Below are positions 1 through 46,994 of a stretch of DNA of 46,994 nucleotides, piece by piece; within the stretch, counting starts at the first letter, position 1, and the number at the start of each line of letters is the position of its first letter. Location: NCBI GenBank assembly GCA_965140885.1, contig CBCSKA010000003.1, positions 1-46,994 of the forward strand, in the 5' to 3' direction. This stretch comes from Legionellaceae bacterium (lineage in GTDB: Bacteria; Pseudomonadota; Gammaproteobacteria; CBCSKA01). The notes beneath the pieces are model-generated. The model searched no databases. It saw only the letters and a list, made by a program, of their open reading frames with translations, and was not told where the DNA came from. The translations under genes were made by a program, and so were the position numbers.

Positions 1-300
1 GTTTGGACTACGATTTAATTTGATTGCCAGCATCTACAATTTTGAGCTCTATTTGTGAGTTTCGAAAGAACTCTAATGAAATAAAGCTATTTTTTTATCT
101 TTTTAAACCTAGAATCAGGTAGGTAGCTAAAATAGCCCATAGAACCTACCTACTTGATCAAAAAAATAATAAATAAAAACGGATAACTGTAAGATCAAGT
201 ATTATCCCCTATTTAAACAATTCTAGAGAATCCTATTTCTCCTCAGCAACAAGAGAATAAAGCAGCTTGTTTAAATCCACATCTTCCTAGAAAACAATAG

Positions 301-435
301 ATAGCCAAACTTTATTACATCCTGGGTAATAAACAAAAAGCTATACAAACGCTAATGAAAGCTATTGATACCATCATTTCTCATCATCATTGGGTGCTAA
401 CGTACAAACGACATAAAAGTCTCACGGAAATTTAA
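301..435 (+). pseudogene. TPR-like coding remnant
   Basis: Hand translation IAKLYYILGNKQKAIQTLMKAIDT fits the TPR helix pattern (A..Y...G....A.....KA). It is bounded by stops and has no start. Confidence 0.3.
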
Positions 436-795
436 TGAAACCCATATCTATCATAGTCTGTTTGCGATTGTTGATATTCCAAAATTAGCCTGGTTTAATG
501 GGTCGTTTTTTGGGAACGTCCAATCCAACAGAATCAACCATTTTTTCATCTGAGAAATCGCACTCAATAATTCCCCAGAAATCGATATCCACAGTAATAG
601 CATTATCTGAACATTTGTAAGCCATTTCTTAAAATAGTGTAAGACTTCTACGGTTCTAATGACATTTGATTGACGAAATTACCAAAAAAGCCAAAAATGT
701 TGGCATCTCATGCTTAAAACGTTAGTTAAAGCGTCTTAACACCTAGTTATTCTTACTTAAAAAGATAATACGTATCTTTTGGGACATGCCCTTAC

Positions 796-3204
796 ATGCG
801 TGGAATTTCGTTAAAACCCGTCAGTGCTTTCATAAATCGAGCACTGAACAACCTCAATGAAGGTTGGTATAAAACCAAAAACTGGTTTTCACGTCTTTTT
901 AACAAAAATTCACAACCGATTGATGTCAAAAAACAACAAGCGGTAAAAACCCAAGAAAGCTTTACTTTTTTACAGCATGCTTATCAGTATGGTGATAGTA
1001 AAACACTCCTATGGATAGCTGATGCTTATCTGTCTCTTTCATTAGATAAATTAGCCATCAGCTTTTTAAAAAAAGCAATGGCAATATTTCCCCAAGAACC
1101 ACGCTTAAGTGAAATCACGTTACGAGACCGTCTTTATTATCGTTTTGGGCAGTATTACGAAGGAAAATTTGAAGAAAAAAAAGCCATCTACTGGTATTCG
1201 AAGCTTGATAAAAAAGAGAGCGCTTACTACGACTTAGCTAAAATGGCATTAGGTAATATCTATTTAGCAAAAGCGATTGATAATAGCCCCACATTCGATA
1301 CGCTGTATTCTAAACAATACCAACAAAAAGCCACGAAGTATTTTTGGGATGCAGCAATTGAAGGAAGTGACGATGCTGAAAAACTCTATTACTACACCCA
1401 ACATGGGATAGAAGGTGAACTAAAATACCAAGAAGCCCAAGAAAAATTACGAAAAGATAATCAATTCATTGAAAAAGAAAAAAAGAGCAAAAGACTACAA
1501 CGTATCACCACATTACGTGACCGGATAGAAACAACGCTAGAGGCAATAAACAATCAATCCCACTCGTTAAAAAATAGCATTATAACTATTCACAAGGAGT
1601 TTATAGCGATGTTACCTCAACAAAATGCGGATAATGAATTAACTATTATAGAAGATAACAAATCTCAAGAACGCGAAGAAATAATAACACAACCACTGAA
1701 TCAGGCGCCTATACAAGATAAAGAATCGTTAAAAACACAAATGAATATCTTTAAGAAGCGGTACCAAGAAGGTGAAAAAAATATCATTAGCTTGATTGAT
1801 AATCATTTTGAATCACTTCTTGTGAAAGCAACCCAAAGTGATTTTTACAACAAAGTAGAAGCGCTTTTAAATCGCTATCAATCCGCTTTTTATTCCTTTG
1901 AAAACTATAACAGACGCAAAAATAATCCAAAGTGTGAAGATGCGATTGACAAAACCCTTTCAGATTTGAAATGTGCATTAAAAAACGCAAAAGAAGCAAA
2001 ATATGATGAACCGTTAGCAAAATTTTTGTTAAAAATAAAACAATTACCTGCTAATACAGGTTGTTCTCTGTCAGGGTTATACTGGATTAAAAATGGTTCG
2101 GATATTTTTAAGTTTTATAACTTTAGACAAAACCTCAATGCGATTTTAAAAGAATATAACGATGGCACACTGGCTGGAAATAGAATTAAAGGTGAAAACA
2201 ATCCACACGTAATTGAAATCAAAAAACAATATAAGGCACTCAAAAAAGAATTGGCTAAACTTGGGGCAACTGCTCAGCAAACGCATAATGAGATAGTAAC
2301 GCCACTGCTTGAAAAATTAACTAAAACACAACAAGAGCTGGAACTCTTTAAAAAAGAAGAAATCTATATAATTCTTGATAAAGAGAAACAAGGACTACAG
2401 CAAGAATTGAGAGAAGTAAAACAAGAAAATTCTGAATTGAAGGTAAAAATCACAAATGTAGAAAATGAATTAGTAACTCAAAAACAAAACTTTGAGCAGA
2501 AATTTAAACAAGAAAGACAAGAGCGTGCTTCCGAAAAACAAAGTTTTCAACAGGAATTAGTTTCTCAAAAACAAAACTTTCAACAGGAATTAGTAACTCA
2601 AAAACAAAACTTTGAGCAAAAATTCATACAAGAAAGGCAAGAACGCTTCATCGAAAAAAATACGTTAAAAGAAGATTTTTTGAAGAAAATCAAAAAACAG
2701 AAAGAAAAAGTAATGGATATTGACGAAAAATATAAACAGCAAGAACAAAGAGTAGAATTTTTAATAAATATTATGCTGCAACAAACAATACCCCATAACG
2801 AAATGACGAGTAATCAACCCCTAATTCAAGAAATAAGTAAAAAACCAGAATCCCATGATACTTGGATTTGTCCTATAACCCAACTAATTATGGAAGATCC
2901 CGTTATTGCTGAAGATGGGCATAGCTATGAGCGTATTGCTATTATGCAGTGGCTAGAACTTAAAAATATCAGTCCAATAACAAGACAAACTATTAGCGAT
3001 AAATTAATCACTAATTATGCGCTTAAAAACTCTATCGATGAATATCACGAAAATTGCAAAAAATGGGAAGTAGAACAAAACAGTATCCAAAGATCTTCTG
3101 TTGGCTCGTTACCTACTTTTTTTAACCATACCTATTCATCAAGCCGTATGGACAATCAATCTACATCTTCACAGCAAGCATCTACTAACAACAGACGATT
3201 TTAA
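796..3204 (+). CDS. U-box E3 ubiquitin ligase-like effector candidate (TPR/Sel1-like N-terminus, long coiled coil, C-terminal U-box)
   Basis: 802 aa. C-terminal WICPITQLIMEDPVIAEDGHSYERIAIMQWL...SPITRQ...LITNYALKNSI is a U-box signature. The central region is a K/E/Q-rich coiled coil. Confidence 0.85.
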   Translation: MRGISLKPVSAFINRALNNLNEGWYKTKNWFSRLFNKNSQPIDVKKQQAVKTQESFTFLQHAYQYGDSKTLLWIADAYLSLSLDKLAISFLKKAMAIFPQEPRLSEITLRDRLYYRFGQYYEGKFEEKKAIYWYSKLDKKESAYYDLAKMALGNIYLAKAIDNSPTFDTLYSKQYQQKATKYFWDAAIEGSDDAEKLYYYTQHGIEGELKYQEAQEKLRKDNQFIEKEKKSKRLQRITTLRDRIETTLEAINNQSHSLKNSIITIHKEFIAMLPQQNADNELTIIEDNKSQEREEIITQPLNQAPIQDKESLKTQMNIFKKRYQEGEKNIISLIDNHFESLLVKATQSDFYNKVEALLNRYQSAFYSFENYNRRKNNPKCEDAIDKTLSDLKCALKNAKEAKYDEPLAKFLLKIKQLPANTGCSLSGLYWIKNGSDIFKFYNFRQNLNAILKEYNDGTLAGNRIKGENNPHVIEIKKQYKALKKELAKLGATAQQTHNEIVTPLLEKLTKTQQELELFKKEEIYIILDKEKQGLQQELREVKQENSELKVKITNVENELVTQKQNFEQKFKQERQERASEKQSFQQELVSQKQNFQQELVTQKQNFEQKFIQERQERFIEKNTLKEDFLKKIKKQKEKVMDIDEKYKQQEQRVEFLINIMLQQTIPHNEMTSNQPLIQEISKKPESHDTWICPITQLIMEDPVIAEDGHSYERIAIMQWLELKNISPITRQTISDKLITNYALKNSIDEYHENCKKWEVEQNSIQRSSVGSLPTFFNHTYSSSRMDNQSTSSQQASTNNRRF
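2467..2645 (+). repeat. Intragenic coiled-coil repeats: 33-bp tandem unit and ~59-bp duplication
   Basis: caacaggaattagt(tt/aa)ctcaaaaacaaaacttt at 2548-2580 and 2581-2613; ELVTQKQNFEQKF.QERQER at 2467-2525 and 2587-2645. Confidence 0.85.
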
Positions 3205-3221
3205 TAAACATTTCTGCATGT

Positions 3222-3261
3222 CCTCAAAAAAGCAGCTTATAAAAAAGCTGCTTTTTTGAGG
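3222..3261. terminator. Intrinsic (probably bidirectional) terminator
   Basis: Perfect inverted repeat cctcaaaaaagcagctt/aagctgcttttttgagg just after the U-box gene stop. Confidence 0.8.
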
Positions 3262-3371
3262 GGTATTTCCCAGAAACTGTGTAATTTCATCCTAGGCATT
3301 TAAATTCTATCCTCAACTTTAATCATAAAATAGGCCATGGCTAAATTCCAATCTCGGATAGGCATGGTCCA
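3261..3371 (-). mobile_element. IS256-family 3' remnant (transposase C-terminus plus terminal repeat)
   Basis: Minus strand encodes WTMPIRDWNLAMAYFMIKVEDRI*, a typical IS256-family C-terminus. It is followed by ttacacagtttctgggaaataccc, an IS256-like end. Confidence 0.7.
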
Positions 3372-3478
3372 TATAGGACCCATCCCTATTGTAAAGGGTT
3401 TTTTTAAAGCTTTGGATAAAAGGTAAAAATTGCAGTCATATAGCTAATTCCTTGTAAATTGGATATAACTATTAATTT

Positions 3479-4566
3479 ATGACCTATTCAATTGATTTTA
3501 GAAGACATGTATTAACCATTAAAGCGGAAGAGAATTTAAGTTTTGCAGAAACCTCATTACGATTTAAGATAGGCAAATCAAGCCTTGTGCGTTGGAGCAC
3601 ATGTCTTGGGCCTAAAATAAAGCGTGATAAACCTGCAACTAAAATTAATATGGCGTTATTGAAGCAGGATATACAGAGCTATACCGATAGTTATTATCAT
3701 GAACGAGCCCAACGTTTAGGCGTTAGTAAAACGGGAATTTATTGGGCAATAAAATGTATGGGTATCAGCTATAAAAAAAACGCTACAGCATCCCAAAGCC
3801 GACGCCGAACGGCGGTTATTAATTCAACAGAATTTAACGAATGATAAGTCTTCTAATCGTAAGATAATTTACCTGGATGAAAGTGTCTTTGCTCATGACA
3901 TGCCCCGTACCCATGGCTATTCTGCCAAGGGGAAACGGTGTTATGGCAAACATAACTGGAGTGCACGTGGCCGAACAAGTGTTATTGGCGCGTTACAGGG
4001 AAATACCTTCAACACTCAGTTTGTTTGATGGAATGATTAATGGAGATATTTTTGAAGGCTGGCTAGAACAAGATTTGATCCCGAAATTGCCAGAACGCAG
4101 TGTGGTGATTATGGATAAGGCAGCTTTTCATAAAAGACCCGCAACTCAAACACTACTCGACAAAGCAGGACATACCTTAATGTTTCTGCCTCCTTATTCC
4201 CCTGTTCTTAATCCTATTTAACATACGATAGTGTCTCCATTTTTGAGACCCCTTTTGGGACATCCAAGTCCCCAAAAGGGACAAAAATTGTCGACAAGTA
4301 TGCCTGCGGCAGCCCTGGCCGTCCTGCGTACGCTCGTTATGACACGACTAGGTGTCATAACTTCACTTCCACAAATGACTTGTCGACCGTTTTGTGGGCC
4401 TTATATTTTGCCTTCGGCAAAACATCCGGCACTACGGTCTACCAGGGACTATCGGCCTCGCTCCTTCGTCGCTTCCTTGGCCGACAGCGAATGGGCACAA
4501 GCTAAAGCAATTCGAAAACAACAACACCGTTCTATTTATGATCTATTTAAATACCATTGCCCGTAA
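3479..4566 (+). pseudogene. IS630 transposase pseudogene
   Basis: HTH ORF MTYSIDFR...; A8 slippery run at 3773-3780; YLDES and MDKAAFH motifs; an extra frameshift near 4005; LNPI* where the catalytic Glu codon is TAA (4219-4221); insertion at 4226-4489; then WAQAKAIRK. Confidence 0.9.
4226..4489 (-). mobile_element. 264-bp structured non-autonomous element, copy A1
   Basis: Reverse complement of 9016-9279 with 1 mismatch. Removing it restores cat aaa tgg (H-K-W) of the IS630 transposase. Confidence 0.88.
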
Positions 4567-4612
4567 TCAATTTATAAGGAATTAGCTATAATCAATAAAA
4601 GGATGTTTTCCC

Positions 4613-4747
4613 ATGAAAAATAATACAAACAATAAATGCCACTCATATTTTGACCTTTCACAATACTATTTTGGAAAAAATAACTATGAAAAAAGTTTAA
4701 TTGCCTTGATAAAGTCGGAAGAACAAAAAGAACTAAACACAGATTAA
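4613..4747 (+). pseudogene. Short TPR-like ORF or remnant (44 aa)
   Basis: MKNNTNNKCHSYFDLSQYYFGKNNYEKSLIALIKS..., preceded by aagga. Confidence 0.25.
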
Positions 4748-5020
4748 TATCTAGATGATATATCTAATGATTTAATGGAAATTCTTTTAAAACGTTTCAT
4801 AAAAAACTGTCATGGAAATTAGATAAAAAAATAAGGAAATCAGCAATGAAAACAATACATCACTATAAAAAAAATAGCTTAAAATATCAATTGCTACCAA
4901 TGGAATTTGAAATGAAACTGAAAAAATACAAAATTTCAGTGGTAGAAGATAACCCATTAAATCAAAAAGTCGCTGGTATAACCCTAGAAATGATGGGTTA
5001 TGAGGTGGTGATTGCTAATA

Positions 5021-5940
5021 TAGTGTTTTGATTTCTAAATGATTGATTGAAAGCAATGGTCAATAGCTCCAGCAAGAGTAGTAAATTGGGATATTATTTT
5101 CTTTATCTTTGCTTTTAGGTTAGCCCAGAACTTTTCAATAGGATTAAAATCTGGCGAATAAGGAGGAAGAAATAACAAGTGACATTGAGCGTTGGTTATT
5201 AATGTTTTAGTGCGCTCAGATTTATGAAACGCAGCATTGTCCATAATAATCGTGTAGCCAGGGCCTAAAGTTGGCAGTAGGAATGAGTCCAACCAGAAAT
5301 TAAAAAGATTAGTATCACACGTCCCCTGATAGCACAAAGGCGCGATAACGTTGTTATTGTTCAAACCAGCAATGAAGCTTTCCCTCGCAAAGCGCCTTCC
5401 CGAGACTTCACCCGCAACAGGTTGACCTCGTTTACCCCAGCCGTATTCTCGGGAGATAAAGCTATCAATGCCAGACTCATCAATATATACGCACTTTTCA
5501 TCACTGTATTTTAAACGCTCTACTAGGAACAGCTGACGCTTTTCTTCACTTCGTTCCGAATAGAGCGAGGTCTTTTTTTTCGTGAAATCTTAAGTCGAGA
5601 CAATGCTCGCCACACCCCAGATTCAGTCACTCCAAAATGAGCCGCTATTTCGCTTAAATAAGCATCTGGATGATTTGCCACATATAACTGAAGTAATTCA
5701 TCTTTCAGCTTATAGGGTAAATTTGCCCTTACAGTAGCAGAAACAGTTCCTAACTCTTCTTGCCTCGTTCTCCATCTTTGTATCGACGAGCGACTTACTT
5801 TAAAGAGTTCACAGGCAGATTTAATCAATCCTCCTGAGTTGATGTAGTCTAATACTAGTTTTCTTATATCTGTTGAATGACTCATAATAAATTTTATGAG
5901 TATATCACAATATGTAAGTCATTTTAAAATCAAATTACTA
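5021..5940 (-). mobile_element. IS630-family element, apparently intact (920 bp)
   Basis: Imperfect terminal inverted repeats tagtgttttgatttctaaatga / tcattttaaaatcaaattacta; TA duplication at 5019-5020 and 5941-5942. Confidence 0.93.
5035..5885 (-). CDS. IS630 transposase (two ORFs joined by -1 frameshift)
   Basis: HTH ORF 5523-5885; A8G slippery site at ~5572-5580; the -1 frame is open through YIDESG...IMDNAAFHK...PYSPDFNPIE (complete DDE). Confidence 0.9.
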
Positions 5941-6393
5941 TAACGGAGAAGAAGCCCTTCAAAAATTTGATTCAAGTTATGATTTTATCTTAATGGATGT
6001 CGGTTTGCCCGATATGGACGGGATAGAAGTGGCGCGATGTATCCGCGAAAAAGAATTATCCCTGAATTCCCATGTCATTATTATTGCGGCAACGGCATTT
6101 GGGGATACAGTGTATGAGTCTTGTATAGCAGCAGGAATGGATGATTTTTTAACAAAACCACTTTTTGAAAAAGAGCTAGAAGCAGTACTCAATAAATACC
6201 GATAAATAAACGCTAAAAATGAGTTTAATAATGAATAATACAATAAATACACAAAAATGCCGTCAATATCTTGAAAAAGCAAAAACCTAATTTAGTAATC
6301 AGCCTTATTACAATAAGAGTTTGCTTGTTTTATTAAAGAAGTCAACGAAACTCAAAAGCAGAAAGGACAAATTAGCGTATTAGCGTAACTTAA

Positions 6394-6459
6394 AAAAATA
6401 AAACCCCTGTTTTAATTTATCTTGTAAACGGTGTGCGATTACAAGGCGTCATTATGTAA
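6394..6459 (+). pseudogene. hfq: hfq-like fragment (Sm1 motif)
   Basis: Translates KNKTPVLIYLVNGVRLQGVIM*, matching the Hfq motif (VPVSIYLVNGIKLQG). Flanked by stops. Confidence 0.6.
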
Positions 6460-6540
6460 GCACCATATATATATATTTTTAGCATAAGTTTTGGCAAAGG
6501 GTTTTATCAAAATAGCTTTTTAATGATTTTACTCTTTGCC

Positions 6541-6819
6541 TGCTGGAACACAAGGAAGCGAAGCGAGTGTGACAGCCCTCGCATCATCTGTAGGGCCGTA
6601 TGTTTTGTCGAGGTCTATGCGTTAGCATAGGCAAAGACAAAATAGAAGGCATACCGATACAGATAGAAAGTCACTGTGGTAGTTGTGTTGAACGATAAGT
6701 TCAACGCAACGAACGCAGGACTGGTGCGAGCCGCCGAAGGCACACTAGTCGCTAATTTTTTGCTCCTGAGGGGGACTTGGATGTCCCGTCAGGTTTCGTA
6801 AAAAATAGCGACTCTATCG
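6541..6819 (+). mobile_element. 279-bp divergent copy (B) of the structured element
   Basis: Shares blocks CAAGGAAGCGA, ATGTTTTG, CAAAATA.AAGGC, AAGTCA, ACGCAGGAC, GGGGACTTGGATGTCCC and terminal CTATCG with 9016-9279, in the same order. Confidence 0.82.
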
Positions 6820-6868
6820 AACTCTATTTAATTTTATATAAAAAATAGAAATTTGATTTTACTCTCGA

Positions 6869-7372
6869 TTAGGGACGCGGAGAAGCTTCTTCATAAAATG
6901 GTGCTGTTGGTTCTTGGCAATTATCTTTTGTATTATTTGTAGAATTAGAGTTATGAAAGAATTGTATCGATGAATTTTCAGTGTAATTTGGATTTTGAGA
7001 ATATTTGTTTTTTTCATATGGTACATTCACAAATTGATCCAAGGAAAAAATTTCTTTTATTTTTTTATTTTCTTCTAATATTTCATTTGTATATGTTTGA
7101 TGATTAACAATTACATCATTATTTAAGTCAATAACTTCACCTAAAATATTTGCTATGTCATTTTTTGTGAAAAATTCATTATTAGATAATAAATTTTTAA
7201 TATTTTCTATTACATTTTTAATATCTTCTATATTAGCATAAAACAAAGATTCTAAATTATTTTCATTCGTTGTGATAACATTATTAACTGTAGCTAGATT
7301 TTCTTTATTTAAACTAACATTTTCATTTTTAGATAAAGTTTTAGTATAAGTTTGAGGCATTGGAATTAGCAT
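6869..7372 (-). CDS. Hypothetical Asn-rich protein
   Basis: 167-aa ORF, aagga upstream, no recognised motif. Confidence 0.6.
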   Translation of the reverse strand: MLIPMPQTYTKTLSKNENVSLNKENLATVNNVITTNENNLESLFYANIEDIKNVIENIKNLLSNNEFFTKNDIANILGEVIDLNNDVIVNHQTYTNEILEENKKIKEIFSLDQFVNVPYEKNKYSQNPNYTENSSIQFFHNSNSTNNTKDNCQEPTAPFYEEASPRP

Positions 7373-7625
7373 AAAAAATCCTTGTATAAGCTAGCGATCA
7401 TTGAAGAGATATTATTTTTACTGTGAATTCATTTTAAAAAAGCTTTTAAAATGAATCAACTATTTTCGAATAAATTTAAAAAAGAAATGAGCGAAATACA
7501 TTTCTGAATCAATTTATAAAAGTTAAAATGAGTAAAATAATTTCTTATTTCAAATTTAGCTTATACTAATATTTTTTAAATAATTAATATATCCCTAGGG
7601 TTTATACTTATATTCATTAGATGTA

Positions 7626-8630
7626 TTACTTAAATAGCTTTTGATAGCTTTTGATATCTTCTTTATTTTTGAATGTTTGATTTGTTTCAGCTATTTTAAT
7701 AGTAAAATTATTATCAGAGTTAGTTAAGAAATAATCAAGTATGGCATCTATTTCCTTTTTATTTTCTCCTGTAATTACAATATTGTTTATTTTTGCTATT
7801 TCAATTATTTCCAAACTAGCTTTTAGAGCAAGTAAAAAATGGTTTTTTGTAGCATTAGGTAATGTTATTTTATTTTTTGATACAGAAATTAATTCTGAAC
7901 TATTTTGTTTTTCATCAGCATAGGAAATTCTATTTGTTTTAGTATCATATTGATACTGAATTTTATTATTTGTGTTATCCTTACACCATTGTTCAGCAAC
8001 TTTGGTTAAATCAATAGGTTCTGATATTTGAATAGAATTTGTTGATTTTTGAAGTGATTTGAAAAAATTACAATTTTCAAGATTTGATTTCTCTTTTGTC
8101 GTAGATTGTACTTTATTATTTTCGTCAAGTTGTAACTTATTTTTAATTAAAATATCATGAAGTATTGAATTATCAATATTAATTTCTTTTAAAATATTCT
8201 TTTTTTGTTTTTCATCATATATAAAAACGGAAGATATGTTGCCTAGCTCAGTACCATCCCTTAATTTTAAATTTTCTAATTCTATATTACAGTAAATTTG
8301 ATTTTGATCTTTGTATATTTTAATTAATACATTAAATTTTTCATCTAATTTTTTATTTGTTATAAGTGCATTTTTTATCGCTTTTATGAAAGTAGATGTT
8401 TTTATTCGGCAAGTTTTTGTAATTTCTTCCGCATTACTAATTCCAAGTTGACTATTTATTTGTTTTAGTAATTTTATTTCATCTTCTTTTGTTTTTATTT
8501 CTTTTTCATTTATCAGTAAGTTATCTATATTGATGTTTTGAATAAAACCGTTACTTGCTTCATTTGAAAACATATTTTTGATATAAATATTTTTCGAATT
8601 TTTTAAATCTTCCCTGGTTAATGTAATCAT
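7626..8630 (-). CDS. Hypothetical Lys/Asn/Ile-rich protein
   Basis: 334-aa ORF in extremely AT-rich DNA, aagga upstream. Confidence 0.7.
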   Translation of the reverse strand: MITLTREDLKNSKNIYIKNMFSNEASNGFIQNINIDNLLINEKEIKTKEDEIKLLKQINSQLGISNAEEITKTCRIKTSTFIKAIKNALITNKKLDEKFNVLIKIYKDQNQIYCNIELENLKLRDGTELGNISSVFIYDEKQKKNILKEINIDNSILHDILIKNKLQLDENNKVQSTTKEKSNLENCNFFKSLQKSTNSIQISEPIDLTKVAEQWCKDNTNNKIQYQYDTKTNRISYADEKQNSSELISVSKNKITLPNATKNHFLLALKASLEIIEIAKINNIVITGENKKEIDAILDYFLTNSDNNFTIKIAETNQTFKNKEDIKSYQKLFK

Positions 8631-9015
8631 TTTTTATCTTCCTTTTTTTTTGAATTTAGATTTTTACTATTTATTTTTTTAATTAATAAACAACAAATAG
8701 AAAGGAAAAAAAATAATTACTGCCAAAAAGAAATAGAGTCTATTTCTAAAAACTCCAAATAGCACATTGTCCTTATGTAACTATTTGTTTGAGTGAGTAA
8801 ACAGAGATAATCCTTATCATCTGTCTAGCAGTTTATTTAATTTTTATCCTTAACATCATCCTTAATGTTTGCTGCTTATAAGTTAAGTATGTAATTGATT
8901 AATTTATTTACCAGGGGGTTTTTATTCTTAAATTTGTAAGATAATAGCTATTATGTTGATACCTGGAAATTTTATGAAAATTTAATTAACAAGAGAGGGG
9001 GGGTAGGCATTCACA

Positions 9016-9279
9016 CGCTGTCGGCCAAGGAAGCGACGAAGGAGCGAGGCCGATAGTCCCTGGTAGACCGTAGTGCCGGATGTTTTGCCGAAGGCAAAAT
9101 ATAAGGCCCACAAAACGGTCGACAAGTCATTTGTGGAAGTGAAGTTATGACACCTAGTCGTGTCATAACGAGCGTACGCAGGACGGCCAGGGCTGCCGCA
9201 GGCATACTTGTCGACAATTTTTGTCCCTTTTGGGGACTTGGATGTCCCAAAAGGGGTCTCAAAAATGGCGACACTATCG
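9016..9279 (+). mobile_element. 264-bp structured non-autonomous element, copy A2
   Basis: GC-rich island in AT-rich intergenic DNA; 263/264 identical to the reverse complement of 4226-4489. Confidence 0.88.
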
Positions 9280-9359
9280 TTTTTATGAAAAGGAAAATTA
9301 TTAATAGCATAGGGGTGACTTAGCTATTTTTCCATTACCTATTATTTAATAGAATATCC

Positions 9360-9947
9360 TTAATTTAAGGTTGGAATTACACTTTCAATAAGATTATCAA
9401 TACACGGTAAAATATATCCTTGAAATTTAAATGTAGTGATTCCCCTTGCTTGACAAAAAGTATTATAAACACTGTTACTATTATAGCTTTCTTGTTGAGT
9501 TATACTTTGCCAATTAATGCCAAAGCGTGAATAATCTAAATCTTTAGTATTAATTGCTGGTAAAATAGATAAAGCTTTATGCCATTTTTCCAATACTCCT
9601 TTTCGATTTCCTTCTACCAGTGTTTGCCGTGAATTAGCCATTAATGTTTGTTTAGCACCAATTTGCTTAATACCTAAAATAGTAGCGCGTTTTTCATTTA
9701 ATATAATATGGTGCGCTCTAATACTATGTTCTTTTTTCTAACCAATGGGGACCATAATATTTGGAGAGGTACGTAGTGTTGCATAGCCATGAAGTTGAGC
9801 AATATCTATTTCTTGTTGATTTTTTCTTTCAACTAAAATAAGAAAACAATGTCCCAATAAAGGTGTTATTTTGGAAATAGTAATGGGAAAAAAAGGGGGA
9901 ATAGTAAAAACAGCAGCATCAATTTTATAGTTGTAAGTAGTTTCCAT
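9360..9947 (-). pseudogene. Hypothetical ~195-aa protein broken by one in-frame TAG
   Basis: ORFs 9738-9947 and 9360-9641 are in the same frame. The intervening sequence KKEHSIRAHHIILNEKRATILGIKQIGAKQTL is open after the TAG at 9738-9740. Confidence 0.75.
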
Positions 9948-10125
9948 AAAACGCTTTTTCCTATAATTCTATTCTGAATGAGGTTATGCGTTAATTTTTA
10001 TATCTAATTATTTATGGTTAATCACAAATTTTGTGAAAGTTAATTTGAAAAATTGCCATTTTACTTAAAATAGTGTGTTTGTTAGTTATTCTATACATAA
10101 AAAAATAAATTTTTAATTTATAAAA

Positions 10126-11622
10126 TTATTTCGTTTTTTTGCTAGGTTTAAAAACTAGCAGTAAAGGAAAAAGTATAAGATAAATGCCAATAGTGGCTGT
10201 ATAAGCATTAATAAAACCTAACATATAAGCTTGTTGTTGTAAAGTTTGCTTTAAATAGGCAATGCTTAAGGGATTATCGATAGTGAATTGATGCTGCGCT
10301 AACCATAAATGAAATTGTTGACGAAAAGGGTTGAGAAAACTCCCTAAATAATTCCAATTCATTTGTGTTTTTCGAGTGACAATGATACTCATAATGGATA
10401 TACCAATTGAACTTCCAATACTGCGAGAAAAACTAAATAAACCTGATGCTTCCGCGGTAGATTGTTTCGGTAAACTACTTAAGGCAATGATTGAAAGCGG
10501 AACGAAAAAGAATCCCATTCCAAATCCTTGAATAATCGCTGCAGTAGTAAACACTTGGGGATTCATTAAGGTATTAAATTGAGTCATAAGGTAAGTACCA
10601 AATGTACAAAAAAGTAAACCAATAAAAATAATTTTACGAGGTTCTATTTTATTAATTAATTTAGATACTAGTAACATCGCAAAAGCACTTGCAATGCCTC
10701 GTGGTGCCATTGCTAAACCAGAATCAAGCGTTGGATAATTTAACAGTTTTTCCAGCATCATAGGATTGAGAGAAATCGTACTAAAAACAGCAATCCCATA
10801 AAGTAATAACATAAGGCAAGCATTAGCAAAATTTCGATCTTTAAATAAGTGTAAATTAATAATGTGATTGGTTTTATTCCATCCTCTAATAATGAAATAA
10901 AATAGACTTATAACACTGGTAATAGCGAAGAGGGTAATTGTTGCTGATTCAAACCAATCTTCTGTATTCCCTCTATCTAAAAATAATTGAAAAGAACCTA
11001 TACCTAACCCTAATAGGAACATACCCAGCCAATCAATATAAAATTTTTCTGTTGGTGTTTCTTTAATTAATTTGAGAGTTAAGAACCAAGAAATAAGGCA
11101 AGCGGGGATATTAATGTAAAAAATCCAACGCCAATTTAACATTTCAGTAATGTATCCCCCTAGTGTTGGGCCTAGGATAGGACCTGCCATAATACCAATC
11201 CCCCAAATGGCCATAGCTTTACCTTGTTCTTCGTGTGGAAAAGTATCACGTAAAATAAATTGCGAAAGAGGGATAAGTGAGGCACCAAACATGCCTTGTA
11301 ACGTTCTGAATAAAACCATTTCAGCTAAATTAAGGCTAGCGCCACATAATAATGACGTAATTAAAAATCCTGTAATATTAATTAATAATAAGCGTTTTCT
11401 CCCAAAACGTTTTACTAAAAAGCCGGTTAAAGGCATAAAGATAGCTGCTGAAACTATATAAGAAGTTAATACCCAAGTAATACTATCATTATTTCCACCT
11501 AAACTACTCATCATATTAGGAAGTGAAACATTAACAATAGTCATGTCTAAAACTTCTAATACCGTGACTAACATAATAGTGATAGTAATTAACCATCGTT
11601 TCGAATAAGTTTCAGTATCCAC
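10126..11622 (-). CDS. emrB: DHA2-family MFS efflux permease EmrB
   Basis: Highly hydrophobic, LDMTIVNVSLP, WVLTSY, RFGRKR, GPILGPTLGG motifs. Confidence 0.9.
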   Translation of the reverse strand: MDTETYSKRWLITITIMLVTVLEVLDMTIVNVSLPNMMSSLGGNNDSITWVLTSYIVSAAIFMPLTGFLVKRFGRKRLLLINITGFLITSLLCGASLNLAEMVLFRTLQGMFGASLIPLSQFILRDTFPHEEQGKAMAIWGIGIMAGPILGPTLGGYITEMLNWRWIFYINIPACLISWFLTLKLIKETPTEKFYIDWLGMFLLGLGIGSFQLFLDRGNTEDWFESATITLFAITSVISLFYFIIRGWNKTNHIINLHLFKDRNFANACLMLLLYGIAVFSTISLNPMMLEKLLNYPTLDSGLAMAPRGIASAFAMLLVSKLINKIEPRKIIFIGLLFCTFGTYLMTQFNTLMNPQVFTTAAIIQGFGMGFFFVPLSIIALSSLPKQSTAEASGLFSFSRSIGSSIGISIMSIIVTRKTQMNWNYLGSFLNPFRQQFHLWLAQHQFTIDNPLSIAYLKQTLQQQAYMLGFINAYTATIGIYLILFPLLLVFKPSKKTK

Positions 11623-11641
11623 AAAAAGTTATCCTTTATTA

Positions 11642-12640
11642 TTACACTGATGTGGTATCTATAGTTACTTCACAACTCGCGCCGACACGAAGTGGATAAT
11701 GCGGATCAGGATTTGTAATAATAATTTTTACGGGAAAACGTTGCGTGATTTTTATCCAATTGCCGGTTGCATTTTCAGGTGGGAAAATAGAAAAGGCTGC
11801 CCCACTGCCTTGGCTTATAGCAATAACTCTGCCTTGAAATATTTTTTTAGGATAAATATCAATTTTAATTTTTGCTTTTTGTCCTTCTCGAATATTTTCA
11901 AGTTCGGTTTCTTTAAAATTAGCATCTATCCACCATCCTTTATTTTCAATAAGAGCAAATAAAGGTTGTTCTGAAGTAATCATAGAACCTGCACGTAAAT
12001 TAAAATTTATAATTAATCCATTCGCCGGCGCTTTAATTTGGGTATACGATAAATTTAATGCAGCTTCACGTAATGCGGCTTTAGCTGTTTGTAAATCCGC
12101 ATTATGTTCTCCCATATCGCCTAATTGGTTTTTGAATTGTTCATATTGATGTTGAGCGGCAACTAAAGACGCTTGAGCAACGGCTAATTTACTTTGCGCA
12201 TCATCACGGGTGGCAGGAGATAATTGGCCTTGTTTAACGAGAGTTATTATACGGTAAGCATTTTTTTTAGATAATGCTAATTCAGCTTGACGTTGCTTAA
12301 TAACAGCTTCTGATGTTTCGAGTGCTGCTTTATTGGCAGCAATACGTTGTTCTGTTAAATGTAAATTAGCATTTTCTTTATCAAAAGCAAGTTGATAAGG
12401 AATAGGGTCAATTTGAAATAATAATTGATCTTTTTTTACTTTTTCGTAATTAGCTATTTTTAAATTAAGAATAGGGCCAGGAACACGAGAAGCAATATAT
12501 ATAGTATTTGCTTGAACATAAGCATTATCAGTACTGGGATATTTTTTATTATAAAAGTAATAAATAGCTACAACTGAAAGTAATAGTAGGAAAAATATTA
12601 TGAAGCTGATTTGCTTAATTTTCTTGTTTATCACTAACAT
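11642..12640 (-). CDS. emrA: HlyD/EmrA-family membrane fusion protein
   Basis: STDNAYV, WIDANFKET, PPENATGNWIKITQRFPVKI. The start is probably the second Met (ORF extends to 12685). Confidence 0.88.
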   Translation of the reverse strand: MLVINKKIKQISFIIFFLLLLSVVAIYYFYNKKYPSTDNAYVQANTIYIASRVPGPILNLKIANYEKVKKDQLLFQIDPIPYQLAFDKENANLHLTEQRIAANKAALETSEAVIKQRQAELALSKKNAYRIITLVKQGQLSPATRDDAQSKLAVAQASLVAAQHQYEQFKNQLGDMGEHNADLQTAKAALREAALNLSYTQIKAPANGLIINFNLRAGSMITSEQPLFALIENKGWWIDANFKETELENIREGQKAKIKIDIYPKKIFQGRVIAISQGSGAAFSIFPPENATGNWIKITQRFPVKIIITNPDPHYPLRVGASCEVTIDTTSV

Positions 12641-13016
12641 TAAGTAAGATATCCTTAATAAATTGAGAATTAAGCAAGATAGCATAATTCTTTTTTGAAA
12701 AATAGAATTAACCTATTATTAAAACCATCTCCTCTAAAATAAATAGCTACCTAAATAAAAAAGTAACTATAAAGATAGGGATTGATAAAATTATACTTTG
12801 ATGATTATAAATATCGAATTTGTTTCTTAAAAAAGAAGAAAAGTTATTTCTGTATTATTTTCAACTAAAATGTAAAGCAGGTTATTTTGTTTTTGAAAAA
12901 GATTTGCTATGCTTAGTGGAATTGGTACTTGTGACCAAGAGCTTGCCTATCGCTGTATTGAACGTTGGGCATATCATTCAGATTATATCGAATTGTTTTT
13001 TTATAGGATACGAACT

Positions 13017-13328
13017 ATGCAGAAAAAATTATTTCTTTCAGCAATTTTGGCAGCTACTGTTGTTTTAGCTGGATGCCAAGGTAACAATCAACCAACTGAG
13101 CAAACTGAAGCTACACAGCCTGCAACACCAACAGATGAAAATGTTGCTCCTGCTGCAAGTCAAACTCCTGCTCCAGAAGCTATCGCTCCAGCTGCTGAAT
13201 CTACACCTGCTACTCCAGCTCCAGCTGAAGCTGCACCTGCAGCAGCTACAGATACAACAGCTGCTACAACTCCAGTTGCTGACGTTTCTGCTCCAGCTAC
13301 TACATCTGCTGAAACAACTGCTAAATAA
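13017..13328 (+). CDS. Ala/Pro/Thr-rich lipoprotein
   Basis: MQKKLFLSAILAATVVLAG|C lipobox, RBS agga, low-complexity mature region. Confidence 0.85.
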   Translation: MQKKLFLSAILAATVVLAGCQGNNQPTEQTEATQPATPTDENVAPAASQTPAPEAIAPAAESTPATPAPAEAAPAAATDTTAATTPVADVSAPATTSAETTAK

Positions 13329-13350
13329 TTGTATTTTTTTAGTGCAGATG

Positions 13351-13388
13351 AATGAGCCAAGGTTGATTTATCTTGGCTCATTTTTTTT
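13351..13388 (+). terminator. Intrinsic terminator
   Basis: aatgagccaag/cttggctcatt stem followed by a T-run. Confidence 0.8.
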
Positions 13389-13401
13389 GGGAAAATTTTC
13401 A

Positions 13402-13884
13402 TTAATCTCTAAAGTTAATAAATTGTAAGGGTAAACTTATCTTTTGTTCTTTAATTAATGCAATGGCATCTTGTAAATCATCACGTTTTTTGCCTGTGAC
13501 ACGAACTTGCTCGCCTTGAATAGCCGCTTGTATTTTTAATTTACCATTTTTAAGTGTTTTAACGAGTGTTTTTGCCAATTCACTATCAATACCTTCGAGC
13601 ACAGTAATAATTTGACGTGCTTGATGTAAGCTGTTTTCTGGTTCTTCAATTTTTAAACTACCAATACTAATATTACGTTTACTGAGTCGAATTACGAGAA
13701 TATCAATCATTTGCTTCAATTGAAATGTATCTTGTGCTGTAAGTGTTATGGTTTCTTTATTTAATTCAAATTTCGCTTGGCTACCTTTAAAATCGAATCG
13801 TGTATCAATTTCACGATTAGCTTGATCAACGGCATTACGTATTTCTTGTGAATTAATTTCAGAAACAATATCAAAAGAGGGCAT
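13402..13884 (-). CDS. yajQ: YajQ-family nucleotide/c-di-GMP-binding protein
   Basis: MPSFDIVSE...RFDFKGS...VRVTGKKRDDLQ...QFINFRD. Confidence 0.95.
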   Translation of the reverse strand: MPSFDIVSEINSQEIRNAVDQANREIDTRFDFKGSQAKFELNKETITLTAQDTFQLKQMIDILVIRLSKRNISIGSLKIEEPENSLHQARQIITVLEGIDSELAKTLVKTLKNGKLKIQAAIQGEQVRVTGKKRDDLQDAIALIKEQKISLPLQFINFRD

Positions 13885-14058
13885 ATCAAATCTCCTAAAT
13901 AAATACTTACTGGGTATCCTTTTCTAAAATAAAGTTATTTTCTATATCAATAATTAGTGTTGAAACTGTGTTATTGTTATTATACACATTATGAATTTAA
14001 ATTTTTTTTAAATAGCGTGATATAAAAGGTTTATATCATTACTAATAGAGGAAATAAA

Positions 14059-14712
14059 ATGACGAATCGAACAATTATTATGTCCGATGAAACATACCAT
14101 TATTATTTAAAAATGGGTATTCGTGAACCCGCTATTTTAATGGAATTACGTGAAAAAACATTAGAATTATCTTCCCATAATATGCAAATAGCTCCCGAGC
14201 AAGGCCAATTTATGGCAATGTTAGTGAAGTTATTATCTGCAAAAACCATCATTGAATTAGGAACTTATACAGGGTATAGCGCTTTAGCTATGGCATTAGC
14301 TTTACCAGAGAATGGAAAAATAATTACTTGTGATAGAGATGCTGTAGCAACAGAAATAGCAAAAACATATTGGAAAAAAGCGGGTGTTGCATATAAAATT
14401 GAATTTATGTATGGAGAAGCGTTAGCTAGTTTAGCTTCATTAAATAAAGAATTAATATTTGATATGGCTTTCATTGATGCAGATAAACGCAATTATTTAG
14501 CCTATTATGAATATTTACTTCCTCGCATGCGCCCAGGTGGAATTATTTTAATTGATAATGTGCTTTGGGGAGGTCGATTAGTCGATGAAAATGACCAAGC
14601 AAATGCATCCCGAGCTATACGTAATTTTAATGCGCAATTAGTGAATGATGTACGTATTGATTTATGCATGATTCCTATTGGTGATGGTTTAACATTAGCT
14701 AGGAAATTGTAA
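14059..14712 (+). CDS. Class I SAM-dependent O-methyltransferase (CCoAOMT/COMT-like)
   Basis: ELGTYTGYSAL, FIDADK, DNVLWGG, IGDGLTL. Confidence 0.9.
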   Translation: MTNRTIIMSDETYHYYLKMGIREPAILMELREKTLELSSHNMQIAPEQGQFMAMLVKLLSAKTIIELGTYTGYSALAMALALPENGKIITCDRDAVATEIAKTYWKKAGVAYKIEFMYGEALASLASLNKELIFDMAFIDADKRNYLAYYEYLLPRMRPGGIILIDNVLWGGRLVDENDQANASRAIRNFNAQLVNDVRIDLCMIPIGDGLTLARKL

Positions 14713-15458
14713 TGTATACATTATTTATTTCAGATTTACATTTAAATCCTTTTCAACCTGAAATTACTGAATTATTTTTACAATTTCTAAAAAATCAAGC
14801 GCTCGCTGCAGATGCACTCTATATTTTAGGAGATTTATTTGAAACATGGATAGGCGATGATGAAAATTCCCCTTTCAATCAAACTATTAAACAGGAATTA
14901 CGACAATTAAGTGCGACAGGAACTCACATATATATTTTACCGGGCAATCGTGATTTTTTATTAGGTAAACGTTTTATGGAAGAAACGGGATGTCACTATT
15001 TAAGTGATCCTTCTTTAATTAATCTTTATGGCGTATCAACGTTATTATTACATGGAGATTTACTTTGTACCGATGATATTCCTTATTTGAAATTTCGAAA
15101 GTGGGTACGTAAGCCTTGGATTCAAAGCCTTTTTTTAAAACTTCGACTTTCAATCCGCGAAAAATTAGCAAATAAAATAAGAAAAAAAAGCAAAAAATAT
15201 TTACACACGGTTACACCGTCCATTGTAGATGTAACTAAAGAAGGAATTATACATTACATAGAACAATATTCAGTTACACAATTAATACATGGGCATACCC
15301 ATAACCCGGGAGTTCATTTTTTTAAATATAAAAATGATTTAATTACTCGATATACATTAAGTGATTGGGATGAAAAAGGGAATGTATTAATTTGTTATTC
15401 CACCGGTGAGAAACAATTAGTGAATATAACACAAGCTTTAGCTCGCCCAATGTTATAA
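14712..15458 (+). CDS. lpxH: UDP-2,3-diacylglucosamine diphosphatase
   Basis: FISDLHL, GDLFE.WIGDD, GNRDFL, HGDLLCTDD, IHGHTH. Confidence 0.95.
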   Translation: MYTLFISDLHLNPFQPEITELFLQFLKNQALAADALYILGDLFETWIGDDENSPFNQTIKQELRQLSATGTHIYILPGNRDFLLGKRFMEETGCHYLSDPSLINLYGVSTLLLHGDLLCTDDIPYLKFRKWVRKPWIQSLFLKLRLSIREKLANKIRKKSKKYLHTVTPSIVDVTKEGIIHYIEQYSVTQLIHGHTHNPGVHFFKYKNDLITRYTLSDWDEKGNVLICYSTGEKQLVNITQALARPML

Positions 15459-15482
15459 GTTAATCGCAAATGAAATAAAAAA

Positions 15483-15515
15483 TTGCAGAGCTTATTTTAA
15501 AGATAAGCTCTGCAA
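15483..15515. terminator. Terminator hairpin between convergent lpxH and acnB
   Basis: Perfect stem ttgcagagcttat/ataagctctgcaa; T-run on the minus strand. Confidence 0.75.
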
Positions 15516-15542
15516 GTAAAGTTTATAAAATTAGCCTAATAT

Positions 15543-18077
15543 TTAACTCGCTTTTTGATAAGCTTCTAATTGATCAAAATTTAAATAACGGTATAAATCA
15601 TTGGCTACTGCATTAATTCCCTGCATTTTTTCTTCATATTCAGCAACTGTTGGCAATCTTCCCAGGATAGCGGCAACGGCTGAAAGTTCTGCAGAGCAAA
15701 GGTAGACATTGGCATCTTTACCCATTCTACCAGGGAAATTTCGGGTAGAAGTTGATACCACTGTAGACCCATCTTTAACTCTCGCTTGATTTCCCATACA
15801 CAAAGAACAACCTGGAATTTCAATACGTGCACCGGCTTGACCAAAAATAGAATAATAACCTTCTTCCGTTAATTGCTGTGCATCCATTTTTGTTGGTGGG
15901 GCAATCCATAAAGTAGTCGGTGTTTGGCCTTTGAAATCCTGTAATACTTTTCCTGCTGCGCGATAATGACCTATATTTGTCATGCAAGAACCAATAAAGA
16001 CTTCATGCACAATATCACCAGCGACTTCTGATAAAGGTTTAATATTATCCGGATCATTGGGGCATGCAAGTAAAGGTTCTTTAATTTCATTAAGATCAAT
16101 TTCAATCACTTCAGCATATTCTGCATTTTCATCCGGCTCGAGTAATTCTGGATTTGCTAACCAATTTTCCATGGCATCAATACGGCGTTGTATACTGCGA
16201 GGATCTTGATAACCATTGGCAATCATCCACTTTAATAAACTGACATTAGAACGTAAGTATTCAATAATAGGTTCTTTATTTAAGCGAACAGTACATCCAT
16301 TAGCTGAACGCTCAGCAGAAGCATCAGCAAATTCAAAAGCTTGCTCAACTTTTAAATCGGGTAAACCTTCAATTTCAAGTATGCGTCCTGAAAAAATATT
16401 TTTCTTACCTTGACTGGCTACCGTTAATAAACCTTTTTGTATAGCAACATAGGGGATAGCATTAACTAAATCTCTTAAGGTAATACCGGATTGAATTTCT
16501 CCTTTAAATCGGACTAGAACTGATTCAGGCATATCTAAGGGCATGACTCCTAAGGCAGCAGCAAAAGCAACTAAACCAGAACCACCAGGAAAACTAATGC
16601 CAATTGGGAAACGTGTGTGAGAATCGCCACCTGTTCCAACCGTATCAGGTAATAACATTCGATTTAACCAAGAATGAATAATGCCATCACCCGGACGCAA
16701 TACAACGCCACCACGTGAAGCAATAAAATCAGGTAATGAATGTTGTAATTCAATATCAACGGGTTTTGGATAAGCAGCGGTATGGCAAAAACTTTGCATG
16801 ACTAAATCGGCTGAAAAACCTAAACAAGCTAATTCTTTTAATTCATCACGGGTCATAGGACCGGTCGTATCTTGAGAACCTACTGTCGTCACTCGGGGTT
16901 CACAATAAGTGCCCGGTGGAATACCTTCAACACCACAAGCACGACCAACCATTTTCTGCGCTAATGTAAAACCTTTATTTTCATGGGTAGGAATAGTAGG
17001 CCGTATAAATACAGGCGAAGGAGTTAAACCTAATGCTTCACGTGTTTTATCCGTTAATGAGCGGCCAATAATTAAATTAATGCGTCCTCCTGCACGGTAT
17101 TCATCTAATAATGTTTCTGGTTTTAACTGAAATTCAGAAATTGTTTCACCTGCTTCATTAGTAATACGCCCTTCATAGGGGTAAAGATGAATAATATCAC
17201 CCGTATCCATGGAACTAACATCGGTTTCTATAGGTAATGCACCTGAATCTTCAGCTGTATTAAAGAATATAGGCGCAATTTTACCACCTAAAATAACGCC
17301 ACTTTGCCGTTTATTAGGTACATGAGGAATATCATTTCCAATATACCAAAGTAATGAATTAATCGCTGATTTACGTGAAGATCCTGTTCCCACTACATCG
17401 CCAACATAAGCTAGTGGGTACCCTTTCTTTTTGAGTTCTTCAATGGTTTTTAATCCTTCTGGCATACGGTTTTTCAACATAGCTAATGCATGTAATGGAA
17501 TATCAGGGCGACTCCAAGCATCAACAGCCGGTGATAAATCATCGGTATTTGTTTCTCCGGGTACTTTAAAAACAGTAAGTGTTATTTTTTCAGGTAAATT
17601 TTTCTTTTGTGTAAACCAATCTGCCGCTGCCCAAGCATCAATAACTTGTTGTGCGTAAGGATAGCGTTTCGCTTTTTCTGCAACATCATGATAAGCATCA
17701 AACATTAATAATGTACTCGAGAGTGCAGTTGCAGCAAGAGGTGCTAATTTTTCTGAAGTTAATAAATCAACTAAAGGTTGAATATTATATCCCCCTAACA
17801 TAGTCCCGAGTAATTTTATAGCATGAGCCGGATCAATAACCGGCGAATGAGTTTCACCTTTTGCGATAGCGGCTAAAAAGCTTGCTTTAACATAGGCGGC
17901 TTGATCAACTCCGGGTGGCACTCGATGGGTTAACAATTCTAATAAGCGAGAGGCATCTTCTTTCCCTGGATTTTTTAATAATTCAGTTAACTCTGCGGTT
18001 TGAGAAGCGTTTAAGGGTAGGGGAGGAATACCTAATGCAGTACGTTCCGAAACATGTTTATCATAAGCCTCAAGCAT
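15543..18077 (-). CDS. acnB: Aconitate hydratase B
   Basis: [40 protein letters not shown]. Confidence 0.97.
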
Positions 18078-18426
18078 AATACTCTCCTAAAATCAAATAG
18101 AATAAAAATACTCCTTTCATTATTCATTACAATGAAGGAGAAAGAATTAAATTGCATTAATTATAAGAGATAAACGTAATAAAAACTAATCTTGTGCAAT
18201 GAAATTAGTAAATTTTTTATTGCTTGATCCCATAATTACATTTTTAATGAGTTGCTTATTATGAATTGAATTGTAATAATTTCACGTTATCGATCAAATA
18301 CATAAAATTGAGAGATTTAAGCTAGTTACCTTTCATCAATAATGAATATTGAATCATACATGATTTTCGATTATATCTTTATAGGGATAAGGTAAATATT
18401 CTCAGTAAAAATAAAGGGGATGTTTT

Positions 18427-19534
18427 ATGTTAGAAATTAATGCATTAAGTAATCGTTTACAGGATTTAAGTAAACGTTGTCAGGATATGCGGAGGTATCT
18501 TTGACATTGATACAAAAAAAGAACGATTAGATGAAGTCAGTCAAGAATTAGCCGATCCGATTATTTGGACTAACCCAGAAAAAGCAAAAGCATTAGGTAA
18601 AGAAAAAGTACAATTAGAATCTATGGTCAATGTTATTCAAAATGTTGAAAATGAATTATCTGATATGAATGAATTATTTGAAATAGCAACAGATGAACAT
18701 GATGAATTAGCATTACTGGATTTAATAGTAGAAATTGAACACATTCAACAACACATTGAAAAATTAGAATTTAATCGAATGTTTTGTGGGGAAATGGATA
18801 TTAATTCTGCTTATTTAGATATCCAATCAGGTTCTGGTGGTACAGAAGCTCAAGATTGGGCAGAAATGTTATTACGAATGTATACCCGTTGGGGTGAAAA
18901 ACATGGATTTAAAACAGAAATTATCGAAATGAGTTATGGTGATGTGGCGGGTATAAAAGGGGCTACTCTCAAATTTGAAGGGGAATATGCTTTTGGTTGG
19001 TTACGTACTGAAACAGGGGTGCATCGTTTAGTAAGAAAATCACCGTTTGATTCAGGAAATCGTCGACATACCTCATTTGCTTCTATTTTTGTTTATCCTG
19101 AAGTTGATGAAGAATTTGAAATGGATATTAATCCAAGTGATTTGCGGGTTGAAACTTATCGTGCCAGTGGCGCGGGTGGGCAGCATGTGAATCGTACTGA
19201 TTCAGCCGTCCGATTAACTCATATTCCTACTGGGCTAGTTGTACAATGTCAAAATGATCGTTCACAGCATAAAAATCGTGCTCAAGCAATGAAACAATTA
19301 AAAGCTAAAGTGTATGAACTTGAATTACAAAAACGAAATGCTGAAAAGCAAGCGCTGGAAGATTCGAAAGCAGATATTGGATGGGGAAGTCAAATACGCT
19401 CTTACGTATTAGATGCCTCCCGTATTAAGGATTTACGAACGGGCATTGAGCGTGCGGATACAGATAAAGTGCTTGATGGAGATTTAGATGAATTTCTAGA
19501 AGCAAGTTTAAAAATGAGTAAGGGTGAAGAATGA
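18427..19534 (+). CDS. prfB: Peptide chain release factor 2 (programmed +1 frameshift)
   Basis: ATG 18427 [14 protein letters not shown]...; cggaggtat CTT TGA C at 18499-18505; the downstream frame has SPF and GGQ motifs. Confidence 0.96.
18490..18505 (+). promoter_or_regulatory. prfB frameshift site (internal SD plus CTT TGA C)
   Basis: cggaggtatctttgac. Confidence 0.93.
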
Positions 19535-21048
19535 CAGTAAATATAAATGATGAAAATAATGTCAATGTTTCAACAGAAGCAGAATTGATAGCCCAGCGCA
19601 GAGCAAAATTAACAAAATTACGTGAAAAAGGAATTGCATTTCCCAATCAATTCCGCCGTGATTCACTGGCAGCTAATTTACACCAACAATATAATGAATT
19701 AAGTGATGAACAATTAACGGAAGGTAAGCATTTTGTTCGTGTTGCTGGACGAATTATGTTACGTCGTGTAATGGGGAAAGCAAGTTTTATACAAATTCAA
19801 GATATGAGTGGTCAAATACAACTTTATATCCGCGAACAAGCATTAGGAGTAGAAGCTTACGACGATTTTAAAAAATGGGATATGGGCGATATTATTGGTG
19901 CTGAAGGGTATTTATTTAAAACAAAAACGGGTGAATTATCTATAAAAGTAGAAGCTTTATTATTATTAACGAAATCCTTAAAACCTTTACCCGATAAATT
20001 TCATGGTTTAACCGATCAAGAAATGCGTTATCGTCAACGGTATGTCGATTTAATCGTTAATGTCGAAACAAGAAAAACCTTTCATTTACGTTCAAAATTA
20101 ATTCAATCCATCCGTGATTTTTTAATACAACGAGAATTTTTAGAAGTAGAAACTCCCATGATGCATACTATTCCGGGAGGTGCAACAGCAAGACCCTTTA
20201 TCACGTATCATAATGCATTAGATATGGAATTATATTTACGTGTGGCTCCTGAATTATATTTAAAACGACTTGTTGTGGGTGGTTTTGAAAAAGTATTTGA
20301 AATTAATCGTAATTTTCGTAATGAAGGTTTATCTACACGGCATAATCCAGAATTTACTATGCTTGAATTTTATCAAGCTTATGCTGATTATGAAGATTTA
20401 ATGAATTTAACCGAAACTCTCTTTCAATATTTAATTCAAACACTTTGCCAAACAAGCATTTTAACTTATCAAGGACAAGAAATTGATTTTGGGAAGCCTT
20501 TTGAACGTTTAACCATTATTGATGCAATTATCAAATATAATCCTTCTTATACCCGTGAAGCATTAAATCATATTGATACCGCGCGTTCTATTGCTGAAAA
20601 TTTATCTATTCCTTTAAAATCAACGGATGGTTTAGGAAAAATTCAATTAGAAATTTTTGAAAAAACCGTTGAGCATCAATTAAAAGATCCGACTTTCATT
20701 ACTGCTTATCCTGCTGAAGTTTCACCGTTAGCCCGACGTAATGATAAAAATCCTTTTATCGTTGATCGTTTTGAATTATTTATTGCAGGACGTGAAATAG
20801 CGAATGGTTTTTCTGAGTTAAATGATGCAGAAGATCAAGCAGCTCGTTTTAAAGAACAAGTTAATGCTAAAAATGCGGGGGATCAAGAAGCTATGCATTA
20901 TGATGATGATTATATTCATGCATTAGAGTATGGATTACCACCAACCGCAGGAGAAGGTATAGGCATTGATCGTTTAGCCATGCTGTTTACTGATTCACCT
21001 TCAATACGGGATGTTTTATTATTTCCACATATGCGTCCTCAAGCATAA
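19531..21048 (+). CDS. lysS: Lysine--tRNA ligase (class II)
   Basis: [35 protein letters not shown]. Confidence 0.98.
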
Positions 21049-21056
21049 TTTGAATG

Positions 21057-21089
21057 ACCCAAAGGAGAAAAATAATGACTCCTTTGGGT
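21057..21089. terminator. Terminator hairpin between convergent genes
   Basis: acccaaaggag/ctcctttgggt. Confidence 0.7.
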
Positions 21090-21096
21090 TTACAAT

Positions 21097-22494
21097 TTAA
21101 GCAGTAGTAGAAACTTTTTTATAAATATAAAATCCTATGATTGGCAAAATCATTCCTAACATCCCTAAGGTAAAAATAGTAACATAATGTTGAAAACTGC
21201 CAACATTAATACCATTAGGTGGAATAAAACCCACTATTAAAGTAATACTACAACCTATTAATCCTAACAGTGATATTAACCATATACCCAATTTTTTCCC
21301 TGGAATAGAAAATGGACGGGGTTGCAAAGGATATTTATATTTTAATCGAATAGCAGCCAGAAACATAATGACATACATTAACATATATAATTGCGTACTT
21401 AGTGCTGTTAATAACCAGTAAGAGCCATTAACACTAGGCATTAATAAAAATGCTGCGCAGAGTAGAGTGACAAATATAGCTTGCACAATAAGTAAATGTT
21501 GTTCAATTCCATGTTGATTTTCTTTTTTTAAAAAAGCAGGTAAAAAGCCATCATGTGCCGCTTGTAATAATCCTTTTGCCGGCGAAATTATCCAATTAAT
21601 AATACCGCCTAAGCTTCCAATAAGTAATAACAGGGTCATTAAAGGCGTAATAGCACTTAAATGATACACTGCAAAAAAATTAGTAAATGCTTGCATGACA
21701 CCATTAACTAGACTGATTTTTTGTTGCGGTAAAACAATAGCAATGGCTAAAGAACCTAAAATCATAGTGAATAAAATAAATAATGTTGATATGAAAATGG
21801 CTTTAGGGAAATTTTTTTGTGCATTATGAATTTTATTAACATGGACAGTGGCAAGTTCGACTCCCAAAAACGATGTCATAATTGCTGTTAATGAAAGCCA
21901 GTTTGCAGAGTCATGTAAGCTAGGGATTAATGAATTTGCATTTAAGGTAATTTGCAGTGGTTTACCCATTATCACCCAAATAATGGCTAAGAAAATAATT
22001 AAACCCATAGGTATTAGCATACCTATAACAGCACAAAAACTCGCGAATTTAGCGGAAGTATGAATCCCTTTCAAATTAATTAGGGTTAATAACCAAAATG
22101 TACTAATAATAACACTGACTAAATAGAGTTTATTTTCAGCGAGTGCGGGATTAATTAAATAAGCTGCTGTACCTGCAATAAACGATAGAATAGTCGGGTA
22201 CCATACGATAGTATTTATCCATTGTAGCCATATAGCGAGAAAAGCAACATTTTTACCAAAAGCTAATTTTACCCATTGATAAATTCCACTTTTTTCAGGC
22301 CAGGTTGAAGAAAGTTCTGCTGATACTAAGGCAGTGGGTATGAGAAAGACAATGGCGGAAAAAATGAAAAAAAAGATTAAACTATGACCAAACAAAGCGG
22401 TTGCAGGTAAATTACGAATACTATCAATGGCGCCAGTGATAAGCATAACAAGCGCAAATAAGCTTAAATGTGTTATTTTAGAATTTTGAAGCAT
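21097..22494 (-). CDS. APC-family amino-acid permease (GadC-like)
   Basis: SIRNLP, LIPTALVSAEL, GIYQWV..AFG; many TM segments. Confidence 0.88.
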   Translation of the reverse strand: MLQNSKITHLSLFALVMLITGAIDSIRNLPATALFGHSLIFFFIFSAIVFLIPTALVSAELSSTWPEKSGIYQWVKLAFGKNVAFLAIWLQWINTIVWYPTILSFIAGTAAYLINPALAENKLYLVSVIISTFWLLTLINLKGIHTSAKFASFCAVIGMLIPMGLIIFLAIIWVIMGKPLQITLNANSLIPSLHDSANWLSLTAIMTSFLGVELATVHVNKIHNAQKNFPKAIFISTLFILFTMILGSLAIAIVLPQQKISLVNGVMQAFTNFFAVYHLSAITPLMTLLLLIGSLGGIINWIISPAKGLLQAAHDGFLPAFLKKENQHGIEQHLLIVQAIFVTLLCAAFLLMPSVNGSYWLLTALSTQLYMLMYVIMFLAAIRLKYKYPLQPRPFSIPGKKLGIWLISLLGLIGCSITLIVGFIPPNGINVGSFQHYVTIFTLGMLGMILPIIGFYIYKKVSTTA

Positions 22495-22753
22495 TTATAA
22501 TCCTTAATAAAAAACAATTTAATAAAAAGGTAATTTAAATTACTATCTTCTTATAAATTTTATGAAAAAGAAATGAATTTCTTACTAAGAAATTATTTTT
22601 AGCTGAAAAAATATTCTGTTAATTTAAAACAAAAGCTTAGGAATATGTGTTTTCCTAAGTTACTAGACTTGTACACAGGATTTGTATACCCTATGAGAAT
22701 TATTATTTCAAAATAACAATATTAATAATTATGTATTTGGGAGTTGAATTGAT

Positions 22754-25684
22754 ATGACTATAACGAAAAAAAAACAAGGACAATTTAGTGAAGAAAAAGT
22801 AGAGCAAAAAATCATTGATACTATAACGCTTTCTTATCCTTCATCCAAAAATGAAAATTCTTCTGAAACTTCATATTCGTTTATTGAAAAAGTAAATAAA
22901 GTATCTGAATTTGCAAATCTGATAGATTTTTTACAATGTGATAAATTTAAACTTTTAGATTATGAATGTATTAATACAGAAGCTAAGTTAAATGATACTC
23001 AAGAGAATCAACTATTACCTATATTTTTCATTAAAAAAAGAGATAAAGTTAATGAATTTAAGTTGAAAAATATATCAGGAAATGAATTTTTTGAACTTTA
23101 TTCTTTACTTCAGCGTAAAGTTTCTTATGCAGCAACCATTGTGAATTTTTTAGACTATCCTGGCTTTCCTGTTGAAAATATTACGTTAACTCATGAAGAA
23201 GCTAAAAAAATAAAAAAAATTGTATTAGATGAAATAAATAGATCAATAGATGATACTCAAAGTAGAGTCAAAAGAGTCAGTAGAGGAAAGAAACTTTTTA
23301 GTAAAAAAGAAACATTAAATTCTTTTCTTGCGAGAATTACAAAAGAAATATGCGTAGTACTTGGTGAAAGTGCTGATCCAGAGGAAATTCAATCCAATAT
23401 TGTGCATGCGGAAAGATATCATACGGCTATGTTAAATCAAAACCGCGGTATTTCTTATGAAAGTAATATTAATGATAATACATTGACATATTTTGAAGTT
23501 CCATTAAAGAATCGCTTAACGCATAAATTAAAAGAAGAATATTTAAAAATTTATCACCCCATACAACCATTGTGGTTTATTCAATTACCAAACTTTGTGA
23601 AAAGTTGGCTTAAAAGTTATATCCCAACTGACATAAACGACGATTGGTCTAAGTTTGAATCTTTACATTTTCCATCAACTATCCAGAATCTTCCAGGTAT
23701 AAAAAATGCGAGAAAAACATATTCATTCATTACTACGGCTAACAATGGTAAAAAAAAATATGAACTTGGATATAACGGGGCAACGTTAACCCCAATTGAA
23801 ATTAAAGATAATAAAACTAGAAAACATATCACTCAATTAAATGTAGAACAATTATATGAACATATAGACTCTACTAAGGAAGACTTTAATGATTTTTGGG
23901 ATGGCTATCTTTTCAAGAATATTTGTTTAAGAAATAATGAAACTTATGTAATAAAACCACTGATTTATTTGCAATCTATCCTATCGCCAATCAAGGGTTT
24001 TGGTAAATTACATATTGTTGATAACCACATGATTACAACTCAACAGAAAGCGGCTAATCATTTTTTCAATTCACCAAATTCAACGTTAAGTAATGAATTT
24101 CAATTGATTCAAGGCAATGATCCTGTTAATGGCTTACAAGGCTTTTTTACCACTCGAAGTGAATATTGGAAGCATACAGATGAATTAATAAATTCTGCAA
24201 GATATATGCTGTATTCGATGATGTTAAAAAAAGGATCTAAAAAAAATGATTTCACTAATTTTGATGACTTATCAGTAAAAGAAAAAAACAGCTATTCGGT
24301 TTCAAAAGAAAATTTATTAGAGCAAGAACAGTATGAATCATGGCATGCGAGTTTTTTGAATGATTTGGATAGTTTGATAGCCAGTGATTTAAGTGACGAA
24401 GCACTTAATGATTGGGTTAATAAAAATTTACCTTTTGATGAAGATTCTTTGCAAAAAGCACGTGCTATTTTAATGATACATGCTATTAAAGGATTAAAAA
24501 CATTAGAAAATTCGAAATTTTTTTATAATATTTCTGCTCGAAATTATCGCATGTACAAAACGTTGTATCAAAATTTATTAGCCTATGCGATGCATGCCAT
24601 CACTTTCACAAATTGTAAAAGTGGAAAAGACCGTACTGGTGAAGTTGCGTTATATATGCAAGCAGGATTATTTTATTATGAACAATATGGGTGCCTTCCG
24701 TGTTTCAATGATACGGGTATAAAGAGAGAAAATTTTGAAAATATCGTTCAGGATTTAAGAATAGCAAAAGTTTTTGATATTTCAGCAGGAAGAAATTCAC
24801 CGGGAGCCGATGGTATTAAAGATAAACAAGATAACCTTAATTTTTTAACTGTGCTATCAGGTTTAGGTATTGTAACCGCACTTATGGGTATTCTCAGTAT
24901 AATAGGTGGTTTAATATTAACAATATCCTTTCCTCCGCTATTAATCATTGGTATAAGTATTTTAATAGGTGGTTTGGGTTTAACTGCTTTATCATTAAAA
25001 ACATTTTCTTCATTTAAAAATCAATGGTTAAACATAGGTTTTGGATATATTTTCCCAGCTTTAGCTTTATCTTCGGCGATTATTGCTTTATCTATCGGTT
25101 TGTCTTCTCTTGTAGCTGTATCTACGGTTACTCCCTTTTTGTTACCGATTGCTGCGGCGGCTTTAAGTATATTTTGTGTTTCCTTACTTTGCGCTAGTGC
25201 AATTTTTTTGTATAAAAAATCCATACAATTTTCTCGAGGAGTGATGGATAGAGATATTGCTGAATCTTGTCTCGAAGACATAAATTCTTCTCATAACATA
25301 GCGCAAATGAATAAACCTAAATTAAAACAAATTGATACTGATTTTATTGATTACCAAAAGCCAAAAAAAACTTTTTTTTCGACAACGTCTTGCTCTTTAT
25401 CACAAAATTATTTCAATTTTGAAAATAAGTTACCGGCGCATTTAGTTTCTGATAAAAGGATAAAAACAGTTTTATTTAAGATTAAGTCTATTATTGTTAA
25501 TAAAAAAACATTAACAGTAGAAGAAAATAATAAAGTAATACAACACTTGAATGAAATGAAAACAAAAGCGAAACATGAACATTATACAATAAAAAAAATT
25601 ACCTTATTTGAGAATAATTTAAGTAATTTTGTTGAAACAGATCATGTGAATGATAATCATGTATGCTCAAAAATAATGGTTTAA
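22754..25684 (+). CDS. CX5R phosphoinositide-phosphatase-like effector candidate with membrane-anchoring segment
   Basis: 976 aa; NCKSGKDRTG at ~24611-24640; hydrophobic ~4-TM block at ~24835-25215. Confidence 0.8.
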   Translation: MTITKKKQGQFSEEKVEQKIIDTITLSYPSSKNENSSETSYSFIEKVNKVSEFANLIDFLQCDKFKLLDYECINTEAKLNDTQENQLLPIFFIKKRDKVNEFKLKNISGNEFFELYSLLQRKVSYAATIVNFLDYPGFPVENITLTHEEAKKIKKIVLDEINRSIDDTQSRVKRVSRGKKLFSKKETLNSFLARITKEICVVLGESADPEEIQSNIVHAERYHTAMLNQNRGISYESNINDNTLTYFEVPLKNRLTHKLKEEYLKIYHPIQPLWFIQLPNFVKSWLKSYIPTDINDDWSKFESLHFPSTIQNLPGIKNARKTYSFITTANNGKKKYELGYNGATLTPIEIKDNKTRKHITQLNVEQLYEHIDSTKEDFNDFWDGYLFKNICLRNNETYVIKPLIYLQSILSPIKGFGKLHIVDNHMITTQQKAANHFFNSPNSTLSNEFQLIQGNDPVNGLQGFFTTRSEYWKHTDELINSARYMLYSMMLKKGSKKNDFTNFDDLSVKEKNSYSVSKENLLEQEQYESWHASFLNDLDSLIASDLSDEALNDWVNKNLPFDEDSLQKARAILMIHAIKGLKTLENSKFFYNISARNYRMYKTLYQNLLAYAMHAITFTNCKSGKDRTGEVALYMQAGLFYYEQYGCLPCFNDTGIKRENFENIVQDLRIAKVFDISAGRNSPGADGIKDKQDNLNFLTVLSGLGIVTALMGILSIIGGLILTISFPPLLIIGISILIGGLGLTALSLKTFSSFKNQWLNIGFGYIFPALALSSAIIALSIGLSSLVAVSTVTPFLLPIAAAALSIFCVSLLCASAIFLYKKSIQFSRGVMDRDIAESCLEDINSSHNIAQMNKPKLKQIDTDFIDYQKPKKTFFSTTSCSLSQNYFNFENKLPAHLVSDKRIKTVLFKIKSIIVNKKTLTVEENNKVIQHLNEMKTKAKHEHYTIKKITLFENNLSNFVETDHVNDNHVCSKIMV

Positions 25685-25716
25685 GTAAGCCCTCGAGATA
25701 AGCAGTGATATCAAAA

Positions 25717-25962
25717 TTACTGCTTATTTTTATTGATATAAGTTTTATCAGAAAATAAAAAAGCAGAAACATTGATAATGGCGATTTCAAGGAATGCGAC
25801 TGATTCGGGCCAAAAAAAAACTTCTGCGATACTGGCAAATTGAATACCATAAGCTTCATTTTGGGTTAAAAGAATTAATAATTCTGCATAAGCGATTTGT
25901 AAACTAGCCGCTAAGAAATTAGTAGCAACAATAAATTTTTTAATAAGTATTTTTGCTCGCAT
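25717..25962 (-). CDS. Small hypothetical membrane protein
   Basis: 81-aa hydrophobic ORF, aagga upstream. Confidence 0.45.
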   Translation of the reverse strand: MRAKILIKKFIVATNFLAASLQIAYAELLILLTQNEAYGIQFASIAEVFFWPESVAFLEIAIINVSAFLFSDKTYINKNKQ

Positions 25963-26070
25963 TATACTCTTCCTTTTTAAAATCCTATTATTCGGATATA
26001 GTGCATTATATTTTTGCCTTTTTAAAAGGCTTTCTATTTACCATTTAACATTTTGATTATATAAAATATT

Positions 26071-27099
26071 ATGAAATTAAGCGATTTTAATTTTGATATT
26101 CCTAAAGATTTAATAGCGTTGTACCCCAATCCAGAACGTTCTTCTAGCCGTTTATTATGTCTAAATGGGAAAACAGGCGATGTAAATCATACTTATTTTT
26201 CTAATGTGATTGATTTTTTAACTAAAGATGATTTATTGATTTTCAATAATACAAAAGTTATACCTGCTCGCTTATTTGGTGAAAAAAATACAGGCGGAAA
26301 AGTTGAAATTTTGGTTGAGCGAATTTTATCCTCTCATCAAGCATTAGTTCATATTCGTGCGAGTAAAACTCCAAAAGATGGAACAAAAATTTTTCTGGAC
26401 AAGGAAATTTCAATTGAAGTTTTGGGTCGCCAAGATAATCTTTATCTCATTCACTTTTTATCAACTGAAAATATATTAAGTGTATTGCAAAAAGTAGGGC
26501 ATATACCTTTACCTCCTTATATTGATCGCCAAGATACCGGTTTTGATGTAGAGCGATACCAAACAGTTTATGCTAAACAAGAAGGTGCTGTAGCAGCTCC
26601 GACTGCCGGTTTACATTTTGATGAAAACTTATTACAAAAGGTAAAGGATAAGGGTATCGATATGGATTTCGTTACTTTACATGTTGGTTCAGGAACATTT
26701 CAACCTGTGCGTTGTGACATTATTGAAAATCATAAAATGCATAGTGAATACATGATTATCACTGAATCAGTGTGTGAAAAAATACGAAAAACAAAATCCC
26801 AAGGCGGAAATATTATTGCTGTAGGTACAACTAGCTTGCGTTGTTTGGAAACAGCTTCACAAGGAGGAGATATAGTTCCTTATGAAGGAGAAACCGATAT
26901 TTTTATTTATCCTGGCTATAAATTTCACTGTGTCGATAAATTAATTACTAATTTTCATTTACCTCAATCAACTCTATTAATGTTGGTAAGTGCTTTTTCT
27001 GGATATGATAATATTATGGCGGCTTATCAAGAAGCGATAAAACAAGGTTATCGTTTTTATAGTTATGGAGATGGAATGTTGTTAAGTAAAGCTGTTTAA
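26071..27099 (+). CDS. queA: S-adenosylmethionine:tRNA ribosyltransferase-isomerase
   Basis: PLPPYI, AVAAPTAGLHF, TLHVG.GTF, TNFHLP. Confidence 0.97.
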   Translation: MKLSDFNFDIPKDLIALYPNPERSSSRLLCLNGKTGDVNHTYFSNVIDFLTKDDLLIFNNTKVIPARLFGEKNTGGKVEILVERILSSHQALVHIRASKTPKDGTKIFLDKEISIEVLGRQDNLYLIHFLSTENILSVLQKVGHIPLPPYIDRQDTGFDVERYQTVYAKQEGAVAAPTAGLHFDENLLQKVKDKGIDMDFVTLHVGSGTFQPVRCDIIENHKMHSEYMIITESVCEKIRKTKSQGGNIIAVGTTSLRCLETASQGGDIVPYEGETDIFIYPGYKFHCVDKLITNFHLPQSTLLMLVSAFSGYDNIMAAYQEAIKQGYRFYSYGDGMLLSKAV

Positions 27100-27113
27100 T
27101 TATTATAGGGTGA

Positions 27114-28262
<1,149 letters not shown>

Positions 28263-28272
28263 AGGATTTACT

Positions 28273-28605
28273 ATGCTGAATTTATTCATTTCGAATGCGT
28301 ATGCTGCTCCTGCAATTTCTGCTCCCGGTGCTGATGCCAGTTCATTTATATTATTAATTGGCTTTGTGGTTATATTTTATTTTTTCTTGATACGTCCACA
28401 AAATAAGCGAGCAAAAGCGCATCGCGAATTAATTACTAATTTAGCTAAAGGTGATGAAGTTATAACCAATGGTGGCATATTGGGTCGCATTGTTAATGTA
28501 TTGGAAGACTTTATTATCGTAGAAATTGCTGAAGGCATAAAAGTTACACTACAAAAAAATTATATTGCTTCTGTTATACCCAAAGGAACTTTAAAATCAG
28601 TTTAG
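28273..28605 (+). CDS. yajC: Preprotein translocase subunit YajC
   Basis: FYFFLIRPQ, GDEVIT.GG; synteny. Confidence 0.95.
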   Translation: MLNLFISNAYAAPAISAPGADASSFILLIGFVVIFYFFLIRPQNKRAKAHRELITNLAKGDEVITNGGILGRIVNVLEDFIIVEIAEGIKVTLQKNYIASVIPKGTLKSV

Positions 28606-28608
28606 GAA

Positions 28609-30480
28609 ATGCCCATGCTGAATAAATATCCACTATGGAAAAATTTATTGCTTTTATTTTTAACAATATTGGCTTTTATTTATGCTTTGCCTAATGTTTA
28701 TGGAGATGATCCCGCGTTACAAATAACGTTAGCGGATGGTAAACCATTAAATCCTGAGACCTTACCTCAGTTAACAACCTTATTAAAAGAAGCCAATATT
28801 CGCTTTAAATCAAAAGAATTTAAAAAAGATGAAATCTTATTTCGTTTTTTTGATGCGGATGAACAATTAAAAGCAAAAGACTTTATTAAAAGCCACTTGG
28901 GTGAGCATTATACAGTGGCTTTAAATATTGCTTCATCTACACCTTCTTGGTTACGCGCATTGGGTGCAGAACCCATGAAGCTAGGTTTAGATTTACGTGG
29001 TGGTATTCATTTAACCTTAGCCGTTGATATGGATTCTGTTTTAACTCAACGGGTAGAAGGCATAACGCGTAATATTGCAACACAATTACGTGAATCTAAT
29101 ATTCGTTATCAAGATATTGTTCAAGCAAAAAATGGCACTATAGATGTTAAGTTAAATAATGAATCTGCTTTAAATGAAGCAAAAAACTTAATTCAACACC
29201 ATTTTCCAGAATGGAAAGCTACAGATAAGTCAGCAAATAATGTTTATACATTAACATTACAGCGAAATCCGCAAATGCTCGCTGACATAAGGCAAGGAAT
29301 CATTGAACAAACAATGACGACATTGCGTAATCGTGTAAATGAATTGGGTATTGCCGAAGCTGTCGTTCAACAACAAGGGTTAGCGCAAATTTCAGTGGAT
29401 TTACCCGGAATACAAGATAGCGCCCGTGCACAAGAAATTTTAGGTGGTACGGCAACATTAGAATTTAGAATGGTTGATCAAGAGCATGATGCTTATAATG
29501 CTGCGGTGACAGGAAATATTCCCGCTAGTGATACTTTATATGATTATGAAGGTCAAAAATTATTATTAAAAAATCAAATTATTTTAACGGGATCTTCCAT
29601 TACCAATGCTTCGGCAGGATATAGTGAAGATGGGCGTCCTGCTGTTAATGTTCAATTAGGTGGGGGAGGAGAAGCACTTTTTCATCGAATTACGGCACAA
29701 AATATTGGTAAATTAATGGCTATTGTCTATGTTGAAACGAAGACAGAGACTAAAATTATAAATGGTATCGAAACAAAAGCGCATAGAAAAAATGAGCATA
29801 TTATAAGTGCTGCAACAATACGCTCAGCATTACCTAATCAATTTCAAATTAGTGGAATTAATGACCAACAAGAATCAGTGAAGCTGAGTTTATTACTACG
29901 TGCAGGGGCATTGCCCGCAAATATCGATGTAGTCGAAGAGCGAACATTAGGCCCAAAACTCGGGATAGAAAATATTAAAAAGGGTATTTTATCCATTGAA
30001 GTGGGTATGGGCCTGGTTATGCTTTTCTTAGCTTTTTATTATCGCGTTTTTGGATTAATTGCAAATGTTGCATTATTAATTAATTTAGTCATGTTACTGG
30101 CTTTGCTTTCAATATTAGGTATGACATTAACCTTACCAGGAATTGCGGGTATTGTTCTTACTGTAGGGATGGCTGTGGATGCCAATGTCTTAATTTTTGA
30201 GCGAATACGGGAAGAATTACGTCAAGGAACTTCAATCCAGGGAAGTATTTATGCGGGTTATGAACGTGCTTTTTCCACCATTGTTGATGCGAATATAACA
30301 ACATTAATTGTCGCGTTTGTTTTATTTGGTGTAGGTGCCGGCGCAGTCAAAGGTTTTGCGGTAACTTTATCGATTGGTATTTTAACCTCGATGTTGACAG
30401 CGATCGCAGCTAGCCGAGCATTAGTTAATATTGTTTATGGTAAACGTCCACAAACAAAGAAATTGTCGATTGGAATTTAA
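28609..30480 (+). CDS. secD: Protein translocase subunit SecD
   Basis: LGLDLRGG, RNRVNELG, GMAVDANVLIFERIREE. Confidence 0.97.
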   Translation: MPMLNKYPLWKNLLLLFLTILAFIYALPNVYGDDPALQITLADGKPLNPETLPQLTTLLKEANIRFKSKEFKKDEILFRFFDADEQLKAKDFIKSHLGEHYTVALNIASSTPSWLRALGAEPMKLGLDLRGGIHLTLAVDMDSVLTQRVEGITRNIATQLRESNIRYQDIVQAKNGTIDVKLNNESALNEAKNLIQHHFPEWKATDKSANNVYTLTLQRNPQMLADIRQGIIEQTMTTLRNRVNELGIAEAVVQQQGLAQISVDLPGIQDSARAQEILGGTATLEFRMVDQEHDAYNAAVTGNIPASDTLYDYEGQKLLLKNQIILTGSSITNASAGYSEDGRPAVNVQLGGGGEALFHRITAQNIGKLMAIVYVETKTETKIINGIETKAHRKNEHIISAATIRSALPNQFQISGINDQQESVKLSLLLRAGALPANIDVVEERTLGPKLGIENIKKGILSIEVGMGLVMLFLAFYYRVFGLIANVALLINLVMLLALLSILGMTLTLPGIAGIVLTVGMAVDANVLIFERIREELRQGTSIQGSIYAGYERAFSTIVDANITTLIVAFVLFGVGAGAVKGFAVTLSIGILTSMLTAIAASRALVNIVYGKRPQTKKLSIGI

Positions 30481-30498
30481 GTAATTTGAGGATATAGA

Positions 30499-31416
30499 AT
30501 GGAGTTTTTTAAAAAACAAACTGCAATTGATTTTATGGGTTTGCGCAAATGGAGCGCCATTTTTTCTTTATTACTATTTTTTGCATCAACATTTTCTTTA
30601 ATAAAAAATAGTTTAACGTGGGGACTCGATTTTACAGGGGGAACCCAAGCGCAACTTCATTATCAATCTTCTGCAAATTTATCAACAATACGTGAACAAT
30701 TAGTTAAAGCGAATTTTGATAAAGCCATTGTTCAAAGTTATGGTTCTAGTGAAGATGCATTAGTGAGTTTACCGCCTAGTCCAACACTTTCCCAACAAGC
30801 ATTAAAAGAAAAATTATTAACCGCATTACCAGGGGCAGAATTACAGCGTATTGAATCTGTGGGGCCTGAAGTAGGGCAAGAATTAGCGACGAAAGGTGGA
30901 TTAGCCATTCTTGTCGCTTTATTAGGTATTGTTCTTTATATTAGTATGCGTTTTGAATACCGTTTAGCCATTAGTGCAGTTTTAGCATTAATTCATGATC
31001 CCATACTCATTTTAGGCGTTTTCTCTCATTATCATATTGAATTTAATTTAACAGCATTAGCGGCTTTATTAGCTGTTTTAGGTTATTCATTGAATGACAC
31101 GATTGTAATTTTTGATAGAGTAAGGGAAAATTTTCGTAAAATTAGAAAATCCACGCCTATAGAAATCATGAATTTATCAATTAACCAAACCTTATCTCGC
31201 ACGATTATGACATCTGTTATTACTTTAATTGTAGTAACAGCATTATTTATTTATGGCGGTGAAATGATACATAATTTTTCACTCGCCTTAATTATAGGGA
31301 TTATTATTGGGACGTATTCATCTATTTATGTCGCGGGTGCATTAGCAATAGCCTTAGGTTTAAATAAAAAAGACTTAATGCCTACACCCAAAAAAGCAAT
31401 AGATGATAGACCTTAA
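30499..31416 (+). CDS. secF: Protein translocase subunit SecF
   Basis: GLDFTGG, GYSLNDTIVIFDRVRE. Confidence 0.97.
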   Translation: MEFFKKQTAIDFMGLRKWSAIFSLLLFFASTFSLIKNSLTWGLDFTGGTQAQLHYQSSANLSTIREQLVKANFDKAIVQSYGSSEDALVSLPPSPTLSQQALKEKLLTALPGAELQRIESVGPEVGQELATKGGLAILVALLGIVLYISMRFEYRLAISAVLALIHDPILILGVFSHYHIEFNLTALAALLAVLGYSLNDTIVIFDRVRENFRKIRKSTPIEIMNLSINQTLSRTIMTSVITLIVVTALFIYGGEMIHNFSLALIIGIIIGTYSSIYVAGALAIALGLNKKDLMPTPKKAIDDRP

Positions 31417-32222
31417 GTCACTGTAGACGATGTTGTTGATGGATTTAAGCTTTTAGAAATCGTTTGGAGCATTTCTTTAAATACTTTTCCATTTCCCGCA
31501 ACAATATTACTGGTTTGAAAATCAATTTCAACGCCTTCAAAGTTACTGACTAAGCCACCAGCTTCTTTTATCAATAAAGAACCTGCGGCTAGATCCCAAG
31601 GATTAAGATTAAATTCCCAAAAACCATCTAAACGTCCAGCTGCTACATAAGCTAAATCTAAAGCGGCAGAACCCGCTCGTCTAATGCCAGCAGAAGGAAT
31701 TGAAAAGGCATGGAATGTTTTCAAATAACTGGCTAAATATTGTGGATCTTTAAAAGGGAAACCGGTGCCAATAAGCGCACCGGTTAAGTTTTTTCGTGTA
31801 CTAACACGAATACGTCGATTATTTAATTGTGCACCATTACCACGACTTGCAGTAAATAATTCTTGGCGGATGGGATCATAAATCACAGCTTGCTCTAGCT
31901 TATTTTTATAAGCTAATGCGATTGAAACACAAAAATGAGGGAAGCCATGTATGAAATTAGTGGTACCATCCAAGGGGTCAATGATCCAAGTATAATCATT
32001 ACCATTAGTTTTACCACTTTCCTCTGCCAAGATTCCATGATTAGGATAAGCTTTTTGGATAGTTTGAATAATAGCCCGTTCAGCCTTAATATCCACTTCA
32101 GTTACCAAATCATGCCCTTTTTTTTGGGTTACTGAGATACTATCCAGTCTGTCTACAGCTTGTAAAATAATTTTACCTGCGTTACGAGACGCTGCAATTG
32201 CGATATTAAGCATTGGGTGCAT
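31413..32222 (-). CDS. suhB: Inositol monophosphatase / Nus factor SuhB
   Basis: MHPMLNIA, WIIDPLDGTTNF, GSAALDL, PWDLAAG. Confidence 0.96.
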   Translation of the reverse strand: MHPMLNIAIAASRNAGKIILQAVDRLDSISVTQKKGHDLVTEVDIKAERAIIQTIQKAYPNHGILAEESGKTNGNDYTWIIDPLDGTTNFIHGFPHFCVSIALAYKNKLEQAVIYDPIRQELFTASRGNGAQLNNRRIRVSTRKNLTGALIGTGFPFKDPQYLASYLKTFHAFSIPSAGIRRAGSAALDLAYVAAGRLDGFWEFNLNPWDLAAGSLLIKEAGGLVSNFEGVEIDFQTSNIVAGNGKVFKEMLQTISKSLNPSTTSSTVT

Positions 32223-32257
32223 AAAATAACCTTGTTATAAAATGATCAAGCCTCGTA

Positions 32258-32626
32258 TTATATCGGTTTACTCTGAAAATGACAGGAGGTTTGTGAATTT
32301 TTTTCACAAATATAACAAGGTTTATTCATAGGGCAGGGTGAAATACGTTTCCAGTCATTTCCGGTTATGCCTGTCACCATAAATTTACTACGTAAAAACC
32401 CTAGCATGTATTGGGAAGGATTCCTATAATAGCAATAAATATTTTGTGTTCCTTCATAATAAGCAACCATAGCTAATTCCCCTGATGGATGCCCTTCAGG
32501 TACCCAATCTTTATTATCAAAAACAGGTATATCAGGGCAAGCAGTAGGTGCCGCGTAAGCAGATAAAGAAAAAAAATTGAAAAAGAAGAGAAATAATGCA
32601 AATAAATGAATGGAAATTGTTTTCAT
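32258..32626 (-). CDS. Small secreted Cys-rich hypothetical protein
   Basis: Signal peptide ending AYA|A; six Cys in the mature part. Confidence 0.75.
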   Translation of the reverse strand: MKTISIHLFALFLFFFNFFSLSAYAAPTACPDIPVFDNKDWVPEGHPSGELAMVAYYEGTQNIYCYYRNPSQYMLGFLRSKFMVTGITGNDWKRISPCPMNKPCYICEKNSQTSCHFQSKPI

Positions 32627-32724
32627 AACTATTTTCCTTTGTTAATTAAGTCTATAAACTTAATGTATCCATAATGAGTCATTGACTCAGCTATTAACTA
32701 TCACTATTCATTATTATTTATATT

Positions 32725-33447
32725 ATGCTTAATAATATCGCTATTATACTTATAGATACAAGTCATCCCGGAAATATTGGTGCTGCTGCTAGAGCAATGA
32801 AAAATATGGGAATTCATGATTTACGTTTAGTTAACCCTGTAACCCTGCAGTGGGAGGAAGCTATTGCGCGATCTGCTGGTGCAGAAGATATTTTAAATCA
32901 GGCTAAAATTTATGAGGAAATGAATTTAGCGATTGCTGATTGTTCACTCGTGATAGGCACGAGTGCTAGAAGTCGATCATTTCATTGGCCTTTACTATCC
33001 ATCCATGAAGATGCAGAAAAAATTTTACATCAAGCGAAAACAACAAAAGTCGCTATTGTTTTTGGCCGAGAAAGTTCTGGTTTAACTAATGAAGAATTAC
33101 AACGATGCCAATATCATTTAACAATTCCCGTCACAGAAATTTATTCATCGCTTAATTTAGCGGCAGCTGTACAAATTATTTGTTATGAACTTTATAAAAC
33201 GAATATCACGCTAACTCCTGATTCAGAATCATTACCTATAAAAGCAATAGCGTCACATAATGAATTAGAAAAATTGTATCAACATTTAGAAAAAAGCTGT
33301 ATTGAGGTTAAATTTTTAAATCCTCATAAACCAGGTTTATTAATGGCCCGTTTTAGAAAATTATTTAATCGATGTGAATTAACTAAAGTAGAATTAAATA
33401 TATTGAGAGGTTTTTTATCCGCTATTTTAAAGAGAAAATCTCTATGA
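32725..33447 (+). CDS. trmJ: tRNA (C32/U32-2'-O)-methyltransferase
   Basis: SHPGNIGAAARAMKNMG, FGRESSGLTNEE, SLNLA.AV. Confidence 0.93.
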   Translation: MLNNIAIILIDTSHPGNIGAAARAMKNMGIHDLRLVNPVTLQWEEAIARSAGAEDILNQAKIYEEMNLAIADCSLVIGTSARSRSFHWPLLSIHEDAEKILHQAKTTKVAIVFGRESSGLTNEELQRCQYHLTIPVTEIYSSLNLAAAVQIICYELYKTNITLTPDSESLPIKAIASHNELEKLYQHLEKSCIEVKFLNPHKPGLLMARFRKLFNRCELTKVELNILRGFLSAILKRKSL

Positions 33448-34001
33448 ATTATTTAGTAAATAAAAAAATTATGGCTATTTTACCTTTTATCTTATTTATT
33501 TTATTAATGGTTTATCTATGGAAAAGTTTATCATTAAATCCCCAAGAATTGCCTTCGGCATTACTAAATAAATCAGTACCTACTTTTACGGCTTATTCAT
33601 TAATAAAGCCACAGCAAATCATTACACAAAAAATATTTCTTGGAGAAATCACGTTATTACATGTTTGGGCTTCATGGTGTAACGTTTGTGAAAGTGAAAA
33701 ACCTTTTTTAAATGAATTAATTAAGCAATATCCTATTAAATTAATCGGTTTAAATTATAAAGATACTCATCAACAAGCATTAACAAAGGTGAAGCAAGAA
33801 AATCCTTATGAAGAAATTATTGAAGATTTAACAGGAAAAATAGGAATGGATTTAGGTGTTTACGGTACGCCAGAAACCTTTCTTATTGATAATACAGGTA
33901 TCATTCGGTATCGATATGCAGGTAAATTAACGATTCAAATTTGGCAAAAACAATTTTTACCTTTAATTGAAGCATTAAATCTAAACCCAAAAATGAAATA
34001 G
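33444..34001 (+). CDS. ccmG: Thiol:disulfide interchange protein DsbE/CcmG
   Basis: WASWCNVC, GLNYKD, GVYGTPETF. Confidence 0.92.
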   Translation: MNYLVNKKIMAILPFILFILLMVYLWKSLSLNPQELPSALLNKSVPTFTAYSLIKPQQIITQKIFLGEITLLHVWASWCNVCESEKPFLNELIKQYPIKLIGLNYKDTHQQALTKVKQENPYEEIIEDLTGKIGMDLGVYGTPETFLIDNTGIIRYRYAGKLTIQIWQKQFLPLIEALNLNPKMK

Positions 34002-34088
34002 CTGCATCCCTTACTAAAATTTTTTAAAATCAGTGTACAATGTGAATATAAATAGGGCGAATTACTTCTGTGAGGTTTTATAATTAAC

Positions 34089-34508
34089 ATGCTTCGGATA
34101 TTTTTAATTTTTTGCTTATGTTTTTGGATACTATTAACGGATGCCGTGTCTACTACAAATACCCTTACATTCAGCCATCCTCAGCAAGCAGAGCGATATC
34201 AAGCATTAATACTTGAGCTTCGTTGTCTTGTTTGTCAAAACCAAACCATTGCAGATTCAAATGCACCCTTAGCTAAGGATTTACGCCAAGAAGTGGCAAC
34301 ATTAATTCAACGGAATTATAGTGATGAAGCAATTAAACAGTATTTAATTCAACGGTATGGGCAATTTATTTTATATAAACCTCTTTTAACAAAAGAAACT
34401 GAATTATTATGGTTTGGCCCCTTTTTATTATTAGCCATTGCTTTTACGGTATTAATATTGATTATTCGCCAACGTAGAAGATATTTCTTAACCAGGGAGA
34501 AATTGTGA
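34089..34508 (+). CDS. ccmH: Cytochrome c biogenesis protein CcmH
   Basis: LRCLVCQNQ.IADSNA, RYG.F..Y.P. Confidence 0.93.
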   Translation: MLRIFLIFCLCFWILLTDAVSTTNTLTFSHPQQAERYQALILELRCLVCQNQTIADSNAPLAKDLRQEVATLIQRNYSDEAIKQYLIQRYGQFILYKPLLTKETELLWFGPFLLLAIAFTVLILIIRQRRRYFLTREKL

Positions 34509-34509
34509 A

Positions 34510-35541
34510 ATGCTTTTATTTTGGTTAGGTATTGGTTTTTTAGTCATCCTTGCATTAGGTTTTATTATTTATCCTTTCATGTCTCAATATACGCATTATT
34601 CGCGTTATGAAAAATGGTCTGTACTAGGTTTAATCTTAGCAATACCTTTTATTTCATTATTTCTTTATTATCAATGGGGTTATAGTAAAGCTTTAAAAAA
34701 ACATTATGTAGTACAAGAAGAAGCTTTGAAATTACGTCAACAAATCAAAAATCCCCAAGAAATTATTCAACGTTTAAAACAACATTTACAAGAAAAACCA
34801 CAAAGTCCAGAAGGATGGTATTTATTAGGTAAACTTTATGCAAGTTTAGGGGAATTTGAAAAAGCGTCTCAAGTATATGCTAAATTAATTCAAATTGAAG
34901 AAAATAATCCCGATTATATAATTCAATATGCGCAAACTTTATATTTTGCGAATCAATATAAAATGAATACCATTATTCAACAGTTGATAAAAAAAACCTT
35001 AACCCTTAATCCTGAAAATGCTTTAGCAATTAATTTATTAGCCATTGATGCTTATCGAAATAAATTTTATGAAAAAGCCATTCAATATTGGGAAAAAGTC
35101 ATTCATTTATATCCACCTTCTAGTGAGGATTATCAAATTATTGCTGCAGCAATGCAACGTGCACAGCAACATCTGCAAAAGAAGGATGTCCAATTGTTTA
35201 TTGATGTTGCACTTAATGAAGAATTAAAAAATAAAATAACAGGGAATGAAATCGTATTTATTTATGCACGAGAATTTAAAGGATCCGCTATGCCTTTAGC
35301 CATTACACGAATTAAGGCAGAACAATTACCTAAGCGTATTTTATTAACCAATGATATGGCAATGAGTCCTGATAAAAATTTATCTCATGCTAAAAAAGTA
35401 TTAGTCATCGCTAGAATATCAAAAACAGGACAAGCTATGCCAACGAAAGGGGATTTAACGGGAGTCAGTAAAGTAGTCACAATTACCGATAAAAAACCTA
35501 TTCATGTTACAGTTACTGTTAATGAAATATTGAATAAATAA
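34510..35541 (+). CDS. ccmI: Cytochrome c biogenesis TPR protein CcmI/CycH
   Basis: Two N-terminal TMs, TPRs (GWYLLGKLY), C-terminal MPLA...ARISK.G.A...GDL domain. Confidence 0.88.
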   Translation: MLLFWLGIGFLVILALGFIIYPFMSQYTHYSRYEKWSVLGLILAIPFISLFLYYQWGYSKALKKHYVVQEEALKLRQQIKNPQEIIQRLKQHLQEKPQSPEGWYLLGKLYASLGEFEKASQVYAKLIQIEENNPDYIIQYAQTLYFANQYKMNTIIQQLIKKTLTLNPENALAINLLAIDAYRNKFYEKAIQYWEKVIHLYPPSSEDYQIIAAAMQRAQQHLQKKDVQLFIDVALNEELKNKITGNEIVFIYAREFKGSAMPLAITRIKAEQLPKRILLTNDMAMSPDKNLSHAKKVLVIARISKTGQAMPTKGDLTGVSKVVTITDKKPIHVTVTVNEILNK

Positions 35542-35661
35542 TCACTAACTTTGAAATTATCGTTTATAATACATTAAATGTATGACTAATTAATAAAGTG
35601 ATAGTAAGCTTATCTAGGTTAAAGATATATAAAATTATCACTGCTGAGGAAAATTATATTC

Positions 35662-36363
35662 ATGGAGAATCAGGACGATATATTAGCTGTTCTTAGAAAT
35701 TGCGCTATCTTTAATGAATTAAGCGATAACCAAATTGAACGTATTGTACCCCACTTATATCAAGTTTATTATCATTCGGGTAGTTTTATTATCCAGCAAG
35801 GGGAATTAGGAACGGAATTATTTATTATTAAACAAGGTAGTGTTGAAGTTCTTAAAAAAATAAATCAAACAGGTAAATTTCATCGATTAACGTCAATTTC
35901 AAGCAGTGAAGTGTTTGGTGAATTAGCGATAATTGATAATGGTTATCGTTCAGCTTCAATACGAGCAATACAACCCACCACTTTATTAGTATTATCCGCA
36001 GCTGCATTACAGACACTGGATTCAGAAATAGTGGCAGGAATTTATAAAGGACTTGCGATAAACTTAAGTCAGCGCTTACGTTTTATTAATGATGTTACAA
36101 CGAAAAGTTTAGATAAAGAACGTAAGGAAAAACGTAATTATAATCTTATTACCATTTGTATTATGCTTGTTTTTATTTGTGGTTTAATTTATAGCTATTC
36201 CTTAGGCTCAACATCTTGTTTGTTAAGCCCATTAGGTATGTCAACTGCGATGACAAAATCAGTGAATCAGACGAATAATAATGAACCTGTACATAATCAG
36301 GAAAAGCTTAGTCAGCCACAAGAACAGACACGAATTCCCTCGATTAACCATCAATTTGAGTAA
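35662..36363 (+). CDS. Cyclic-nucleotide-binding domain protein with C-terminal TM segment
   Basis: IIQQGE, G.VEV, FGELAIID...RSASIRA; hydrophobic LITICIMLVFICGLIY. Confidence 0.85.
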   Translation: MENQDDILAVLRNCAIFNELSDNQIERIVPHLYQVYYHSGSFIIQQGELGTELFIIKQGSVEVLKKINQTGKFHRLTSISSSEVFGELAIIDNGYRSASIRAIQPTTLLVLSAAALQTLDSEIVAGIYKGLAINLSQRLRFINDVTTKSLDKERKEKRNYNLITICIMLVFICGLIYSYSLGSTSCLLSPLGMSTAMTKSVNQTNNNEPVHNQEKLSQPQEQTRIPSINHQFE

Positions 36364-36368
36364 AGATA

Positions 36369-36686
36369 TTAATGATGAGGCAAAATAAAAATAAGTGAAA
36401 GGACTAACCATATTGTCCAAATAATTGCAGATAAATAAGGAAGTGTACGTCGAGTAATTAATCCATATATTCCTGCAGGTATTCCAACTAATATCACGGG
36501 AGTAAATGTTAAGAGTAAGGTTTTCCGAAGGGTATAACCAATAACATGATGATTAAATAGAAATTTTGTTTTACTATCTAAAATTAATTCAAATTGATAC
36601 AGTTTTATTGCTAACCAATGTAAGGCAGGCATAAAAAAAACGATTAATAAACTGAATAGTAATAATAAGAAGATATTACGAAACAT
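36369..36686 (-). CDS. Hypothetical membrane protein
   Basis: 105-aa hydrophobic ORF, aagga upstream. Confidence 0.7.
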   Translation of the reverse strand: MFRNIFLLLLFSLLIVFFMPALHWLAIKLYQFELILDSKTKFLFNHHVIGYTLRKTLLLTFTPVILVGIPAGIYGLITRRTLPYLSAIIWTIWLVLSLIFILPHH

Positions 36687-36800
36687 ATTAATTCCTTTTG
36701 CTTTTCATAGCATTGTAAATTTTTAAAAGAGAATGTATTGTGTTGTTCAATAAACAAAGCTTGTATTTTCAATGCAAACGGTAAAGCTTGATCACTATCT

Positions 36801-37526
36801 ATGAATAATCGCGTCATATTACAACCCGCTTATATCTTACATAGCCGCCCCTATCGGGATACAAGTGCCATTATTGATGTATTCAGTCGAGATTATGGAT
36901 ATATTTCTGGTATTGCGCAAGGTGTACGCAGTAACCGTTCTAAAATAAAAGGTATATTACAAGCATTTAATCCCTTATTATTATCTTGGTCAGGCAAACG
37001 AGAATTAATGTATATCAATGGGGTAGAATTAAATGGCTCATATTATTCATTAACGGGTTTGAATTTAATTAGTGCCATGTATCTAAATGAACTTTTATTG
37101 CGCGTATTACATAAATTTATTCCTTATCCCCAATTATACGATTTTTATGATACTGCTTTATCACAATTGGTTTTAGCGGATAATGTTCGACCCATACTTC
37201 GCATTTTTGAAAAAAAATTACTCCAAGAATTAGGTTATGGACTTATATTAGATAGTTGTGCGAAAACAGGCAAACCCGTCGATGCACAAAAAAAATATTA
37301 TTTCCAACCTTCCTTAGGGGTATTTGAAATTAGTGCTACAACATTAATTAATAATCCTCAATATGTATTTTCTGGTACTAGTTTATTAGCTTTTATGCAA
37401 GAAGTATTTACCCAGCCAGAATATTTACGGGATGCTAAAAAAATAAATCAATTTTCATTAGCCATGATAATTGGTGATAAACCATTAAAGAGTCGAGAAT
37501 TATTAATAAGCGGAGGCCAAAAATGA
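36801..37526 (+). CDS. recO: DNA repair protein RecO
   Basis: [33 protein letters not shown]. Confidence 0.95.
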
Positions 37527-38260
37527 AAAAACGCCAGATTCGTTTAGGGGTTAATATAGATCACATTGCCACTCTTCGCCAAGCAAGAGGAACACTTTAC
37601 CCTGATCCTATTTATGCAGCTTTAATTGCGGAAGAAAGTGGGGCAGATACTATTACTATACATTTACGTGAAGATAAACGTCATATACAGCCTCGAGATG
37701 TGGAAGTATTACGGAATATCTTAACGGCTAAATTGAATTTAGAAATGGCTATTACGCCTGAAATGATTGCTTTTGCATTAAAAGTAAAACCCGATTATTG
37801 TTGTTTAGTTCCTGAAAAACGACAAGAATTAACAACAGAAGGAGGATTAGATATCCTCCATCAAATGGATAATGTTCGTGAAGCTTGTGATAAATTAACA
37901 TCGGCAGGTATTCAAGTTTCCTTATTTATTGATGCCTCTTATTCACAAATAGAAGCAGCCAAAATGTGTAATGCACCTATTATTGAAATTCATACAGGAC
38001 ATTATGCCAATGCAACAAAGGAAGCGATTCAACAAAAAGAATTACAAAAAATTCAAGCAGCAGCAAAATTTGCTCATCAATTAGGATTAGAAATTAATGC
38101 CGGTCATGGTTTACATTATCACAATGTTCAAGCTATAGCGGCTATTCCTACAATGGTTGAATTAAATATAGGCCATGCCATTATTGCTAGAGCTGTATTT
38201 ACCGGTATGAAAGAAGCCGTTAAAGAAATGAAACATCTTATGACCTTGGCAATTAATTAA
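37523..38260 (+). CDS. pdxJ: Pyridoxine 5'-phosphate synthase
   Basis: [36 protein letters not shown]. Confidence 0.97.
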
Positions 38261-38281
38261 TTTCACTATCCGTATTTTACC

Positions 38282-39424
38282 TTATTTATTCAACTTACAA
38301 AGTTCTTCTAATAAATGGAAATAAATGGTTTCTAATTGGAATAAATGTTCAATCGCGATACATTCATTCACTTGATGTATCGTGGCATTACAAAGCCCCA
38401 GTTCAATAACTTCACTTCCTGTCGGTGCAATAAATCGACCATCAGAAGTTCCACCACTCGTTGATAAGTGGGGAATATACCCACAGGTTTTTTCAATAGC
38501 ATTAATACTGGCTTTTAATAGTTTACCGGAATGAGTTAAAAAAGGTTGACCTGAATGTATCCATTCTATGTCAAAGTCTAAATTATAGTTGGAAAAGACG
38601 TAATTAACTTGTTGTTTTAAAATGTCTGCATTCGTTTCAGTTGAATAACGAAAATTAAATACAGCAGTTAAATTACCAGGAATGACATTGCTTGCAATAC
38701 CACCCGATTGAATTTGTGAAAATTGTAAACGAGTTGGTGGGAAAAATTCATTTCCATTGTCCCATTTTTTATCACAGAGTTCAGCAATAGCACGACTTGC
38801 GATATGTATAGGATTTATGGCTAATTCAGGATATGCAATATGTCCTTGTTTACCCTGAATAGTGACTTTTCCTGTTAATGAACCCCGACGGCCATTTTTA
38901 ATGACATCACCTATTTTTTCAGAACTAGAAGGTTCACCCACTAATGCCCATTGAATTTTTTCTTGGCGTTTTTCTAAAACTTCCATAACTTTAGCCACAC
39001 CATCAATCCCTGGACCTTCTTCATCGCTGGTAATTAAAAATCCCAGTGATAGAGGTTGATGAGGGTATTGGGCTAAAAATTTCTTATAAGCTATCAGCAT
39101 GGCTGCAATACTCGCTTTCATGTCAGCAGCGCCACGCCCATAGAGATATCCATTAGAAAGGGTGGGTTGAAAAGGCGGGAAATTCCATTCATTTTCTGGA
39201 CCTGTAGGAACAACATCCGTATGTCCTACAAAGGTAAATAAAGGGCCATTATTAGCGTATTTAGCCCATAGATTATCGACATTACCAAAACGCAACAATT
39301 CAATGCTAAAGCCTAATTCTTTTAAAAAATGAGCAATAATTTCCTGACAACCGGCATCATCGGGTGTTATAGAAGGTTTAGCGATTAATGCTTGAGCAAG
39401 TTCTAAACTAGTCATTGACATCAT
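38282..39424 (-). CDS. dapE: Succinyl-diaminopimelate desuccinylase
   Basis: GHTDVVP, GRGAADMK, TSDEE, GEPS, GGTSDGRF. The sequence reads tta at 38282-38284 and cat at 39422-39424, so it is on the minus strand (the track says +). Confidence 0.96.
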   Translation of the reverse strand: MMSMTSLELAQALIAKPSITPDDAGCQEIIAHFLKELGFSIELLRFGNVDNLWAKYANNGPLFTFVGHTDVVPTGPENEWNFPPFQPTLSNGYLYGRGAADMKASIAAMLIAYKKFLAQYPHQPLSLGFLITSDEEGPGIDGVAKVMEVLEKRQEKIQWALVGEPSSSEKIGDVIKNGRRGSLTGKVTIQGKQGHIAYPELAINPIHIASRAIAELCDKKWDNGNEFFPPTRLQFSQIQSGGIASNVIPGNLTAVFNFRYSTETNADILKQQVNYVFSNYNLDFDIEWIHSGQPFLTHSGKLLKASINAIEKTCGYIPHLSTSGGTSDGRFIAPTGSEVIELGLCNATIHQVNECIAIEHLFQLETIYFHLLEELCKLNK

Positions 39425-39721
39425 GTGGAATCCTATAGAAGAGTAATCAATACATGAAAAAGAAGGATGATTTATTTTTTTGAATTACATTATATTCATT
39501 ACAATTTTTTAAGAATTAGAAGAATAAAGTTAAAATTTAATTTTAATCTCTGATTTAGTCAATCCTTAAATTTGAAAAGCTTGCTTATCTCATCATTCTA
39601 GCTTATAGTCGAAAACCCTTATTTTTTTAACGTTTTTGAATATCCTAATGATTATAAAAAAAATCTGATTCAATGAAATGTTATTTAGCTATTTCTATTA
39701 TATCCAAATAGGTTATGTCAT

Positions 39722-40750
39722 ATGTCTTTACGTTTATTACATGTTATTCTTTTTATTGTCACATTATCATTCAGTTATAAAAATATTGCGTATGCTCAAG
39801 ATACGAAAATGCCGCCAACTGTTGTTGAAACAGCAAAAGTAAAATCCCAAGATTGGCAAGAAAAAATAACGGCAACAGGAACATTATCAGCAAAGCAGGG
39901 AGCTATTCTACGTTCAGAAATTGTTGGCCGTATTACTCAAATTTATTTTCAGCCTGGACAAGAAGTTAAGCAGGGAGCTCTTTTAATAGATATTAATCCA
40001 GGGATACTTGAAGGGGATTATCAATCAAAAGAAGCGCAATTAAAATTAAATCGTATTAATTATCAACGCGCTAGAGATTTATATAGTAAACAATTGTATC
40101 CAAAAGCGGAATTAGATAAACAATATGCGGCTTTAAAAATGGCGGAAGCTGATTTAATGGGTTCATTAGCAAAATTAACGCAAGCAAAAATACGGGCTCC
40201 TTTTCCCGGAAAAGTAGGATTAAATAAAGTTAACATTGGTGATTATGTGAGTGTAGGACAAGATTTAGTCAGTATTCAATTAATTAATCCTATGCGTATA
40301 GATTTTGATATACCTGAAACTTATGTTTCACAATTAGCATTGGGGCAAAAAGTGAGTCTTAAAATAGCCAATAAACTTAATGAAACATTCGAAGGAAAGG
40401 TTACGGGTATCGACACAGTGATTCAACCTAAAACCCGCAGTATAAGTGTGAGAGCTGAAATGATGAATAATACCCAATCACTATTACCTGGGGCTTTTGC
40501 CGAAGTTATTTTATATTTAGGTTCAAAACATTCCATGCTAACAGTACCGCAACAAGCTATTTTCTATGATCAAGGTAAACCTTTTTTATTTAAAATTGGA
40601 CAAGATAAAGCGATTAAAACTGAAGTTAAATTAGGCCACCGTATTGATAATGATATTCTCATTGAAAATGGTATTTCAGATAATGATGAAATTATTACCG
40701 CAGGGCAATTTAAATTAATGGATCAAGCCCCTGTTATAGTAAAAAAGTAA
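39722..40750 (+). CDS. RND efflux periplasmic adaptor subunit
   Basis: GRITQI.F..GQ.V..G, IRAPFPG, LLPG.F; directly upstream of the RND permease. Confidence 0.92.
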   Translation: MSLRLLHVILFIVTLSFSYKNIAYAQDTKMPPTVVETAKVKSQDWQEKITATGTLSAKQGAILRSEIVGRITQIYFQPGQEVKQGALLIDINPGILEGDYQSKEAQLKLNRINYQRARDLYSKQLYPKAELDKQYAALKMAEADLMGSLAKLTQAKIRAPFPGKVGLNKVNIGDYVSVGQDLVSIQLINPMRIDFDIPETYVSQLALGQKVSLKIANKLNETFEGKVTGIDTVIQPKTRSISVRAEMMNNTQSLLPGAFAEVILYLGSKHSMLTVPQQAIFYDQGKPFLFKIGQDKAIKTEVKLGHRIDNDILIENGISDNDEIITAGQFKLMDQAPVIVKK

Positions 40751-40762
40751 GAGGAATAGTGG

Positions 40763-43700
40763 ATGAAATTAACTGATATCTTTATTCGTCGACCTGTTTT
40801 TTCAACGGTAATTAGTTTAGCTATACTTTTAATTGGTTTTCGAGCTTACGTTGATTTACCCGTTAGACAATATCCCAGTATAGAAGCTTCTATTGTTTCT
40901 GTAGGTACGTATTATGGTGGTGCAAGTGCAAAATTAATGGAAGGTTTTGTGACAACTCCATTAGAGCGTGCACTTTCAAAAGTCGATGGTATCGACTTTA
41001 TGGAATCGACGAATACCCAAGGGCAAAGTAATATTTCACTCCATTTTCATTTAGGATACGATATTAATAAAGCATTGACAGATGTGAGTAATGCCGTTGC
41101 TTCAGCTCGTTCCGAATTACCTAAAGAAATTGATTCACCGATTGTTTCAAAAGAAGATACAAATGCTAATCCGACCATGTTTCTTTCATTTTCAACGAAA
41201 ACCTTAAGTGAACAACAAGTCAGTGATTATTTATTACGTGTTGTGCAACCACAAGTAGCCACTTTGCCTGGAGTTGGGGGTGCCGATATTTATTCTGAAC
41301 GCCAATATGCGATGCGTATTTGGTTAAATCCCGATAAAATGGCTGCCCATCATGTGACAGCAGATGAAGTCGCCACGGCTTTAAATACCAATAATGTTCA
41401 GACAGCAGCAGGTCGTTTAGAAGGGAAATGGCAAGAATTTGATGTCATGGCAGCCACGGATCTCAATACACCTGAACAATTTAATAATATTGTTATAAAA
41501 CAAGACAATGGTTATTTAATTCGATTAAAAGATGTAGGCAAAGCAGTATTAGGTGTTTTAAGTGAGCGTTCATCTGCGTATATTAATGGTATACGTACTG
41601 TGGTATTAGCGATCACCCCTCAACCTACCGCTAATCCTTTAGAGGTTTCTAAAGCCGTTAATAAAATATTACCGAGCATAAAAGAACGTTTACCTACAGG
41701 TATTGAAGCAACACTCATTTGGGATTCCTCGAAATTCATTGATCAATCAATTAAGGAAGTTCGACATACTATTATTGAAGCAGCCCTGTGCGTTATTTTA
41801 GTCATTTTCTTATTCCTGGGTTCTTTTAGAGCAGTATTAATTCCTGTTATTACTATTCCATTATCATTAATTGGGGTTTGTGCGTTAATGTTAATGTTAG
41901 GATATACTATTAATATTTTAACGCTCTTAGCGTGGGTATTAGCAATAGGTTTAGTGGTTGATGACGCCATTGTTGTCTTAGAAAATATCCATCGTCATAT
42001 TGAAGAAGGCATGAAGCCTTACGATGCAGCCATAAAAGGAGCGAGAGAAATTGGTTTTGCTGTTATTGCCATGACATTAACATTAGCTGCTGTTTATGCG
42101 CCTATTGGTTTTATGAATGGCGTTACGGGTAGTTTATTTCGCGAATTTGCCTTTACTTTAGCCAGTGCTGTTATTATTTCAGGAATTATTGCATTAACCT
42201 TATCCCCCATGATGTGTTCAAAAGTATTACGTCCTGAAGTAACACGAAAAGGGTTTGTTGCTAAGATTGATGAGGCTTTTAATCGTTTAATGAAAGCGTA
42301 TCAACAATTTTTAATCAAAGTCTTAAATAAAAAAAAATGGATTATTCTTTTAGCCAGTATTATTTATATTGCCTGTTATGGATTATATAAATTATTACCT
42401 TCCGAATTAGCCCCTATGGAAGATCAAGGGGGTATTATGACTTTTTCTACAGGACCAACGTCCGCAAATCTTGCTTTTACTGAAAAGTATACCAAAATGC
42501 TAGAAGAAGTTTATAAAAAAGTCCCCGATTCTATAGGTTATATTGTGATAAATGGATTTCCGCAAGGGGTTAATTCATCACTTTCCTTTTTAGTATTAAA
42601 ACCTTGGGCAGAAAGAAAACGTACCGCGAATGAAATTTTACAAAGTTTATATATGCCTATTCTTTCTATACCGGGAATACGCGCATTTCCTATGAATTTA
42701 CCACCTTTGCCAGGCAGTAATGCAGGAAATTCTATAGAGTTTGTGATTAAATCAATGGCAAGTTATGATGAATTAAATGCCAGTATTCAAAAGTTATTTG
42801 TAAAAGCCCAACAAAATCCCAAATTATTAAATCTCGATACTGATTTAAAATTAGATAAATTACAAATAAATATTGATGTCGATCGTGATAAAGCCAGTGA
42901 TATGGGTATTAGTGCAAATGTCATTAGTAATACTTTAAATATTTTATTAGGCGAACCTATTATTACTCGTTTTGTTATGGAAGGACGAAGTTATGCCGTT
43001 ATTCCACAATTAGAAAGTAACTTTCGTGAAAATGCTTCAGAATTAAATAAAGTATATGTCAAAACAGCTTCTGGTGATTTAGTGCCATTTTCTAACATAA
43101 TACAAATTAAAGAAATTTTGGGGCCAAAAAGTTTAAACCATTTCCAACAATTACGCGCAGCAGAAATTTCAGCAACACCAGCACCAGGATACACATTAGG
43201 TGAAGGATTGAATTATTTAAAATCTATTGCGAAAGATTTACCAAAGGGAATGGAAATTGATTATAAAGGTCAATCACGACAATTTATTGAATCAGGCAAT
43301 GAAATGTTACAAACATTTTCATTTGCTTTAGTATTTATTTTCTTAGTATTAGCGGCTCAATTTGAAAGTTTTCGAAATCCACTTATTGTTATGATTAGTG
43401 TACCGCTTTCCTTATTCGGTGCATTACTTACCATGAAAATTATGGGTTGTTCTATGAATATTTATACCCAAATTGGTTTAGTGACATTAATAGGACTTAT
43501 CACTAAGCATGGTATTTTAATTGTTGAATTTGCTGAACAATTACATAAAAAAGGAAAAAATCCCATAGATTCTGTTATTGAAGCTGCGGGTATGCGTTTA
43601 CGTCCTATCATTATGACAACCGCTGCAATGGTTTTGGGTTCTTTACCCTTAGCTTTAGCGAGTGGGGCAGGCTCTGAAGCAAGACGCCAAATCGGTTGGG

Positions 43701-43810
43701 TAATTATTGGGGGAATGTCATTTGGTACTTTTTTAACATTATTTATTGTGCCTACTGCCTATATAGTGCTTGCTAAATTTTCTCATTCTAAAAAATCAGA
43801 AATACAATAA
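40763..43810 (+). CDS. RND efflux permease (AcrB/MexI/MexW-like)
   Basis: FIRRPV, AIGLVVDDAIVVLENI, ALTLSPMMC, RLRPIIMT. Confidence 0.95.
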   Translation: MKLTDIFIRRPVFSTVISLAILLIGFRAYVDLPVRQYPSIEASIVSVGTYYGGASAKLMEGFVTTPLERALSKVDGIDFMESTNTQGQSNISLHFHLGYDINKALTDVSNAVASARSELPKEIDSPIVSKEDTNANPTMFLSFSTKTLSEQQVSDYLLRVVQPQVATLPGVGGADIYSERQYAMRIWLNPDKMAAHHVTADEVATALNTNNVQTAAGRLEGKWQEFDVMAATDLNTPEQFNNIVIKQDNGYLIRLKDVGKAVLGVLSERSSAYINGIRTVVLAITPQPTANPLEVSKAVNKILPSIKERLPTGIEATLIWDSSKFIDQSIKEVRHTIIEAALCVILVIFLFLGSFRAVLIPVITIPLSLIGVCALMLMLGYTINILTLLAWVLAIGLVVDDAIVVLENIHRHIEEGMKPYDAAIKGAREIGFAVIAMTLTLAAVYAPIGFMNGVTGSLFREFAFTLASAVIISGIIALTLSPMMCSKVLRPEVTRKGFVAKIDEAFNRLMKAYQQFLIKVLNKKKWIILLASIIYIACYGLYKLLPSELAPMEDQGGIMTFSTGPTSANLAFTEKYTKMLEEVYKKVPDSIGYIVINGFPQGVNSSLSFLVLKPWAERKRTANEILQSLYMPILSIPGIRAFPMNLPPLPGSNAGNSIEFVIKSMASYDELNASIQKLFVKAQQNPKLLNLDTDLKLDKLQINIDVDRDKASDMGISANVISNTLNILLGEPIITRFVMEGRSYAVIPQLESNFRENASELNKVYVKTASGDLVPFSNIIQIKEILGPKSLNHFQQLRAAEISATPAPGYTLGEGLNYLKSIAKDLPKGMEIDYKGQSRQFIESGNEMLQTFSFALVFIFLVLAAQFESFRNPLIVMISVPLSLFGALLTMKIMGCSMNIYTQIGLVTLIGLITKHGILIVEFAEQLHKKGKNPIDSVIEAAGMRLRPIIMTTAAMVLGSLPLALASGAGSEARRQIGWVIIGGMSFGTFLTLFIVPTAYIVLAKFSHSKKSEIQ

Positions 43811-43841
43811 TTTTTTTTGTAATCTAATGTAGGAAAAGGGA

Positions 43842-45392
43842 ATGAGTAAAAAATTATTAAAGACAACCTCCCTTGTCTCATTAATGACAATGATATCGCG
43901 GATATTAGGTTTTATCCGCGATACCTTAGCCGCACAAATTTATGGAGCATCCGCCAGTGTTGATGCTTTTTATGTGGCTTTTAAAATCCCTAATTTTATG
44001 CGTAATCTTTTCGCAGAAGGGTCTTTCTCTCAAGCCTTTGTCCCTGTTTTGTCAGAATATAAACATCAGCGTGAAAAAGAAGATGTCAAACGTTTTATCA
44101 GTCATATTTCTGCTTCATTAAGTTTAGTATTACTGTTTATTACGGTAATCGGTGTCTTAGGTGCTCCCTTCATTATTAAATTATTTGCGCCAGGTTATAA
44201 ACCGGAATTGCCGCAATTTCAAATGGCATCCGATATGCTACGAATTACCTTTCCCTATTTAATGCTAATATCATTAACTGCATTAGCGGGTGCAATTTTA
44301 AATACGTATGGGAATTATGCATCTCCTGCTTTTACACCTGTTTTATTAAATATCATTTTAATTCTTGCCGCTCTTTATTTATCTCCTTACTGTAAAATTC
44401 CCGTTGAAGCACAAGCGTGGGGAGTTTTAGCAGCGGGTTTTATACAATTATTTTTTCAATGTTTTTATTTAGCCCGTAAGGGGTTTTTAATTCGACCTAA
44501 GTTAAATTGGCAAAATGAAGGGGTAAAAAGGGTATTAAAATTAATGATACCCGCCTTATTTGGTGCTTCAATAGGGCAATTAAGTGTATTATTAAATACA
44601 ATTTTCGCTTCATTTTTAGCAATAGGAAGTGTTTCTTGGTTATATTATGCAGACCGATTAGCGTATTTTCCCTTAGGGGTGTTTGGGGTAGCCCTTGCTA
44701 CCGTAGTTTTGCCGCATTTATCAGCAACCCATGCCCAAAAATCTCCCATGGCTTTTGCAAGCACCTTAGATTGGGGTATTCGTTGTAATTTATTAATAGG
44801 TATTCCTGCCGCAGTAACATTAATGGTATTAGCCGGTCCTTTAATCATTAGCTTATTTCACTATGGACAATTCACTTTTCATGATGTCGCTATGACCCGC
44901 CAAAGTGTATTAGCGTATTCATTAGGTTTAACTTCTTTTATGTTAGTAAAAGTGCTTTCTGCAGCTTTTTATGCCATTCAAGATATTAAAACACCGGTTA
45001 GAATAGGCATAATTTCTATTTTGATAGGAATATTCTTTAATTTTATTTTTGTTAATTGGATGGGGCAGAGTGGTCTTGCTTTAGGGACTTCCTTAAGTTC
45101 GTGGGTGAATACGCTATTATTACTGCATTTATTGCATAAAAGAGGTATTTATCAATTTCAACAAGGTTGGTTTTTATTTTTATTACGCTTACTGGTTGCT
45201 AATACTTTAGTCGGTTTTATCCTTTGGTCACTCAGTGGCAATATTGAACAATGGTTAATATGGCATTGGAATCAACGTCTTTTACATGTTTTTTATTTGG
45301 GAATCATGGCTATTTTAGCTTATCTTGCATCTTTATGGTTAACGGGCATGCGTATTCGTGATTTGCGTATTGTACAATCAATGGAGTCCTAA
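43842..45392 (+). CDS. murJ: Lipid II flippase MurJ
   Basis: SRILGFIRD, PNFMR.LFAEGSFSQAFVP, YADRL..FP.G.FG. Confidence 0.96.
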   Translation: MSKKLLKTTSLVSLMTMISRILGFIRDTLAAQIYGASASVDAFYVAFKIPNFMRNLFAEGSFSQAFVPVLSEYKHQREKEDVKRFISHISASLSLVLLFITVIGVLGAPFIIKLFAPGYKPELPQFQMASDMLRITFPYLMLISLTALAGAILNTYGNYASPAFTPVLLNIILILAALYLSPYCKIPVEAQAWGVLAAGFIQLFFQCFYLARKGFLIRPKLNWQNEGVKRVLKLMIPALFGASIGQLSVLLNTIFASFLAIGSVSWLYYADRLAYFPLGVFGVALATVVLPHLSATHAQKSPMAFASTLDWGIRCNLLIGIPAAVTLMVLAGPLIISLFHYGQFTFHDVAMTRQSVLAYSLGLTSFMLVKVLSAAFYAIQDIKTPVRIGIISILIGIFFNFIFVNWMGQSGLALGTSLSSWVNTLLLLHLLHKRGIYQFQQGWFLFLLRLLVANTLVGFILWSLSGNIEQWLIWHWNQRLLHVFYLGIMAILAYLASLWLTGMRIRDLRIVQSMES

Positions 45393-45393
45393 T

Positions 45394-46326
45394 ATGGATA
45401 TTATTCGCGGAATACACAATTTTCCCTTTCATTACGCCCCGTGTGTTGCCGCGATAGGTAATTTTGATGGCGTGCATAAAGGACATCAAACCCTTTTTGA
45501 AGAATTAAGAAAACTAGCCAATATTTATCAATTACCTGCTATTGCTATCACCTTTGAACCCCATCCAGCCGAGTTTTTTTCGTCGGATAATCCACCTGCA
45601 CGTTTAACAAGAATGAAAGAAAAATTATTTTTATTAAAACAATGTCCTTTAGATGCAACCTTAATTATTTCTTTTAATAAAAAATTCGCCGCTTTATCGC
45701 CCGAAGAATTTATACAACAAATATTAATCAATAAATTAAATATAAAAAGTTTATTAATAGGTGAAGATTTTCGTTTTGGTAAAAATCGCCAAGGAGATAA
45801 ACATTCCCTTCAAAAAGCGTCTGAACAATTTGGTTTTGAATTAAAAGTAATGCCTACCCTAAAAAATCAACTTGAACGTATTAGTAGTACACGTCTGCGA
45901 GAAAGCCTTACACAAGGTGATTTAACCAAGGCTCAACAATTATTAGGCCATCCATATAGTATGATGGGTGCTGTTGTCCATGGAACTAAAAGAGGCCGGC
46001 TTCTTGGTTTTCCTACGGCAAATATACACCTAAAAAGAAAGCAAACACCTTTGCTAGGGGTTTATGCAGTGGAAATGCTGGGAATTAATACTATTCCCTT
46101 AAAAGGAGTTGCTAATTTAGGTAAACGCCCTACAGTAGCGGGTACACGTATTTTATTAGAAGTGCATTTGTTTGATTTCAATCAAGATATTTATGGGAAA
46201 TTAGTTCAAATTAATTTTCTAAAAAAATTACGTAATGAAAAACGTTTCGATTCGCTAGATGATTTAAAGCATCAAATTATGCTTGATGTCGAAGCAGCAA
46301 AATCGTTTTTTGTACAACGCGCTTAA
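45394..46326 (+). CDS. ribF: Riboflavin kinase/FAD synthetase
   Basis: IGNFDGVHKGH, ISSTRLR, GRLLGFPTAN, EVHLFDF. ATG at 45394 preferred. Confidence 0.96.
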   Translation: MDIIRGIHNFPFHYAPCVAAIGNFDGVHKGHQTLFEELRKLANIYQLPAIAITFEPHPAEFFSSDNPPARLTRMKEKLFLLKQCPLDATLIISFNKKFAALSPEEFIQQILINKLNIKSLLIGEDFRFGKNRQGDKHSLQKASEQFGFELKVMPTLKNQLERISSTRLRESLTQGDLTKAQQLLGHPYSMMGAVVHGTKRGRLLGFPTANIHLKRKQTPLLGVYAVEMLGINTIPLKGVANLGKRPTVAGTRILLEVHLFDFNQDIYGKLVQINFLKKLRNEKRFDSLDDLKHQIMLDVEAAKSFFVQRA

Positions 46327-46629
46327 ATATTCTTAGATTAATCATTTTTTACTTACCCTTAAAGGTGCGTTGTAATCTATTGCTATAAACATGTTTTAAA
46401 CTCATAACACATTTTTTAGATTAAATATTCTTCACATTACGACAAATTGTTAGGAGTACTGATAGACGAATTGAAAAGATAAAACAAAAATTTATTTTCC
46501 AGACAATAAAAACCGCAGAGGAATTGCAATATTTCCTATTAAAAAATATTTTTCTTATTAGAGAAAGACAGATCCAAAAAACTTTTAAGATTTAATTTAA
46601 TGCTTAAAACAGATTTCACATCTAAAATG

Positions 46630-46994
46630 TCAAAGCCCAATAATATTAAAATAAACAGCACCTAAGCTTACGCTTGCCATGATTAACCATAATAATAAGC
46701 CTTGAAGAAATGCCTTAACACCGACTTCTTTGATCATAGCAATCGATATATTTAAGCCGATACAGTATAAGGCGACCACTAATCCCTGTTCAGCAAGGCG
46801 CTTAATAATGTTACTGATAGGCTGAATACCAGGAATATAAGTAACCATGGCAGCAGTCAATAAAAAACCTACTATGAACCATGGCTTTTTAACCGCAGCA
46901 TTCTGTTGAATTCTTTGACGACTATACCAAAAACTTATCGCTAGTGTTAATGGTACAATCCATAAAGCCCTTGCCAGTTTTATCGTTGTCCCTA
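46630..46994 (-). CDS. YeiH/putative sulfate exporter family protein, C-terminal part (runs off the window)
   Basis: Minus-strand frame reads ...TTIKLARALWIVPL...KPWFIVGFLL...ALYCIG... Confidence 0.75.
   Translation of the reverse strand, partial: GTTIKLARALWIVPLTLAISFWYSRQRIQQNAAVKKPWFIVGFLLTAAMVTYIPGIQPISNIIKRLAEQGLVVALYCIGLNISIAMIKEVGVKAFLQGLLLWLIMASVSLGAVYFNIIGL

What the first reader, a model, noticed from the sequence alone, without database searches (positions are those of the whole stretch)
4226..9279. Family of small, highly structured, protein-free mobile elements (three copies in 5 kb)
Seen: three GC-rich islands in otherwise very AT-rich DNA, at 4226-4489 (-), 9016-9279 (+) and 6541-6819 (+). 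The first two differ at one base. The third is divergent but has the same ordered blocks and similar ends, 5'-YGCTG...GCGAC.CTATCG-3'. There are no terminal inverted repeats, no transposase and no conserved ORF. Almost the whole length folds into a multi-branched structure. Inference: a non-autonomous mobile family mobilised in trans whose identity lies in its single-stranded fold. It does not match classical TIR-MITEs, and I cannot match it to a group I/II intron or a REP family I know.
Basis: partly seen in the sequence, partly recalled or inferred. Interest (0 to 1): 0.9.

Follow-up and report, generated by a model that had tools for sequence, protein, structure and literature searches.

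The report
Gene-free folded mobile DNA family
The three GC-rich islands are copies of a widespread, apparently undescribed mobile DNA element of about 260-300 bases that carries no gene, keeps an elaborate single-strand fold, and always lands exactly four bases after a cytosine, the cutting rule of the cell's own topoisomerase I.

Summary
Observation confirmed. Window 4226-4489(-) and 9016-9279(+) are 264-nt copies differing at one base. 6541-6819(+) is a diverged relative.

The host genome (1.62 Mb, 158 contigs) holds 47 full copies of the 264-nt form plus 60 contig ends inside it, about 77 copies. A covariance model finds the family in 22 of 150 other genomes sampled across the class, with at least 150 and 148 copies in two complete genomes.

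- **Insertion** is exact, with no duplication and no terminal inverted repeats.
- **Target** is a cytosine 4 nt upstream of the 5' end: 77/77, 42/44, 9/9 and 22/23 junctions in four data sets.
- **Fold** is kept by compensatory changes in 43 of 49 pairs, on one strand only.
- **Orientation** flips at dnaA (131/143 and 121/150 copies), putting the folding strand on the lagging-strand template.
- **Enzyme**: no linked ORF was found. Y1, Y2, RT and IS110 enzymes are each missing from complete genomes that carry copies.
- **Databases**: Rfam 15 and ten paper searches gave nothing.

Best reading (0.45): a single-stranded-DNA element pasted at topoisomerase I cleavage sites, probably by the host enzyme itself. 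Main rival: an unrecognised dedicated transposase.

The parts
9016..9279 (+). Copy c2 of subfamily A (264 nt), intergenic
   Evidence: Identical to 9 other copies in the genome. CM score 175 bits.
4226..4489 (-). Copy c1 of subfamily A, inserted antisense inside an IS630-family transposase gene
   Evidence: One mismatch to c2. The uninterrupted paralogue at G000 C25:1-100 gives the exact empty site. Contigs of runs X1, X2 and X4 skip exactly 4226-4489 with zero ambiguity.
6541..6819 (+). Copy c3, subfamily B (278-279 nt; first base probably 6542)
   Evidence: CM E 2e-29. There are 4 other full B copies in the genome. This copy does not have C at -4 under either boundary.
9012..9012 (+). Target cytosine, 4 nt upstream of c2
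   Evidence: C at -4 in 77 of 77 A junctions of the genome.
4493..4493 (-). Target cytosine, 4 nt upstream of c1 (read on the minus strand)
9017..9057 (+). 5' hairpin of c2. It starts at the second base and its loop holds a conserved A-N-GGA block.
   Evidence: Helices 1-2 covary in 7 of 9 pairs.
9058..9191 (+). Central multi-branched domain closed by a long-range helix
   Evidence: All of helices 3-6 carry compensatory changes.
9209..9272 (+). Long 3' hairpin. Its tip at 9232-9248 is the most conserved block, a 5-bp stem with a GGA loop.
   Evidence: The 17-nt tip is found exactly in at least 96 stretches of other species' genomes.
9273..9279 (+). Unpaired 7-nt 3' tail. It is specific to each subfamily, with a nearly universal C at its second base.
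3479..4590 (+). IS630-family transposase gene (HTH_Tnp_IS630, DDE_3) broken by c1

Best explanation
**What it is.** The islands are copies of a large family of gene-free mobile DNA elements, 230-300 nt long. The element is defined by the fold of one strand, the top strand beginning 5'-CGCTG. The fold has a hairpin that starts at base 2, a multi-branched core, a long 3' hairpin tipped by a conserved GGA loop, and a free 7-nt tail.

**How I think it moves.** It spreads as single-stranded DNA at the replication fork. The folding strand lies on the lagging-strand template. New copies are pasted, without any duplication, into single-stranded target DNA exactly 4 nt 3' of a cytosine, at 5'-D-C-N-N-N|. 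That is the cleavage rule of bacterial topoisomerase I. This enzyme cuts single-stranded DNA, stays bound to the 5' phosphate and leaves a 3'-OH.

I propose that the element borrows the host's essential TopA as its strand transferase. Because of how each copy was inserted, every integrated copy sits behind a TopA site. The cut there activates the element's 5' end, and the 3'-OH of a cut target is joined to that end. The fold holds the two ends and the enzyme together.

**Shown:**
- copy numbers;
- exact insertion;
- the target rule;
- covariation;
- strand bias;
- no linked gene.

**Inferred:**
- the single-stranded intermediate;
- TopA as the catalyst;
- how the 3' end is released and joined.
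For: **Target rule.**
- C at -4 in 77/77 junctions in the own genome.
- C at -4 in 42/44 junctions in G044 and 9/9 in G142.
- C at -4 in 22/23 distinct elements from other species, and in both G035 copies.
- Positions -3 to -1 are unconstrained.
- C is avoided at -5: 1/77 in the own genome and 0/44 in G044.

**Topoisomerase I specificity.** All characterised bacterial and archaeal topoisomerase I enzymes and reverse gyrases cleave single-stranded DNA with a C four bases 5' of the cut. Topoisomerase III differs. Source: PMC3467081, abstract and passages; PMC7587558, passages.

**Exact insertion, no duplication**. Taking the element out in silico restores an ORF of at least 100 aa in 18 of 47 copies.

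**Orientation follows replication.**
- 131/143 copies in G142 and 121/150 in G044 fit replichores set by dnaA.
- GC skew of the fetched loci agrees.
- Orientation relative to neighbouring genes in the own genome is random: 13 co-oriented and 15 opposed on the left, 16 and 13 on the right.

**The fold is on the top strand.**
- 92.9% of cells are paired, against 33-47% when partners are slid.
- 43/49 pairs are compensatory.
- 0/500 shuffles reach the observed values.
- G:U cells number 171 against 56 A:C.

**No dedicated enzyme found.**
- No recurrent neighbouring ORF around the loci of the pattern scan.
- No long version among 54, 150 and 148 model hits.
- Y1_Tnp is not enriched: 15/23 element-bearing genomes against 79/128 others.
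- G035 is 99% complete, has two copies 245/246 identical, and lacks Y1, Y2, RT and IS110 enzymes. G130, 100% complete with 4 copies, lacks them too.
- G044 has no RT and no Y2.
- TopA is found in 146/151 genomes sampled, including every element-bearing genome examined. The own genome encodes TopA and TopB.
Against: - Nothing here shows catalysis. The link to TopA rests on one sequence rule plus negative evidence.
- No paper that I could find reports TopA acting as a transposase.
- If TopA also had to cut the 3' end, the base 4 nt before that end should be C. It is C in many subfamilies, but A in subfamily A (about 77 copies here) and T in the G142 subfamily (at least 148 copies).
- The nearly universal tail cytosine lies 6 nt, not 4 nt, before the end. 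My simple models cannot explain the last two bases.
- TopA is universal, yet the element is patchy: 22/150 in the class sample and 1/150 in the phylum sample.
- Subfamily B fits the target rule poorly. C at -4 holds in 3 of 5 genomic junctions if the element starts at its G, and in 1 of 5 otherwise. The window's own copy c3 fails either way.
- The own genome is only 80% complete, and one contig of 5190 bases is withheld.
Confidence: 0.45

Rival explanations
1. The element uses the same single-stranded DNA life cycle. It is cut and pasted by a dedicated transposase encoded elsewhere in the genome, from a family not recognised by the models I used. That enzyme happens to read a single cytosine 4 nt from its cut.
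For: - All known non-autonomous bacterial elements depend on such an enzyme (established knowledge).
- The patchy distribution, 22/150, is what a horizontally moving enzyme would give.
- The 3' tails vary by subfamily, as ends recognised by co-evolving proteins do.
- I tested only five enzyme families.
Against: - No ORF recurs beside the element.
- No long version was seen among more than 350 model hits in three genomes.
- A lone C at -4 with free -3 to -1 is unlike the cleavage motifs of HUH enzymes, which abut the cut. The example is TTAC for IS608, PMC5027513 passages.
Confidence: 0.3
2. The element is a non-autonomous relative of IS200/IS605 (a PATE) or of REP/REPIN elements. It is mobilised by a Y1 HUH transposase (TnpA or RAYT).
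For: - It shares several features with IS200/IS605: no duplication, no TIRs, hairpins near both ends, a target motif on the 5' side only, and a bias for the lagging-strand template. Source: PMC5027513 abstract and passages; PMC6006769 abstract.
- The own genome has one IS200 TnpA.
- G044 and G112 have RAYT-like genes.
Against: - The IS200 copies have unrelated ends and no link to the element.
- There is no RAYT in the own genome by tblastn.
- Y1_Tnp is not enriched. It is missing from G035 and G130, which are 99-100% complete and carry copies.
- The element's two end hairpins are unlike each other.
- At 260-300 nt with 11 helices, the element is far larger than REPs.
Confidence: 0.1
3. The element moves by an RNA-level mechanism. 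Either it is a ribozyme or intron-like RNA, or it is a retroelement copied back into DNA. The fold is then an RNA fold.
For: - One G:U pair is conserved in 44 of the 55 sequences with letters there, and the hairpin loops are purine-rich.
- The strand bias equals the direction of leading-strand transcription.
- 12 of the 18 copies inside genes are in sense orientation.
Against: - There is no Rfam match for eight members.
- 6 of the 18 copies inside ORFs are antisense, including c1.
- Orientation relative to neighbouring genes is random.
- No reverse transcriptase was found in G044, G035 or G130.
- The base before the element is T in only 46/77 junctions, and the last base is not always G. This is unlike group I introns.
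- In target-primed reverse transcription the conserved target base would sit beside the 3' end on the other strand.
Confidence: 0.08
4. The element is mainly a functional non-coding RNA gene family, for example a CsrA-titrating RNA. Its copies spread by other means, and mobility is incidental.
For: - There are two conserved GGA blocks in hairpin loops.
- The 3' tip resembles the published SELEX consensus for CsrA. That string is held by 23 papers; I saw the listing only.
- Earlier scan notes describe GGA-loop repeats in Gammaproteobacteria.
Against: - 18 of 47 copies interrupt ORFs.
- There is no fixed genomic context and no promoter requirement is evident.
- Hundreds of near-identical copies, a strict target rule and a replication-linked orientation point to selfish spread.
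Confidence: 0.05

Closest known systems
IS200/IS605 insertion sequences and their non-autonomous derivatives (PATEs)
   Same: Both show single-strand logic. Insertion is exact with no duplication and no terminal inverted repeats. Both have structured ends and a short target motif only on the 5' side. Both are strongly biased towards the lagging-strand template (PMC5027513).
   Different: There is no Y1 TnpA partner. The target is one cytosine held 4 nt away, not a 4-5-nt motif abutting the end. The 5' hairpin starts at base 2, leaving no room for a guide. The whole 260-300 nt is under structural selection, not just the ends.
REP / BIME / REPIN elements with RAYT
   Same: Both are GC-rich, multi-copy, structured repeats. 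IS110-family insertion sequences also use them as landing sites (the IS110 habit is recalled).
   Different: This element is about ten times larger and has an asymmetric multi-helix fold. It also inserts inside genes. RAYT is absent from several hosts.
Folded single-stranded substrates of host or integron recombinases (integron attC sites; CTX-type phages using XerCD; recalled, with PMC2727003 seen as a listing only)
   Same: In both, the identity lies in a single-strand fold rather than in sequence. In the CTX case a housekeeping host enzyme is hijacked.
   Different: Those systems use tyrosine recombinases acting at defined att or dif sites. Here the target is any D-C-N-N-N in single-stranded DNA, and the suspected enzyme is a type IA topoisomerase.
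Topoisomerase I cleavage sites on single-stranded DNA
   Same: Both show a cytosine exactly 4 nt 5' of the break, a single-stranded substrate, and a 3'-OH left on the C-N-N-N side (PMC3467081, PMC7587558).
   Different: Topoisomerase I normally reseals the same strand. No transposition role is on record in the papers I could search.
IS91 / Helitron-type rolling-circle elements
   Same: Both have asymmetric ends, a 3' hairpin followed by a short tail, no duplication, and a target on one side only (recalled).
   Different: Y2 transposase was found in only 1 of 5 hosts tested. The target here is not a fixed tetranucleotide.

Membership tests
IS200/IS605 (including PATE) | Exact insertion without target duplication and without terminal inverted repeats | tested here: met
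   Filled and empty pair. Terminal inverted match 5/10 and 7/25.
IS200/IS605 (including PATE) | Orientation bias placing the active strand on the lagging-strand template | tested here: met
   131/143 copies in G142 and 121/150 in G044. GC skew agrees.
IS200/IS605 (including PATE) | Y1 HUH transposase TnpA in the genome, and an autonomous partner with the same ends | tested here: not met
   - No Y1 in G035 or G130.
- Y1 is not enriched: 15/23 against 79/128.
- The IS200 copies in G000 and G142 have unrelated ends.
IS200/IS605 (including PATE) | A 4-5-nt target motif directly abutting the left end | tested here: not met
   Only C at -4, and not-C at -5, are constrained. Positions -3 to -1 are free.
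REP / REPIN | A RAYT gene in the genome, and short palindromic units | tested here: not met
   tblastn with four RAYT-like proteins found nothing in G000. There is no Y1 in G035 or G130. The element has 11 helices over 264-300 nt.
TIR-MITE | Terminal inverted repeats and a target site duplication | tested here: not met
Group I intron | Match to the family model; U before and G at the end of the intron; sense orientation in the host gene | tested here: not met
   - No Rfam match.
- T at -1 in 46/77 junctions.
- Last base is G, A or C depending on subfamily.
- 6/18 intragenic copies are antisense.
Group II intron / retroelement | Match to the family model, and a reverse transcriptase in the host | tested here: not met
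   No Rfam match. RVT_1 is absent from G044, G035 and G130.
IS91 / Helitron-like | Y2 HUH transposase | tested here: not met
   Y2_Tnp was found in G142 only, among 5 hosts.
IS110 / bridge-RNA elements | DEDD transposase, and a long RNA-specified target | tested here: not met
   No match above the curated cut-off in G035, G130, G142 or G044. Targets share only one base.
OMEGA guide RNAs (TnpB / IscB, Rfam HEARO) | Match to the family models, and the nuclease gene adjacent or present in the genome | tested here: not met
   No Rfam match even at E up to 10. No TnpB zinc-ribbon domain in G000. No neighbouring ORF. IscB was not searched directly.
Substrate of topoisomerase I (working hypothesis, not a family) | Cytosine 4 nt 5' of the break in single-stranded DNA | tested here: met
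   set against PMC3467081.
Substrate of topoisomerase I (working hypothesis, not a family) | Cleavage and strand transfer by the enzyme | not testable with these tools
   This needs biochemistry.

The most novel reading that the evidence does not exclude
The element is a transposon with no transposase at all. It is a folded piece of single-stranded DNA that recruits the essential housekeeping enzyme topoisomerase I and turns its cut-and-reseal cycle into cut-and-paste. This would be the first case of a topoisomerase serving as a transposase, and of a mobile element that any bacterium is equipped to move.
Probability: 0.4. Interest if true: 0.95.

Novelty: categorically new. Interest (0 to 1): 0.88.

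Why it matters
- **A new way for DNA to move.** If the host's own topoisomerase I moves this element, it needs no gene. It could not be silenced by losing a transposase, and it could in principle work in any bacterium.
- **Still notable if a hidden transposase turns up.** The family would remain a widespread, abundant shaper of genomes that is missing from the databases. It makes up about 1.2% of this genome, ends 60 of its 316 contig ends and interrupts at least 18 ORFs.
- **Practical uses.** The covariance model and the target rule make it easy to annotate. They also explain assembly breaks in many metagenome-assembled genomes.
- **An in-vivo footprint.** The strict C(-4), not-C(-5) rule would record where single-stranded DNA cleavage occurs at replication forks.
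- **A ready experiment.** The hypothesis can be tested with a purified enzyme and synthetic DNA.

Tried and rejected
- **Rfam 15.** Gathering thresholds on the whole window found nothing. E up to 10 on 4000-9500 and E up to 1 on six diverse members gave only chance snoRNA and miRNA hits outside the element.
- **Paper searches.** All ten were used. Searches covered the conserved 17-mer and found 0 papers. Searches found no description of such an element or of a topoisomerase-driven transposon. Supplements were not consulted.
- **Neighbour ORF clustering** around the loci of the pattern scan gave only ORFs that read through the element, plus IS110 genes inserted into it.
- **Degraded partial copies** in the own genome carry no ORF.
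- **blastn** of a high-scoring member against plasmids and phages gave no match.
- **Tail complementarity.** I tested whether the 7-nt tail pairs with an internal guide. Own-tail complementarity averaged 5.59 of 7 against 5.45 for swapped tails, so there is no signal.
- **Target-site folding.** In-silico empty sites are less structured and lower in GC than control D-C sites (mean -5.0 against -6.5 kcal/mol; GC 0.26 against 0.34). There is no hairpin signal at targets.
- **Second type IA topoisomerase.** A second gene is present in G000, G044 and G047 but not in G142, so TopB is not required.
- **Models for the last two bases.** I tried models in which they come from the target or from a circle junction. 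The empty site has no such bases, so these were rejected.
- **Tandem dimers in G044.** They lack these two bases at the inner junction, but both loci seem to descend from one event.
- **Sequencing runs.** No RNA holder is listed. No contig joins across 9016-9279 or 6541-6819.
- **Earlier scan notes.** Nothing was found for this genome or this sequence.
- **Not attempted.** No structure or complex prediction was run.

Full report
**1. The observation.**

The three GC-rich islands are real and lie at the stated coordinates.
- The copies at 4226-4489(-) and 9016-9279(+) are 264 nt each. They differ only at element position 254.
- The copy at 6541-6819(+) is a diverged relative, with 190 identical columns of 295.
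- None has terminal inverted repeats (5 of 10 and 7 of 25 terminal bases match in inverted order) or a conserved ORF.
- The plus strand folds far better than shuffles. As RNA, z is -6.7 and -10.7. As DNA, z is -5.5. The opposite strand reaches only -4.9.

**2. Copy number and spread.**

*Own genome.* The window's assembly has 1,624,929 bases in 158 contigs, 33% GC, and is 80% complete.
- BLAST finds 47 full copies of the 264-nt form (subfamily A) and 5 of the 279-nt form (subfamily B).
- A further 60 contig ends stop inside A.
- That gives 77 left and 77 right junctions, so about 77 A copies.
- The element is therefore the main reason this assembly is fragmented.

*Other species.* The most conserved block is a 17-nt hairpin tip.
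- Most hits are Gammaproteobacteria. Named examples are *Legionella longbeachae*, *L. santicrucis*, a Legionellaceae MAG with dozens of contig ends in it, a *Solemya* symbiont, *Sedimenticola*, *Thiodiazotropha* and *Methylomarinum*.
- One hit is an *Allosphingosinicella*.
- A few matches in other phyla look like chance hairpins.

*Covariance model.* Model R1 was built from 20 diverse members.
- It finds the family in 22 of 150 other genomes drawn one per family across the class. Among good-quality genomes it finds 19 of 122, counting the own genome.
- These tallies include the unpublished genomes G039 and G141, whose sequences I did not use.
- In a second sample drawn across the phylum it finds 1 of 150.
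- The own order holds no other genome.
- Two complete genomes carry very many copies: G044 has 150 hits among the 150 scored of 748 candidates, and G142 has 148 of 150 scored.

**3. The insertion is exact.**

Copy c1 sits antisense inside an IS630-family transposase gene.
- An uninterrupted paralogue (G000 C25:1-100) reads straight across the site with nothing added or lost.
- Contigs of three public runs skip exactly 4226-4489 with zero positional ambiguity. These are other IS630 copies, so they are paralogous empty sites, not the same locus.
- Removing the element in silico from the 47 full A copies restores an ORF of at least 100 aa across the site in 18 cases, 12 sense and 6 antisense.
- The other 29 are intergenic. 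Their orientation relative to neighbours is random: 13 co-oriented and 15 opposed on the left, 16 and 13 on the right.
- The element therefore breaks genes and does not follow transcription.

**4. The target rule.**

The fourth base upstream of the element is C in every data set examined.

| Data set | C at -4 |
|---|---|
| Own genome, subfamily A | 77 of 77 junctions |
| Distinct elements from other species | 22 of 23 |
| G044 (53% GC) | 42 of 44 distinct junctions |
| G142 | 9 of 9 |
| G035 | both copies |

- In the own genome, base -5 is A or T in 74 of 77 junctions.
- C at -5 is avoided: 1 of 77 in the own genome and 0 of 44 in G044.
- Positions -3 to -1 and the downstream flank are free.
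- Subfamily B is the weak spot. Its first letter varies, so it probably starts one base later. C at -4 then holds in 3 of 5 genomic junctions, plus one junction seen in a run contig. The window's own copy c3 fails under either boundary.

**5. The fold is under selection on one strand.**

On 65 distinct sequences aligned to the model:
- 92.9% of pair cells form standard pairs, against 33-47% when partners are slid by 1-3 columns;
- 43 of 49 pairs show changes on both sides;
- 0 of 500 shuffles reach any of the five measures.

The alignment was fitted to the model and so leans towards it. An independent MAFFT and RNAalifold run on 20 sequences gave 31 of 49 compensatory pairs.

G:U cells outnumber A:C cells 171 to 56, so the top strand is the one that folds.

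Deletion derivatives of 130-175 nt keep the 5' hairpin and the last 100 nt or so. This suggests that the ends are the parts needed in cis.

**6. Orientation follows replication.**

| Genome | dnaA position | Copies fitting the dnaA replichores | p |
|---|---|---|---|
| G142 | 2.236 Mb | 131 of 143 | 2e-26 |
| G044 | 0.574 Mb | 121 of 150 | 1e-14 |

- In both genomes the copies are '+' on the replichore to the right of dnaA and '-' on the other.
- The second switch lies about half a chromosome away.
- GC skew of 33 fetched G044 loci is +0.08 on the right replichore and -0.08 on the left. It agrees for the five G142 loci as well.
- The folding strand is therefore the lagging-strand template. IS200/IS605 elements show the same behaviour (PMC5027513, abstract and passages).

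**7. No enzyme of its own, and no shared known one.**

- No ORF recurs beside the element. The only recurrent genes are IS110-family transposases inserted into it.
- All model hits in three genomes are 230-300 nt.
- Y1_Tnp is as common in carriers (15/23) as in non-carriers (79/128).
- G035 is 99% complete and has two copies 245/246 identical in different flanks. It has no match to Y1, Y2, RT or IS110 enzymes.
- G130 is 100% complete, has 4 copies, and also has no match to any of the four.
- G044 lacks RT and Y2, and its Y1 hits are RAYT-like.
- The own genome has one ordinary IS200 with unrelated ends, no RAYT, no TnpB domain, no Y2, two RT genes and one IS110 fragment.

**8. What it most likely is.**

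A lone cytosine held exactly four bases from the break, with the intervening bases free, is the published signature of bacterial topoisomerase I on single-stranded DNA.
- The rule holds for all characterised bacterial and archaeal topoisomerase I enzymes and reverse gyrases, but not for topoisomerase III.
- The enzyme leaves a 3'-OH on the C-N-N-N side and binds the 5' phosphate.
- Sources: PMC3467081, abstract and passages; PMC7587558, passages.

That polarity is what is needed to join a target to the 5' end of the element. Every integrated copy automatically sits behind such a site.

Three lines point the same way: the requirement for single-stranded DNA, the replication bias and the absence of any transposase. 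I therefore favour hijacking of host TopA (0.45). TopA is present in 146 of 151 sampled genomes, and the own genome encodes TopA and TopB.

**9. What does not fit.**

- The 3' tail has a nearly universal C six bases before the end.
- The base four before the end is C in many subfamilies. It is A in subfamily A and T in the G142 subfamily, the two with the most near-identical copies.
- Models in which the last two bases come from the target are excluded by the empty site.
- Two tandem dimers in G044 lack those two bases at the inner junction. They seem to be one event that later moved as a unit.
- How the 3' end is freed and joined is therefore open.
- Rivals are listed with odds: an unrecognised dedicated enzyme (0.30), a Y1 enzyme (0.10), an RNA route (0.08) and a primarily functional RNA (0.05, not exclusive).

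**10. Comparison and novelty.**

The element works like IS200/IS605 in outline but fails that family's defining test, the Y1 transposase. It likewise fails the tests for REP/REPIN, TIR-MITEs, group I and II introns, IS91, IS110 and OMEGA RNAs (see the membership table).

Rfam 15 has no model for it. Ten literature searches found no description. Supplements were not consulted. I rate it categorically new, with the caveat that the mechanism is inferred.

Noticed in passing
L053:3007-4137(-), L066:2989-3981(-), L072:716-1798(-): IS110-family transposase genes, recognised by their N-terminal motif by eye, sit inside copies of the element in three other genomes. They interrupt it next to the conserved hairpin tip or after the 5' hairpin. 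The element seems to serve as a landing pad, as REPs do for IS110 elements.
   Followed up: partly
window 796-3204 (+): An 802-aa ORF with a eukaryote-type U-box domain (E 4e-14). This is the kind of domain seen in effectors of intracellular bacteria. The genome also has a multi-copy leucine-rich-repeat protein (G000 C8:7-1335).
   Followed up: partly
window 7000-8900: A very AT-rich stretch (18-25% GC) holds two ORFs (6869-7372 and 7626-8630, both minus strand) with no Pfam match.
   Followed up: partly
window 3479-5885: Two IS630-family transposase genes in opposite orientation. One is broken by copy c1. The whole 3.4-6.9 kb stretch is a nest of mobile DNA.
   Followed up: yes
G142:C1, e.g. 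639013-639844: G142 has 52 matches to the IS91-family Y2 transposase. At least one copy is split by the element at 639128-639413.
   Followed up: no
L165 (G044:C1:3163271-3164200): In G044 a copy sits in sense orientation inside a frameshifted Y1-like gene, again 4 nt after a C.
   Followed up: yes
L196 and L211 (G044:C1 about 781.3 kb and 903.2 kb): Head-to-tail dimers of the element occur at two loci with different flanks. The dimer appears to have moved as one unit. The inner junction lacks the last two bases of the tail.
   Followed up: partly
element positions about 12-20 and 217-233 (window 9027-9035 and 9232-9248): Two conserved GGA blocks lie in hairpin loops. The 3' one resembles the published CsrA-binding consensus, so transcripts could bind CsrA.
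   Followed up: partly
G000 contig C43 (5190 bases): The whole contig is withheld and reads N, so a gene there cannot be excluded.
   Followed up: no
G000 as a whole: The genome is the only member of its order among the species genomes held. 60 of its 316 contig ends lie inside the element.
   Followed up: yes

Follow-up and report, generated by a model that had tools for sequence, protein, structure and literature searches.

How did a 264-bp block come to sit inside an IS630 transposase gene, joined to it with no base duplicated or lost, and what moved it there? The block lies in a 46,994-nucleotide stretch of contig CBCSKA010000003.1 from a Legionellaceae bacterium (GCA_965140885.1), which we refer to as the window, and occurs a second time in the same window in the opposite orientation. 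The genome, referred to here as G000, comprises 1.62 Mb in 158 contigs, with 33% G+C and 80% completeness. A sequence-only reading of the window had described the event as a precise and recent insertion, without target-site duplication, by a non-DDE mechanism into another mobile element.

The two copies of the block (copies A and B, Table 1) are identical at 263 of 264 bases, the single difference being T/G at position 4236; as written on the + strand of the window, copy A reads CGATAG...GACAGCG. Four uninterrupted IS630 copies from G000 (contigs C120, C126, C25, and C150) read ...cctattgaacata/aatgggcacaagctaaag..., i.e., ...gaacata/aatgggc... (the slash marks the joint), or, with a longer right flank, ...cctattgaacata/aatgggcacaagc... 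Since all four span the joint, the insert lies exactly between window positions 4225 and 4490, with zero bases duplicated and zero lost. The first base of the insert is C and the last is G, while both flanking bases are A, so the junction cannot shift; this excludes the one-nucleotide shift that the sequence-only reading had allowed. Its other claims about this site hold. Alignment of uninterrupted IS630 copies, which it had proposed, fixes the empty site and reveals neither duplication nor deletion. Removing the block in silico, which was expected to recover H-K-W-A-Q-A-K, restores the reading I-E-H-K-W-A-Q-A-K. The host gene is indeed part of a mobile element, identified by Pfam as an IS630 transposase (HTH_Tnp_IS630, E 9.6e-15; DDE_3, E 5.4e-15). 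In the window's IS630 copy, the E codon is TAA for GAA (4216-4218), which makes this copy a pseudogene.

Table 1. Features of the window discussed in the text (positions count from the first base of the window).
Feature	Position	Strand	Basis and remarks
Element copy A, 264 bp	4226..4489	folding strand -	Shared block read on +; bounds from four empty IS630 copies; folding strand 5'-CGCUGUCGGCC...GACACUAUCG-3'
Target bases AATG beside copy A	4490..4493	+	Native to IS630 (seen in empty copies); invariant +4 G at 4493
Host IS630 copy, split, pseudogene	3439..4591	+	Pfam; extent by similarity to other copies; terminal repeats ...tatagctaattcc and ggaattagctata...
Element copy B, 264 bp	9016..9279	folding strand +	Shared block read on -; opposite orientation to copy A; target 9012-9015, invariant base 9012; right flank tgtG in element orientation
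Sister family 'B' copy, 278 bp	6542..6819	folding strand +	About 74% identity to family A over the first 113 bases

Two other insertions in G000 have empty counterparts at paralogous sites. The insertion at C4:8185-8448 has one in C19, and that at C4:9978-10244, whose host gene is probably an IS5-like transposase by ORF reading, has two, in C6 and C81; the joints are clean in both cases. Altogether, three of three events with paralogous empty sites (seven empty sites in total) occurred without duplication, and neither a duplicated target nor a flanking deletion, which would have spoken against the earlier reading, is seen at any of them. Contigs from two public DNA runs belonging to two studies (X1 and X2) also join position 4225 to 4490 (264 skipped, ends CG..CG, both = 0). 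These joins are other IS630 copies and not excision events, and the 264-base skip is the sole joint among the matches listed in the public runs, which were examined as contigs; no circle junction was among those matches, nor could contigs reveal one.

Mobile elements are nested within window positions 3439-9279, where a second, different IS630-like transposase gene (5020-6100, - strand; LPPYSPDFNPIEKFW read on -) lies between copies A and B. Elsewhere in the genome, a second IS630 copy (G000 C126:20222-20345) carries an element insertion at another place, ...CAGCG/aatGtttctgcc, and thus the IS630 family has been struck at least twice.

The block belongs to a large family in this genome. A blastn search of G000 with the 264-bp sequence returned 118 rows, including 47 full-length copies at 90-100% identity, 38 of which are at least 98% identical. 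About 60 further rows are contig-end fragments some 75 bases long; the repeat thus breaks the assembly in dozens of places. A 17-base hairpin motif of the element occurs 80 times. G000 has thus undergone a recent burst to about 100 copies, in agreement with the earlier claim of a recent event, and the spread of 47 full copies and 80 motif occurrences over 158 contigs speaks against chance and against an assembly chimera, the latter named by the same reading as a possible objection. The sister family 'B' (278 bp) has three copies in G000, and its hairpin is the same as that of family A, with compensatory changes.

Relatives of the element are spread patchily over the Gammaproteobacteria, among them Legionella, Sedimenticola, and symbionts of bivalves: the exact motif is present in six of 401 sampled genomes of the class. 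A 17-mer scan of genome contigs found at least 98 loci. About one-third of the matches listed fall in non-gammaproteobacterial phyla; these lack the rest of the element, look like chance matches, and were not accepted as members. Viral contigs gave five matches to the 17-mer and no member: four come from a single type of phage locus, and the fifth is unrelated. Among 24 copies with both ends in other genomes, 21 are short and three are long. We considered the three long versions as autonomous copies and rejected this, as each owes its length to an IS nested at a different place within the element and bounded by inverted repeats of its own. The nested ISs (in Legionella santicrucis, L087; an uncultured Legionella, L095; and an Escarpia symbiont, L073) have ends TATGGAC...GTCCATA and no duplication. 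The L087 insert is assigned to the IS110 family by Pfam scan, and those in L095 and L073 are probably of the same type, judging from their end repeats. The repeat family seems to be a landing pad for ISs of this kind.

The element itself is non-coding. No transposase is found in any copy of the family, in G000 or in relatives; comparison of the element's frames with protein families gave no match, and no copy contains a protein gene. We also considered an in-frame passenger peptide, as the frame through copy A is open for 88 codons; it matches no Pfam family, length differs from one relative to another, and insertions avoid genes, so this candidate was set aside. Rfam searches of the window at the gathering score and of the element at E 10 gave no match. 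In the literature, strings of the element's sequence appear in no relevant paper, and a MITE census includes Legionella only in totals. A similar description is that of QMITE1 and QMITE2 of Coxiella burnetii, which the available part of PMC5896051 presents as non-coding repeats that fold strongly and reach high copy numbers in a genome of the Legionellales. IS1111 targets QMITE2 (same excerpt of PMC5896051), much as the present family hosts IS110-type guests. Unlike the present element, however, QMITEs are described with terminal inverted repeats that measure 21-28 bases and direct repeats that measure 2-11, a comparison made by description and not by sequence (excerpt of PMC5896051). The present family, folded, non-coding, strand-specific, and widespread but patchy, may still be kin to the QMITEs.

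Flanks of all copies, which the earlier reading had proposed to collect, yield a target motif. The fourth base of the right flank (+4) is G in 47/47 copies in G000, against a background G frequency of 0.167, while the other flank positions are merely AT-rich, with +1 to +3 W-rich. The same base is found in another Legionellaceae genome, G041 (27/27, with A at +1 in 25/27), and in Sedimenticola (G044) and a Solemya symbiont (G043), where 25/25 rows have it, three of which repeat copies already in the set of other genomes. In that set, G is at +4 in 23 of 25 (the exceptions are L053 and L067). Because AATG is already present in the empty IS630 copies, the bases at +1 to +4 belong to the target and not to the element. 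Written on the folding strand (see below), the target is 5'-C-N-N-N/element, with C at -4, and on neither strand is the base just before the joint constant.

Frames of at least 120 codons contain 20 of the 47 insertion sites in G000 versus 1751 of 2000 random positions; insertion sites avoid genes. Several of the genic sites fall within mobile DNA of other kinds, two of them in IS630 and the others in an IS5-like element and a group II intron. A hairpin or terminator as the target was examined and rejected, since flank fold energies equal those of matched random NNNG sites (-8.6 vs -8.7 kcal/mol). At two Sedimenticola G044 loci, L229 and L213, the element has inserted into the element (CAGCG/ttcGatttcg; tct/TAAGCGAGTC), with the C-N-N-N rule obeyed.

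Conservation of secondary structure identifies one strand as the one that folds. RNAalifold was applied to 14 diverse members (about 70% identity or less to each other) aligned in each orientation. The consensus for the complementary (-) strand has 55 pairs in 10 helices, 35 of them with compensatory change, compared with 38 pairs and 21 compensatory changes for the + strand. In the named structure, 93.6% of cells are paired; shuffled controls pair at 77.6%, with 0/500 attaining the observed figure, and controls with slid partners at 35-43%. For copy A itself, the fold has a z score of -6.84 on the - strand, compared with -5.89 on the + strand. One pair of the terminal hairpin is G.U in 14/14 members, where the + strand has an A.C mismatch, and the tally over members is about 39 G.U cells vs about 10 A.C cells. 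Based on the pairing, the covariation, and the G.U evidence, we take the complementary (-) strand to be the folding strand; presumably, it is also the mobile strand. It starts 5'-CGCUG, with a hairpin two bases from the 5' end, and terminates in ...GACUCGCUUG-3' in most members and ...GACACUAUCG-3' in the window's genome. The two end hairpins differ from each other, and a multi-helix fold is conserved over the full 250-290 bases.

The orientation of the element is linked to replication. The G-rich strand is the lagging-strand template, and with replication strand judged by local GC skew as a proxy in these draft assemblies, the folding strand is the locally G-rich one in 36 of the 47 full copies in G000 (p 3.5e-4). 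The proportion is 25/32 when one copy is taken per contig and 69/86 when contig-end fragments are included, in which case some copies are perhaps counted twice; in G041, 41 of 57 flanks are on the G-rich strand (p 0.0013). By comparison, 577 of all 906 long ORFs in G000 are on the G-rich strand, and the long ORFs neighboring the element are split between the same strand (43) and the opposite one (40). The orientation thus follows the replication strand and not transcription. IS200/IS605 elements likewise are cut out and inserted as single strands on the lagging-strand template, so that their orientation mirrors replication (PMC5371812, available excerpt). Together with the lack of duplication at three of three empty-site events, this orientation bears out the non-DDE character that had been proposed.

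Which enzyme might act on such a strand? Among the 25 loci listed, no ORF is consistently beside the element. G000 has a single Y1 HUH gene (PF01797), which lies in an IS200 with ends unrelated to the element and encodes Y-V-H where ISDra2 TnpA has H-V-H. The IS200 that carries it (G000 C25:145-728, L031) sits within the end of an IS630 copy, following ...caatttat. Of five other carriers, three (G041, G042, and G043) gave no PF01797 hit, a negative weakened by incomplete assemblies; G041 holds dozens of near-identical element copies. Searches of G000 for the TnpB zinc ribbon (PF07282) and the IS110 C-terminal domain (PF02371) found neither, and the genome's IS110-family gene fragment has flanks unrelated to the element. 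The Y2 domain (PF04986) was also not found in G000, which proves little given that the same search gave no signal in any of 14 control genomes. G000 encodes one TopA, one TopB, and no extra topoisomerase gene. It carries group II introns, found by Rfam, with a protein in which Pfam detects RVT_N, RVT_1, and GIIM domains and nothing else. As the genome is 80% complete in 158 contigs, a partner gene may be unassembled.

Other recombinase genes of G000 include an apparent tyrosine recombinase, which by ORF reading lies beside a KfrA-like DNA-binding protein in a 2.2-kb unit present twice (C138:15455-17674 and C25:3912-6169), and small serine recombinase genes beside leucine-rich-repeat genes in C62, C83, and C17.

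The reading that we favor, at a probability of roughly 0.6, is that this is a non-autonomous element moved via a single-strand, non-DDE, tyrosine-linked mechanism by a trans-acting enzyme. The 264-bp element would move as one folded single strand (the - strand, 5'-CGCUG...) and would insert into the single-stranded lagging-strand template directly 3' of any 5'-C-N-N-N, with exact joins. The enzyme would cut single-stranded DNA, hold the 5' phosphate on a tyrosine, and let a foreign 3'-OH rejoin it, as does IS200/IS605 TnpA. The C kept at -4 of the left joint would make every new copy ready for re-excision. The large fold may hold both ends together and perhaps primes second-strand synthesis. 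Against this reading, a fold of this size and conservation is commoner in RNAs than at the ends of DNA transposons. As to which enzyme acts in trans, a dedicated (HUH-type) transposase that escaped detection is a tentative candidate, and the host topoisomerase I, the likeliest of the named candidates, is an equally tentative one.

The element can be compared with IS200/IS605 elements and their miniature derivatives, the PATEs, which a Y1 HUH transposase moves as single strands by 'peel and paste'. Like them, the element inserts without target duplication directly 3' of a short motif that is kept 5' on the active strand, has hairpins near both ends, and places its active strand on the lagging-strand template. 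Unlike them, it has no linked TnpA. Its target is one base (C at -4), the same in divergent subfamilies, whereas IS200/IS605 elements use 4-5 bases read by a DNA guide. Its left hairpin lies 2 bases from the end and its end hairpins are dissimilar, whereas the two hairpins of IS200/IS605 are similar. Thus, the element resembles IS200/IS605 in outline and departs from that family in transposase, target, and end architecture. The Y2 HUH elements (IS91, ISCR, and Helitron) also lack a duplication, have unlike ends, and keep a tetranucleotide beside one end; however, their tetranucleotides (GTTC, CTTG) are fully specified, unlike the CNNN of this element.

The case for topoisomerase I begins with the target base. 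In type IA enzymes, the 5' phosphate becomes bound to a tyrosine while a 3'-OH is set free, the same polarity as in HUH transposases, and this shared polarity makes an end exchange between a cut donor and a cut target chemically conceivable. According to the available part of PMC3467081, topoisomerases I from bacteria and archaea, and reverse gyrase, require C four bases 5' of the break in single-stranded DNA, which holds for all characterized bacterial topoisomerases I, and all sites cut by wild-type E. coli topoisomerase I in a 556-base single strand have C at -4. The same excerpt of PMC3467081 states that topoisomerase III differs in cleavage selectivity and that R169A in topoisomerase I changes the preference at -4 from C to A. 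The likeness to the element is the C four bases 5' of the scissile bond in a single strand (PMC3467081, same excerpt); the differences are that this is a property of an enzyme and not a mobile-element family, and that the element's other end is without C in the G000 subfamily. The topoisomerase I idea would account for the same single base in divergent subfamilies, for a base kept at the joint, and for the lack of any transposase found.

The other end of the folding strand gives a divided answer. In Sedimenticola, C is at -4 (C-U-U-A/, with the left base fixed in 11/11 copies), as it is in the Solemya symbiont and in G041 (C-U-G-C/, 26/27). The window genome's own and most active subfamily, however, has A at -4 (A-U-C-G/), which counts against topoisomerase I. 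The fuller form of the idea, in which there is no transposase at all, host topoisomerase I cuts and rejoins the strand, the 'C at -4' ruler sets both excision and landing, and the 10-helix fold is a scaffold for the ends and the enzyme, is one that we regard as doubtful. In a literature search for elements moved by topoisomerases, no such transposon was among the matches listed.

Aligned with E. coli topoisomerase I (1ecl), the host TopA (G000 C148:25112-27397, L201:892-3177, - strand) keeps R169 and has R173 replaced by Y and Y177 by F, so that just one of the three residues reported to recognize C at -4 is retained; R169 and R173 are called strictly conserved in the available part of PMC3467081. 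One element copy (C148:24511-24774) lies about 300 bp beyond the topA 3' end, a proximity within chance for 100 copies.

The principal rival explanation treats the folded strand as an RNA, either a small ribozyme or a retroelement passenger, which would be reverse-spliced or reverse-transcribed into the lagging-strand template with the help of a group II intron reverse transcriptase. The 10-helix fold, with its many compensatory changes and G.U pairs, is RNA-like, and endonuclease-less group II introns insert exactly and without duplication, show a lagging-strand bias, and prefer sites in intergenic DNA or in other mobile elements. As noted above, G000 has group II introns, and an element copy lies 92 bases upstream of one such gene. 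Contigs of one RNA library (X20) also cover the element, a coverage that DNA carry-over could produce and that does not imply transcription. Yet the Rfam library that detects the true group II introns of G000 finds nothing in the element even at E 10, the GUGYG...AY and domain V marks are absent on reading the sequence, and 264 bases is far below the size of a group II ribozyme. A group I intron fares no better: the Intron_gpI fold of Rfam gives no match, and the base before the joint is not fixed. Identical copies lie in unrelated targets that share one base, where the guide pairing of intron homing would need more, and the sites avoid genes. The orientation is unrelated to that of neighboring genes, so read-through transcription is not assured, and a promoter scan found no promoter-like site for the folding strand and one weak site on the + strand. 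Altogether, we consider an RNA route improbable.

The group II intron with the nearby element copy (G000 C61:1-1780, L233) has domains V-VI at 1704-1780, and the element lies upstream of the protein start in the same direction, so its insertion cut off the intron's 5' domains.

A second rival, which we judge very improbable, is that the element is the non-coding, bridge-RNA-bearing part of an IS110/IS1111-type element moved in trans by a DEDD recombinase. IS110-family elements make no ordinary duplication and have no inverted ends, G000 has the IS110-family gene fragment mentioned above, and three relatives elsewhere contain a nested IS of IS110 type. Those nested ISs, however, with their own inverted ends at three different positions, are guests and not the parent. 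Bridge-RNA targeting relies on roughly a dozen target bases together with a core dinucleotide that donor and target have in common, whereas the 47 copies share one flank base and the empty IS630 site does not contain the element's terminal CG as a core; the target data already contradict this reading. Finally, an ordinary DDE-type MITE with an overlooked duplication, or an assembly artifact, for which one could cite the weak inverted similarity of the ends (CGATAGTGTCGCC vs the complement of GGCCGACAGCG, by sequence reading) and the assembly breaks at many copies, is already refuted by the seven paralogous empty sites of three events without duplication, by independent public runs that hold both the filled element and the empty IS630, and by the same target rule in several other genomes.

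Of the three mechanisms that the sequence-only reading had put forward, HUH-like single-strand transposition thus remains the best fit in outline, though no HUH enzyme is tied to the element and the target rule is better matched by a type IA topoisomerase. Its IS110 alternative fails on the one-base target and the lack of a shared core dinucleotide, and intron retrohoming has little support, given no Rfam hit and the avoidance of genes.

If the favored single-strand reading is right, its meaning depends on the enzyme. A dedicated enzyme would represent a type of single-strand transposase not yet described, one whose target is a single base. If there is none, a housekeeping topoisomerase would act as a transposase, and non-autonomous elements and 'orphan' repeats would need to be reinterpreted; under the topoisomerase I reading, the element would be the first example of transposition by a topoisomerase, needing only a housekeeping enzyme of every bacterium. 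The insertion rule itself—exact, strand-specific, and set by a single C four bases from the joint—is one for which we found no record in any insertion-sequence family, and it is the same across distant Gammaproteobacteria. For the organism, the element fills roughly 1.5% of a reduced genome (estimated for some 100 copies, each of 264 bp, within 1.6 Mb). The family is also a cause of the fragmented assemblies of Legionellales-like organisms in wastewater metagenomes, and it offers a ready marker of replication direction in draft genomes.

What the first reader, a model, noticed from the sequence alone, without database searches (positions are those of the whole stretch)
6541..6819. Compensatory covariation across nearly every stem of the divergent copy
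Seen, copy A vs copy B. 5' stem: ctgtcggcc/ggccgatag vs gctg..acac/gtgt..cagc. Long-range stem: ccctggt/gccaggg vs ctcgcatca/tggtgcgag. Next stem: gaccgt/acggtc vs atctgta/tacagat. Then tgttttgcc/ggcaaaata vs tgttttgtc/gacaaaata, where B adds an extra hairpin gtctatgc/gcataggc in the loop. Middle hairpin: gttatgacac/gtgtcataac vs gttgtgttgaac/gttcaacgcaac. 3' arm: tgtcg/cgaca and cctttt/aaaagg vs agtcgcta/tagcgact and cctga/tcagg, around the invariant gggac-ttggat-gtccc. Inference: structure rather than sequence is under selection, so the fold is functional.
Basis: seen in the sequence. Interest (0 to 1): 0.82.

Follow-up and report, generated by a model that had tools for sequence, protein, structure and literature searches.

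The report
Structured transposase-less insertion element family
The flagged stretch is one copy of a small, gene-less jumping DNA element whose single strand folds into a conserved shape and which always lands three bases after a C, the cutting signature of the cell's own topoisomerase I, hinting at a new way for DNA to move.

Summary
Window 6542-6819 (+) is the divergent "B" copy of a dispersed, ORF-less repeat. Two "A" copies lie at 9016-9279 (+) and 4489-4226 (-). On 17 homologues from different gammaproteobacteria, 43 of 71 pairs show changes on both sides, beyond every control. Rfam has no match. The assembly (1.62 Mb) holds 76-80 A-type junctions. Insertions are exact and make no target duplication: 3 of 3 sites with empty paralogues. 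The base 4 nt upstream of the element is C in 76/76 junctions here, in 30/30 in a second genome, and in 15/17 loci of other species, always in a G-poor, A/T-rich patch. This matches the published in vivo cleavage motif of E. coli topoisomerase I (TCNTT|A/T). The folded strand lies on the locally G-rich strand in 38/48 copies here and 32/41 elsewhere, as in single-strand transposons. No transposase family occurs in all high-copy genomes. Best reading: a new family of strand-specific elements that move as single strands. The cutting enzyme is possibly host topoisomerase I; this is inferred, and the 3' end of the A/B lineage does not fit it.

The parts
6542..6819 (+). B-type copy of the element (the finding); base 6541 is flank
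   Evidence: Four full B copies are in the assembly (C3:6541, C16:1185, C16:5740, C20:36530), plus contig-end pieces. The same sequence occurs at 99-100% identity in other flanks in runs X2 and X3.
9016..9279 (+). A-type copy (A2), 264 nt, 5' CGCTG ... CTATCG 3'
4226..4489 (-). A-type copy (A1), inserted antisense into the 3' end of an IS630-like transposase gene
   Evidence: Four uninterrupted paralogues of the IS end (C25, C120, C126, C150) have the two flanks directly adjacent.
9009..9015 (+). Target site of A2: ATTCACA, with C at -4 (base 9012)
4490..4496 (-). Target site of A1, read on the minus strand: GCCCATT, with C at -4 (base 4493)
6535..6541 (+). Left flank of the B copy (TTTGCCT); this copy is the one B-type exception, with G at -4 and C at -3 and -2
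   Evidence: The other 5 of 6 B-type junctions have C at -4.
6772..6787 (+). Invariant hairpin GGGAC-TTGGAT-GTCCC capping the 3' arm; its stem never varies in the 17 homologues
   Evidence: columns 288-290 with 302-304 and 293 with 300 are identical in 17/17.
6814..6819 (+). Unpaired 3' tail CTATCG. The right junction has A, not C, at -4, unlike most other lineages

Best explanation
Window 6542-6819 is one copy of a family of 130-300-nt mobile elements that carry no gene and no terminal inverted repeats.

Shown:
- The element is dispersed at about 80 or more copies in this 1.6-Mb genome and at 40 or more in a second genome. It also occurs in Legionella, Sedimenticola, Methylomarinum, clam and tubeworm symbionts and other gammaproteobacterial MAGs.
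- It inserts exactly, with no target duplication.
- It inserts 3 nt downstream of a C in a G-poor, A/T-rich patch (T-C-N-W-T | element | T/A).
- One strand carries a five-helix fold kept by compensatory changes.
- That strand lies preferentially on the G-rich strand of the chromosome.

Inferred:
- The element moves as a single DNA strand at replication forks (peel-and-paste geometry, as in IS200/IS605).
- The fold is the substrate that holds the strand out of the duplex and presents its two unpaired ends.
- Cutting and joining are done by an enzyme that links to the 5' phosphate and demands C at -4. This is the known specificity of bacterial type IA topoisomerase I. A host enzyme would explain why no transposase travels with the element.

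My odds: mobile element 0.95; single-strand route 0.7; topoisomerase I as the enzyme 0.35.
For: - **Copy number.** There are 52 full-length hits, 59 contig-end pieces and 8 internal pieces. There are 76 exact A-type 5' junctions and 80 3' junctions. Genome G041 gives 40 scored of 93 candidates.
- **Exact insertion.** For 3 of 3 copies that have paralogous empty sites, the two flanks are adjacent bases in the empty copy (first seen).
- **Target.** C is at -4 in 76/76 junctions in G000 (16% C genome), in 30/30 distinct junctions in G041, in 15/17 loci of other species and in 5/6 B-type junctions. G is depleted at -7..-1. Position -5 is T39/A34 of 76 here and T19 of 30 in G041. Position -1 is T46 of 76. 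Position +1 is T45/A25 of 80.
- **Match to topoisomerase I.** The E. coli enzyme's in vivo motif is TCNTTA/T, and a C 4 nt upstream of the cut is strictly required (bioRxiv 10.1101/2021.10.26.465782, sections 29 and 37 read). The C at -4 preference is stated for bacterial topoisomerase I but not topoisomerase III (PMC11999072, passages read).
- **Element's own 3' end.** In most lineages it is also CNNN| (CTTG, CTTA, CTGC, CCTG).
- **Strand bias.** The folded strand lies on the locally G-rich strand in 38/48 full copies (p 6e-5) and in 32/41 copies in other genomes (p 4e-4; G041 9/10). IS200/IS605 single-strand transposons show this orientation rule (PMC5371812, passages read).
- **Fold.**
- **No recurring gene.** Among 307 ORFs within 3 kb of copies in other genomes, only an IS110 transposase that interrupts 3 copies recurs in 3 or more genomes. 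Across five other genomes that hold the element (four seen in more than one copy), Y1_Tnp is in 3/5, RVT_1 in 4/5 and IS110 in 1/5.
- **No transcription signals.** There is no promoter or terminator above chance and no orientation bias to neighbouring genes (27 same/19 opposite on the 5' side, 21/27 on the 3' side).
Against: - In the A/B lineage (this window) and its nearest relatives the 3' end is CTATCG| or CTATCA|. The right junction therefore has A, not C, at -4, yet this lineage is the most active one. A simple model with two topoisomerase cuts does not explain it.
- No biochemical or read-level evidence for excision, circles or topoisomerase involvement was obtained.
- Many conserved G.U-type pairs and GNRA-like loops are as typical of RNA as of DNA. 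A 196-nt contig of an RNA library covers 6561-6756.
- The genomes searched for transposases are drafts, so a dedicated enzyme may be unassembled or of an unknown family.
- The GC-skew test uses local skew as a proxy for replication direction, not mapped origins.
- The covariation structure was derived from the same sequences on which it was tested.
Confidence: 0.55

Rival explanations
1. A non-autonomous relative of the IS200/IS605 or REPIN type. A dedicated, trans-acting HUH-type (or still unknown) single-strand transposase encoded elsewhere in the genome recognises the folded ends, and happens to need a C at -4 of its target.
For: The geometry is the same as IS200/IS605. There are no inverted repeats and no duplication, the target motif lies on the 5' side, the ends are hairpins, and there is a replication-strand bias. 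G000 has one Y1_Tnp gene at C25:253-612.
Against: Y1_Tnp was not found in 2 of 5 other genomes that hold the element (G041 and G042). These are drafts, so the absence is weak evidence. The hairpins flanking the C25 gene do not resemble the element's ends (by eye). Known family members use a fully specified tetra- or pentanucleotide target that co-varies with the element. Here the same lone C in a T-rich patch is used by sub-families with different sequences in different hosts. No protein gene recurs near copies.
Confidence: 0.3
2. A structured non-coding RNA gene family. The RNA has a cellular or selfish function, and copies spread through an RNA intermediate using the group II intron reverse transcriptases present in the genome.
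For: The sense strand is much more stable than the antisense strand, with many G.U pairs. An RNA-library contig covers the element's interior. Group II intron reverse transcriptases occur in G000 (C61, C105) and in 4 of 5 other genomes. Copies sit inside a group II intron. The four old internal fragments inspected are all 5'-truncated with their 3' ends kept.
Against: There is no promoter or terminator and no orientation bias to genes. No reverse transcriptase was found in the Solemya symbiont genome, which has several copies. The exact, duplication-free junctions with a fixed C at -4 are not what target-primed reverse transcription gives. The element has no ribozyme core that could reverse-splice. 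RNA contigs cannot show strand or ends and may come from DNA carry-over.
Confidence: 0.1
3. A hitch-hiker on IS110-family transposases, like the ssr9 module of ISPpu9. The fold would be a bridge/seek-RNA-like module that uses an IS110 recombinase supplied in trans.
For: IS110-family transposase genes, 46-48% identical to each other, lie within copies of the element in three genomes (L125, L089, L113). There is published precedent for a small-RNA module propagated by an IS110 transposase (PMC12288879, abstract read).
Against: The three IS sit at three different positions (about model positions 50, 130 and 222) and in both orientations. The one in L125 has its own inverted sub-terminal repeats, so these are insertions into the element. 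IS110 was found in only 1 of 5 other genomes that hold the element, and G000 has only fragments. IS110 elements choose long specific targets, not CNNN.
Confidence: 0.05

Closest known systems
IS200/IS605 single-strand ('peel and paste') transposons and their ORF-less derivatives (PATEs)
   Same: Strand-specific. No terminal inverted repeats and no target duplication. The target motif lies immediately 5' of the left end. The ends are folded. Orientation follows the replication direction.
   Different: The target is a lone C at -4, not a specified tetra- or pentanucleotide. The fold spans the whole element in five helices rather than two sub-terminal hairpins. No TnpA was found in 2 of 5 carrier genomes searched. 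No autonomous version was found.
Cleavage sites of bacterial type IA topoisomerase I
   Same: C exactly 4 nt 5' of the break. An A/T-rich, G-poor, asymmetric context (TCNTT|A/T). A single-stranded substrate. The enzyme links to the 5' phosphate, so the upstream 3'-OH is free to be joined to an incoming 5' end (the polarity is recalled textbook knowledge).
   Different: Topoisomerase I is not known to move any element. The 3' end of the A/B lineage lacks the C at -4.
REP/REPIN elements mobilised by RAYT
   Same: High-copy, intergenic, hairpin-forming, ORF-less elements served by a single-copy enzyme in trans.
   Different: REPs are 20-40-bp palindromes with GTAG or CGTC tags. This element is 130-300 nt, asymmetric and multi-helix, and has no such tag.
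ssr9 module of ISPpu9 (IS110 family; PMC12288879)
   Same: A small structured non-coding module that multiplies as a selfish unit without its own transposase.
   Different: ssr9 shares end boxes with its IS and goes to REP targets. Here the IS110 copies are insertions into the element and the target is CNNN.
HEARO / omega-RNA elements (IscB, TnpB)
   Same: Multi-copy, about 200-300 nt, highly structured, linked to the single-strand transposon world.
   Different: No Rfam match. No TnpB domain in G000. No adjoining nuclease ORF in any locus.
MITEs such as QMITE1/2 of Coxiella (PMC5896051)
   Same: Small, non-autonomous, about 50 or more copies. Targets for IS110/IS1111 insertion.
   Different: MITEs have terminal inverted repeats and direct repeats. 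This element has neither.

Membership tests
MITE (DDE-transposon derived) | Terminal inverted repeats | tested here: not met
   The ends are 5' CGCTGTCGG... and ...GACACTATCG 3', which are not inverted copies of each other.
MITE (DDE-transposon derived) | Target-site duplication | tested here: not met
   In 3 of 3 filled/empty comparisons the flanks are adjacent bases in the empty site.
IS200/IS605-type ORF-less element (PATE) | No inverted repeats, no duplication, strand-specific folded ends | tested here: met
IS200/IS605-type ORF-less element (PATE) | Insertion immediately 3' of a specified tetra- or pentanucleotide | tested here: not met
   Only the C at -4 is fixed (76/76 and 30/30); positions -3 to -1 vary.
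IS200/IS605-type ORF-less element (PATE) | Y1 (HUH) transposase in the same genome | tested here: inconclusive
   One copy in G000. Found in 3 of 5 other carrier genomes and not in G041 or G042. All are draft assemblies.
IS200/IS605-type ORF-less element (PATE) | Orientation bias with replication | tested here: met
   38/48 and 32/41 copies lie on the G-rich strand; local GC skew was used as the proxy.
REP/REPIN | 20-40-bp palindromic unit with a GTAG or CGTC tag | tested here: not met
   The element is 264-279 nt with an asymmetric multi-helix fold. The definition is taken from the abstract of PMC3733652 in the search listing.
HEARO / omega RNA | Match to the Rfam model; adjoining IscB or TnpB | tested here: not met
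   No Rfam hit at the gathering score or at E<=10 on the window region, nor at E<=0.1 in 7 loci from other genomes. PF07282 is absent from G000. The RRXRR search was uninformative because its control rang nowhere.
Group II intron or intron fragment | GUGYG 5' end, domain V/VI, D1-D4 models | tested here: not met
   The element itself gives no Rfam intron match. In C109 and C61 it lies inside an intron that has its own GTGCG start and its own D5/D6. Homologues elsewhere have no intron flanks.
IS110 bridge-RNA or ssr9-like module | Constant position next to an IS110 transposase gene; long specific target | tested here: not met
   Three positions and both orientations. IS110 in 1 of 5 carrier genomes. 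Degenerate target.
Substrate of type IA topoisomerase I (works like; not a family membership) | C at -4 of the break, in an A/T-rich, G-poor patch, with T at -1 and A/T at +1 | tested here: met
   Left junctions. Published motif. Right junctions: met in most lineages but not in the A/B lineage.
Substrate of type IA topoisomerase I (works like; not a family membership) | Actual cleavage and strand transfer by the enzyme | not testable with these tools
   Needs biochemistry.

The most novel reading that the evidence does not exclude
A class of transposable element that encodes nothing and borrows the host's essential type IA topoisomerase I as its transposase. The conserved single-strand fold extrudes the element from the lagging-strand template and presents a CNNN| site at each junction. 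Two topoisomerase cuts, each leaving a 5'-phosphotyrosine, and crossed religation then excise a single-stranded circle and paste it into any other CNNN| site. This would be the first mobile DNA known to be driven by a topoisomerase. It would also explain the family's spread across distant gammaproteobacteria without a companion gene.
Probability: 0.3. Interest if true: 0.93.

Novelty: new variant of a known kind. Interest (0 to 1): 0.8.

Why it matters
A folded, gene-less element makes up about 1.3% of a small genome. That figure comes from 80 copies of 264 nt in 1.62 Mb. It breaks the assembly at about 60 contig ends. It recurs in Legionella, in chemosynthetic symbionts and in methanotrophs. 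It is in no RNA or mobile-element library that I could search. Its target rule (C at -4 in 106 of 106 junctions in two genomes) equals the cleavage rule of topoisomerase I. This makes a long-standing question directly testable: can a housekeeping topoisomerase act as a recombinase for selfish DNA in vivo? Even if a dedicated enzyme turns up, the family adds a new and unusually elaborate substrate to single-strand transposition. It also serves as a practical marker for assembly breaks and for IS110 landing sites.

Tried and rejected
- **Rfam.** There was no hit at the gathering score on the whole window. Only chance-level hits at E<=10 appeared on 6300-7000. There were none at E<=0.1 in 7 homologous loci.
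- **Earlier findings of this scan.** Nothing was found by sequence.
- **Plasmid and phage collections.** There was no match in distant mode, with one query each.
- **Group II intron domain I.** I first suspected this because contig C61 starts with the last 74 nt of a copy, 92 nt before an intron RT gene. I rejected it. C109 shows the intron's own GTGCG start 172 nt upstream of a copy, at a normal ...TCGAA| target. Related introns (C105, G031) have unrelated sequence at that place. Homologues elsewhere have no intron flanks.
- **TnpB/IscB guide RNA.** There is no TnpB domain in G000. The RRXRR search was uninformative.
- **An ORF-carrying autonomous version.** The only split copies (L125, L089, L113) hold IS110-family insertions at three different places.
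- **Coxiella QMITE1/2.** These have inverted and direct repeats, so they are not the same element.
- **Loop-loop pairing.** Pairing between CCAAG in the 5' hairpin loop and CUUGG in the invariant loop has no compensating change where the first reads CCAUG (by eye).
- **Antisense ORFs.** ORFs 4231-4566 and 9011-9310 overlap the A copies. Five of the 17 homologues have stops in all six frames, so the element is not coding.
- **Alternative boundary registers.** I tried registers that would put C at -4 of the A/B right junction. All conflict with the empty sites.
- **Reads.** No contig joins the flanks across 6541-6819 in X1-X3. Contigs drop rare variants, so this says nothing about excision. The RNA-library contig over 6561-6756 cannot show strand, ends or true transcription.
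- **Literature.** No paper was found describing the element, its invariant motif or a topoisomerase-driven transposon. The searches were made, over PMC open access and bioRxiv only.
- **Supplements.** Supplements of the cited papers were not consulted.

Full report
**What is at the coordinates**

About 0.01 occurrences are expected by chance. Around these lie two nearly identical "A" copies, 4489-4226 on the minus strand and 9016-9279 on the plus strand. The divergent "B" copy of the finding ends at 6819.

A and B are 63% identical over 250 aligned columns, yet each folds on its own into the same architecture. That architecture is:
- a 5' hairpin (P1);
- a long-range stem (P2) closing a central domain with two arms;
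- a small hairpin;
- a long irregular 3' arm (P5) capped by GGGAC-TTGGAT-GTCCC, followed by a 5-6-nt unpaired tail.

RNA minimum free energy is -111.6 kcal/mol (z -6.7) for A and -126.3 (z -10.7) for B. The opposite strand of B is weaker both as RNA (-97) and as DNA (-51.9 against -63.1). The region holds no ORF of 60 aa or more. Promoter-like and terminator-like sites do not exceed chance.

**It is a high-copy dispersed repeat**

The window's own assembly is G000: 1.62 Mb, 158 contigs, 80% complete, 33% G+C. A profile search of it finds 119 pieces: 52 full-length, 59 cut by contig ends and 8 internal fragments. Exact-word counts give 76 A-type 5' junctions and 80 3' junctions. Of the 47 full A copies, 39 are 97-100% identical to A2.

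B-type copies number four in full, plus end pieces and a further divergent copy at C11:1793. In the run that best holds the window, contigs made only of B sequence have word depths of 49-82, against 4.8-6.3 for the unique flanks. This suggests more B copies than were assembled, if they all belong to this organism.

**Ends and insertion**

The 47 full A copies share sharp ends, 5' CGCTG... and ...CTATCG 3', and 39 of the 47 are 264 nt long. The two ends are not inverted repeats of each other.

Three copies have paralogous "empty" sites elsewhere in the genome:
- A1, in the end of an IS630-like element, has four empty paralogues.
- C4:8448-8186 has an empty site in C19.
- C4:10244-9979 has empty sites in C6 and C81.

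In all three, the two flanks are directly adjacent bases in the empty copy. There is no duplication and no loss.

**Target rule**

The base four positions upstream of the element is C in 47/47 full A copies and in 76/76 A-type junctions counted by exact word. The genome is only 16% C. The counts at the other positions are:

| Position | Counts |
|---|---|
| -7 to -5 | A or T in 68-73 of 76 |
| -7 to -1 | G in 0-7 of 76 per position |
| -1 | T46 / A19 |
| +1 (first base after the element) | T45 / A25 / C7 / G3 of 80 |

An independent genome gives the same rule. G041 is a Legionellaceae MAG with 39% G+C and a different sub-family with at least 40 copies. It has C at -4 in 30/30 distinct junctions, T at -5 in 19/30 and T at -1 in 19/30. 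Single loci of other species give C at -4 in 15/17. B-type copies start one base later (GCTG) and have C at -4 in 5/6. The window's own B copy is the exception.

**Distribution**

Many of those hits are chance matches of a 16-mer. A profile search confirmed true copies in:
- Legionella longbeachae and L. santicrucis;
- several Legionellaceae MAGs;
- the Solemya velesiana gill symbiont;
- a Candidatus Thiodiazotropha MAG;
- an Escarpia tubeworm endosymbiont;
- two Sedimenticola MAGs;
- a Methylomarinum chromosome;
- about ten other gammaproteobacterial MAGs.

Lengths run from about 130 nt (P1, P2 and P5 only) to about 300 nt. A deletion derivative of the short kind also exists in G000, at C157:1744-1649. 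Among 40 sampled genomes of the same class, only G031 has the element. G000's own lineage name was not determined.

I aligned 17 sequences: A, B, G031 and 14 loci from other genomes. RNAalifold alone recovers P2, the bases of P3 and P4 and the tip of P5, with 19 of 27 pairs showing changes on both sides. I then tested a 71-pair structure assembled from the per-sequence MFE folds. The result:

| Measure | Observed | Shuffled |
|---|---|---|
| Cells paired | 84.2% | 70.2% |
| Pairs with changes on both sides | 43 of 71 | 27.2 +/- 2.5 |
| Cells changed on both sides | 157 | 51 |
| Covariation score | 0.353 | 0.132 |

None of 500 shuffles reached any observed value. Sliding the partners by 1-3 columns gives scores of 0.07-0.11. 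Ten of the 12 helices have pairs with changes on both sides; helix 11 has none and helix 9 has one of three. The stem of the capping hairpin never varies.

G.U/U.G cells outnumber A.C/C.A cells by 98 to 34, so the folded strand is the one given. Two caveats apply. The structure was derived by folding that same strand of these same sequences. The alignment is a plain MAFFT alignment.

**Strand bias**

I masked all copies and measured the G-C skew of the flanks. The folded strand lies on the locally G-rich strand in 38 of 48 full copies within 20-kb windows (p 6e-5). The figures are 39/48 at 5 kb and 36/48 at 10 kb. In other genomes it is 32 of 41 (p 4e-4), with G041 at 9/10, and 21/30 using only 1.5-kb flanks in G041.

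Orientation relative to neighbouring genes is near random: 27 same/19 opposite on the 5' side and 21/27 on the 3' side. By textbook knowledge the G-rich strand is normally the leading-strand sequence, which is also the template of the lagging strand. IS200/IS605 single-strand transposons show exactly this orientation rule (PMC5371812, passages read).

**What moves it**

No recognisable transposase accompanies the element.
- G000 has no TnpB domain. It has one IS200-like Y1 gene whose flanking hairpins look unrelated. It has two group II intron RT genes and only fragments of IS110 genes.
- In five other carrier genomes, Y1_Tnp is found in 3, RVT_1 in 4 and IS110 in 1. All are drafts.
- Of 307 ORFs within 3 kb of copies in other genomes, the only protein family recurring in three or more genomes is an IS110-family transposase. 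It interrupts the element at three different positions and in both orientations. It is therefore an IS that targets the element, not its engine.

**The lead from the target**

A lone, obligatory C four bases upstream of the break is the published specificity of bacterial topoisomerase I. So are the A/T-rich and G-poor context, T before the break and A/T after it.
- In vivo Topo-Seq gives the motif TCNTTA/T. [quoted passage not shown]
- A second paper's introduction states that the C at -4 preference holds for bacterial topoisomerase I but not topoisomerase III (PMC11999072, passages read).

Type IA enzymes cut single strands and bind the 5' phosphate (recalled, textbook). This is the polarity needed to join the free 3'-OH of ...CNNN to an activated 5' end of the element, as HUH transposases do.

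In most lineages the element's own 3' end is also CNNN|:
- CTTG in L. santicrucis, Solemya and O_S4;
- CTTA in the SRP167671 MAG;
- CTGC in 11 of 12 G041 copies;
- CCTG in one Solemya copy.

Each such copy is then bracketed by two potential topoisomerase sites on the folded strand.

Against this reading, the A/B lineage of this window and the G031 and ND4 relatives end in CTATCG| or CTATCA|, with A at -4. None of the alternative boundary registers I tried agrees with the empty sites. This remains unexplained and is the main reason I keep the topoisomerase step at about one in three.

**RNA or DNA?**

For a folded DNA strand:
- the target motif of an enzyme that cuts single-stranded DNA;
- the replication-strand bias;
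- exact insertion with no duplication;
- no promoter, no terminator and no bias towards neighbouring genes;
- GCGAAGC-type mini-hairpins in the P1 loop of many lineages, which I recall as exceptionally stable in DNA.

For RNA:
- conserved G.U positions and GAAA loops;
- one RNA-library contig, which is weak evidence.

The two are not exclusive.

**Comparison with what is known**

The element behaves like an IS200/IS605-type single-strand element, but it fails that family's target rule and has no assured TnpA. It is not a MITE, a REP/REPIN, a HEARO/omega RNA, a group II intron piece or an IS110 RNA module (see membership tests). No Rfam family matches. I found no paper in the open-access library searched.

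**Verdict**

- The feature is a new family of structured, gene-less, strand-specific insertion elements.
- The single-strand route is well supported.
- The identity of the enzyme is open. Host topoisomerase I is the most interesting candidate and is directly testable.

Noticed in passing
window 3479-4221 (+) and 4490-4575: This is an IS630-like transposase gene split into two ORFs (3479-3844 and 3877-4221). Its 3' end is interrupted by copy A1. Ten or more related IS ends occur elsewhere in the assembly. The family name is judged by eye from the translation; no Pfam search was run.
   Followed up: partly
G000 contigs C109:248-1 (minus) and C61:1-1780 (loci L049, L044): A group II intron has its GTGCG start in C109, a 495-aa RT at C61:166-1653 and D5/D6 at C61:1704-1780. 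It carries a copy of the element 172 nt after its 5' end. A copy also ends 92 nt before the RT start codon. Either two copies, or one copy plus a deletion of about 330 nt of domains I-III, disrupt the intron. A short linking contig would fall below the assembly's 1-kb cut-off.
   Followed up: partly
loci L125:357-1839, L089:4110-2726, L113:2559-4036: IS110-family insertion sequences, with transposases 46-48% identical to each other, sit inside copies of the element in three different genomes. By eye, each lies next to an AGTC-containing conserved motif of the element. The element seems to be a preferred landing site for this IS lineage.
   Followed up: partly
window 5900-5950: Word depth here is 92.6 in run X1 against about 6 for the neighbouring unique sequence. 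Contigs of three runs diverge at 5942-5946. This marks the end of another repeat family that I did not identify.
   Followed up: no
window 5993-6205 (+): This 70-aa ORF reads like the C-terminal part of a response-regulator receiver domain, apparently truncated at its 5' side next to the repeat boundary at about 5943. This is by eye only, with no domain search.
   Followed up: no
G000 C64:1305-1151, C132:8658-8525, C132:11343-11267, C13:8087-8157: Four old, diverged fragments of the element all keep the 3' end and lack the 5' part. No internal fragment with the opposite polarity was seen. The sample is small, but the pattern would fit a process that starts at, or better preserves, the 3' end.
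   Followed up: partly
G000 C157:1744-1649: This internal-deletion derivative joins P1 directly to the tip of P5 and is about 100 nt long. It resembles the natural short forms (130-175 nt) in the Solemya symbiont and a Legionellaceae MAG.
   Followed up: no
window 4231-4566 (+) and 9011-9310 (-): ORFs of 111 and 99 aa run antisense through the two A copies. They are not conserved in B or in several homologues, so they are artefacts that gene callers are likely to annotate.
   Followed up: yes
G000 C25:140-760: A single IS200-like element with a 144-aa Y1 transposase frame lies directly after an IS630-like end. It has similar hairpins on both sides (TCGCC-TTTA-GGCGA and ACCGCC-TTGA-GGCGGT).
   Followed up: no

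Follow-up and report, generated by a model that had tools for sequence, protein, structure and literature searches.

The 264-nt element at positions 9016..9279 of the window, i.e., of the whole analysed stretch of 46,994 nt, is a mobile repeat without a gene of its own. It inserts precisely, without target site duplication (TSD), three bases after a C, and it has a conserved, strand-specific fold; a folded, strand-specific single-stranded DNA (ssDNA) intermediate is well supported. Based on sequence comparison we propose that host topoisomerase I (TopA) may integrate the folded single strand, a reading that we consider about as likely to be right as wrong. The loci of the window concerned are the following.

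9012..9015, forward strand: target tetranucleotide C-A-C-A with the C at -4, belonging to the flank and not to the element
9016..9279, forward strand: complete element, 264 nt, no ORF, CGCTG...CTATCG, 53% GC versus 33% GC for the genome
4226..4489, reverse strand: second copy with one mismatch relative to 9016-9279, inserted in an IS630 DDE gene
6541..6819, forward strand: divergent copy of a second subfamily (sister copy), 279 nt

The element forms a GC-rich island in AT-rich, intergenic surroundings, and a comparison across copies placed the divergence of the flanks exactly at both ends of 9016-9279, so that the boundaries claimed in the earlier note are exact. In the source genome of the window (G000; 1.62 Mb, 158 contigs, 80% complete), 47 full copies, 31 left-end-only matches, and 34 right-end-only matches were detected at an identity of at least 85%. 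The partial matches are mostly situated at contig ends, and the element breaks many contigs of this assembly. Ten of the 47 full copies are identical to the copy at 9016-9279; the spread of the element is thus recent. The second subfamily is represented by 7 left ends. For the copy at 4226..4489, the corresponding empty site is present elsewhere in G000, with neither duplication nor loss. Two decayed IS630 elements occupy window positions 3479-4566 and 5035-5885, one of which is split by an element copy. Old, diverged fragments on contigs C64, C132, and C13 are mostly restricted to the 3' part, which may simply mean that the conserved 3' half is easier to detect. In sequencing run X1, contig depth amounts to approximately 800-1000 over the element and to 3-7 in its flanks; this exceeds the expectation from roughly 80 assembled copies, and depth is here not a copy number. 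Window positions 796-3204 encode a U-box protein of 802 aa with coiled repeats, for which three paralogues exist in the genome; together with many LRR/TPR-type proteins it suggests a eukaryote-associated bacterium.

All 78 left junctions in G000 carry a C at -4. The same holds for 261 out of 272 copies in G044, a complete genome of which 2.65 of 3.45 Mb (77%) were read. In the second subfamily the C is found in 6 of 7 left junctions, the exception being the copy at 6541-6819. Inspection by eye gave a C at -4 for all 18 readable 5' ends of seven further genomes (2 of the 20 loci have no readable 5' end), for 5 out of 5 copies from four named plasmids, and, within 49 kb of plasmid DNA from Piscirickettsia salmonis, for 9 out of 10 copies; for single-copy families the element boundary was set by homology. 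Considering the wider context in G000, position -5 is A/T in 96% of the insertions, T occurs at -2, -1, and +1 in 52%, 60%, and 56%, respectively, G is depleted, and the right flank shows an A/T lean only. In G044, C accounts for only 3% at -5, the enrichment of T at -5, -2, -1, and +1 is milder, and C is somewhat raised at -3, -6, -7, and -1, unlike in the published TopA motif. Overall, the insertion context reads (T/A)-C-N-(T/A)-T^(T/A). The target words in G000 comprise 24 different CNNN tetranucleotides with T at -3 in 25 of 78, CTTG being used in 2 of 77 and GTTC in none.

At seven clean empty-site paralogues, three from G000 and four from G044, the flanks meet exactly, without TSD and without deletion. 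Furthermore, when the element is taken out, frames free of stops reappear only with shifts of 0 or 3, namely in 57 of 229 cases versus 6-16 out of frame in G044 (at least 100 codons), and in 8 of 47 cases versus none out of frame in G000 (60 codons). A 3-nt duplication of the flank is found in 0 of 47 copies in G000 and in 12 of 229 in G044 (4.0 expected), a small excess, and 4-nt flank matches in G044 amount to 1 versus 0.8 expected. The possibility that the terminal CG represents a target duplication was rejected by the empty sites. Two G044 copies are inserted in the tail of an older copy of a different haplotype, after TCCCC; an interpretation of tandem copies as rolling-circle dimers was dismissed, since the partners differ in haplotype.

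Considering the fold, P1 is followed by the P2-P3-P4 junction, P5, P6, and a short tail.

9017..9057, forward strand: hairpin P1, starting at nt 2, with three G-T wobbles, a C-A-N-G-G-A internal loop, and a c-GAA-g mini-hairpin as cap (9037-9041)
9058..9192, forward strand: three-way junction core P2-P3-P4, with covariation
9058-9064 with 9186-9192, forward strand: P2
9066-9070 with 9116-9120, forward strand: P3, with a distal GAA-loop hairpin at 9087-9095
9127-9184, forward strand: P4, with conserved GTCA/GCAGGAC and a GNA/GNA internal loop
9195..9203, forward strand: mini-hairpin P5, GCC-GNA-GGC, N being A, C, G, or T in relatives; missing in some families
9209..9273, forward strand: long subterminal hairpin P6, loop TTGGAT at 9238-9243
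9274..9279, forward strand: 3' tail CTATCG, its first C (C259) invariant in the alignment of 22 members, the remainder differing by family

Compared to shuffled sequences, the fold reaches z-scores of -5.35 (forward) and -5.00 (reverse strand) with DNA parameters and of -6.43 and -4.81, respectively, with RNA parameters, and in each combination of strand and parameters 0 out of 200 shuffles fold as well. Since both DNA and RNA scores lie far beyond the shuffles, energy alone cannot separate DNA from RNA. The strand running from YGCTG to CTATCG, to which the earlier note had assigned the polarity and the G-T wobbles, is indeed the more stable one in 22 out of 22 family members with both parameter sets, and the paired columns contain 74 G-T versus 21 A-C cells, a count tilted in favour of G-T because the structure was predicted on the CGCTG strand. 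Double-sided changes were observed at 37 of 51 consensus pairs, and 90% of the cells are paired compared to 74% in shuffles and 36-47% in slid controls, where the 22 aligned members are related and not independent and the consensus structure was derived from the same alignment.

Four loop types had been named before. Of these, c-GAA-g (at 9037 and 9089) and c-GCA-g (at 9197) are present in 9016-9279, whereas c-GTTA-g and c-GATAA-g occur at 6620 and 6693, within the sister copy, and are found nowhere in 9016-9279. A census of C-closed stems with at least 3 pairs in the 22 related members, in which non-MFE stems were also counted, yielded 32 GNA loops (GAA 15, GCA 7, GGA 5, GTA 5) among 56 triloop calls and 14 GNNA loops (8 GNRA, 6 not) with no UUCG among 58 tetraloop calls; on the reverse strand, the same census gave neither GNA nor GNNA loops. 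Loops of the type c-GNA-g are a trait of DNA rather than of RNA. The long subterminal hairpin described in the earlier note is real, and so is the fixed 6-nt tail, whereas CTATCG itself is fixed in G000 only and relatives end in CTTG, CCCGR, CTCG, TTACG, and others. A C-(A/T)-N(0-1)-G-G-A motif recurs family-wide at window positions 9026-9031, 9178-9183, and 9237-9242, corresponding to the P1 loop, a P4 strand, and the P6 loop, and possibly represents a repeated protein contact.

The orientation relative to replication, a check that had been suggested along with the assumption of a folded ssDNA intermediate, revealed a pronounced bias. The CGCTG strand is located on the G-rich strand in 226 of 272 copies in G044, and in 190 of 229 with stricter end matching (p 5e-25). 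This bias is present in all six gene-orientation classes, i.e., for in-gene copies in sense (43:7) and antisense (49:17) as well as in all intergenic classes, despite the fact that C-words are slightly rarer on the G-rich strand of G044. On the short contigs of G000, 35 of 47 copies show the same orientation. Judging from GC skew, the G-rich strand most likely is the lagging-strand template, on which the active strand of IS608 is located as well according to the accessible text of two papers (PMC5027513, PMC3971601). In total, 116 of the 229 G044 copies lie within predicted genes, 50 in sense and 66 in antisense, i.e., without a sense bias. Loop types, covariation, replichore bias, and the lack of a reverse transcriptase gene in the complete genome G044 thus support the ssDNA intermediate that was assumed in the beginning. 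Circle junctions were not found in contigs of 8 runs, which drop rare forms and derive from standard libraries that miss ssDNA, and one RNA run with two depth-2 contigs, one of them continuing into the flank, is uninformative on a discrete transcript.

Relatives of the element were identified by BLAST in 16 of 399 other genomes of the class, in one of them (G307) over merely 26 nt. A covariance model built on the 3' 162 positions matched 18 of 149 other genomes of the class (G039 left out) and 3 of 150 in a phylum-wide sample, two of them weakly. Named plasmid carriers are Legionella antarctica, Methylobacter, Methylomonas, Ca. Methylocalor, and Piscirickettsia salmonis, and Piscirickettsia plasmids alone contain 3,687 places on 310 records. 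Ten copies occur in 49 kb of a Piscirickettsia salmonis plasmid (L280, NZ_CP039242.1), several of which overlap genes annotated as hypothetical protein that may be repeat artefacts. Across the family, the length ranges from 250 to 290 nt and the whole fold is conserved. In the 2.65 Mb read of G044, 272 full and 6 partial copies occur, and no series of 5'-truncated copies was observed there. One viral contig bears a copy; no match was found among phages or in 5,426 E. coli genomes. Rfam gave no match to the elements, while neighbouring introns were detected. In the literature searched, which excluded supplements and most subscription papers, no description of the family was found. The repeat family is active, gene-disrupting, and apparently unnamed.

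According to the proposed TopA route, the element strand would become single-stranded on the lagging-strand template and fold. At the P1 foot, TopA would cut the C-N-N-N flank that has been retained, giving a 5'-phosphotyrosine link to the first base of the element, and the 3' end would be released by a step outside the present model. TopA would then cut once more, in ssDNA at a new (not C)-C-N-N-N site, and the ensuing cross-religation would result in an insertion without duplication, and replication would restore the donor, so that copies multiply. The conserved junction core may serve to bind or stall TopA and in this way favour the joining of separate molecules. Going further, one could imagine that the three-way-junction fold represents a natural DNA aptamer capturing host TopA, whose cut-and-rejoin cycle would bring about transposition without a transposase in a widespread gene-less class that has reached hundreds of copies per genome in many gammaproteobacterial families, an extension that we put forward tentatively and would rate just under an even chance.

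The target site is what points to TopA. E. coli TopA has the in vivo motif TCNTTA/T, i.e., a single C and an AT-rich patch, cuts 4 nt downstream of the C, and remains on the 5' end, with cleavage being raised upstream of active genes (accessible text of PMC9352719). A C at -4 is described as general for bacterial TopA and as set by R169 (accessible text of PMC3467081 and PMC9960139), and the exchange R169A switches the selectivity to A at -4 (PMC3467081, same limitation). The insertion target has the features of such a type IA cut motif on the transferred strand, a C at -4 in T/A-rich context, and the insertion logos agree in kind with the published TopA motif, the comparison being one with the accessible motif text and not with the logo. 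The suggested link to TopA is a motif match, in which a single C carries little information. The chemistry of TopA would fit as well: the enzyme requires ssDNA, does not create a duplication, and acts with a polarity that suits a target word 5' of the element. The R168-R169/D172 pattern is retained in host TopA; due to Y and F in place of R173 and Y177 of E. coli, its specificity is assumed.

TopA is near universal (139 of 151 genomes), thus the presence of the enzyme cannot discriminate; the patchy occurrence of the element nonetheless counts against TopA. By eye, the best TopA frames reach at least 820 aa in 42 of 139 genomes and in none of the 17 element carriers scored, whose frames measure 713-808 aa (G044 and G125 had no score and G039 was excluded), with a cut-off chosen after seeing the data and kin genomes that are not independent; the element may need one TopA subtype. 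In G044 itself, topA (G044:C1:428786-431100) reads with several frameshifts after approximately residue 402 in the assembly. We presume that this is an assembly indel error, as indel errors are also suggested by the C-run of the element, which varies between 3 and 4. Further observations count against TopA. Intergenic copies in G044 are found between divergent (18), convergent (20), and co-directional (75) genes without divergent enrichment (p 0.69), in contrast to the raised cleavage by E. coli TopA upstream of active genes, and HUH proteins are available in trans, namely RAYTs in G044 and relaxases in G000. The right end is unlike a plain TopA cut: families ending in CTATCG or CAATCG have an A at -4 from the end, those ending in CTTG, CTCG, and CCCGR have a C there, and the conserved C at the P6 foot is usually situated 6 nt from the end (4-5 nt in two families). 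No published TopA-moved element was found, supplements and most subscription papers lying outside the search.

HUH enzymes are the basis of the main rival explanation, in which a transposase or relaxase acts in trans on a non-autonomous single-strand element (peel-and-paste or rolling-circle) with C-N-N-N as target rule; we consider it conceivable, yet rather unlikely. The lack of TSD and terminal inverted repeats (TIRs), hairpins at both ends, a 5' target word, and the lagging-strand-template bias are traits of IS200/IS605 (accessible text of PMC5027513 and PMC3971601), and several families end in CTTG or CTCG, which are IS91 cleavage words. Y1 genes were detected in 12 of 16 (including G307 with its 26-nt match) and in 2 of 5 searched carrier genomes, and Y2_Tnp in 12 of 33 element-carrying genomes, none shown to be linked to the element. 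Nevertheless, no HUH family is common to all carriers, six of which (G208, G130, G086, G343, G186, and G046) have neither Y1 nor Y2; Y2_Tnp is likewise missing in G000 (80% complete), G044, G178, and G047. Known HUH transposases use a target of 4-5 bases, whereas the element has only one fixed base, and conservation of the whole internal fold is unlike a deletion derivative. All HUH genes examined beside copies are either insertion targets or equipped with their own ends, and no examined copy flanks or encloses such a gene as its end. Copies in G178 and G047, for instance, interrupt Y1 genes. The only Y1 gene of G000 (L001:229-657, C25) encodes an IS200 TnpA with its own hairpin ends and a Tyr replacing the first HUH histidine. 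The relaxases of G000 include two relaxase-like proteins of approximately 2000 aa (C15, C143). RAYT genes are missing in G000, and those of G044 have their own, separate GTAG REPs. No ORF-bearing version of the element was found in G000 (80% complete) or in the 77% of G044 that were read.

The earlier note had regarded the element as an HUH-type substrate with IS91-like ends. This assignment is not supported, as no examined HUH gene is linked to the ends, CTATCG lacks conservation, targets follow another rule, and Y2 is missing in several carriers. For the CTATCG that the earlier note placed in the IS91 terminus, the main text of the IS91 paper PMC13181058, figures not being covered, gave no occurrence. 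Several candidate partners were rejected. A plasmid copy beside an IS91-family tnpA and an integrase resembled oriIS and turned out to be a whole element inserted in the 3' end of the gene; in the sister plasmid, the same element sits in a Tn3 gene. The match near a Y2 gene in G107 is an internal fragment lacking both ends, and the G044 copy near a RAYT gene is a mere neighbour in an element-dense genome. A 3'-only match located 1.9 kb downstream of a Y2 transposase gene on the same strand in G506 (G506:C12:2355-4851) is still a candidate. IS110, of which G000 contains one partial gene, was discarded as well, since the target specificity of IS110 is incompatible with the target of the element.

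Another host or mobile enzyme acting on DNA, for which a type IA topoisomerase encoded on a plasmid, a nuclease of DNA repair like UvrC, or an unknown recombinase would come into question, or else a partly own catalytic fold, appears improbable. A second type IA topoisomerase is encoded in G000 beside conjugation genes (C23:11145-22000), the 3' end step is unexplained, and a simple binding site would not require a conserved core of this size. However, the C23 topoisomerase lacks the R169-type motif, topoisomerase III has another selectivity (accessible text of PMC3467081), G178, G269, and G186 have just one type IA gene, and the only GIY-YIG match of G000 is a UvrC-sized frame of 627 aa.

An RNA route, i.e., movement of a retroelement or ribozyme whose structured RNA enters the lagging-strand template by reverse transcription or reverse splicing, we regard as very improbable: the RNA folding score of -6.43, the conserved three-way junction, the 8 GNRA loops, and reverse transcriptases in 11 of 16 carrier genomes would be in agreement with it, but G044 with its 272 copies in the part read is devoid of a reverse transcriptase, GNA triloops outnumber GNRA loops 32 to 8 with UUCG at 0, no Rfam match or EBS/IBS-like target exists, and neither a sense bias of in-gene copies nor 5' truncation is seen in G044. 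Some group II introns insert in a fork-linked manner, and G000 contains two such introns with reverse transcriptases (ends of C61 and C109, and C105), one of which appears to harbour an element copy inside its 5' part, with contigs breaking at the copy. Where copies lie beside reverse transcriptase genes, they have inserted into group II introns or close to them, and a partnership with these genes was rejected.

If TopA is the enzyme, the element would be mobile DNA that needs no transposase, recombinase, or reverse transcriptase of its own, a new route for jumping DNA, and its fold would be a large natural structured DNA under covariation that acts on a core enzyme. It could then provide a chemistry for inserting ssDNA without scars and a TopA ligand of a new type. 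Oligonucleotides and a single purified protein would suffice for a direct test of the TopA reading, for which the R169A switch gives a clean prediction. Whatever the enzyme, the family disrupts genes and assemblies, with 272 copies in 2.65 Mb of one genome and 3,687 places on Piscirickettsia plasmid records.

Compared to known systems, the element works like a peel-and-paste element, yet it fails membership in IS200/IS605, IS91, REP/RAYT, MITEs, and group II introns. With IS200/IS605 (IS608) it shares the lack of TSD and TIRs, strand-specific hairpins, a target word directly 5', and the active strand on the lagging-strand template (accessible text of PMC5027513). In contrast to the guide-read tetranucleotide of that group, such as TTAC, its target has one fixed base; P1 starts at nt 2 without a guide spacer, no TnpA parent shares its ends, and, unlike ORF-less IS200/IS605 derivatives, it keeps the whole fold of 250-290 nt. 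Similar to IS91, it lacks TSD, probably involves an ssDNA intermediate, and has a subterminal palindrome, and some relatives end in CTTG or CTCG. However, the target of IS91 is CTTG/GTTC, in which the T at position 2 is conserved and which lies next to oriIS (accessible text of PMC13181058), whereas the target preference of the element, with its 24 CNNN words and T at -3 in 25 of 78, lies at the end opposite CTATCG. Furthermore, the most active carriers lack Y2, and where IS91-type genes lie close to copies, they either serve as targets or are bounded by unrelated ends. Like REP/RAYT systems, it is non-coding palindromic DNA that forms ssDNA hairpins and is spread through the genome, but it is a 264-nt unit with precise ends, half of the G044 copies (116 of 229) lie inside predicted genes, the GTAG-tagged palindromes flank the G044 RAYTs separately from it, and G000 has no RAYT. 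The bacterial MITEs QMITE1 and QMITE2 of Coxiella are likewise short, ORF-less, structured, and of high copy number; they are described with TIRs and direct repeats (accessible text of PMC5896051), and by this description are set apart from the element, which has neither, its ends not being complementary. From group II introns and other retroelements it differs by the lack of an Rfam match and of intron domains, and by its abundance in G044, which has no reverse transcriptase. In Xer-dependent IMEXs, e.g., the CTX phage, a strand-transfer enzyme of the host links folded ssDNA to the chromosome. The combination of folded ssDNA and a host enzyme, for the element a proposal only, is thus common to both, but IMEXs carry genes and use XerCD at a single dif site, whereas the element carries none and occupies hundreds of sites of low specificity.
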